DNA of 46,685 nucleotides from NCBI RefSeq assembly GCF_000143415.4, contig NW_003314473.1, forward strand, positions 1 through 46,685. Reading direction: 5' to 3'. Both the position numbers and the translations under genes were made by a program. The stretch comes from Selaginella moellendorffii. Lineage: Eukaryota; Plantae; Lycopodiophyta. Shown piece by piece: positions 1 through 46,685 of the stretch (position 1 is its first letter; each line of letters begins with the position of its first letter). Below the pieces are notes generated by a model, which had not been told where the DNA came from, did not search any database, and worked only from the letters and a program-made list of their open reading frames with translations.

Positions 1-1861
1 AAACCCTCCCTCTCCGGTGACCGCCCCCGATAGCGGGGGGACCGACGAAACGCGTGTCGGATCCGACCATGGCCGATGGGACGACAGCAGTCAACTATCC
101 CACATCCCCCACGATACCCTCCCTCCCGGCGATAGGGGGAGTGCCGCCAAATAGCCAAAACCCCCCTACCCCACCCACGCCAACAGAGTCAATGCCCCCC
201 GCAGCAAATACGAACTCTCCGGTGTTCCCCGTGCTGTTGGATGATACGATGGGCCAATCACCGGCATCATCCACATTAGCTGTAGCCGCCGCCGATTCTG
301 CCATGGGGCCGGCCATTCCGGCCACGACTCACCGCACTCGGGGGACCATGGCCGTCGAACATGCGACTGGGACGAAGGGATGATAGCTCGCCCCGAGCCC
401 GCCCCCCCTCCCTGTCCTTCCCTGTTTCCTTCCCTTTCCTCCCTCCAGCACGTCGGAGGGGCCGCGCCTTGTTTTACCCCCAGACGAGCCAAAGCACCCG
501 GTCGGCACCCCGCCCCGCATACCAGCAAGCAGGATTCGGCTTCGGGGTGGCACCGGCGGGTCGGGATGGGAGTGGCCTCTCCGGCCGCCGGGGGCTTGTG
601 CGGGGAAGACCGGGCGGCGGGCTTGCTGCGGGTGTGCTTTCTGGTCTCCGTCGCGCATGGGCTCGGACGCCCTTCCTTCGCCCAACACCCCGACCCGGGC
701 CCCACTCCCCGGGCACAGCCCACCCCTTCGGTCGGCAGGACAGGAGATGCACTCACCACCTCGATCCACCCCCGAGCCGTCACGGGCTGTGGACATGTGC
801 CTTCCGCTGCTGGCTGCTGGAAGAACACGCCGGCATCCACTCGAGTTGAGGGCGGCGCGGAGAGAGGAGGGGCTCCCGGCCATGCCGCAAGAAGGGGTGC
901 CGAAGAAGGTGGGCCTTCGGGCTTCTGGTTCGGGGTATACCAGGAAGAGGCTGGTTGGTGGGTATGGGGGAAGGGGGAGGGCGGGAGAAGGTGTCGGTCG
1001 ATGGTAGCGTCATCGTCGATTTGGGGTTTTTGGGACCGACCCACAAGCGGGGGGTCGGCTCGCTCCTTCCTCTCCCGGCCAACAAGCCCCGCCCATATCC
1101 TCTCCCGCACTGGTCTCGGCCGGATAGGGGGGGCCGCCCTCCCAGGGCCTTCCCGCCCATGTCTACCGCGCCGCGTAGACCCCCTTTTCTGGCCGATGCT
1201 GAGCCCGGCCTCGAACCCACCCCCGCCGGACACGGGTCCGTGTTCCGCCCCACCCTCTCCGGGGGGGAGAGCAAGCACTCCGGCTGATATGTCCCCCCCG
1301 ATCGGGGAAGGCCCACCCCGAAGAGGGCCACCCAGCAGGGGGAGGGGTGGCGGCCGTTGGTCATGTCGCCGTCGTGTGGCCCTCCTGCGCGGTTGGGTGT
1401 TCTATCCGCCCGCTTCCACTCTGTCCGGGTGCACCCCCTCAACCCGACCACTCCTCCCCGCACGCCAAACCCCTCCGCTCTCCCCATGCCACCCCAATCG
1501 ATCTCCCCGCTCCGGGGAGGATAGGCCGGGGGGATCGGGCCTACGCCGATCGTGCTCGAAGCAATCGTCGCGTAGAGTCTTCACCACGCGCTGCCTGGCC
1601 CGGGGAAAGAGAGCCGTATGACGTGCCCGATGTCACGCACGGCCCGCCCGGAGATCAGCCCAACCAGCCCGGACGGGTGGGCCATCATGCATGATGCTGG
1701 GGTCTGCTGGATCGTGCGGCCGGTGCGGGACGATTCGGCCTCTCCAAGCCCACCCGTCGACGAGGCCGATGGTCGTCCACCCCGACCGGCGGCCGACGAC
1801 CCAGCAGCCGCTGCTCCCCCTTCCCGCCCGTACCGGAGCGAGCGTAGCCCACCCACCCCAC
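1..1861 (+). other. 3' part of group II intron nad1i728g2 (5' part outside window); contains nad4L upstream of domain V
   Basis: Domain V GAGCCGTATGACGTGCCCGATGTCACGCACGGCCC at 1611-1645, long domain VI, 3' end ...CCACCCCAC at 1861 directly followed by the nad1 exon in phase 2 at the i728 position. Confidence 0.85.
81..383 (+). CDS. nad4L: NADH dehydrogenase subunit 4L (ACG start needs C-to-U editing; 100 aa)
   Basis: TESMPPAANTNSPVFPVLLDDTMGQSPA...AVAAADSAMGPAIPATTHRTRGTMAVEH...TKG* edits to IELMLLAVNMNFxVFSVLLDDMMGQLFA...AVAAADSAMGLAILVITYRIRGTMAVEY...MKG, the plant Nad4L pattern and length. Alternative in-frame ATG at 69. Confidence 0.95.
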   Translation, partial: TTAVNYPTSPTIPSLPAIGGVPPNSQNPPTPPTPTESMPPAANTNSPVFPVLLDDTMGQSPASSTLAVAAADSAMGPAIPATTHRTRGTMAVEHATGTKG

Positions 1862-2123
1862 CAGCCCACGCACATTGCCTCCATCAGGAGGTCGGCTGCC
1901 CGTCCATCCCCCTGGGTTGCGCCGACTCCCGCGAATCCCCCGCACCCGGTCCATTATGAAGGTCCCTCCGCCCTCGCCCGTACACACACGGGTCCGGGCC
2001 GCCTTTCCACGATACCGGCATGATCAATCAATGAGCCCGGGGCGGACGGTGTTCCCGCCTCCCCCACCAGCACGGGTAGTCCCTGTCCCCGGCGCACCAC
2101 CCGCCCTTGACCGGCTCGCCCAA
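1862..2123 (+). CDS. nad1: NADH dehydrogenase subunit 1, terminal exon (stop by CAA->UAA editing at 2121-2123)
   Basis: GGRLP...[32 protein letters not shown] edits to GGWLP...[32 protein letters not shown], the Nad1 C-terminal signature. Confidence 0.95.
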
Positions 2124-3550
2124 ACACCCCGACCGCCGATTCTCCCTCCAGCCCAAACACGCCCTCTGCTCTCGGCCCGGGTTTCTTCTTCCGTCGCGCG
2201 TGCACCCCCGTCCGCCGGACGACTCCCCAACCGGGTGGTCGGTGTGCCCGGGGTGGGTCGACCCCGACCGAAGCCCACCCTCTCCCGCGGCCGTCCCCCT
2301 GCCCCGTATCATGCCGGTGGTAGCGGTTTCCGTGCGTGATTGATCCACACCCCCGAAACGACCGCGGTGGTCTCGATCCGGCTTTGGGGGTTTGGGGGGA
2401 TGGCTGCCGGTCGATCGAGGAAAAACCAAGGAACGACGGACGATGTGCCGAGGGGGTCGGCCGAGATCCTCTGTGTGCAGGTTCTTCGAGAAGAATGCCC
2501 GTCCGTGGTCGACCCGACGGACGGGGAGATCATCGATCATCGCCCCCGGTCAGCGGCTGGCTATCCCGCTGACCGGTGGTTTCGCTGTCACTGCCGTCAG
2601 GGCATACCTCCGTCCCGAGTCGGAGTATACCACCCCGCGACTCTCTCTCCTCTCCCCATGCTACCGAGCGACGAGCTGCTGGGCCCGATGATCCGCTATC
2701 AGCCCAACGCCGGCCGCGGGCCGCCCACCCTCCTCGCCGACTCACGCCCCGCACATAACGCCCGGATCGAATCGGCATCATGACCATCGTCGGCTTTCGG
2801 TCGGGGCGCACCCTCACAACGGCGGAGGGCAAAGCAGCGACGGGCGGCTGCTCCTTCTTCTTCCTCCTGGGCGCACGGCGGGTCGGGGCTGGTCGTCGCT
2901 CCCTGGCGCGGGCGGTTGGAACCCACCCGGGGACACACCGTCTCTCTGGCATGACTGGTGCGGGTATGGGTGGGGCTGCTTGTTGGGGCCAGCCCAGCGC
3001 CTCTGCTCTCCACCCGGCCCAAACCCCCCGTCCCAGCATCGGGGAGGTTCATCGGTTGGGAGTCGATGCTGGAAGAAAGGCTGGGGCCGCCTTGGAACAC
3101 ACCAACCTTTTCCTCCGACGATTGATTGGGTGGTTTGGCTGCTCGTCGGCCAACGGGGATGGGGTGGAAGGCGCCGACGACCATGAACCCCGCCCCGGTC
3201 CGGCTCCCCCGGCCATGCCGCGGCGTATCGCCGTACCGAGATCATCGATGTCCCCGAACGAAGAGAGAGAAAACCCGTCCGGGGTGTCGGGGCGGTGGGG
3301 TTGTTGGTTCGATCCCCGGCCTAGCACCATAATCGAGGTGGTCGGAGGGCCGGGGCGGCCTGGACAGGGTGGGGGAAAGCGGGTGCTCAAACGGCGAACG
3401 AAACGGGTTTTAGGAGGGGCTCACGGCATCGGGCACACTGTCGTCCCACCGCCCGGCACACGTTCGGTGACGACCACTCGCTCCCCCCATGCCCGCGGGT
3501 GGGTTCTCCTCCCCTCCCCCTACCTGCAGCGGGTCTCGGCGCACGAGGAA

Positions 3551-3657
3551 GGAAAGGAAAGGAAAGGAAAGGAAAGGAAAGGAAAGGAAAGGAAAGGAAA
3601 GGAAAGGAAAGGAAAGGAAAGGAGAGGGCCGCCGCCGCCGCCGCCGCCGCCGCCGCC
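3551..3657. repeat. compound microsatellite (GGAAA)14 followed by (GCC)n
   Basis: Directly visible. Confidence 0.95.
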
Positions 3658-4061
3658 CCCCCTTTTCCTTGTTCGGGCACACCGGAGGGAGGAAAGAAAA
3701 CCGTCGACGTGGGCGGGGCCTGCTCTGTGTCCCGTCGTGGGCCGGGGCAGGAGGAGAGAGCAGCGTCCGACCGGTCTCCCGTAGTCACATGCATGGCCGG
3801 ATCACGTGCGCCCACGGCATGCGGGATCTGGGTCCGGCCAGGAGGGGATGGAGGAGCAGCAGCAGCAGCAGCGGGTGTCTTCTCCGATGATCCAAAACCA
3901 GCCCAGCAGTGAAGGCCCACGACGCGCCGCTGTGGCGGGCTCCACAGCAGGCAGACGGAGAGGGTGTCGATGTGCATGTGTAAATCAATCCATCATCCGC
4001 GCACCCGCCGCAGCCTCTGGAGATATCTCCGGTCGGGGGTGGTCTGCTGGGGTGGGCACCG

Positions 4062-4064
<3 letters not shown>

Positions 4065-4096
<32 letters not shown>
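4065..4096. repeat. (CT)n microsatellite
   Basis: Directly visible. Confidence 0.9.
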
Positions 4097-4100
<4 letters not shown>

Positions 4101-4387
4101 CGCTTTTGGGTGGTGTGTGCACCGGCGGGAAGAGCAGCAAGCTGGTGCGCTTGTTGGGCTGCTCGCTTTGCCCCGGTCGGGAAGCGCTTCTTCCTTCTTC
4201 CACACCGGGCGTCGTTTCGGCGGGTTCGGGGTGTATTATGCGGTGGTCGTCGTCGGGTGGGGATAGGGGTTTGGGGTGATGACCGACCACCCACCCAACC
4301 CCGGGCCAGGTGCCCCCGAGAACCAGCCTCAGGGAGAGAGAGGGCGGGGCCAGTGCACGGAGAGACCAACCACCGGGAGGCCGGTGA

Positions 4388-4388
<1 letters not shown>

Positions 4389-4418
<30 letters not shown>
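4389..4418. repeat. (GCT)10 microsatellite
   Basis: Directly visible. Confidence 0.9.
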
Positions 4419-4420
<2 letters not shown>

Positions 4421-7220
4421 TCACACCCGTGTGCACCACTGCTTTCGGGGGCCTCTCGCCGACCGAACCGCTCTCGGCTTTCTTCCCACCCCGACGCCCC
4501 TTTGTTGGGTGGTTTTGGTTGGGGCGTCAGCCCGCTGGCTGAACCGGTAGTAGGTTTGGTGGGAGGTGCACGACTGCTCTCCCCCGCCCCAACGCCCGAG
4601 CGGTGGTGTGCGGCACACTGTGCCCGAGTATGCGCCAGCCAGCAGGCTCGACCCGATATCGGGTTTGTTGAATCCGCTGAGGGCGACTCGCGCCCGCCGG
4701 TCGTGTCCGGGGGGTTTGCGGTCGATGGGGCGGTTTGGCCCCCCGAAGAGGCCCCATTCTTCCTTCTTCACCCACCCCAACCCCCGGACCCGGTTTCCGG
4801 GGGTTGACGGATAGGCCGAGCGAGAGAAACCCCGCCTGCCTCGAATCACTCTCCCCACCCGTCGTGCTCCGCCCCGGCGCCGGTCGACTGATGACTACTC
4901 GACGATCGCCGTTCCCGCCCCCCCTCTCTGGGCGTCTTTTGGTGGTTGGTCTCGCCTCCCCTATACCCACCACCATGAATCCCCTTTGACCTCCGCCCTG
5001 CTGGCTCTGTCCTGGACAGGGGCAGCAGCAGCAGCATCGACGAACGGGGGACATGCACACCGATCGGCCTTCGTTCGGCCCTTCCTCCGTCGTTTCGCCG
5101 TCCTCTCTCATGCTCCCTCCCTTTTCGGGCGGTGTGCACCCCGGCCGCCCACACTGCCCCGTCTCTCCCCGCCGGGAACAGCAGCCCACACCGCCCCCCG
5201 GCGGGGACGTCTCTCGTCCACTCGCCGGATCCGGCGGGCACTGGTCTGTTGGCATCCCCCAGAAAACCCAATACCCAACCCAAGCTACCGGCGGCCACCA
5301 CACCCCCACCCCCGATGATTGATCCTCGGTGTGTTCCGTCACGTCTCTTCGGCCTCTAAATCCCCCAACAACAAAACACAGACCACCGGTTTTCGGCGGG
5401 ACACACCCGGTCGGTCGTCCACCCCGACACGAACGACACCACCCTCAACCTCCCCGATCCCCGCTTCTCGTCGACCCGTTTCTTTCCCCATTATTCCCCC
5501 GGGGCGGGCAGTGCTCGCTCCGGCCGCCCCAACATCGCCGGCCGCTCGAAGAAGGCCGTCCGCCGCTCTCCGGCCGCCCCCCAACCGACGACCGGGCCGC
5601 CGCCATTTACACCCGCTGCTGCTGCGCCCCGGTACACCGGCCGCCGGGATGATATGGGCCGGGAAAAAGCGGGGGTTCGGCACCAACCGACAAGGGCCAG
5701 CACAGCCGCCCGGAGCGACCCCGGCGGTGCGTGTGCGGCGGGCCTCTCCCACCGACTGACTGGCGGGGGAGCGGTGGGAAGGGCGATCGGGTGTTCCTTC
5801 CGCCCGCGGGGTGAGGACCAACGAGAATGGGGGCGACGACGAGGAGCATATGGCCGGGGAGATAGGGGGGAGGCATCATCGGTCGGTCGGGGGTCTCTCG
5901 ACGGCCTCCCCACCTGCGGGATGCCGTGTTTTGGGTACACACGCGATCGGGGGGGTGGGATACCCCACCCCCGACAGTGGGCCGGCCCGGGCCCACTGCT
6001 GGGGCCGGGGAGAGCAGAGGGCCGGCGGCTTGCTTTCGGGGTGGAGCCGGCAAAGCACCGGCGGAGCTCCAGCACATAACACCGACCTTGTGGGGGTCGT
6101 CACAGATGATGGCCCGCACACTGTGCACCGCGTTCGGCGGGTGGAACGGAGGCCCGTCGTGGACACTGTCCCAGGACCCTGCTGGGTCGAGACAGGGGGA
6201 GGGGGCAGGGGGGAAAAAAGCCGTTTGGGCGGGGACTGCTTGTTGCTGGGTTTTTCCGCTGCTTCCCACACCGGGCCGGGTAGGTATACGCAGCAGAGAC
6301 AGGCTCGCTCGGCCGGGGTTCGCTTGTTGCCGCTTCTTCCCCAACCCCGCTGTTGCTGGCTCCAGACGGCTAGAGCGATCCCCCCCTTTGTTGCCGCCCA
6401 TCACCCGCCGCTTTCCCCCCCTTTTTTCCACCCCCTGTCGCTCTGCTGGGCCTCCCCGCTGTCGTCACCATCACCAAAACAACCCTCCCGCCGACCAATC
6501 GAACAGATATCGATGTTGTCGTCGGCCGGTGCGGGGTAGGAGGCAATAAGTGGCCCAACCCGGGAAAAACAACCCAAAACCGGACGACGGACACCCCGGT
6601 CGGCGGCCCCCCCATCCCCACCCGCACGCAGTGTGATTGACCCCGCCGCGTGCGTCGGCTCGGGACTGCTGATGACTACTGGTCCGACCGCGGAGAGGCA
6701 CGAGAGCGGTAGGGAATACTACGGGGAAAGCGATGCTCTCCCCCACTCGGGGTGCACGAGCGGAGGAAGAAAAAAGCGGAGAGAGCCGCCCACTCGCGGG
6801 TCTACTCGTCACACGGTCGGGTTTGGTGTTCGACGGTGCACCCAATTATTGGTTGGCCGTGTGGTCTCTTCGTTCTGGCCCGGCGGCCGCTATGGGGGCC
6901 GGCCCGCCGGGTGAACCCGCACCGGGGAGAGGTCATCAGCAGACACGGTGCCGTTTACGACCGTCACGGGGGTGGACGCACGACGGGCAGAGAGAGGCAG
7001 CTCTGGGCGCGGCGGTCGGGTCGCCTTTCCGATGGTGCAGAGCAGCGCGCCGGTTGGGTTGGGTGGTCCGCCGCTCTGGGAGAGAGACAGGGGGCTTTTT
7101 GGTTGGCTGGTAGTGGGTGTGTTTGCCCGGTCGGGGGAGGCGGGCCGCAGAAAGGGGTGGTGCATACCATCTCCATCCCCGCCCACGAAACCACAGAAGA
7201 CACACCCGACCGGACAACAG

Positions 7221-9893
7221 ATGACATACTCCTTTCTGCTCCTGATTCGAACACCCGGAATGCTCATACCACCACCAGGAATCGGGGCTTCTTCTGAGGG
7301 TCGGCCCGACCCGACCCGCGCACCGCGTAGACCCCGAAGCCGCGGCTACCCCGCCCGAGAGCACACCCCATTCCGTAGTATGGCCGTGGTCGAGGAGCGG
7401 GGGGTGGGTGGAGGCCGCCCATCCGCATACTCTTCCCGGGCCGCGCCTTGTCCTCCCCTTCACCCTTCCTGTGGTGCGCGGGTCGGGTCGAGACCCCTCA
7501 CGGTGAGCAAGGCGGGTGGGTCCATGGTCGAGGAGGCGATGGAGACCGCGGCCGACCCCATTGAGGGTTTCTCTCGGACCAAGGAACCTCCCATGCATGC
7601 ATCGGGGCGTCGCCCCGTTCGATGCCCTTACTCCGGCCCGAGATCGATCATCGGCGGATGGAGTGGAACATACCGGTCCGCCCATGGGGCCACTGGGAGG
7701 TTGGGCGCATACGACCCCGAAGACACACCCGCGGATGCGGCTCCAGAGGCCACGATCCCCAAACCCCCTTATTTGCACCACGACCCCCAACCCCTGGCCC
7801 TGATTCGCCGCTCCCGCAGATCCCAAGCCATGATGCCCTTCGCCCGGGAATCCCCCTCCCCTGGAGCGGGTCCGGGAACGGGTTCACCACTCCTCGTACG
7901 CCAGACGCTTACACACGCCCCGGAATGGGCTATCGGTGGCCGGATGAATGACCCCCGGCAGGGGGGTGTGAGCAGCAAGCCCAGAGATATCCCGCAGCAC
8001 CCACGTGGACACCCCGAGCGGATGCTCCTCCGTCGGGCTACTTTCCCCAATGGGGAGGGAGGAGCACGGACGGGGGGGCGGGAGTGCCGGCGGGGTTACC
8101 CAATGGGGCGGCTATCGGCGGGGCTGGTTTCGGAGCGGGGGGTGGACAAGCCGCCCTCCGCGACAGGGTATTCTGCCTATGCCCATGCTTTCCAGGCCGC
8201 CCCCCCTGGGATCGGTCCATCGTCGTGGCACGATCGGCGGGCCTGGCACACGAGGAGCCCTCCTCGGCCCCGAGCAGCGGACGGGGGGGCGGCTTCGATG
8301 GCCCGTGTCGGCCTCATCAGCTCGGGTTTGGGTCCAACACGGCGGATGGGCTTTCCTTCTGCCGCCAGCCCCTTGGCCGGGGGACGACGCGATGGCTGCT
8401 CGATCCCCATCATGCACGGCCACGATGACCCGTACGAATGGGGTCTCGTGCACGTGCCGCGAATCCCGGGTTGTCATGCCCGAAACGCCGACGAATCACC
8501 CCCCTCCCTCCCCGCGTCCTTGGGGGAAGCAGCCGGAGGAACACACGAATGGATGGCCCCGATCCGAGACAATCTGCCGCACTCCCCACGATCAGACCCG
8601 AACCCATCGGTCGGAGCCTTGGCTTCGATCACGGGGTTGGATGCCGGGCGGACGGTCGCACCAGGGGGGACAGCCACGCGCGGAGTAGCCAGTCATCGAC
8701 CGTCGCGTAACCCAGAGAGGAGTCGATCGGCCCACCGCCGGGTCGTCCATCTTTCCCCCCCGACTCCCGCCGGGCGGGCTCCCCGTCGATATGCTCTGTT
8801 TCCGCTCCGTGCTGCAGATGCCGGTGAGCCTGGCTCGACATGTATGCTCTTCGGCCCTCGGCTCCCCGTACCCCCAGGCCGCCGCCCTCCTTTTCCCCGA
8901 CCCTCCTCACAAGCGCTCCTCCCTCCCGCTCGCCCGGTCGGCGGCCCCACCATCCCCAGTGCCGGCGGGGAGTGGAAGGGGGGCGGCCCACCCGGATGCT
9001 CCTCGATCCCGCTCCTCGACCCCCATAGAAACCACGATCAATCGATCTCCATCCATGCCGGACCAAAACCCTCCCGGTCCAACAAAACCCACTCCGACGA
9101 GATGCAAGCCGCCCCCCCTCGATTGGGTTCGAACCACCCGCCGGGAAGACGAACACCCGGGCTGATGCTCCCAGCGTTCGATCCCGAGGCTGCCCAGCTG
9201 CATGCGGGGTGGAAGGCGCCTGGGCCAGGTGTACCGGCGGGGTGGTGTGGAGGTGGGTTCGGGTCATCGGTCCGCTATTGGGCACGTCAGTCGGCCCCGA
9301 CCGGTCACTCGGTTGGGCGGAGGGGAAGGAGGCGGATCCAGCGAGCGATACGGCTCGCGCTCGCCCCGACGGATAATATTCCCCACCGGCCGAGCGGGCG
9401 GGGGCTTCTGGTGCGGCGAGTGCGCTCGGATCGATATGTCGGGGTTTTGGGGGGATGGACCGGGGAGAGCAATAGGCCTATGCCCGGGTGCGCTCGTGCC
9501 GCCCATCCATTGCCCCCCAATCCCCGGCCAACCCCTGCCGGCCGTTCGACCAATCCTGTCGACGCATGCATGGTCAGTCGGTTCACCGGGGCGGGGACAG
9601 GTGCGACCGGCCACCATGGCTCGCGCGACAATCTCCCCCAAGTCCGACGAATGGTGGATCATCATACCCGGCGGCCGGGGTCGGCCTCCCCGGCGAGGAA
9701 GCACCGCCCATGCCCGCCGTCCGCCCACCATCCCACCCCGAGCCATCCCAGTGCTGCCCGTGCGGGGGATGATCGAGACCGACAGGCGGGCGGCCCCCCT
9801 CCGCTGCTCGCCGCCCTGCGCCCGGGCACGAAAGAGCTGTTTCCGACCAGCACCGAACCCCGTGAACCCATCGTCGATCCATGGCCCCTCTAA
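7221..9893 (+). CDS. matR: group II intron maturase (matR-like; degenerate RT domain plus domain X), 890 aa, apparently free-standing
   Basis: Collinear motifs in one open frame: RPLTVSKAGGSMVEEAM (7491; RT2-like); HARNADE (8475; edits to YV/ARNADE, cf. YxDD); TVAPGGTATRGV...RNPERSRSAHRR (cf. MatR TVEFLGTVIREV...RELEKRLRVKHR); domain X APTDNIPHRPSGRGLL...PRPTPAGRSTN...GHHGSRDNLPQVRRMVDHHTRRP...PARKH...LFPTSTEP (cf. APIKKILRRLRDRGII...YYRCRDNLYQVRTIVDHQIRWS...LAHKH...FPNSIEL). The maturase call is firm; matR orthology is inferred. Confidence 0.8.
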   Translation: MTYSFLLLIRTPGMLIPPPGIGASSEGRPDPTRAPRRPRSRGYPAREHTPFRSMAVVEERGVGGGRPSAYSSRAAPCPPLHPSCGARVGSRPLTVSKAGGSMVEEAMETAADPIEGFSRTKEPPMHASGRRPVRCPYSGPRSIIGGWSGTYRSAHGATGRLGAYDPEDTPADAAPEATIPKPPYLHHDPQPLALIRRSRRSQAMMPFARESPSPGAGPGTGSPLLVRQTLTHAPEWAIGGRMNDPRQGGVSSKPRDIPQHPRGHPERMLLRRATFPNGEGGARTGGRECRRGYPMGRLSAGLVSERGVDKPPSATGYSAYAHAFQAAPPGIGPSSWHDRRAWHTRSPPRPRAADGGAASMARVGLISSGLGPTRRMGFPSAASPLAGGRRDGCSIPIMHGHDDPYEWGLVHVPRIPGCHARNADESPPSLPASLGEAAGGTHEWMAPIRDNLPHSPRSDPNPSVGALASITGLDAGRTVAPGGTATRGVASHRPSRNPERSRSAHRRVVHLSPPTPAGRAPRRYALFPLRAADAGEPGSTCMLFGPRLPVPPGRRPPFPRPSSQALLPPARPVGGPTIPSAGGEWKGGGPPGCSSIPLLDPHRNHDQSISIHAGPKPSRSNKTHSDEMQAAPPRLGSNHPPGRRTPGLMLPAFDPEAAQLHAGWKAPGPGVPAGWCGGGFGSSVRYWARQSAPTGHSVGRRGRRRIQRAIRLALAPTDNIPHRPSGRGLLVRRVRSDRYVGVLGGWTGESNRPMPGCARAAHPLPPNPRPTPAGRSTNPVDACMVSRFTGAGTGATGHHGSRDNLPQVRRMVDHHTRRPGSASPARKHRPCPPSAHHPTPSHPSAARAGDDRDRQAGGPPPLLAALRPGTKELFPTSTEPREPIVDPWPL

Positions 9894-10210
9894 CAACGAG
9901 GAAGGCCACGCACAGAGGGGCGACCCGTCGTACTACGCATATGCCCCCGCCGCATCGACCACGAATCCCGCCGCATGGGCCGCCGCATGGTCGTCCCCGC
10001 CTCTGGCCGCGTGCCCCGCCTCGGAGTCTATTGCCCAAAGCCGAGCGAGGATGCCCGGCCCTCCCCACCATTCGGTCGGGGGGGGGGATCCGCCCCAACC
10101 AGCTTCTTCTTCCGTCGTCCGGGAGCAGCAGCAGCAGATAGCCGCCCCGACAGAGCGACAGGCCCCCACCCACTGGGAGCTGCTGGAGAGGGTGTGCGCC
10201 GGCCCGGAAA

Positions 10211-10340
10211 GGAGGAGGAGGAGGAGGAGGAGGAGGAGGCGGCGGGGGATGGGCTGCTCAGTCTCGTGTGGCGTGCAGAGCTGGGAGTGCGCCGGGCGGG
10301 TCGGGTCGGGTCGGGTCGGGTCGGGTCGGGTCGGGTCGGG
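10211..10340. repeat. (GGA)n and (GGTCG)n microsatellites
   Basis: Directly visible. Confidence 0.9.
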
Positions 10341-11725
10341 GGAGAGTGATCCTGCGCGACAGAGGCGGAGCAGCGGCTGGGTCCGGCCAGGAAGAGAGTG
10401 GCTCAGAGCGGGTCGCATGCCCCCCCTTCCTGCCCCGACCGGCGGCACATACACCCCCGGCCGCTGCTGGCTGGGAGTGATGCCCCCCTCGAGCCCATTC
10501 CGTCCGCGGAGGGGCTTCGCGGGTGTTTGCTGTCCGCGGAGCCGGGCCCGGGGCGTTTTGCGCATCGATCGCCGATCCGCCCACGGGGGGCTCGACGACC
10601 GGGGGGATCGATCATCCGCCGCTCCCCGCCGAACACCCCAACAAACCGCCCGCCTTCTCCCGGCCCGGCGGTTTTCCCTCCCTTCTTCTTCTTCTTCTTC
10701 TTCTTCCCGTGTGTCGACAAAACAACCCACTACTAATAACTCCCCAGTTAGCAGTGGTTCTCTCTCTGCTGTGCACCCGGTGGCAGCACGGTGTGCCCGC
10801 CCACCAGCCAAAAGGGCGAGAGGGTGTGCGGTCTCACTGCTTGCTTGCACCGACTCCGGGTGTGCCGTGTCGATCTGTCGGCGGGGAGCGGGTCAGCACA
10901 CTACTGGACTGGAAACCACCGGTCCGTCTGTGGATCGTCGTCGGCAGCAGAGTGGATGGGGGGGACCCACCTCCGGGCCAGCGGCTGTTGTGGGCGGGTT
11001 CGGTGGGCTCGACGGTCGGAAGAGGGCGACCGCGGAGAGGCGAGGGCGGGGAGTGGCTCGATGTTGGCCGGGAGTGGTCGAAACCACACTGCCCAGGACC
11101 CGTCGGTGGAGGGCGCTCCTCGGGCAAGAGAATATGGGGGCTTCGTGGGTGACGGGATGCTTGATCGGGGTATGAGTGGGTGTGGGGTATGGGTTGGGCT
11201 GTCCCCGCCGCTCTTTACTGCTGTGTGTAGTGGCCCGGTGCGGTCATCGGTCGAGTCGGGACTCGGCGGCCTCCCCGCTCGTCGTCGTCGTCGTCGTCGT
11301 CGGGTGGGTTCATCAGCCGTCGTGGTCACCTCTGACGCACTGTCGATGACCCCAAACCCGGAGCACCGTGCGGCACACCTCCCCCAGCCACGGACAAAGG
11401 GGGGAAGGGCATGCTCTTGTGGGCTGTTGTTGTCCCAAGGGCATGGTGGTGTCGGCAGTGCGGGGTGGGACACACCCGCTCCGCCCCCCCTTCCACCCCC
11501 CGCTGGCCCGGGCAGCAAGTTCCACCGGGTAAACCCGACCAGAATGGGCTCACGCGGCACGGTGTCGGGCCGTTTCCCAAGCCACGCCGCGCCCAGAGAG
11601 CTCGGAGAGGACGACCGACGGGGGGGCGTCTTCCTCGGGCCTCCGCCGGGCAGCACATACACCGGATATGGGTCCGCTTCGGGGCGGGGTCGGGGCCAGC
11701 TGTCGAACCCAACCCCGGGATGGGG

Positions 11726-11765
11726 GAAGAAGAAGAAGAAGAAGAAGAAGAAGAAGAAGAAGAAG
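11726..11765. repeat. (GAA)n microsatellite
   Basis: Directly visible. Confidence 0.9.
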
Positions 11766-12296
11766 CGGGTATCGGCGGGAAGGGTCGAGCACCGAGCCGG
11801 GGCATTCGGCGGGCGGAGGGGCATGGGCGGTGTGTCGGGGGAGTGGAGTGCCGGCGGGAGCATGAGCGGCGGAAAGCGGCCCAGCCTCGAACGGGGATCT
11901 CACTGACTGGGACAGGGGCCCCCCTGCGTCGTGATGGCGGGCCAGGGGGCGCTTGGGCTGTTGGGATGATGAGAGCGGCGGGGACCGTACCGTCGTTCGC
12001 AGTGGGCTGCTCCGTGCCGGCAAAAACCACTACATCTCCCCCCGCCCGGAGACACACGATATCTCTGTCCTCTGCCCAACCCCATCCGACGGTCGGCGAG
12101 GGGTGTGTCGCCGGGGTTAGTGGATGATGGGGTTTTGGACGACCCCGCCGATAACACATTTTGGCCGATCCTCCACAGCGGATGGCGATCGATCGGGGGT
12201 TGGGGGGGCTGTGGCCGAGGAGCCGGCTCCGACACCAATGTTCACTGTGGAGCCACACACGAAATGACGACCCCCGAGCGAGCCAAAGCCCACTCC

Positions 12297-12800
12297 ACGC
12301 CTCAACCGGATCAATTCACGCATTCGACGCAATCAGTCCGGTTACGTGTGTTCCATCGTACGCCGGATGTCCCACCCCTTCATGATGGATCACCCCCACT
12401 GAGCCGAAGACCCAAACCACGATCCCCGCTCTCCGCCGGGGTTGTCTTCCGCGCTGGGGTGGGACAGCACGAGGCCTCTTGGGGTGGGGTGGTCATCGAG
12501 GGCGTGCAGAGGGGCGTGGGCTCCCTGTCCCCGAGTGAAGCCAGAGCGTGCCAGCGGTCGGCAGGGAAAAGCCCGGCGGGTCGTCCACGGACGAAGAGGA
12601 CGTATGGGGCCCTACCCGGAGAGATAGGCGCATCCCCCATGCTCGCTCGGGCAGTACCGGCTCTCACGTCCGGGTATGCCGAGCCTGCTGCGGAAGGCGC
12701 CACCCCGCGTGACAGCGGATGGCCGGCCGAGACCAGGAAAAAGACCAATCGACCCGGCGCCCGGAGGGTCCTTCTTCCCTCCACCCGCACGACGGCATGA
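12297..12800 (+). CDS. atp8: ATP synthase subunit 8 (ACG start edited)
   Basis: TPQPDQFTHSTQSVRLRVFH...DGSPPLSRRPKPR edits to MPQLDQFTYLTQFVWLCVFY...DGLPxLSRRLKLR. The C-terminal half is poorly conserved, so the end is taken from the genomic TGA. Confidence 0.9.
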   Translation, partial: TPQPDQFTHSTQSVRLRVFHRTPDVPPLHDGSPPLSRRPKPRSPLSAGVVFRAGVGQHEASWGGVVIEGVQRGVGSLSPSEARACQRSAGKSPAGRPRTKRTYGALPGEIGASPMLARAVPALTSGYAEPAAEGATPRDSGWPAETRKKTNRPGARRVLLPSTRTTA

Positions 12801-12854
12801 TGGCCCAGCACGGGTCAATAGCGAACACAGCACGGGGATCGCACGAACAACAGT

Positions 12855-13376
12855 ACGATACTTCCCGGGGTGCCCCCAAGCCTTGCTCCTGTTCCGGGGG
12901 GATTGGCCGTCCGGAGTGGTGCCCCTAATCCAGTCCCAGCCGCTCCCCCGCCCCCGCCGGTCCCCGTCCCACGCCCAGGATCACCGGTTCGGTTAGATCC
13001 GGATTCCCTTGCCATGATACCCCCGGCGGTTCACGCAGGAGCGATGGCTGCCCCTTCTTCGCCCGCAGCGATGATGCGTACTTTTCGCCGAGAGGGCCGT
13101 GAACATGAGGTCGCGCCCAGGCACACCGAACCTGTCGTCGGACCTCTCTCCCCGTCGCACCTCCGGCCAGTGCTCGAGCACTCCCCGCGCCCCCCGACCC
13201 CCTCCGCGTATCCGATTGGGGAACACCGTGGACACGTGACGAGTGCGACCCATTCGGACACATCGGGGACTCTGCCTCATACGCACGTCCCGCCGTCGTC
13301 CATTGGTTCTGGTCCAATCCCACCCGCCGCTCCGCCCGGGGCAACCGCACCCACGGTGCACACACCCGGGGATTGA
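12855..13376 (+). CDS. nad6: NADH dehydrogenase subunit 6 (ACG start edited; 173 aa)
   Basis: PNPV...DSLAMIPPAVHAGAMAAPSSPAAMM edits to DFLAMILLVVYVGAMAVLFLFVVMM; SDTSGTLPHTH...IPPAAPPGATAPTVH corresponds to LETLGNLLYTY...ILLVAMIGAIVLTMH. Confidence 0.92.
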   Translation, partial: TILPGVPPSLAPVPGGLAVRSGAPNPVPAAPPPPPVPVPRPGSPVRLDPDSLAMIPPAVHAGAMAAPSSPAAMMRTFRREGREHEVAPRHTEPVVGPLSPSHLRPVLEHSPRPPTPSAYPIGEHRGHVTSATHSDTSGTLPHTHVPPSSIGSGPIPPAAPPGATAPTVHTPGD

Positions 13377-13600
13377 TGACCTCTGGCCCAAAAACCCCGA
13401 GCGGAAAACCCGGCACAACACATGCGGGGGCGGGGAGAGTGAGCTCGGCCCCCCCGGCTCAACCACCGGCGGGCGGTGTGCCTTCCGGCGCGGGGTGGGG
13501 GGGCGGCATACCACCGGCCGGGAAACCCCATAAACCGGCCGGGGAGAGCATGGGGAGGAGCAGCGAGCCCCCGTCGCCTTCTTGCTTGTGTAACCTCCCC

Positions 13601-13652
13601 ATGCTCCTCTCCCCGCCCCCGCTCCACTCACCAGTACCGGGTGGCCCCGGTT
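13601..13652 (+). CDS. nad3: NADH dehydrogenase subunit 3, exon 1 (3' boundary +/-3 nt)
   Basis: ATG followed by MLLSPPPLHSPV, which edits to MLLSPLLLYLLV with P5/Y9/L10 as in plant Nad3. 52 nt fits the nad3i52 position and the phase of exon 2. Confidence 0.6.
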
Positions 13653-15540
13653 CGCCCCGCTTCGCATGCCCCGCGGTGTGCGATGACCGGCGGGAGGATG
13701 CCCCGCCGAGACGACTGCCACGTCGGTGGTCGTCCGGTCGCTCCCCCCCGGACCGGATGTCGACCAGCAGATCGACGACCATGCCCCCCTTGGTTGGATG
13801 GGCGGGTCTGTCTCGGGGAGGGGGAGAGCGAAGCGGGTGGGTTTCAGCGCAGCAAGAAGAGAAGAGAGGGGCGGCGCATCCCGCTGTGGGATGTGGATCC
13901 GGCGGGTGTGTCCAACCAAGGCGGGGTTCCTCCGGTCGAGCGGGGAGTGTCTCGATCTTTCCCCGTTTCCGGGGTGGTCTGTGGTGCATGCGAGGCTTTC
14001 TTTGGGCATGCCGGAAGAGGCCGGGAATCGGGGGCGGGGGCTTCGTCGGCCGGGGATCCGGGGTGCGGCTGGGTTTGGTGTTTCCTCCCCGAGCGGCGAA
14101 CCGGGCCGGGGAGAGCAGAGGGCCAGGGAGGGGCGCCGACCGGCCGCATCGTTTCCAACCGATGACGGGGAGAGCGTTCGTACGGAACTCGCACCAATAG
14201 GACCCCATGCCGTGATCAGTTCGCCGCCCTCCCGTACCCCGACGGGCCCATGCGCCGTGTGCTCCGTGTGAGGGTGCTCGCGGAGGAGAGGGGCTCTCCC
14301 CGGCCACAGTGACGGCCCCCGCCCCGATTGATTGTCGGCGGTTGTCCTTGCACGGCCCAAAACCCCCGACCGGGGGGCGGCCACAGTGACCTTTCCGAGT
14401 GGCGCGGGAACCGACATGCGGAGAGGCGCTAGGTTCCGGGGTCTTCTCTCCTCCCTCGGGGTGCCGCCATCGTCAGCCGATCGGGGGCCGTGTACACCAC
14501 TGCGGCCGGAGCAGATGGGCCGGGGACGACCCCGACCCGCACGTGGACCGGGCAGTGGATCGCACCGACCACCGGAGTGCCCGGCGCGAGCAGCGGGTTC
14601 GCTCGCGGGGAGTTATTCGTCGGAGAAGAGACCGCTGGGGCGACCGGAAAACCCGATAAAGATGGTGGGTTGCCGTGGCTGTCTGGCGGGGGATGAGAAG
14701 CCTGCCTCCTTCCTACTCCACCCCTCCCCACCCCACCGCGCACGCCTTCGCCCCTGTGGCCGCCGTGTCGACCCGCCCGCGGTGCGGATCATAGCATCGA
14801 TGGTGTTTGTGTGCGTCGCCTCTCCCCGGCGCGATCGACCGAAACAACCCCCGCTATGGGCAGTGCGGGAGCGGACGACGGGGAGGCCGGCCCTGCTGGG
14901 GTTGGACCCGCTCCCCAGCGCTCCCCCCTCTGAACGACCCCCCGCCGGATGGGGAAAACCCCGGCGTCTGCGCCCACACCGTCGAGCGGCTCCCCGAACC
15001 GACGATCGATACTCCATCCACGGAGGACGGCCAACCTCAACCCACCAGCCGCTGTGGAGGGTAGTGAGTGATCCGCACGAGAACCCCCTCGGGACGGGTG
15101 GAGCTTGGGATGCCCGGAGATGTGTCGCGACCACCGAAAACCGGGCCCGCACACTGCCCGGGATCGTAGGGCCTACACCCCCCCTTCCCCGGGGATCTCC
15201 CGGGGCGGTGACCGCCACTCCCTACAGGGACTGTTCCTCAAGAATCGCACCTTTCGTGCCGCACCCCCCCCACCTGATGGTGGGGGTTATTACAAACAAA
15301 AGCCCGAGCCGGTGGAACAGCCCCGGGCAGAGAGCGCTCTCTGTCCGAGCCGGTGGTCGGTGGTTTCTGCTATCGACACCGGGGGCGGGGCTGCTCGTCG
15401 GCCGGGGAGCGTTCGCCCAGCCGCTGCTCGGGGGAGGACCCCGTCGCCCGGGAAGAGCCGCACGACCCAAGCAGCAAGGTCCACGCACGGTTCGGCCGCC
15501 GAGCCCGCCAGCCCGGCCAGGAGCACAGGCCAAGGCCAAC
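13653..15540 (+). other. group II intron nad3i52g2
   Basis: Domain V GAGCCGCACGA...CACGCACGGTTC at 15455-15493; ends ...GGCCAAC before exon 2. Confidence 0.75.
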
Positions 15541-15616
15541 CGATCCCTATCGGTGTCTCTCCCCTTGGGGCGGGGAGTGGTCCAGAGAAAGCGCCGGCTC
15601 ACGAGCGTGGTCCCGA
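15541..15616 (+). CDS. nad3: NADH dehydrogenase subunit 3, exon 2
   Basis: IPIGVSPL...PEKAPAHERGPD edits to ILIGVSFL...PEKVSAYECGFD. Confidence 0.9.
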
Positions 15617-18600
15617 TACGCCCCCCGAGCACAAGCCATCATGCCCGCCCTCTCCCGCCCTTTCCGCCCCACTCCTCCAGTCCGGTCGCTTCCCACTCCC
15701 CGCTCTCCCCCGCCCATCACCCGAAACCACCCGCTCTGCTGCGTGCCGTCCCGGGCGCCGGGGCCTGCTGGTTGACCCGCCGGCACTGTGAGCGAGAGAG
15801 ATTGGTGGGTCGTCGGTTGCCTGCCCTCGCCGTGATCGGGGACATGGCTCTTTTCGGTGTATCGATATCGGTATGGCTTGCAGCAGCCGGGACCAGGCTC
15901 ACTGTCTTCTCCCCGATCCAGGGGTGGTACGTGCCGACCGAACCGCCGACCGACCACCACCCATCGGGGGGCATAGAATGTGGGTTGTAGAGCCCTCTAG
16001 GGGCGGCGGCCCGTCTGCCCACCCCCAAGACCCCGGCGGGCATACCCACCCCCCAATGCCTCTCGCGGATCGCCTGCGGATGCTCCTCTTTCGGGTCTGG
16101 CCTGAACCCCGGCGGCACGACCGATGACCAGAAATCGCTCCACCCGTGGCGGGATCGGGCATGCGCGGGCGGAGAGAGCATGTGCTGGGCCGGGTTGGGC
16201 TGGGGAGTCGTCCAACAACGCACGAGCACGCAAAACCACCCCCAGCCAGTATGACGCGACAGAGGAGCAGACCAGTCCCGCTCTCACACCCCAAGCCAAC
16301 AGTGCTGGGTGGGCAGCGCACGACATCATCGCGGATCGGGGGGAGCGACAGTCGTCGATACGGACGGCAGGGGATAGGGGGGGAGTGGTTGGGGAAGAAA
16401 GTGCGTGGGCGGGGGTCTCCGGCGCTCGGTGAAATCACTGCTGGTGCTTTTTGGGGTGATGGGTTTTGGGGGGCTTCGATACAACAAGGCCCGGATCCGA
16501 CGCCCGATGATGGGCCGGTCGATCTCCCGAAACCGGGCACTAAACCCCCAATGAGCACCGGCCTGCTGAACCGCCGCGATCGTGTGCCTTCCCCCAAGCC
16601 GCTTCCCCCGCCCGATCCTCCCCGTTCCTCTCCAAACCCTCTCCCAGTCCCGACCGACCCGGCGTCGGGAGATCGTGTCTCGCCTCTCTTCCTGGGAGAG
16701 GCTCCGGCGCATCGGGGCATGCTCTGGTGGGCGGCCCACAGCAGACCGAACCGCCTCCGCCGAACCCCAAACACGGGCCACCCCGGCCATGGCCATGCGG
16801 AGAGGAACGACGAGGCGATCCGGAGCACCTTTCGTCGCGACGAGACCCACTCCGACCGCGCTGACTCCGCGACTGCCCACTGCAGTGTGCTTTCCGCCCC
16901 CGGTCCGAGCGACCACGGCCCGTGCGTGGCCGCCGCGCCCTCTCCCCGGTCGAGCATCACCGGCGATGATCCGACCCCCGCTGCTGCCGCCTCCGGTGTG
17001 GGTGGAGCGGGAGCATGTCGACCCGGGCCCAACAACCTCTGCACGGGCGAGACCGGGCATCCGGATCGGGGTCTCTTCGGCGGTCTGCTCCCTGCGGACG
17101 GGCATGCCCCTTTGGCGGCCCTCCCTCTCCCCGCTCGACCGCTCCCCATCCGCTCCTGTCTGTTGGCCGGAACAACCTGCCGCCCCGGCCCCGACGAACG
17201 ACCACGCACGATCCCCCGGAAAGGGGGCAGACCAGATCGAAGAAGGGTCTGCTGCCCGGGGGGCGGGGGCATGTCCAAAACCCTGGTGGTTGGGGGGCGC
17301 ACGTTCGCCGGCTCTTCTCCCCGCCGAACCACCCTCCCTTTTCCCTCCACACCGGACGGAGCGCACGGGCCGTGTCGTGCACCATGTGCGCTGTTCGACC
17401 AGGGTTTTTGGCTGACCGACGCACACCACCCCGCGACATACGATCGAGCGCACCGCCGATATCCACCACCGGCCAACCAAAAGCCGCATGATCCACGTGT
17501 TCTCGGGTTCGTCGGAGGAAGGAGGGGGCGGCCCCGGAGAGGGATGTCCCCGCCGGAAGAATACCACTCCCCGCCCTTCCCCCAAAACCCGATCCGACGG
17601 CCCGCCGCACGCGTCCCAACCGCCTGGGTGGGGTGTTGCCCGGTTGCCGCCCCGCCCGTGTCCCGGGCCCAAGGCAGCACGAGCGTCGTCCCGGCATGCG
17701 CTCTGGTGACGACCACTATCGCGCCGGTCCACTGCTCGATGACCCAAACCGCTCCGAGGGAGGAGGCGTGTTCCCGACCGAGAGGGGGCATGGCGGATAC
17801 ACCCCGAGCAGCGGGTTGTCCTTCTTCCACCGTGCCGAGGAACCAGCAAGCAGATACCGGGTCGGTCCTCCCTGGGCGGGTGATCACCCCGGGCACCGGA
17901 GCATCCGGCACGCGACATGGCCGCACACGGGGAGTGGGGCAAGCAGGAGGGGTGGGGGCTGTGGGGAGGAGGCCGCGGCGCCCGCCTCCCCGTCTGGGGT
18001 TGACACAGCACGCAGACCCACAGCGTCTCGCCAACCCTCCGGTAGAGACCACTCACCCCGGGCCCGGCCGAGCGTTGGGCTGCGGCTCTCCCCGTGGCGC
18101 ATGGGGCTGGGAGAGGTGCCGGAGAGGTGTGCCCCGGTGGTCGGCGGGAAGGGTCGACACTGACGACTGGAAGGGGGGCGGTGCGGGAGGGAAAGGGAGA
18201 GGAGAAGGGCAGCACTCCCCACTTCCGGGCCAACACCTGTTATCGATATCGATCGCGCTCTGTTGAGGTTCGGGGATCGGATACCGAGGGCGTGGGCGGC
18301 CTTCACACTTGGTGGGGGTCGTCAGAAAGTGGGCAGGGTGGCGGCCGATGGGCGTACGTGTCGTCCCGGCTCCGGGGGCTGTGCCGGGGTCGGGGCGGCT
18401 GGTCGCGGGGGGGGCTGGGGGTGTCGTCACTACTCACGAACCCTGCTGGCGCACACGCCCGCCGGGAGTGGTTCTCCGGGCCGGCCCGGAGAGGAACGCG
18501 ATGATCGGGGCGACCACCCCCACGACGGAGGGAGGACAGAGTGAAAAGGAGGGGCATGATGGCATGGCCCATGGGGAGGCCAAGCCCGGCCCGGGGAGAG

Positions 18601-19475
18601 GCATAGCCGTATCGAGGTGGCTGGTGGAATCCGTGCGCGGATGGGGAGTACTGGCTCGTGTCTTGAGTAGGAGGGCACCACCCAACCCGCATCATGGGGC
18701 GGGTCGGAGAGGCCTGTGGACCCTTTGCTGCCGGAAGAATGGGCATGCCCGGGAGAGGGGGAGCGGATCGACGGAGCGGCAGGGCCGGCCAGCTCTGCAG
18801 GGTGTGGGCCATTCGGACGGGGATAGCGGCTCGGGCTATACACACACCGCGGCGCCCAAGAAGGTATACGTATGCACCGACACTCTCGCCCGTCTCTGGG
18901 GCCACGAGGGCTTTCGGTCGTGTGGCGTGTGTCGTGGGCGGCGCGTTCCCCCCCTGGTGCGGTGGGTGCGCCAGCCAAACGGGGTCCCCGGCGCACCGGG
19001 CCTTTGGCTCGCGATCGGACCGAAGAAGAGGCGAGCGATGGGGATATCGAGGTCGGGTGTCGGGGAGGAGACATGGTGACGGGGTTATCGGCCGGATGCG
19101 ATCCGCAGGGGCTTGGGCCGGGGGGCGGCGTGGGGGGTGCCTGCACCGGGCACGGCATCTCAAACCGCCGAACGAAAAACCCCAAGCGCGATCTCCCATC
19201 CGGGTCGGTGCACGGACGGGCCCGGGGTGGTGGCCGGGAAGGGGTGAGCATCGGTCGGGTCGCCCGGGCAGCGGGGCCGGAGGAGAGGCCGGCCCTGCTG
19301 GGGCCCGCCGCGAGCAGGGCGGCTTCGGCGCTCGAATGCTCGACCCCGCCTCGCTGTTGTGCCCACAGAGCGGGAGAGCCGCGCAAGAGGGGACCCCCGC
19401 GCACGGTTCGGGGAAACCACGAACGCGCCCGGCAGAGGCCATGCTCAGACCGACGCGAGTGCGCCCCCACTCCAC
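15617..19475 (+). other. group II intron nad3i140g2 (3.86 kb)
   Basis: Splits the Asp codon GA|C as expected for i140; domain V GAGCCGCGCAAGAGGGGACCCCCGCGCACGGTTC at 19376-19409; ends ...ACTCCAC. Confidence 0.85.
18303..19088 (-). CDS. putative divergent TatC-like membrane protein ORF, antisense within nad3i140g2 (start uncertain)
   Basis: Open frame with TatC-like spacing: REPKAR (ExRxR), GESVGAYV (cf. TEAFPTYV), RVGW followed 19 aa later by QPPRYGY (cf. PNVW +19 QPKIYDY). Hydrophobic segments appear after C-to-U editing. Overall identity is low. Confidence 0.4.
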   Translation of the reverse strand: MTPSPCLLPDTRPRYPHRSPLLRSDREPKARCAGDPVWLAHPPHQGGNAPPTTHATRPKALVAPETGESVGAYVYLLGRRGVCIARAAIPVRMAHTLQSWPALPLRRSAPPLPGMPILPAAKGPQASPTRPMMRVGWCPPTQDTSQYSPSAHGFHQPPRYGYASPRAGLGLPMGHAIMPLLFTLSSLRRGGGRPDHRVPLRAGPENHSRRACAPAGFVSSDDTPSPPRDQPPRPRHSPRSRDDTYAHRPPPCPLSDDPHQV

Positions 19476-19716
19476 CCCACCCGATGATGCCAGAAATCGT
19501 CCCGAGACAAGACCTCATCCTGTTCCCACATCACCCACCACCCCCGATTCGGAAGTCACCTCCTCCCCTCCCTGGGCCATCTCCCCCAAGTGGATCGATC
19601 TGCTCGGATCCCGGTCCATGATCGTGCCCTCCCCGATACCGACCATAGGGTCCTTCCATGAACGGAGACAGGGGGCGCCAGATCGGCACTCATCCCCGAT
19701 CGACCGGGGGGCTTGA
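19476..19716 (+). CDS. nad3: NADH dehydrogenase subunit 3, exon 3
   Basis: PPDDARNRPETRPHPVPTSPTTPDSEVTSSPPWA...IPTIGSFHERRQGAPDR edits to PFDDARNRFEIRFYLVSILFIIxDLEVTFFxPWA...ILTIGFFYEWRQGALDW. Spliced total 369 nt, in frame. Confidence 0.95.
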
Positions 19717-21819
19717 ACCGACGACCCCACCCGAACTGCCCCCGCCTCAGTCGGACTGTGAGCAGCGGGTTTTCCCCATGGGCCGGAGCATGCAGCAAAA
19801 CCCCGAACCGGACCCGCGATCCGATGATATAGCCCATGCCCTCAAGCCGCCCACCGCCCCCCCGCCGAACCCAATCCCCCGCCCATGCTCCTCTGCTCTG
19901 CTCTGCTGCTGGCCGCCCCCTCTCCCGCTCCACGCCCCCGCCGGGTTTCCACTCCCGAGAGGAGTACCCACGACCGACACGAATGCCTCTCCCTCGGCGG
20001 GAGCCAACCGGGGGGCAGGGGCGCTTTGCGGATGGGGCATGCGTCGTCGTGCGCGGGGAGGAGCAGCGGTTTTGGGTGGTCCGAGTGCGGGTCTGGGTCT
20101 ACCCGGTTCTCGGGGAGGATGGAGCCGGCGGAGAGGGCCGCATTCCCTCTGTCTGCTGTTCGCGCTGGGGCATTTCGGTCGGGCCCGGGAAGGGGAAGGT
20201 GGTCATGCCGATAGAGGCCCGTACGCCGGGGTTGGAGGGGGCTGCGAAGGAGGTTTTCGTCGGTACATCCGGTGGTCCGGCGGGAGTGGGGTGATGGCCT
20301 GGCTCGGGGAGGAGCGGGTTATAGCTATCCGGCTGGGTCGAGGAGGGAGGTTAGTAGGGGGGTGGCTTGGAGGACGACGGCCGCGCCGGGGGCGTTTATT
20401 CGTGTCGGAGGAACGAGACCGAACCCTGGGCCTTATCCTCCCAGCAGGCTCCCCGGCCCATGCCCCGGGTGCATCCGCTGCCCACCAAAAACCAGCATGC
20501 CCGACGCGACCCGAGTAGCCCTCGACCGGCCCTCCGGTCGGCAGTGGAAGGCAGACCGCGGTTTTGCTCCACGGAGAGCCCCGGTCGGCCCGACTGCAGA
20601 TTGGGGGTCGTCGATGGAGAGAGAGCGGGGAGGGAATACCCGGTCCGGGCACCGGGATCCGGATCCCACCACTGGAGGGGTCGTGATATCATGAGGGTTT
20701 CGTATGGGGTTTGCGCCGGGGTATACCGGGGGAGTGGTTTGGTTCGTTCTGGTGTCCGATCATCGATCCGGCGCAGTGGTCGTACCTGAAGATTCCGACG
20801 ATTGCCCCCCACCCCAGACGAGCCCAAACACGCGCCACACAAACCCACCGCCGAGAGAGGCCGGGCGCCCGGTGCGTTCCGTCCCCGGCCGGTTCGCTCT
20901 CCGGCCGGGATGCTCTCCCCCCGCCGGAGGACCCACTGGCCCCCCAGCAGAGCGCCGGGACCGGCCGGCCTTCCAACGCCCCGCCACTGTGTAGACCGAC
21001 CACTCTCGGATCGGGCGCGCAGATCGTGGGAGCATCGAGTGTTTGCCCCGCACATCTGCTGGCCATTGCCCCGGACCCAGCAACAGGCTCAGAGGGGGTG
21101 GGGACAGAACCCGCCCCCCGACACACCGCACCTGCCCACTCCTCTCCCTGATCCGGGGCGGGTATCCCCGGCCGCTGCTTCTTCTTCGCTCAATCCTTCG
21201 CGGCTTGGCACCCCGCCTGGGTCGGCTCCTCCGCACACCCCGCAGAGTGAACCACCGCGCCGCCCACCGCACTCCGCTCTCACTGCCGGTCTGCCGCTGT
21301 CCGCACTGCTGTTGTCTCTCTCTCTCTCTCTCTCTCTCCCTCTCTGGTGTGTGCCGGTTTTGCGGGGTGTGTCCAACACTGCTGTCCGATGCCGGTCTCG
21401 TCGGTCATCCCCTTCTCCCGCCGGGTGTGGTCGAGCCGTCCGCCCGCCCAACACCCGACGAGTGGATCATCAATCGGCCTCTTCCCCGTCGATCCACCCC
21501 AACAGCCGGCTCTGCCCGGAGCGAGACCAGTCCAAGCGTCATCGGAGAGACAGCGGCGGGGTGATGGCCGCGTCGCCCCGAGACCCCTGGGGAGGTGGTG
21601 TCGTCGACCGTCGTCTGCTGGGTTTTGGGTGGTGAATGAACCCACACCGCCGGAGTGGTGTGCAGTGGGCCGGCGGGGCTTTGGGCCGACCCCGTCTGCT
21701 GCGGGCGCTGGGGCTGCTGGTTCCGGAGCCCGCCGACCACCCGCCCTTGGCCGTGCCGGGAGAGGCACTGTGCCTGTCGTTCCCCGCCCCCCTTCGTGAC
21801 CCCAACCCCCGGCCCCAGC

Positions 21820-21821
<2 letters not shown>

Positions 21822-21851
<30 letters not shown>
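21822..21851. repeat. (GCT)10 microsatellite
   Basis: Directly visible. Confidence 0.9.
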
Positions 21852-21853
<2 letters not shown>

Positions 21854-24220
21854 CTCCTTGCCCCCTTCTCTTTTCCAGGAGCTCCTCCCTGCATGGCCCA
21901 AGACGACGTCTGTTGTCGAGTGCCCCGCGCCGGTGGTCGGCCCGGCCCCGCCTTCCCGCTCTCGTGTGCCCACCGCTCCCTTCCACGCCTGCCTCCCGGA
22001 AAGGGCTCTCCGGAGCCATCTCTTCCAGCGCCTCGGCCGACCGCCCGGATCACCGGTTTTCGGCCTCTTCTCCCTCTCGGCGTCTATCCTCCTCCCTCTC
22101 CATCTCGAACCCCCCGCCGAGCCGTGTGTCACCCCGCTCGTCGAGCCCAGCCGGAGGAGCAGCCGGCTGGGTGCGCGCTCCCCCCAGCTTTTAGCCCATT
22201 CCCGGCCACCCCCACGGTGACCTCCACACCCTCGGCCCGGGTGGTCATCCGACACCGCCTGATCGACGACTGGGTCCTCGGGGTGGTAGGAGATAAGAGA
22301 ATCACGGTACGGGCTCTGCGGAGGAGCCGCACAGAAAGCCTCGATGATGTCATCATACCTCCCCGCTATGCCCGGACCAAATTGGCATAGGAGAGACAAA
22401 GGAAACGGCGGGTCTACCCGGAATGGGGGTGGTCCACCGTCGGCGGGATATCGACTGCTCTGCGCGGCATCGGGCCGGCCCCCCACCCCGACACTACGGG
22501 CGGCAGATCCAATCCTCCGCTCTTTGCCCGAAAACCGGCCAGAAGCCTCTCCCGCGGATCGTCTCGTGTCGCGGCTCGGGTGGGTGGTTTGTGGGCGGCG
22601 ATCGGTGACTCGATTCGGTGGGCTCGTCGGCCAACGGGGATGGGGGGGTTGGTTCATCCCACCGGCAACAAGAAGCGGGGTGGGCGAGGAAGAAACGCCA
22701 ACAAAAACCCACCGGTGTGGGCCGAGGAGGGAGATGGGCGGGCGGACGGCCGGCCGGCCATCATGGGCACGGTGGGGCGGCGTTCACCGGGTCGTCGATT
22801 GGGGGGGCGGCCTCACTGGCCGTCGACCGACACTACCCCCCGCGCCGGTGGTCGGCCCGGCCGGTAAGTCGTCTGTCGCTCTCCGTTTCCTCCGGCATCG
22901 GGCCGGCGGATACCCCGAGCGGAAGAAGAAGAAGAAGAAGAAGGCACACCGGCACGCGCACGACCGGCGGCAGTGCGAAGGTTCGGTGGGTGGGAAAAGC
23001 GTTGTTCGTCGGGGCGGCAAGCAGCCGAAGAACCGTCGGCGGGTCTGCTGCCCACTCCCGGCGCGGCGGACACCGGGACAACAGGAAAGGGGGCGGGTCT
23101 CATCCTCGGTGTGTTCCCCAACCCGTCCGACCTCCGTAATCGGCACCCAACCCAAAGACCCCGCCCACTCCCGTCGACGGCAGTGGAGTGCCCAGCAGTG
23201 GCACGGCGGTCGGGGGCCGGCACACGACACGATTGGCCGTGCTCCCACTGCGGGGGGAGTGAAGAAGAGGAGGGAACAACCCGAAAACGGAGACACGACC
23301 GGCGGTTGATGAGACGACACCCGTCGCGTCGGGGTGTGCCCCCCACGAGCGAGCACACCGTGTGCTCGTCGGTCAAGCGCAGAGAGTGGGTCGGGCCGCG
23401 TCGGCGGGGAGTGGGGGAAGGGGTTCCGGTCCGGTGTTCTTCCTCCAGCCAGTGGGGGGTCCACCGTCCTCCCTCCGTCGTGGGGGTGTTCGCGCCGGGG
23501 ACCCGCACGCACGGGGAGGCAAGCAGAATGCGGGTCGGGCGGCCCGGGGATGGCCGGTGAGGGGTGGGGGTGGGTGCAAAGCGGTCCCCGGGGCTCCCGT
23601 CGCGCCTCGCGCGCATACGTCTCCCATTTTGAAGGGTTGGTGCGCGAGACGCCGGGAGTGTGGACCAGAGCGTGCGGGGAGAGGATAGGGAGGGACCCGA
23701 GCGCGGCACAGCAGGGGCGGGAGGACGGGGGGCGGGGAGGAAGCCGCCTCTCCCACGCCGCTTCTAGGACCCAGCAGCGGGGAGCGGCGCACACGGCGCG
23801 TTTCGGCCCCCCTTCCCGGCCGTGTGGGCGGTCTGAGGGAGGAGGGGCGGCGGCGGCGGCGGGCGCGCCCCCTTTCTGTGACGGACGGTCGGGGTTTGGG
23901 CTGCTGATCGCCGCGGATCGGAGGCCCGCGCCGGAGAGGCAGGGTTCGGCGAAGCGGCGGCCCCCCAACCCGAGAGCAGTCCGGCGCACGGGGGGCGTAA
24001 AGGAGTGCTGCCCCCCGCCCATGCCCGCTCCGAGACGACCTGTCCTCGGCGGGAAGGGCGGGCAATCCGGCCGCACTGCCGCTGACCGTGACTGGGTTCG
24101 ACGAGCAGCGATAGGCTGCGCGGTCGGAGAGGCCGTTGGTCGTGCCGGGGCCGCCCGGTGAGCAATAATTCAAACCGCCGGGAGGCCCTTCGCCGGCCAC
24201 ATGGCTCCCACTGGCTGGCG

Positions 24221-24546
24221 GAGGAGGAGGAGGAGGAGGAGGAGGAGGACTGGGTGTCGTGCCCTCCTCCCTGCTGCCCACCCACGTGCACCACTGCGCA
24301 CGGAAGGAAGGAAGGAAGGAAGGAAGGAAGGAAGGAAGGAAAGACGGGGAGCAGGCGGCGGCGAAGGAAGGAAGGAAGGAAGGAAGGAAGGAAGGAAGGG
24401 GAAACAACCGGTTCGGGGGGCCCCCCGCCGGCCAGGGAGAGAGACCATGATTGGGGGGATCGGGGTCGGCAGAGGGAAGAAGAAGAAGAAGAAAAGGGAG
24501 GGAAAGAAAACCGCCGGGGGGAGAGACAAGGAAGGAAGGAAGGAAG
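24221..24546. repeat. purine microsatellite cluster (GAG)n, three (GGAA)n blocks and (GAA)n just upstream of cox3
   Basis: Directly visible. Confidence 0.9.
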
Positions 24547-24604
24547 GGAGGCCAACACAGATCCGGGGAACAGAAAGAAGCAGAAGAAAGGATCCGCGAC
24601 CCCC

Positions 24605-25417
24605 ACGACTAATAATCCTCGCTCGGACCGGAGGCATCCTCATCATTCGGCTGATCCAAGCCCACGGCCGACCACACCCTCCTCTGCCTCTGTCCCGACA
24701 ACGGCAGGGGGTGTTCCCGCCCTTCACTCCATACGAGCGGGTGGGCCCTCACCCGGATCCGGCTCGGGAATGCCCCCACATACTCCCCCTCCGCGGCGGC
24801 GGGATGTCATACGCGAACCAACCCACGCAGGTCTGCACTCCGCATGCGTACACCAAGGGCATCGGTACGGTCTTTTGACGCCCACTGCTCCGGAGGTCAC
24901 GTCCCCTATAGCTCCTCCCTGGGCTTCCCTTCACTCCGCGCCCGGTCCGGCCGTAGAGAGTGGTGCGATCCGGCCCCCGCATGGGCTGATGGTGCCGGAT
25001 CCTCGGGGCATACCCCCCCCGAATACCCCCATACCCCCAGGACCCGGAGCGTCGGTCACACGGGCCCATCATGCCCTCTTCGCGGGATCCGAAGAAGCCG
25101 CGGTAAACGCCCCCGCCGCAACCATTCGGCCGGCTCCCCTCCCCGCCCTGCCCCAAGCCATGGAACATCGAGACGCACCCCCCACTACGAGCGACGGCAC
25201 CCATGGTCCGACCCTCCCCGTCGCTACGGGATCCCACGGGGCTCATGCGACCACAGGCACGACACCCCCAATCCGTCGTGCGATTCGTCACCATTCAGGG
25301 CATTCCACGCCGACGCATCACTCTGGCCCTGAAGCCGCTGCTCGGCACCGGCATCCCGCAGACGCGGCTCGGTCATTCTCATCCGCACCCATTTATCGGT
25401 GGGGTGGGCATCAATAA
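24605..25417 (+). CDS. cox3: cytochrome c oxidase subunit 3, intronless (ACG start edited; ends CAA-TAA)
   Basis: HPHHSADPSPRP edits to HPYHLVDPSPWP; RRRDVIREPT to WWRDVIREST; APEVTSP to VSEVMFF; TGSHGAHA to TGFHGxHV; HRHPADAARSF...IYRWGG to YWHFVDVVWLF...IYWWGG. Confidence 0.97.
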   Translation, partial: TTNNPRSDRRHPHHSADPSPRPTTPSSASVPTTAGGVPALHSIRAGGPSPGSGSGMPPHTPPPRRRDVIREPTHAGLHSACVHQGHRYGLLTPTAPEVTSPIAPPWASLHSAPGPAVESGAIRPPHGLMVPDPRGIPPPNTPIPPGPGASVTRAHHALFAGSEEAAVNAPAATIRPAPLPALPQAMEHRDAPPTTSDGTHGPTLPVATGSHGAHATTGTTPPIRRAIRHHSGHSTPTHHSGPEAAARHRHPADAARSFSSAPIYRWGGHQ

Positions 25418-26942
25418 AGGGTGGAGGAGCCTTCTTGGGGCGGAGGGGCGAGCAGTATGTATAACGACGGGGGAGGAGCGGTCTGCGGATCACCCCGCAC
25501 CGACTGGTATGCTTCTGGTGTTTCGCTATCCCGGTGAGAGCTGATGGCGGGGGGGATAGGGGTGATGACCACCCCAGCCGGCCGAGCGTGGGTAACCCCC
25601 CTATCGTCTCATAGCGTTTTGGGCGGGTAATGGTATTCGATGTCGGCGCTTCGTTCTATCCCCGTCCGTGGCGGATAGTGCGACGCAAGGAGGGGATGAT
25701 CATACCAGTATCGTGCGTCGTCATCGATCTCCCACCTCCCCGTCGGGCACACCCCCAACAAGCCCCGGTGCACTCACCCCAGCAGGAAGGAGGCCGCCCC
25801 ACCGCTTCTTCACCCGTGCCGCGGGGCACGCGCAGTCTCCTCCCTCCTCTCCCCGGGCCGGTCGGCCTGGAGCCACGCTCCCACGGGGAGGGCTTCCGGC
25901 CTGTGTACCCCGCAAAGCCAGCTCGGGGGCCAACACACCTCCAGAGCACCCCCGACCACGGCGTCAATTGGAGAGGCGGGACGACGGATCGGCGGGCACC
26001 ACGGCCGGTGGTGCACGGCCGCCCCCCGAAGGCAGAGCCATGCCCGTTTTCCTCCGACACACACACACAACCCTCCTGCTGCTGCTGCTGCTGCTGGTCC
26101 TCCGACCGAGATCGGCCGAACGCCTTGTTGACCGGCCGGGAGGAGAGTGCCGCTCCGAGGCTATCGGTCGGGCCGACCGAAGAAGGCGAGCGGGCACCCT
26201 TCCGTCGTGTTCCTGCTGACTGATCCCACCCGGCGGGCGGTGTGCCACCCGGTCGTCGGGTTCCGCCTCCTGTTGGCCACATCCCCGACGGCTTTGGTTG
26301 GGTTCGCCGCTTTCCTCCCTTCCTCCCCTTCCCGATCGGCCGAGTTCCTTCTTGCTTGTCGCCCAACCCCCACCCACTGCACGCCCCCCCGCCTTTGTGG
26401 TGCCCAACGCTCTCCCCGACCGGAGGAGGAAGAACCCCCCAGCCCCAGAGGGAGAGGGCGGCCCCCCCTCCGGCCGACCGCGGCGCCGCAGACCCCGGCT
26501 TCTTCTTCTTCTTCTTCCTTCTTTGCGGCGCCCCACCGGCCTCTTCTCTTCTGCCCGGGCCTCCTCACACCATGGGGCCCGCCGCTGGTGCCTGGGGTGG
26601 GCGGGGCGGCGGGTTGGTGGAGGGATCAGGATCGATATCGATATCGATCGCCACGACCCGCCGGTTCGGTGGTCCGGCCGTGTTGGCCATGCCCCCTCTC
26701 CCACTGCCCAGTGGAGCGCGCCGTGCCGTCGTCGGTGCGCTCTCCCCGACCGGTGGGAGACGAAGACCGCCGGGACTCTCTCTGTCGTCGTCCGGTGGGT
26801 CACTCCGGACCACCGTTCGGAACGGGGTCAACACTTCCCCGCGCTGTGTGCTGGTCGTTTCGGTCGGCGTCGGGGACCTCTGTCCGCGACACCGTCGTCC
26901 GTCGCGGCTCGGCCGGTGTGTGTGTGCCGGATAGCCACCAGA

Positions 26943-28000
26943 ATGAGCCTCTCTTACAGCGCCGTATCGTCGATAGACCCCCCCACCCTTACCCCAGATC
27001 CCCCCAGTATACCCCGACCCGAAACACCGCAGCGGATGATAGCACCTTTGAGCTCGACTGGGGTGGAGGGGTGGTGGACACGGTGCTCTCTGTTGGAGCC
27101 CACACCCCGAAAACCGGCAAGAAGCGGGGCGGTCGAGGCGTTTGCCGGTGACCGTGTGTACCCCCCGCTCGGTGTGCCTGGAGAAATGGGCTCTCCAAAG
27201 GGGCCAAATCGACGGGGCGGGCCGGCCTGGGCGTCTGGTGCCCCCAGACCCCCCAACGGAGGTTTGGGACAGCCGAGTGATGGCGAATCGGCGCCATCCC
27301 ACCCGGTTCCGGGAGCACGGTTTCCGGGTGATGGCGAATCGGCATGCTCTGGCCCCACTGCCGAACTCCCGACCCACCCGACCCGGATGGGTGTCTACCC
27401 CGACGTGCACCCGGAGCGTCTGCATGCCCCCCCCACGACAGTGGTGCAACAGGGAGCATTCGAGCTGCCCCGCTCCGAGGACGTTGGACCGTGCCGAGCT
27501 GCCCGGGCTGTTCCCCGAAATACCCCCGCGGGACACCACACCGATATCGCCCGTGCTGGGTATGATGGTGGCACGGACCCCCGCTCGACCGGCAGCACCG
27601 TTTGTACGTACTGTGGCTTGGCCAGGCCCACACCGTGCCCCGTGCGCCAGTCGGGTGCGCCGTCGCGCCGATCATCGATGATGGCGGTGGGAGAGCGAGG
27701 AGCGGATCCGGTCGAGCCGATCGGGGGGACATGCGAGCAACGGTATACACGGTTACTGCTGGGTGTGGAAGCCGCTACTCCCTCTGTGTCCAGGAGAGGC
27801 GCCGTGACTAGTGGGGGGAGGACCCCGCGAACGGCATCGGTGTTTCTGCCCCTGCCCCCACGCGGAGGGAAGAGGGGGCAGGGCGGCACCGGCGGAAGAA
27901 GCGCCCGTTGCCCCGACGACCACTGCTGGGCCCACGGGCACCTTGATGGGGCTGAACGCCCTCCGACGGAGCCCATACCCCGGCCATGGCCATCGCAGAC
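26943..28000 (+). pseudogene. possible degenerate linear-plasmid-type family B DNA polymerase (dpo) remnant
   Basis: Collinear weak motifs in one frame: SYSAVSSID (cf. YFHNLSxFD), CSLLEPTPRKPARS (cf. DSYLLLPxSLRKLAKS), AFELPR...AVPRN, DIARAGYDGGTD (cf. FIRRGYYGGHTD), LLGVEA...VFLPL. The catalytic YDVNSLYP motif is not intact. Confidence 0.35.
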
Positions 28001-28108
28001 CCACGCCGGGTGCGAGTTGACCCAGAGATGGGCGCGGGCGTGCATACGGGGGATCAACCCGCTGCTCCGTCCACCCTCCGTTCACCAGCCACCCGGCGAC
28101 TGTTGTCG

Positions 28109-28161
28109 GATGATGATGATGATGGGTGGTGGTGGTGGTGGTGGTGGTGGTGGTGGTGGTG
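28109..28161. repeat. compound microsatellite (GAT)n(GGT)n
   Basis: Directly visible. Confidence 0.9.
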
Positions 28162-29414
28162 GGTGTTGTTCCTCTCCGCTTGTTGCCCCACTCCCCGCTC
28201 GCCGGAGGTTTCTGTGTGGTGGATTCTCTGTCTGTCTGTCTGTGTCTGGTGGGTGGGTTACGGGCGGGTGGGTCCGTCGTTGGCTTTTCTTCTGGGTGCT
28301 CCCGACCGTCGGAGCAGCTCCATATCCCACTGCCCCCATCCACCCCGCCAACATGCCCCGCCGACCCACTCTCTCTCCCTGGCCGGCCCCCGCTCCGCCC
28401 CGGGCTCTCTCTGCCGTCGCGGGGCGTTTTTCGTGTCTGTTTCCTTCTTCCCCGTCTTCTGCGGTCGGCAAAGCCACACTGGGCGGCGGCCGTTCGCCCC
28501 CCGTCCACACCACACCCGCACCCACCCCGGCCATCTCGGTTTTGGGGCGGCGATCGTGTCTCGATCGGTCACTCCGACGACCGGGTGGGTCGCACTCGTC
28601 GCTTTTCGTCGGTTGGGGTGTTTTGGGCTTGTTGGAGACAGCCGTCGGCTCGGCGGGGAGTGGCTGCTCGTCCGGGAGAGCAGAGCGGTGAACCACCCCG
28701 CCGGGAGAGCCGTGTGCCGGTCGTCGGACGTTCGGCGGGGGCTTTGGCCGGCGGCCTCATGACGACGTCACACTCGCCGCGGCGGGAGCGGCGTCGGGGA
28801 GGTGGGCGGCCCGCCGGCCCGGGTTGTTGGGCATGGGCGGTTTCGGCCGCTTCAAGCCCGGTCCACACCGCTCTCGTCGGCCGTTGTTCGGATCACTTCT
28901 TGTTGCTCCCCGCCGCCGCCGCCGCCGCCGCCCATGCGCCCGGGCCCAACCGTGGTGGCTGGATGGGGGGGCCGCCGGCCGGCTACACCGAGAAGACCTC
29001 CCACTCCCCGCCGGCACGGCACTCCCACGGCGCCAAGCAAGGAGGCTCATCACGACTGCCCGGTGTGGCGTGCGGGGAGTCGTCGTCCTCCCACGACGCA
29101 GCAGCACCTCCTCGGTTGGGGGGTTTTGTTTGGGGCGGCTCCTCCTCCCTTGCTTGCCTCCAACCGGTTGGCACGACAACACCCCGCCGACCGGGCAGCA
29201 CACGGCGACAGTGGGCGCGACGAGTGAGTGGAGGACCACCTTCTTCACCCGCCGAGTGTGACCGGGCCCAGGGGGATGTGGCCGCCGGCCATGCGTGCGG
29301 TCTGGCCGCCACCCGACCCGGTGAGAGGGCCGCGCCGCCGCCGCCCATGCCCGCTTTCGGGGCGGGCTGTGGACACGGTCGTTTTCGGTCCTCTGCCCGC
29401 CGTTCGGGATGATG

Positions 29415-29449
<35 letters not shown>
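29415..29449. repeat. (GTC)n microsatellite
   Basis: Directly visible. Confidence 0.9.
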
Positions 29450-29450
<1 letters not shown>

Positions 29451-30068
29451 CCGTCCGTTGTCCCGGCCCACCCGCGTCGGTCGTAAACAACCCCGGACGG
29501 AGGAGCCGATGGCGGCGGGGCTGGCCGGTGTGTCGGGGAAGAGGACCCCGATGCGGCGGAAGCGAGGCCAACCGGCACGGGGTGGCCCGAGACGATATCG
29601 ATCGCGACGGCCGCAGCACCGGGGGCAGTGGAGTCGATCGGGGGGCGGCTCATCATGGGGGGCGGCCCACCCCCGACGAGAGCGATCGGCCGTGAAACGC
29701 CGATCGATATCGATCGATGGGGGAACAAACATGCCACGAATGCGTGCCGGGGCATGGGCAACAGGTCCCCGGTGAGAGGATGGCCGGGAGTGGGGTGAGT
29801 CGGGGTGTGTGTCGGTGCCGGGAGGAGCGGGACCGATGCCATCGGGTACGGGCGACGGACCCGCCATACACACCCACCACGGGCACCGGCTTCGGAGGGT
29901 GGCAGCAGCAGCAGCAGCACCATGTCTCTCTCTCTCTCTCTCTCTCCGCCCGGTTTCCCGGCCAGCCAAAGCAGCCGGGGAGGCACATCCGCGGGTCGGC
30001 GGCCGCTTCTTTTCTTCCCCGCCGGCTCGTCGGGCCGGGCCGGAGAGAACCCCGCCCAGTGCGGGGGC

Positions 30069-30259
30069 ATGTCCACCCCCAATCGCCGATCGTCGGTTGT
30101 TGGGGCTCAGTGCCCCACCCAGCGCGTTTTACCCCAACCCCGAGTGGCGGCTGGCCTCCCGCGACCCGGGCACACGCCCAAGGGAGGATTATTAGCGCAT
30201 CACCGGTCCCACCGGCCGCCGCCGCCGCCTCTCTCTCACCCCCTTGGCCCGGCCGCCCC
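30069..30259 (+). CDS. nad2: NADH dehydrogenase subunit 2, exon 1 (divergent)
   Basis: ATG-initiated frame VLPQPRVAAGLPRPGH...RPPPPPLSHPLGPAA shows the FPE / PP-x7-LG spacing of Nad2. It is immediately followed by GTGCG at 30260 and is phase-compatible with exon 2. Confidence 0.55.
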
Positions 30260-32804
30260 GTGCGCCTGCTGTTTGGGGCGGGCTTGAAGAAGAAGCAGTG
30301 GGTCCGGCACCGGCGGACATGGGCTGAGTGACGACATCATCCCGAAAGCCGATCGGACGGGACCAACCCACTACTCCGCGTACGGGGCGAGCGGCCGCCA
30401 TACGTCGTGTCATCCCAGTGACACCACCGGCCGGGGAGCAGCAGACGACCGACGGCCGGAGCAGCGGGTGGGGATGATGATGATGATGATGATGATGATG
30501 CCTGCTGGGGCCAGCCACCAAAAGCGGAGGAGCGGGTCCGGTAGTGGGTGGTCGAGGAAAGGGCGGTACGCGATCGGGGAGCGGGTGGGCCGGGGCGGGG
30601 GACAATGGCCGAAAACGACCACCGCACTCCCGCCGTGGGGATCGGCCGATGCCCCCCAACCGGTTTGGTTGTTTAAAAACCGGCCGGGGAGCAGCAGTCG
30701 ACGAGACGCTCCGCCGGTGCATCGGCGCGCGCCATCCAACATCGCCCTTGAAGGCACGGCAGCAGTGGAGACACCGCTTTTTGCCACACTCAGGTTTAGC
30801 GGCAGACGGGGATCCCGCGAGACGACCCCGCCCCCGTGTACGGCGGGTCGATACCACCCCACCGCGGGGTTTAGGCGGAGTCGGCATCCTCCTTTCTTTT
30901 CGTCGCCGACCGTCTGCCGGAAGAAGAAGAAGAAGAAGAAGGCGGAGGAGCACACGACCGAAAACGACCCACCCACTCATACCCCGACGACCGGGTCGGG
31001 GCGGGCACACCCGGCGGCCGGCCCATATCCCCCGACGAGTGCGACGTCGGGTGGTCGGTCGACGAAAAACCCTGCTGCCTGGTGCGCCAGGGGGCGGTGT
31101 GGGACGACGACCGCCGAAGAGGCACCACCACCACCACCACCCAACAAACCCCCTCCCCCTCCCGACGATCGGCGGCCGACGAGTAGTCCACATCATCCAG
31201 AGCAGCTCATCCGCCGCTTCTCACCTTCACCAACAGCAGCCACCCGATCCACCACGTCCTTCTTCGCCAACCGACGACGCCATCACCCGTCGTGTCCGCA
31301 GTGATGAGTGGGCGTCCGTTCGCCGCCCCGCTTCCGGCGGTTGGCCGGCCCCACCAAAAACCCTCCCCGTCACACTCACCACGGTCATGCACACACACCC
31401 CCCCATCTCTCTCTTTTCCACTCATTCATCACTGTTGAACCTTCCTTCCTTCCTTCCTTCCTTCCTTCCTTCCCCCCCCTTGACTGACTGACTGACTGAC
31501 TGACTTACTTACTTACTTACTTACCATCTCCCTCGGGCTCCCCTGCCCGGAGCTTTCCGGCCCGCCGCCGCCGACACCCAACCCTTGACCCCAGCCGAGA
31601 TCCGCCCACGCCATCACGGCAGAGCCGCTTGCGGCCACCAATCGCCGATCCGAGTCCTCCTCCTCTCCCTCACAGGCACCGGTTGTCTCCTTCTTCTTCT
31701 TCTTCGGGGTGCTGCACCCGCCGCGCCTCTTCCCGACCGCCCCGGGACACCCCCATCATCATCATCATCATCATCATCATGACGGCACCTCCTGTCTCCT
31801 CCGCTCTGCTCTCCGGGCCGGGAGTCATCTTCGAAGAGACATGGGCTGGGGGGTGGTGTCTACTACTACGGAGGAAAGGCTCGACGGTGGTGCACACCGC
31901 GCACACCGGCGGGGGCATAGGTGGGTGTTCCGGCCAGGAAAGAAAGAGAGGGCGGGGGCGGATCGGACGGGGGTCGGCTGCGGCGTTTTGGGCGACTGCC
32001 CGGGAGAGGGGAGGCCATGTCAGTGGTCGGCTCTCTCTCTAAGAAAGAGGGGCGGCGCTATCCGCACGGCGGGCGCTCAGAGGCCGATAGGACACAGGAT
32101 GGGTCTCTCTCGCGCACACGGAGAACACTCCCGACGATGGGGCGGCGTGGATCAACGCATGCAGGGCTGCTGGGCCCACAGGGAACAATGGGGTGTCGGA
32201 GCGGCCCCTTTCCGGGTGGGCATCATGCGGCGCGCCCATCGATCAAAGCGAACCCGGCCGGCATGCACATGATGCATGGGGTGTTCTTCGTCTTGTGTTG
32301 GGGCTGTTGGCCCGCCTCGCCCGGTACAAGCGTGGCCCACAGGGCGCATGCGGCAAGCGAGGCGGGTTTTCGCCCGGGAATGGGCTCTCCTGGGCCGGCA
32401 GTCGGGGCCATCGTGTGTCGGTGTTGGTGGGGCTGCTCGTTCGAGGCGATAGCGGGGGATGGTTTCGGTGTTGGTGGGCGATATGATGCTCTTCTTCACC
32501 GGGAAGGGCTGTGGCGTGTCCGGGAGGAGCGTGGGCGGGGATGGGCTTTGCTGCCAGCGAAGGGGCTGGCTGTTTGTTGATAGCCGATGCACGGCCGGGG
32601 TCCTGGGACGGGAGGATCATCGGCCCGAGAGCGTCCCACCCCCAATCCGACGAGAGCATATCGTCTTCCCCGGAGGCGACCCTCCCCCGGACAACGGACG
32701 AGCCACATGCGAGGCTCTGCGCGGTGTCGGCCCGCACGTGTGGTTCGGTTGGGGATAATACGCCTGGAAGACCAGCAGCTCATGCCGCCCCAGGGGTATC
32801 GAAC
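30260..32804 (+). other. group II intron nad2i156g2
   Basis: Starts GTGCG; domain V GAGCCACATGC...GCACGTGTGGTTC at 32700-32746; ends ...GTATCGAAC. Confidence 0.7.
31441..31524. repeat. compound tetranucleotide microsatellite (CTTC)n-(TGAC)n-(TTAC)n within nad2i156
   Basis: Directly visible. Confidence 0.9.
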
Positions 32805-33197
32805 CCGCCGGCCTCTGCTCGCCACCGTGTTGGTCGGGGTCGGCATACCCATAACAATTAACTCCATCCATGACACCCTCCTCACGGACAGCTCTACACA
32901 CTGTCGTGACACCTCCCCCTTAGTGGGGACGGCCGGCACGATCATGCCCACCGCGGATCACGGGGGAAGGGACACCTCGCGGGCTTCCGAAACCATCGCC
33001 CCCATCCCACCCCCCACTCCCGGAATGCCGGTGCTGATATCGGCGTCTGATTCACCGATCATGCCCACCGCCATGGAGCCCCAGACCCCACGTTCCCATG
33101 CCCCCGCAGCACCAAAAAGAGACCCCGAATGTCCAACCGAAGCCGGCCCGAAATACCCTCTCCCAGGCGCACCCTCCCCGGGACCATCCTCGCCCGG
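32805..33197 (+). CDS. nad2: NADH dehydrogenase subunit 2, exon 2
   Basis: ISASDSPIMPTAMEPQTPRSHAPAAPKRDPECPTEAGPKYPLPGAPSPG edits to ISAxDLxIMxxAMELQTLCFYxLAASKRDSECSTEAGLKYFLLGAFSSG. Confidence 0.93.
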
Positions 33198-34519
33198 GAA
33201 AGCCCACCAGCCAAGACCATGGGGGCGTGTTGCGCGGGGCTGCAGGCCCACTCTGTGTCCTTGTGCTCGAGGGCGGGGGTGTTCATGCCGGGTTTTGGGT
33301 TTTATGACAGTCATGAACCGATCAGAACAGGGAGGGGGGCGGCCGGGGGTGTCTGAACACCCGGGGCGGCTTTCTCTATGGGGCATAGCACCGCGATCTC
33401 GGGGTTTTTGTGGGGCCCACTGGTGGCGGACCCCTCCCTGTCTCGACCCAACCCCACCCGCCCTATCTCTCTGCCCGACCGCTCCCGACCCAACAACCGC
33501 CCAACACCCGGAACGGCCGGGGAGAGTGGGCGCCCCCCGACCCGGTTTGCCGGCCATCCGCCCGTCGGCCCACGACCGGAATGCCTTCTTCGGTCGAAAA
33601 GGTGTTGTCCGTTCGTGTCCGGGGTCGAGCTTGGCTTGGCCTCTCCGGCTAGTCCGTGGGGGTCAGGCCGAACAACTGCTCGGGGCGGCCTTTTGGGGGG
33701 GCATGCCGGCCGAGAAACCCCCTATCCCCCTTCTTGTGTCCCTCCACCCCAAGCCGGTGCCGCGCGGCGCACCAAACCCCGAAAAACCACCGGCCATGGG
33801 CATATCGGCTCGGACCACCCCAACGCTCGCCCTCCCCATCTTCCCCGGGTGTTCGAGACTGACTGGCCCTGCTGGTGGGTTGGGCGGGGTTGGGTCGATC
33901 CCCTCGAACCGCCACCGCCCTCCAACCCCGTCAGAGCGGCATAGCCGATGACCCCGCTCCCCGATATCATCGCTCGGGGGCAAACCCCAGACCATCCCCC
34001 CGTCCTCGGAACCGGGCACACGACCGGAAGGCCCGCCCGCGGCTCGATGCCGGAGAGAGCCCAAAAGCCGATCATCTCGGAGTGTTTCGTGCTGCGGGCT
34101 CTTCATCATCCGATCACGGAGCCGACCAGAAAGCAGCGACTCTGGTGCTCGAGCGCACCGGTCGTGTTCCGGACCACCCCGACCGGTGATTGCTTGGCCC
34201 CCAGTGAGTGGTCGACACCTGACTGACCGTATACCGTCTCCGGCGGGTCCGGTTCGGGGTCGTTTCGGCTCCCCGCCGGCTCCCCGCACCGGATTTACTC
34301 TTCCCCGCCCACCGGCGCCTAGCTCCGGAGAGGAGCACGCCCACAGACTCGCCTGCGGGACGGGGCATCCTCCTACCTGGTGGGGGTGTCCGAGGGCGGG
34401 GTGGGGGTTCACAACAGGGTCATCGTGGAGCCGTATTCGTGCGATCGGGCGCACGGTTCGGGTATGTCGTGCGCACGTGCTCCGTCCCCCAGCGCGGGTG
34501 CAGTGTGGGCCAACCCCAT
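33198..34519 (+). other. group II intron nad2i542g2
   Basis: Domain V GAGCCGTATTCGTGCGATCGGGCGCACGGTTC at 34428-34459; ends ...AACCCCAT. Confidence 0.85.
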
Positions 34520-34686
34520 CCGTCCCACGGTGCATGGATCGACCGGAGTCACGAACTCCGAGGAATCGGGGATCCCCGCCCTCACCCGCTCGTGGGGAGT
34601 CCCGGATCCGTCGACGGGTATACCGATCATCGGGATCCCACGCATCGTGGTCGGATCCCCCTTCAAGATCACCGCAGTCCCCCCCC
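34520..34686 (+). CDS. nad2: NADH dehydrogenase subunit 2, exon 3 (167 nt = 709-542)
   Basis: RPTVHGSTGVTNSEES...VGSPFKITAVPP edits to CSMVYGxTGVTNFEEL...VGFLFKITAVPF. Confidence 0.95.
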
Positions 34687-36232
34687 GCTCCGAGCGGTCT
34701 CTCCAACCAACCGCCACCCCGCCCTTGCTGTCGGAGAGGAGCAGCCCCAACCCGCTCCTGCTGAATGGGGCGCCAACCCGCCGGCCACACCCCACTGCAC
34801 ACCAGGCAGGAGAGAACCCCGCCGACCGCAGCCAGCAGCGACACTCCGACCACCGCCCACTGGCCGGCGGGACATGGGGGTGTCGGGCTCGCACCGAGGT
34901 GGGTTTCGTTACCCGGATCTCCCACCAGGTGCCCACTGTCTCCGTTCGCCCTGCTGGGCCCTGTGCGGTTTTGTGCTCCTCTGGCTTTTTGCCGCTTCCC
35001 CGATGGCTTTTGGCTCTAGAAGAACCCTATGCCCGGGCCCAAGCCCACCCGACGACCCGCGACGACCGCCGATGACCCCACCCTCTTGACTGACACGATC
35101 CTCTCCGGCTGGAGACGGGTCCGGTGGGGAGTGGTGCGCGGATGACTGCTGGGGGGGTTCCAGCAGAGCCCGACGACCCCGCCCGTCATTCCCCGTACCG
35201 GCGGTCGGGGGAACCTCCCTTCTTGGCTGCAGTCATCGGTCGTGTCCCGTCCGATTGCAGTGTATGCACACCGCCAGGGTGTTGAAGAGACCCGATTGCG
35301 GTTGCCCCCTGCAGACGATCATCGTCGAGGATCTCCGCTGCGGGCGGAAATGGAGAGGGCCGCTACGGCCGGCTACGGGCAGAGAGGTCGCCGCCCACCC
35401 CGGCGAGATCGGGCGGAGTACCCCGACCCCGATAACGGCTCGACCCATCCACCGCTATCGGCCCCTCGGATACGGCTATCGGTTTGATGTCGGCTCGCCC
35501 GCTCCGGCTATCCCCCCCATGCCATGACCGGAAAACCCCACGGGAAGGCGCGGGGTCGGCTCTTCCCGATCCGGATCCAGCAGGTGGGGTGGACAGGGAG
35601 CCGGTCGATCGGGGTGGGAGGGGGGGAAGGCCAGAAGCAGGACGGCTGGCACGGCTCAAACCGATCATCCGATGTCACACCGTGCGCGGCACGACGATCG
35701 AAAAGCCCAAGAAGGGGTGTCTGAGCACATACAGTGTGGAGGCGACTCGGAGGGAGGGCGGCACGGGAGGTGTTCGTCGTTTTGAGGTGTGCCGGCGGTC
35801 GGTGAGCCGCACGAGGAAGGAGGCCCCCGCCGCGTTCGGGGTTTCCCGCCCCGTCCCACGCCCGACCGGCCCCCTCCGGTCCGTGTCGCCGGCTTCCCCC
35901 GTCCGTATCCGGGCGGGTGGGCAGACGTCCCCCGCCGGTTGACCCGCAGACCGGGTGTCCGCCGCGGGCCGGGCAGAGTGCCGCACTCTGCGCGTATGGA
36001 CTCTTTCCCCGGGCTGTCGACAAAACCCCGCGCGGGCCATTTCCGAGGGTGCCCTGACGTGCAGAGCAAGCAGTCCGACACCGAGGAGCCGCATGATCGG
36101 ACCAACGGCCACGCACGGTCGACAGGGAGAGGTCAAAGGGCGGTTTTTCGCTATGCTGCCTATAGAGGGGAACCGCCGTCAACAGGCCCCCCCTCCTCTC
36201 GGGTATCCCCAGCCTTCCAGCACCGATCCTCT
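34687..36232 (+). other. group II intron nad2i709g2
   Basis: Domain V GAGCCGCATGATCGGACCAACGGCCACGCACGGTC at 36086-36120; lies between FKITAVPF and [10 protein letters not shown]. Confidence 0.85.
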
Positions 36233-36353
36233 ATATGCGGGCACCCGATGTTTACGAGGGTCCACCCACACTGGCCACGGCATTCCCCCCCACTGCACCC
36301 AAAATAGCTATCCCCGCGAATATGGTCCGTGTGCCGAACCATCGTTCCCATGA
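36233..36353 (+). CDS. nad2: NADH dehydrogenase subunit 2, exon 4 (121 nt = 830-709)
   Basis: MRAPDVYEGPPTLATAFPPTAPKIAIPANMVRV edits to [33 protein letters not shown]. Confidence 0.95.
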
Positions 36354-38108
36354 TGCGTCACTCCGACCGGCAGCAGACAGGGGGTCTTCTGTTGTTGTGG
36401 ACGCGGCGCTGCCCGCGGTCGGGGACACGGGCTTGTTCATTCTTGTGAGCATCGGCGCGTCCGGAGCGGCGCATTGGGAGGGGGGCAGCACGAAGAAACC
36501 AGGAGCCCCTTCGCCATGCCCCGCCGACCCAGCCAAAGCAGGGGAGGGAGCGCCACCGAGCACAAGGCCCAAACACCCCGCCGAGGATCATGGCCGGAGG
36601 ATAGGTGCACCCAAAACCGGCTCACGAGGGTGGAGCTCCTCGTGAGACTCTCGCAGCGGGCACGCCGAGCACGACGGCTTTTTCGGACTGGGTTGACCGA
36701 CGAGCCTTCAACACGAACGAGCGAGCGAGCGAGGGGTTTGGAGTGCGATGATCCGAGCGGCTCGGGCCGACGGGGCGTCTTCTGGAGGAGAGGCTGCTCC
36801 GTGGGCGGCTCCTCCCCTTTTGGGCTGAACCCACTGCCCGGGAGAGAGCGGGCAGCAGGCTGGGGTTTTGCCCGATAGACGGCCAACAGCACCCGGAGAT
36901 GGGCCGGCGGACGACCCGCTGCTGGCTGCCCCCCCAGAGCCGGTCGACCCGCTTTGTTTCCCCTGCCCGCCCCACCGCACCCCACACCATCACCACTCAC
37001 CCTCCTCGACTCCCACCCTACTACACCACGGTTGGGCGGAACCGGCAGCGGCTGCAGCGGGGAGCGGGGGTGCTCTCCTCGGCGGAGTGGGGCGGGGCAC
37101 GGCTGGTCATGGGCCGGGGCGGATCCGCAGAAGACCGGGTTTCCGCCAGCGGTGACCCGTGTCGCCGCTCGCCTGTCGGGGATGGTGTTCCCGCAAGCTG
37201 CTCCCCGGCACGAGGTCGGCGGGCGATACCCCGGCCCGGGCGCTGGGGCCCAAGCCCGGGGAGAGCGGTCGGGCGGGGGGAGCGCACCCGAGAGTGGCTG
37301 GGTCGGGGGTGACGACGGGGGCGGCAGCGGGTGGGGTTTTCGGGGGTCCTCAGGGTGGAGAGCGGGTCAATCGAGGCGGGGGGGCTGTGTGGGCCGCGGG
37401 GAGTGCCCTATCATCATTCTTGCACTGTGAAGACCCCCCAAAAACCCGTGCTCGGAGCAACTCGCCGTGTCCCGCTGGTTGAGGACTCGAATCGGGGTGC
37501 AGTCGACTGACCGGGTTCCGACCGTGGCGGTCGCCGGGTTCGCACTGCCCGCCGAGCGGCCGCCGGAGGCAACCCGCAGGGCGACCCGCACCCGTGTGGG
37601 GTCTGCGCAGTGGCCGCCGGTTTCGGTGAGCGTGGGGGATATTGGGACCCGATAGAGCACCTGCACGACTATTCCACCATAGGAGGACAGCCCAGAATAT
37701 GGGTATCCAGACGGCGCCGACTACCGGACAGAAAGGGGCGCCAACCCGGGGCGATCCGGGGGAGAGCGGGCAGGGCGGTCGGCTTGAACGGGCGGTGGGG
37801 ATGGTGGTAAAACCGAGAGGAGGGTGGGGTTTCAGTGCGCGGCTGGGGCGCTGGCCCGGTCGTCGGGCGGATGGTATCGGCGGGTGCTTCGCTGTGTGCA
37901 CGACCGCCACCCTCATCGGTCGGGGCATGACCCCCTACCCGTACGTTGACCATCCCGCCGCGACTGACGGGGAGCATGACCCCCCCCGACCCGGTAGGTA
38001 CCGCGGCCGGTGGGTCGCGGGTCGCTCCTTCTGCCCGGGAGCCGCATGCGGGATGATCGCCGGTCTGGTTCTCCGGCTTGTTGGGTCTGGTGCGGCCGTC
38101 GGGGGGAT
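36354..38108 (+). other. group II intron nad2i830g2
   Basis: Domain V GAGCCGCATGCGGGATGATCGCCGGTCTGGTTC at 38039-38071; ends ...GGGAT; splits the Asp codon GA|T. Confidence 0.85.
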
Positions 38109-38784
38109 TCATGATCGGCAACCACCCTCGCTCCCCGCCAGCATCGGACCAATGATCCCGGGAACAGTAGCGGCCATGGCCCAGCAAAAAGCCAAAAGAC
38201 CTGCTGCCCACAGTCCCATTGGCCATGTCGGTCACCCCCGTATCGGCTTCGCGGGGGGGACCACAATGGAGGGCATTCAACCACCACCGATTGGCCCATC
38301 GACCCATCTGTCCATGACGGTGAATGCACCCGGTCCGCCCCGCGCTGTACGGCCGGTCCGGAGCCAATACCTGGGCGATCCGGGCGCGTTCGGCAAACCC
38401 CATCCTCCATCCGCCATCACCCCCTCTCCTACGACGTCTCCATACGCGGGAATACCGCCGTTAGCCGGATCCCGCAGCAAATCCCATCCGCCTCCTGGGG
38501 CTATCCGTTGCGGGGCCGACGTGCCCGCCGGTCTGGGAGTGGTCACTAGCGCTATCAGTCGTTCTCACCACCCACGGCCGGTGAAACCCATGTATTCCGA
38601 CCTTCCCGGGGAGCACATGATCCCACCCCGACTCGATCGTGACAACCCCATCGTCCCAGCCATCACTGTCGCCCGTACCACACCGATGCCCCCACATACC
38701 CCCCCGCTGTTCCCAGTTACCCACTATATGGCCATGGGGCCCTCTGCGGAGAGTGGAGTGGGTTTTTCGGGGAGCGTGGCATGA
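38109..38784 (+). CDS. nad2: NADH dehydrogenase subunit 2, exon 5 (terminal)
   Basis: AAMAQQKAKRPAAHSPIGHVGH...SPYAGIPPLAGSRSKSH edits to AAMAQxKVKRLxAYSSIGHVGY...FSYAGIPPLAGFCSKFY. Five exons sum to 1548 nt, in frame. Confidence 0.96.
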
Positions 38785-39746
38785 CACAGCAGGGAGGGGG
38801 CGCACACCCACCGATACCTGCTCCTGCGAACGAGCGACGGCGGAAACCCCCGAAGCAGCCAGGAGGGTGTGTTGTGCGGCTTCGCCCACTGGCGCAAGTG
38901 GGGACAGACAAGACCACCCAACAAACTCGTCCGTCGTACCCAGCACGGGCCCGAGACGGTGCAGACACTGTCTCACTTGCTTGTGTTCCTCGTTCCGCCC
39001 CCCTCCCTTCGTCGCCAAACCGTTTGTTTGCGGTGTGCTTGCTGGTCCCAATCCTCCGCTCCCGGTCGTCCTTTCTTCGACCCTCCTGGGCCCAGAAGGG
39101 GCGGGCGAGCCGCTCTGCCCTCCAGCAGCCCGAGCGGGCACACTCCCCCTCCGGCGGCCCCCATCTCCCCGCCGGCGTACGCGGTGGGTCGTCCTCCGTC
39201 CACTGCCCCGCCCAAGCCGGATGATGGGGGCCGGTTCGGTGGGATGGCCTCCCCGTGGTTGGTCGTCCCCCGACTCGGACATCCGGTGCAGACAGCCCCG
39301 GCTTCCACTCCCGAGCGCCGTGGTGACACCGATCGCCGGTGGTCGGCCGGGGAGCAGCAGACGACCGACGGTTGTTCATCCCGCCGACCATTCCCCCTAA
39401 GCCCCGCTTTCCCCAAAAACCCGTCCGTGCCCCCGTGGCCGTGTACCCGCCCACCGTCGGCGCCTCCCACCCCGGACCGGCTTTCCTCCCATGGCCAAAC
39501 CCCAAAAACCCGCCAACGCGGGCTGCCCGTGCTGGGCGGGGTGGTCCGAGCGAGCCGCTGCGGGTGCTGGTCCCACCGGGGACCGTGTTAGCGTTTCCGG
39601 TTTTCCCCCATGACCCGAGCCGGCCCCGGCGATGTCCACCCTCTGCCCTTTGCCGCTCCCGGGCCGGTTTACTACACCCCCATCCGACCCGCCCGACCGG
39701 CTCGGTTTCCCTAAACCCCCAAAAACCGAGGCGAGGGAGGGAAAAG

Positions 39747-39776
39747 GAGGGAGGAGGAGGAGGAGGAGGAGGAGGA
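39747..39776. repeat. (GGA)n microsatellite
   Basis: Directly visible. Confidence 0.9.
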
Positions 39777-40292
39777 TACCCGCCGCTGCCATGGCCCTTT
39801 CCCAAACCCGCCGCAACGAACCACCCGGATGACCCGACGACGGACGATATCACTGGCTGCTGGGGTGGAGCCGAGCGGGATGCGCGGTTCGGCCGCCTTG
39901 TGGGCCACCGCCCGCCCACCCAGCCGTGCGGGGTGTGGGATGCGGGCGGGGATACCCGGTCATCGTGTGCTGCCCCGTTTTCGGTGCGGCTGGCTTTTGT
40001 TGGGGGGTCATGGCGCCCACCAGCAGTCAAAACCGGACGACCGGCTTTCCTCCCATGGCCAGTGCCCGGGTTTTCCTTCGGTCTGGCCATTGGGGCCAGG
40101 ATCAGCGCCGTCCGTCGCACACGGACGGGGTTTTGGGGGGTAAACGAAAGCGGGCCGTTCGCCCTCCGCCGGAGGGAGGAGCACTGCCCGCCCCGCCGGC
40201 CATCGTGGCGGCCGTCTCTCCCTTCCCGGCTTTGGCGCCGTCCGGCCACCGACCAGCAGATCCTCCGGCCGGGGTTCCCGCCGAGCCCGGTG

Positions 40293-40321
40293 TGATCGTG
40301 CCCTCCCCGATTCCGACCATA
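40293..40321 (+). repeat. 29-bp copy (1 mismatch) of nad3 exon 3 sequence 19619-19647
   Basis: TGATCGTGCCCTCCCCGAT[A/T]CCGACCATA at both sites. Confidence 0.85.
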
Positions 40322-41059
40322 CCCACTAGCGGGCGTGCCGCAAGCAAGTCGATATCGATATCTCGTCGGTCTTCCGCCGGTCGGGGGCCGACGAACGAAA
40401 AGCCGTGCACCGAATCACCGGTCTTTCCCCGCCGGCACCGCCCCGAACCCCCATCCCGGTTTTCTTTCCTTCCCCCCTCCGTCGATGGATGAAGGCCCCC
40501 CCATCGGTTGGGTTGTTGCGGCAACAATCACTCACTTTCCCCCAAACCGGGTCTCTCTCTTCGGCCGGTGTGTGGCCCTCTCTGGTCCCGCTCGGGCTGC
40601 TGGGGGGCATTGGGCGGTAGAAACACGGTCGGGCCAACCCCCGCCGGCCGGGCCCCGACCGCTCGCTGTGCACACACCCCGCCGGGCCGTGCGGCGCACA
40701 CCGGACGACCGGCTTCGGCTCCCGCCCAAACCAGCCAGAGAGTACGCGCGGCCATGGCCGTCCTCCAAACCCTTCCACTCCCGCCCGAAGAACCGGCACT
40801 CGCTCCACCGCTGCTGCTGCTGCTGCTGCTGCTCCTCCCTCCTCTCCTGGCCGGCCCCCGCCCCGCCCGCCCACACGGGCCACACGTTTCCGCGTGCGTT
40901 TGGATCGTGTCGCGTGTCGCTCTGCTGGCTGGTCGAACCGGACGACCGGCCGGACCTCGCCGACGACCGGATCGGCGGGGGCTCTCCCAAAACCGTGTGC
41001 ACGCCCCCGGCGATGGTGATGAGGCTCTCTGGTCTGCTGCTGTCTCGTGCGGGGGGTTT

Positions 41060-41137
41060 GAAGAAGAAGAAGAAGAAGAAGAAGAAGAAGAAGGCGGCGT
41101 GTTGTCCTTCTTCCTTCCTTCCTTCCTTCCTTCCTTC
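41060..41137. repeat. (GAA)n plus (CTTC)n microsatellites
   Basis: Directly visible. Confidence 0.9.
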
Positions 41138-42410
41138 CCCGCCGGTCGGTCCGAGCGCCGCTGCTTGGAGGAAGGGGCGGGTCGGGGGTTTTCTTCAATC
41201 GTGTCCAGCTCATTCCCGCCTTCGCGGCGTTCGCCCTAATAACTACGTCCGCTTGCTTTCGTTCGGCACCGACGACCGGGCGGGCGGTGCGATCGGGGCG
41301 CTCGACACGATCGATTGGCGTGACGGGGTCGGGGTGTGCGGTTTTTCGCGGATCCGCTAATCGAAAACCCCTTCCGGTGTGGCGCACACCCCCGCCTTTC
41401 GGGTGCGACCGGGGGCGGGCGGAAGGAAAGTGCAAAACCCAACAACCGTGCCACCGGGCGTCGTCGGCGGGGTGGACCCAGTGGTTTGAACCTCCCCGTT
41501 TTCGGTGCGTGGGCCGCCCCCGGGAAGAGCGTGAGCGTGGAAGCCGATGATGATCATCGTCGCTATCCGGCCGGGGCGAGAGCCCCACCCGCAGAAGAAA
41601 CAACCCTGCCTGCTCGCGCTGTTTGCACCCAACCCCCCCACAGAGCACTGGCGATGATACCAGGTACACCCCGCCAGCGGCGCCCAAGCCCCCCGTCCAC
41701 GTCGTGGTCGACGAAAAGCCCCTTCTCCCTCCGACGAGGAGGAGGAGGAGCGGGCGGGGGTCGACGCGGGCCACGCCCCCGAAGACGAGTGCACTGCTGC
41801 TTGTTTTGGGCCAGCGCGGATCGATTGGAATGTGTGCCGCGGACGGAGGAAAAGCGGGAAGCAGCGGAGGTGTCTCGAGCGGCGACCACCACCACCCAAA
41901 GCAGCGGCGAGAGTGACTGGCCCAGATGGCGGGGAGTGCCGCCGGGCGGAGGACGGCCGCGCCGGGGTCACGCGACTGCGCGGGTGGTTTACTTACCTGC
42001 TGGAATCCGGAGCAGCTTGTTGGATGATGCCGTGTTGGGCGGAAGTAGGGGCGGGGTATCATCGAAGAAGAACACACCCCGCCGGCCGAACAACGGGCGA
42101 TGAAGAAAAGGAACACGCCGACGAGCTCGTGGGGTGTTCCGCCGGGCATGGGGTGTGCGGCTGCTTCGTCGGTGGTCGGCTCGGGGTCGTCATCAAACGC
42201 CGAAGACAGTGGTCTCCGCGGTGTCGAGCACCGGTCGGGGGCATGATGATGCCGCCGCCCCCCAACCAAGGACGCCGACAACGGAGCAGGCAGCTCCTCG
42301 GCCTAAACACACACCCGTGCAGGCAGTCGGCTTGCTTTTCGTCGTCGGCCCGGTCGTCGGGTTCGGCCCCCGCCCCCCGTTCAAGCCGGCCCGATCCTTC
42401 CTTGATGGAT

Positions 42411-42436
42411 GATTGATTGATTGATTGATTGATTGA
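42411..42436. repeat. (GATT)n microsatellite
   Basis: Directly visible. Confidence 0.9.
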
Positions 42437-44292
42437 AGAGATAGAGGCCGGCTATCGATCGATCGGGGTCTTCGATGGCGGGTTTCGCCCCCCAGGCACT
42501 CCCCGCCGCTTGGGATGGTCCTCGCCGGGGGTGGGGGCCGCACACCCGCCCCGGTCCGGGTCGGTATGCGCATCGTCGGCTCGGTTGGCCCATCCGCTGC
42601 CCGGACTCGGAGGCAAAGCCGCCCCGCCTCCGATCGCCCTCGGCCCACCACTCCCCCCAGCCGCGGCGGGTCGGTCTCGGCCTTTCGCCCACACCACCCG
42701 GTTTTGCGTGCCACTGGGTTCACTGCCGCACGGCGGGGGCCAAGCGGAGCACCTCCCTCTGTTTCCCCGCCCCGACTCAAACCCCACCCCGCTCTCGACG
42801 GTCTGCTGTCCGTCTCTCTCTGGCTGGACGGGGTTTCCGACGACAATGAGGCCCGCCGAGGAGGTGCATACCACTTCCTCTTCCCAGACGTCTGTCCATC
42901 GGCTATCTGCGGCGGTGCTCCCGTCCGTTTCCGGGTGTGCTTGCTGTCCACTCCCCGGGTAGGGTCTGCACACCGACGCACTCTGCTGCGTCTTCCAGAC
43001 TCGATTCGCGCTGGGTCTGCTGGCTGCTCCCCCGAGCGCCGGGAAACCGGCACACGCACCCGCCCCGATCGATGCCCCTCCTCGCCGGGTGGGTGCGCCC
43101 CCGGACGAGCCGCCCAACACTCCCGATTTCCGGGGAGGCCCGCCCCCCCATGACAGGGAGTGGTGGCGGTCGGGGTGGAGCCGATCGACCCAGTATACCA
43201 TTTTTGGCTGTCTAGAGGCCTCTGTCGAGCCGCCCGACTGATAGATGGTTGTGTGCCTTATTTGTCGCCGCTAGGAGGCCTTCGAACGCCTTTGAGAGGC
43301 CATTTTTGAGGCTCTTCCGGGCCGGGTCCTCTTGCCCCAGGGGAGCTGCTCCTTCCACCCAAGCCGACTCGACCGCTCGAATCGGCGGGGGTGTTTCGGC
43401 CGACCGCGGCGCCGCTATCGGTGTGACCGTCGGTTCCGATCGACCCACTGCCACCCGCCCACTCTTTCGGTCGTCGCCAACCGCCCGCTCCTCCCTTCTC
43501 ACCCCACCCCGCCGCACACGGCCCACGAAAACCGACATCGTGTGTCTTTCGTCGGTGGGAATCAAGTCGAGCTCCGGCTCTGGGGCAACCTTCTTTCTTT
43601 CCCCCGGGCGATCGGCGATTCCCGCTCCGGGTTGGGGGGTGGTATCGGAGACGAGCCGAAAGCGGACATCCCGCCGCATGGGCCGCCGTCCCGCGGGTGG
43701 GGTGGTTAGCCGATTTCCGACTATCGTTTCTGTCCGAGGGGGGAGGACTGCCTCGGTTTACCGTCTCTGGCCATCCAGTTAGGGGCAGCCCCGTCTCTCT
43801 TCTCTCCTGGCCGGAACCCCCGCCCGCCTCGGTCCGGGCATGGGCGGGGAGCTCCACTCGGGCAGCCCCGGCGAACGGCACACCGGCCGGGGGGATGGTG
43901 TGGGTGTGGCGCGGGTCGGCTTGAACGGGCGGTGGCGACAATCGAGCTCTCCGCCCCCCGGTTGGAGCTGTTCCGCCCCGCTTTGCCTATCCGACCTTTT
44001 CTTCCGCGTATCATCCCCGCACTCCCAGCGGATCATCGAAGAACCTCCCCCCAAACCCACCCGAGCGGCGATCACCTTCGGCGGATCGGCGGGTGTCGAA
44101 AAGCTCGAGCCTCCCGCGCCGCCCCACACCGGCTGGTGCTCCCGACGCGCCCAACAGCCGGCCGTTTTGGGGCTGGTTTACCCGTTGTTCGTCCGAAAGC
44201 CAGTGCGGGTGCCGGGCAGCAGTGGAACGAACCGCCGATACACCGTAAAGCCGGGAAGAAGGCGCATTTCCCCGCTCGGCAGACGGCCCACC

Positions 44293-44323
44293 CTTCTTCT
44301 TCTTCTTCTTCTTCTTCTTCTTC
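44293..44323. repeat. (CTT)10 microsatellite
   Basis: Directly visible. Confidence 0.9.
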
Positions 44324-45663
44324 CGCCCGGGCTGGTTTCCGCGGCTGGTGCTCCTCCCTGTTTCGCCCGGCCGTCGGAGTGGGGCTCGTCGGGAGCACCA
44401 GCCGGGCGGGGGTGCGTCGTCGACCGGTAGGCCGTCCGGCGGGTCCTCCGACGGCCGCTGCCGCCGATGGCAGCATGACTGGGTGTCGACGGGCGGGCAC
44501 GACTGTCCTGCCTGGGCCATACCCCCGCGCTCGGGGTCGTCGGTGTTTCACTTTCCCAGGGAAGGAAGAAGGAGAAGAAGAAGAAGAAGAATCGGCGCAC
44601 AGTCACTGGTTTTCCGACGCCCAAAACCGCACGAGACGGTCGTCCCCGCCGGCCGAAAGGGGCTGCTCCCCGTCCCGCGGAGGGCAGCACAGCTCCAGCG
44701 CGGTTTTGGCCGTTCCACCCCCGACCGATGAGGGGCGGCCAACCGCCAGGGAGGGAGCAGCACCACTGTCTGCTGCCCCATCGTCGGCGCGGGCAGACGC
44801 CTCCCAGCCAGAGAGGGGAGGGAGGAGGGCGAACGGCTTCTTCGGCCGCCCCACGCAAAAACCAGCGGAGAGCGGAAGAAGCGCCGATGTTTGCTGTGGC
44901 CCGCCCCACGCCGACCGGTGGGCGGCCGTCGGTGGGATGGGGGAGAAGCCGACGACGGGCGTGCCCGCGCCCAAGGCGAGACGGCCCCCGGCCGAGCGCA
45001 GCAGACGGCGTCACAAACCCCACTCGGGGGTCGGGAGAGCAGAGGGCGGGCGCACAGTGAGTGACATGTGCGGAGATCGCCGCCGGGTGCAGCAGCACTC
45101 ACCCGGTTGGTGCACTCACTGAGCCCGAGCCGGATCAGGGAGAGGTTACCCTGGGGATCGGGGATACGGCGATGGTGGGAATCGTGACTCGTCACGGCAC
45201 CGGGGCGGCGTGGAACCACCCGCAGTGGGGTGACCACATGGGGGGGGCGCTGGCGGCGATTCCGGCGCTGTCGGTCATGGGCTTGGAGACGATCCTCTCG
45301 ATATCGATTTTGGGGGGTTTGGCCGGAGGACCGGCGATCATATCAATCACCGCCGGGGTCCGTCGTCCGCCGACTCCCCCCACCCCGGCGATCGGCACAC
45401 CGAACCGGCGTATGCCCGCACGAGCGAGACGGACACCAGCCGCAGCCACAGCCACAGCAGTCGATCGATCCGACGAAAAGCGGCTCCTCTCCCCGCCCAC
45501 GCACCCGGCCCCACACCACTCCCGGCGGCACACGATTGGACCGCACTGCACGTCGGCTATCCCCCCAGCCAGCCCCCCTTTCCGATCGACCCGCTCGCCG
45601 CCCAGAGACACAGCAAACCAGGTGCCCCCGGGTGAATGGAGTCCCCCAGCTTCGGTGTCAATC

Positions 45664-45732
<69 letters not shown>
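45664..45732. repeat. compound microsatellite (AAT)11-(CT)16 downstream of tatC
   Basis: Directly visible. Confidence 0.9.
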
Positions 45733-45736
<4 letters not shown>

Positions 45737-45898
45737 CCTCTCTTCTGCCGGGTGGTCACTTTTCTTTCCCCTGGCTCGGTTGGGGGAGTGGTATTCCGGC
45801 CGGGGTTCGGTGCATGAATGGCAGTGATTCCGGGCGGACCGAGCCCTTTAAGGCGCGCCTTGGCCCGCTCCACCCGCCTCTATCGCTCTTGTCGGCTT

Positions 45899-46684
45899 CT
45901 AGAGGCGGCAAGCCCAACAATCCCCATGATGCGAACCCGAGCAAAGGGATTCGGGGGTTTGTGTCCTCGTGCTTGTCACAACGGCCCGGATAGCTCCGAT
46001 AGAGAGGGTTGGCTCGATCGACAGATGGATGGGCCCAGCCGCTACGAGGAGGCGGCCGATCTGCGGGGGACAAGCCGGGGCGGAAGTGGCACCCGGTATG
46101 GGCGCGGGGAGACGGATCCGTACCGGCCGTATCGTGGAGGGGGACGCAGGGCACAAAGGCGCGGTCGGCATGATCCCCGGTATCTGGCCCACAAGAGTGA
46201 GAGTGCAGGGGGGGCTCACCGTTGGGCGGGGATGGGCGAGAGTCATGGGTTGGGAGTTCGTGATGGGCGGATTGGTGGGTGTTGTATTGGCGGGGTACGG
46301 GGATTCCCGAACCTTCGGGGCAGGCCGACCGGGTGTTGTGCTTGCCGGAGAGCCGAAACCAGTCACCGTGGCCGCTTCGGTCGGGTATTCCCTTCCATCT
46401 TCATCAGTCGTGGGCATCGGGGAGCGCCGGCTCTGGTAAGGCGGGGCGGGGAGGCTTGGGGTGGGGCGTGGGATTGGGGCCGTGATGGCATGCGTGCGCG
46501 GGGCCTCCGTCGAAAGGGTGGGGGTGGGTGGGGGTTCCTCGGGCGAGGTAAAGGGGGGTTTCGCCGATGGGGGAAGGGGCTCTTCACCGGACCAATGAAC
46601 CGTACACCCGCGGGGTGTAGCGCGAGTCGGCATCCGGGGAAAACGCATTCTCCGTGCACCGGGTTTCGTGATGGCGAGCAGACC
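45899..46684 (-). CDS. tatC: twin-arginine translocase subunit TatC (mttB); frame open to window edge; stop may be an edited CAA at 45959-45961
   Basis: HWSGEEPLPPSAKPPFTSP...LSTEAPRTHA...PYQSRRSPMP...APKVRESPY...NSQPM...QIPG...CPPQI...SIEP corresponds to YWFxEELxxPLAKPFLTLP...LTEAFxTYV...YQxWCFLxP...VPNVWxFLY...LQPK...QVPV...TPPDI...IIEL. Confidence 0.92.
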   Translation of the reverse strand, partial: GLLAITKPGARRMRFPRMPTRATPRGCTVHWSGEEPLPPSAKPPFTSPEEPPPTPTLSTEAPRTHAITAPIPRPTPSLPAPPYQSRRSPMPTTDEDGREYPTEAATVTGFGSPASTTPGRPAPKVRESPYPANTTPTNPPITNSQPMTLAHPRPTVSPPCTLTLVGQIPGIMPTAPLCPASPSTIRPVRIRLPAPIPGATSAPACPPQIGRLLVAAGPIHLSIEPTLSIGAIRAVVTSTRTQTPESLCSGSHHGDCWACRL

Positions 46685-46685
46685 C

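Follow-up and report, generated by a model that had tools for sequence, protein, structure and literature searches.

A MatR-like, C-to-U-edited open reading frame joined to a nad1 start codon in the mitochondrial DNA of Selaginella moellendorffii

The locus and its open reading frame

The window, that is, the whole 46,685-nt stretch of Selaginella moellendorffii mitochondrial DNA (mtDNA) analysed here (contig NW_003314473.1 of assembly GCF_000143415.4), has the gene order nad4L / nad1 exon 5 – repeat R9 – ORF – atp8 – nad6 – nad3. The open reading frame (ORF) under study lies ≈ 5.1 kb downstream of nad1 exon 5 and 2.4 kb upstream of atp8. This mitogenome is the textbook case of the gene-poorest and intron-richest plant mtDNA, with 20 genes and 37 introns, 35 of them group II; to our knowledge, the textbook account includes no maturase. 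The window was assigned to S. moellendorffii mtDNA by comparison with Hecht et al. 2011 (PMC5654404): it contains the nad4L and nad3 peptides which they quote and the AAAGG15 microsatellite that opens R9, and its genes follow the order they published. The features of the locus are as follows.

69-383, plus strand: nad4L inside nad1i728g2; open frame; PPTPPTPT, which Hecht et al. quote for nad4L, is at nt 162
About 1764-1794: nad1i728g2 domain V-like hairpin just 5' of nad1 exon 5, from a hairpin fold; its loop has 7 nt and not the usual four-base GNRA
1817-2122, plus strand: nad1 exon 5 (last exon), from nhmmer with seed-plant matR 3' flanks (E 9e-18 at 1853-2122) and a comparison of exon starts
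3549-7272, plus strand: copy of repeat R9, from the (AAGGA)15.8 microsatellite (3549-3627) to inside nad1 exon 1
6915-9893, plus strand: full extent of the open frame between stops; 992 codons, 890 from the ATG at 7221; TAA at 9891-9893
7221-7272, plus strand: nad1 start codon with the first 17 codons of that gene, continuous with the reading frame of the maturase body; the boundary of homology is fuzzy, up to about 7292
12297-12800, plus strand: atp8 (positive control), TPQPDQFTH for MPQLDQFTY, start codon made by editing of ACG

Hecht et al. (PMC5654404) stated that nad4L lies within a nad1 intron, reported that this host intron, nad1i728g2, persists and splices in S. moellendorffii, and listed an ORF in nad1i728g2 only for a hornwort and seed plants. 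The first-pass annotation had put the frame outside nad1, with nad4L in the intron, and these positions were confirmed: the ORF is outside domain IV of nad1i728g2, starting well past exon 5 and behind R9. On the published map, its body falls in an intergenic repeat (R6a). That matR was displaced while nad4L took its place would be a historical reading of this arrangement.

The frame at 6915-9893 is the longest in the window. Between 7273 and 9890 it has no stop in 873 codons, whereas each of the other five frames has 6-14 (P about 2e-6); dinucleotide shuffles averaged 13.1 stops per frame, and 2000 of them yielded not one stop-free frame. Microsatellites are absent from the ORF and abundant in both flanks. 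The uninterrupted, microsatellite-free frame of 890 codons described before was thus found as such at 7221-9893. We found no second copy of it in the window. The predicted product is rich in Pro, Arg, Gly and Ala and extremely divergent, and 36 in-frame CGA, CAA and CAG codons would be potential stops if edited.

The start of the frame is borrowed. RNA reads and contigs from three runs diverge from the window after 7272 and carry on as edited nad1 (..LLLGIAFLVL..), and Hecht et al. (PMC5654404) described R9 as opened by the AAAGG15 microsatellite and "extending into nad1 exon 1". Since nad1 itself, in its R9 copy, supplies the ATG at 7221 and the 17 codons that follow, the ORF is a chimera of the nad1 start and matR and not a clean stand-alone gene. 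The earlier statement that there is no upstream exon did not hold for the same reason. The R9 copy is the presumed donor of the 5' leader and start codon of the ORF, and may serve as its promoter as well.

Relationship to MatR

To compare the ORF with MatR, we used a profile of 46 seed-plant MatR sequences, the identity of which was taken from source names and Pfam; Ginkgo MatR passes both Pfam RVT_1 (PF00078) and Intron_maturas2 (PF01348). A homologue search with a conifer-like MatR returned only seed-plant MatR among the best 120 matches listed. With hmmsearch, the ORF scored 18.8 bits against the MatR profile when unedited and 22.4 bits (E 2e-9) when 22 observed edits were included, whereas the 49 control frames, the other open frames of the window with 300 codons or more, scored -3.3 bits or less. 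BLASTP against Ginkgo MatR gave two colinear segments with an E of 6e-7 each, and hhalign gave one colinear alignment spanning residues 415-830 of the ORF (hhalign probability 84%, E 7e-6). The claim that the ORF is a homologue of MatR is therefore upheld by three methods. The following parts were located.

7758-8000, plus strand: edit-rich N-terminal block where RT1-3 are expected (IPKP...); weak homology; ten C>U edits at 7768-7921, all nonsynonymous
8424-8756, plus strand: RT5-RT7 block, aa 402-512; BLASTP E 6e-7 to Ginkgo MatR P0125 331-427, with hmmsearch and hhalign in agreement
8469-8510, plus strand: RT5 motif, genomic GCHARNADESPPSL, GCYARNADELLFFF with observed editing; MatR has ICYARYADDLLLGI
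9360-9710, plus strand: domain X (maturase/thumb), aa 714-830, interrupted by an insertion of 33 aa; hmmsearch, BLASTP and hhalign

Domain X had an hmmsearch domain score of 17.5 bits (i-E 6e-8), and its BLASTP segment corresponds to residues 589-650 of Ginkgo MatR, within the Pfam Intron_maturas2 region (565-662). At the centre of the domain, DNL.QVR..VD..(I)R(W)....(L)A.KH. fits a MatR-specific motif. Codon shuffling gave z values of 16-19 for this part. For the RT part, z was 2.1 without edits, 3.8 with the real edits and 4.6 with edit-aware scoring. An edit-aware global alignment put the RT5 of MatR on APRRYALFPL (aa 515-527); this placement was rejected in favour of aa 417-430, because BLASTP, hmmsearch, hhalign and the observed edits support the latter.

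Many deviations from MatR had been described as correctable by C-to-U editing. The sites named did coincide with MatR positions: HH, T-R-R, P-A-R-K-H and I-P-H-R-P in the ORF stand where MatR has YY, I-R-W, L-A-H-K-H and I-L-R-R-L, and each deviation is a single C>T away. Conifer-like MatR genes likewise read HH, IRR and TP at these positions in unedited genomic sequence. Even the best blocks share only ≈ 33% identity with seed-plant MatR. The ORF has ≈ 100 additional residues that separate RT7 from X, and ≈ 180 that precede the first alignable one.

It had also been claimed that RT0 to RT7 and domain X occur in order. RT5-7 and X are indeed colinear with MatR, but RT0-4 were not detected. For MatR columns 1-150, z was 0.9 without edits and 1.4 with the observed edits, rising to 3.9 only when every possible edit was allowed; over these columns, bacterial group II intron-encoded proteins (IEPs) reach 20-60 bits. 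The catalytic YADD of RT5 is NADE in the DNA and remains so after the observed edits. Because of this replacement, reverse transcriptase activity is not expected, and the product would at best be a maturase-only protein.

To place the match with MatR, we built a profile of 15 diverse bacterial and archaeal IEPs. It gave no signal with the ORF, not even in an edit-aware comparison (45 bits, the null being 46±7.5). The bacterial IEPs align to MatR in RT1-5 only and leave unmatched the domain X columns to which the ORF aligns, so that, at the level of sequence and with the IEPs as the outgroup, the match between the ORF and MatR appears lineage-specific. Judged by these alignments, the ORF is probably a descendant of matR (mat-nad1i728g2).

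General databases gave a different picture. The unedited ORF and its pieces matched 0 Pfam families at E<=10, and the unedited ORF did not reach the gathering thresholds of RVT_1 and Intron_maturas2. With phmmer, its unedited translation had no match among 1.84 billion representative proteins or among PDB sequences, and the ESM Atlas returned low recognition, the sole matches being unrelated actinobacterial fragments. Such blanks on unedited translations are uninformative, since Pfam also misses the bona fide atp8 of the window. They do agree with the suggestion that standard pipelines would overlook this frame.

These blanks could also be expected if the frame had stayed open by chance in spacer DNA that is rich in GC and poor in stops, with the motifs a matter of pareidolia. 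Over all frames of the window, stops account for only 1.1% of codons; there are other open frames of 650-820 codons, and some of those above 650 codons overlap on both strands. Against this stand the significant colinear matches with MatR by three methods, with the 49 control frames and the shuffles as nulls, and an editing pattern like that of coding sequence (below). Chance is a hardly conceivable origin of the frame; the matches from hmmsearch, codon shuffling, BLASTP and hhalign refute it.

Transcription, editing and intron context

Stranded RNA reads over the ORF were all sense. RNA contigs of the ORF contained about 36 C>T changes in about 2.1 kb, whereas the adjacent spacer had 0 edits in 1,160 nt (0 in 374 C) at equal depth (p 7e-7 versus the ORF). 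At least 22 edits are listed, with 50 sites beyond the listing; the 22 come mainly from the contigs of one run, and none of them is in domain X. By codon position, 13 are at second, 7 at first and 2 at third. Read in this frame they comprise 20 nonsynonymous changes, 2 silent ones and 0 stops (p 0.002), but they look random in the other two frames. Internal stops made by editing, which would have spoken against a gene, were thus absent from the 22 edits listed, and four CAA or CAG codons adjoining edited sites were unedited. The RT5 motif is edited at 8475, 8497, 8500-8504, 8506 and 8508; an edit at 8560 is backed by a raw read from a second run. Editing restores MatR residues in places (CHARNADESPPS to CYARNADELLFF), and also changes H to Y in CYAR and S-P-P to L-L-F in ADDLLL. 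The view of an expressed and edited frame was thus borne out by sense transcripts with C-to-U edits in a coding pattern.

The level of RNA is low. Depth over the ORF was about 8-15, the same as over the unedited spacer and 25-30 times below that of atp8, which had a depth of 260-357 and dense C>U editing. Given these depths, the ORF RNA could be read-through or precursor RNA. The contigs of run X3 were unedited at 8302-8727.

Low, spacer-like RNA depth and the unedited X3 contigs would suit a transcribed fossil: a matR remnant left in repeat DNA after its function had passed to nuclear maturases, riding in the long leader of atp8-nad6-nad3 and edited only because old sites and PPR factors persist. 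The undetectable RT1-4, the loss of YADD and the stop-poor genome with its other long open frames are in keeping with such a remnant, and seven nuclear maturases have been reported for S. moellendorffii (PMC3927076). It is harder to reconcile with 873 stop-free codons, a number not reached in any of the shuffles, or with edits that fall 20:2:0 (nonsynonymous:silent:stop) in exactly this frame and spare the adjacent CAA and CAG codons. Moreover, the edits cluster in the conserved blocks and are missing from the spacer, and the ORF lacks microsatellites, unlike the non-coding repeat DNA around it. We regard the fossil as the main rival, a possible, though doubtful, explanation.

The ORF might instead still be intron-borne and occupy domain IV of a group II intron that has escaped recognition or is in pieces, whether trans-splicing or a fossil; the matR of Welwitschia has reportedly been proposed to sit in a fragmented intron. 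As in many intron ORFs, the frame continues from a piece of exon upstream of it (nad1 codons 1-17), but this "exon" is only the R9 portion of nad1 exon 1, and the real nad1 exon runs on. Rfam Intron_gpII had no match in the whole window, at the gathering threshold or at E<=10. Since it is blind to Selaginella domain V, missing even that of the window's own nad1i728g2, a blank downstream of the ORF means little and leaves room for an intron; a generic domain V scan was too noisy at 68% GC and was dropped. On the other hand, four RNA runs contained no splice joints over 6901-12900, at low depth. An nhmmer search with 2.5 kb seed-plant nad1i728 flanks matched exon 5 at 1853-2122 only and nothing adjoining the ORF, and one with seed-plant matR 5' flanks found nothing credible. 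All 37 published introns of this mitogenome are accounted for away from the ORF (Hecht et al., PMC5654404). An intron around the ORF is therefore quite improbable. In keeping with the description of the gene as stand-alone, neither splice joints nor nad1i728-type 3' intron parts were found alongside it; the description fails in that its start and 17 codons come from nad1.

Predicted function and comparison with known systems

Taken together, the ORF probably encodes a functional, free-standing, RT-dead maturase, the function being a prediction. It would be a matR-derived, previously unannotated gene, no longer intron-borne, in DNA mapped as intergenic repeat, and fused in frame, through R9, to a duplicate of the beginning of nad1 that comprises its leader, start codon and 17 initial codons. 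Expression would probably start from nad1-type 5' signals in R9, with low-level sense transcription and amino-acid-changing C-to-U edits, partly toward the MatR consensus. The protein would retain RT5-7 (palm) and domain X (thumb/maturase), having lost recognisable RT1-4 and YADD. Rather than reverse transcribing, it may bind group II intron RNA and assist in trans in the folding and splicing of several of the mitogenome's 35 group II introns. A more far-reaching version would make it a matR orthologue, out of its intron with the site ceded to nad4L, and long kept as an RT-dead, heavily edited general splicing factor. It would be expressed as a Nad1(1-17)-MatR fusion from a duplicated nad1 promoter and start in a recombination repeat. 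Selaginella would then have a 21st mitochondrial gene, and this would be the one maturase that its mitogenome encodes; matR would have a place in lycophytes, and a "repeat" of the most recombinogenic plant mitogenome would turn out to be a gene. This version is tentative and, as a whole, rather unlikely.

The ORF resembles seed-plant MatR (mat-nad1i728g2) in its colinear RT5-7 and domain X, with the lineage-specific motif around DNLYQVRTIVDYQIRW....LAHKHK, in lacking an endonuclease domain, and in being mitochondrion-encoded near nad1 on the same strand. With conifer-like MatR it shares the same kinds of editing positions (HH to YY, R to W, P to L). It differs from seed-plant MatR in lying outside nad1i728g2 domain IV, where nad4L sits, in having a start from nad1, in the lack of recognisable RT1-4 and in having NADE for YADD.

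Free-standing matR is already known from Geraniaceae and Viscum album, where it has been read as pointing to roles outside its own intron (PMC5174742). There, too, a mitogenome matR outside a functional host intron is transcribed and edited. In those plants, however, the host intron or gene was lost and matR is well conserved, whereas in S. moellendorffii the host intron persists with another gene inside and the maturase is highly degenerate and chimeric.

The retained parts recall MatK of the chloroplast trnK intron, in which RT0-4 are degenerate or absent, RT5-7 and X are kept and RT activity is not expected. MatK is a general splicing factor for several introns; it belongs to a separate maturase lineage and another organelle, and is still intron-borne. 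Other mitogenome maturase ORFs without a host intron share the intron-less state, but are described as members of another maturase family (F01-related).

The 5' end is reminiscent of CMS-type chimeric mitochondrial ORFs, in which a respiratory gene contributes the leader, the start and the opening codons and unrelated sequence follows in the same frame; the donor here is nad1, through repeat R9. Unlike in CMS-type ORFs, the downstream part is an old gene with homologues of its own and not novel sequence, and the ORF has no known phenotype. A start codon and leader borrowed via a recombination repeat would tie repeat-driven rearrangement to gene expression.

If our reading is correct, one gene would be added to the gene-poorest, intron-richest plant mitogenome, and Selaginella would join the plants with a matR-type gene. 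The locus would be a natural case of a maturase split from a host intron that still splices. It would also mean that homology pipelines working on unedited translations can overlook whole genes in hyper-edited organelles.

Gene order and the open frame

The window has a G+C content of 68% and carries the following landmarks:

nt 162: nad4L, unedited peptide PPTPPTPT, quoted for nad4L by Hecht et al. 2011 (PMC5654404)
1853-2122: nad1 exon 5, found by nhmmer with DNA 3′ of seed-plant matR as query (E 9e-18)
3549-3627: (AAGGA)15.8 microsatellite, fitting the 'AAAGG15 at the beginning of R9', a recombination repeat of the published map (Hecht et al., PMC5654404)
12297: start of atp8, codon ACG, unedited TPQPDQFTH for MPQLDQFTY
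19525: nad3 peptide PTSPTTP, known from Hecht et al. 2011 (PMC5654404)

Together, the two peptides, the R9 microsatellite, atp8 and nad1 exon 5 identify the window as S. moellendorffii mtDNA. The gene order is therefore nad4L (inside nad1i728g2)–nad1 exon 5–R9–ORF–atp8–nad6–nad3, where the ORF is the candidate matR-like maturase frame. The map segments '…nad1-R9…' and 'R9-R6a-atp8-nad6-nad3' quoted from Hecht et al. (PMC5654404) agree with this order.

The ORF (6915-9893, + strand) is the longest frame of the window, with 992 codons, 890 counted from the ATG at 7221, and ends in TAA. Long open frames are frequent here because stop codons are so few (≈ 1.1% of codons in each frame); others span 823, 717, 712 and 669 codons and in part overlap on both strands. 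Between 7273 and 9890, however, each of the remaining five frames contains 6-14 stops. Dinucleotide-preserving shuffles of this stretch averaged 13.1 stops in each frame; out of 2000, not one had a stop-free frame among the six. The ORF stretch lacks microsatellites, in which upstream R9 and the downstream spacer are rich; the passage of Hecht et al. on this point (PMC5654404) describes coding sequence in this mtDNA as microsatellite-free. The uninterrupted, microsatellite-free frame of 890 codons proposed by the first-pass annotation was thus borne out. Further open frames of 637-717 codons at 9166-11175 (+) and 15899-18266 (both strands) overlap one another or run through microsatellites. 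They matched neither MatR nor bacterial maturase profiles and seem to result from the scarcity of stops in this DNA.

Relationship to MatR

The unedited ORF translation gave no match in Pfam, in phmmer searches of 1.84 billion proteins and of PDB sequences, or in the ESM Atlas. These negatives say little, because Pfam equally misses the unedited atp8 of the window, a genuine gene with 35 published edits in S. moellendorffii. A MatR reference set was assembled. Ten residues of the MatR domain X motif (domain X being the maturase/thumb part) were back-translated with degenerate C/T tolerance and scanned against metagenome contigs. This yielded 98 loci with full-length ORFs of ≈ 650-780 aa. A protein search with one such locus returned entries from Ginkgo, Gnetum and Amborella, among others, whose source names are maturase R or maturase-related protein; in Pfam, Ginkgo MatR matched Intron_maturas2 (565-662) and RVT_1 (2-143). 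Some loci, seemingly conifer-like, have unedited HH, IRR and TP at the positions of angiosperm YY, IRW and TL. The same unedited HH occurs in the ORF, which upholds the view that its deviations are of the C-to-U-correctable type (HH to YY).

A MatR profile built from 46 distinct sequences scored the ORF at 18.8 bits unedited; with the edits seen in RNA, the score was 22.4 bits (E 2e-9 for one sequence). All other window frames of at least 300 codons (n = 49) scored at or below −3.3 bits. The profile matched two colinear segments:

ORF 411-500 with MatR 314-394: RT5-7 (reverse transcriptase blocks)
ORF 768-830 with MatR 561-623: domain X

BLASTP of the unedited ORF with Ginkgo MatR recovered both segments again (E 6e-7 apiece), and hhalign joined them in a single alignment over ORF 415-830 (probability 84%, E 7e-6), pushing domain X upstream to APTDNIPHRPSGRGLLVRR, paired with APIKKILRRLRDRGIISRR. 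Using our own profile Viterbi and codon-shuffled nulls, we obtained z scores of 16-19 for the domain X part. The RT part gave 2.1 unedited, 3.8 with real edits and 4.6 when any C was readable as U; the corresponding values for RT1-4 alone were 0.9, 1.4 and 3.9, significant only with all edits allowed. Of the ordered RT0-RT7 and domain X motifs initially described, RT5-7 and X stand, and the match in RT1-4 is at most suggestive.

When 15 diverse intron-encoded proteins, bacterial and archaeal, were combined in a profile, the ORF gave no signal against it. These proteins match the MatR profile in RT1-5 only and never in the domain X columns, which argues that the likeness of the ORF to MatR is lineage-specific rather than that of a generic maturase. 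Judged by these comparisons, homology to MatR is essentially certain.

Transcription and editing

RNA runs were queried over 6901-12900. In two stranded raw-read runs, the first mate of every ORF read (a handful only) mapped to the minus strand, pointing to sense RNA. The editing data come mostly from one run, X1, plus a single raw read at 8560. All 78 of the 78 differences in X1 contigs were C>T on the plus strand. In atp8 (depth 260-357) there were 18 changes in 473 nt, as expected. The ORF contigs (depth ≈ 8-15) were as follows:

7257-7673: 3 changes
7694-7991: 10 changes
8112-8597: 14 changes
8898-9381: 2 changes
9710-10109: 7 changes

A spacer contig of equal depth (10556-11715; 1,160 nt) had no C-to-U change and served as an internal control: 36 of 776 C were edited in the ORF contigs versus 0 of 374 in the spacer (p 7e-7). 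The spacer is rich in AGG, CGGGT, CTT, TCG and GAA microsatellites. Contigs of another run, X3, were unedited and identical to the window across 8302-8727.

Codon analysis covered 22 listed ORF sites, none of them in domain X. Thirteen fell at codon position 2, seven at position 1 and two at position 3, with C evenly distributed across positions; read in either other frame, the same sites look random. Twenty changed the amino acid, two were silent (both in multiply edited codons) and none made a stop (p 0.002); edits creating internal stops had been named as refuting the maturase. Neighboring edits stop short of stop-creating C, since CAA/CAG codons at 7788, 7824, 7902 and 7959, each 2-4 nt from an edited C, were unedited. 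The edits are of the usual types (P>L, S>F, H>Y, R>C, T>I/M). Some of the edits are restorative, as anticipated: in RT5, observed edits convert GCHARNADESPPSL to GCYARNADELLFFF, the MatR counterpart being ICYARYADDLLLGI.

Start, surroundings and possible role of the ORF

Reads and contigs of three runs diverge from the window past 7272 into edited sequence reading LLLGIAFLVL in the frame of ATG 7221, which we take to be the Nad1 N-terminus. The ATG and the 17 codons after it thus belong to nad1 itself, as its start in a second R9 copy, from which the maturase-like body continues in frame; in this one respect the earlier claim of no upstream exon is contradicted. Independently, a passage in Hecht et al. 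(PMC5654404) states that R9 'extends into nad1 exon 1'. From the order R9-R6a-atp8 in the quoted map segment, the ORF body would be the counterpart of R6a, a repeat classed as 'intergenic'. Contigs (X1, X3) leave or enter the window at 10423, 10545 and 10585, as do raw reads of a third run, X23, at 10585; these are probably end points or breakpoints of the repeat holding the ORF. Beyond 10585, an AT-richer continuation (CTCTTTCGCAATTGCTCCAATGCTCATGAC) resembles edited coding sequence and may be where another gene begins in an alternative arrangement. X3 contigs, labelled as another organism, have an ACA insertion at 7213, just 5′ of the ATG, and 9 differences and 3 gaps over 7164-7469; this is low-copy trinucleotide variability between isolates, as described in a passage of Hecht et al. 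(PMC5654404).

The ORF was proposed to be free-standing. In support of this, it lies past the last nad1 exon, RNA over 6901-12900 revealed no splice joints around it at low depth, and 2.5 kb flanks of seed-plant matR found no match beside it. As to the claimed absence of a domain V, Rfam reported no group II intron element anywhere in the window, though nad1i728g2 ends there: Intron_gpII is blind to every intron in the window and to a domain V-like hairpin of nad1i728g2 at ≈ 1764-1794, just 5′ of nad1 exon 5, with two G+C-rich stems and a loop of 7 nt (UCCACCC) rather than a GNRA tetraloop.

Free-standing matR, like the candidate Selaginella ORF, occurs in Geraniaceae and Viscum, and in Pelargonium matR has moved to the nucleus (PMC5174742). 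Liverwort mitochondria have free-standing maturases of another family (PMC10012718). For S. moellendorffii, seven nuclear maturases have been reported (PMC3927076), atp9i87g2 is without its maturase, and the gene list of 20 genes in Hecht et al. (PMC5654404) marks nad1i728g2 as without an ORF; the published accounts examined name no mitochondrial maturase. It is likely that the ORF is maintained as a frame and its RNA edited as coding sequence. By analogy with its family, the product would be a trans-acting, RT-dead maturase.
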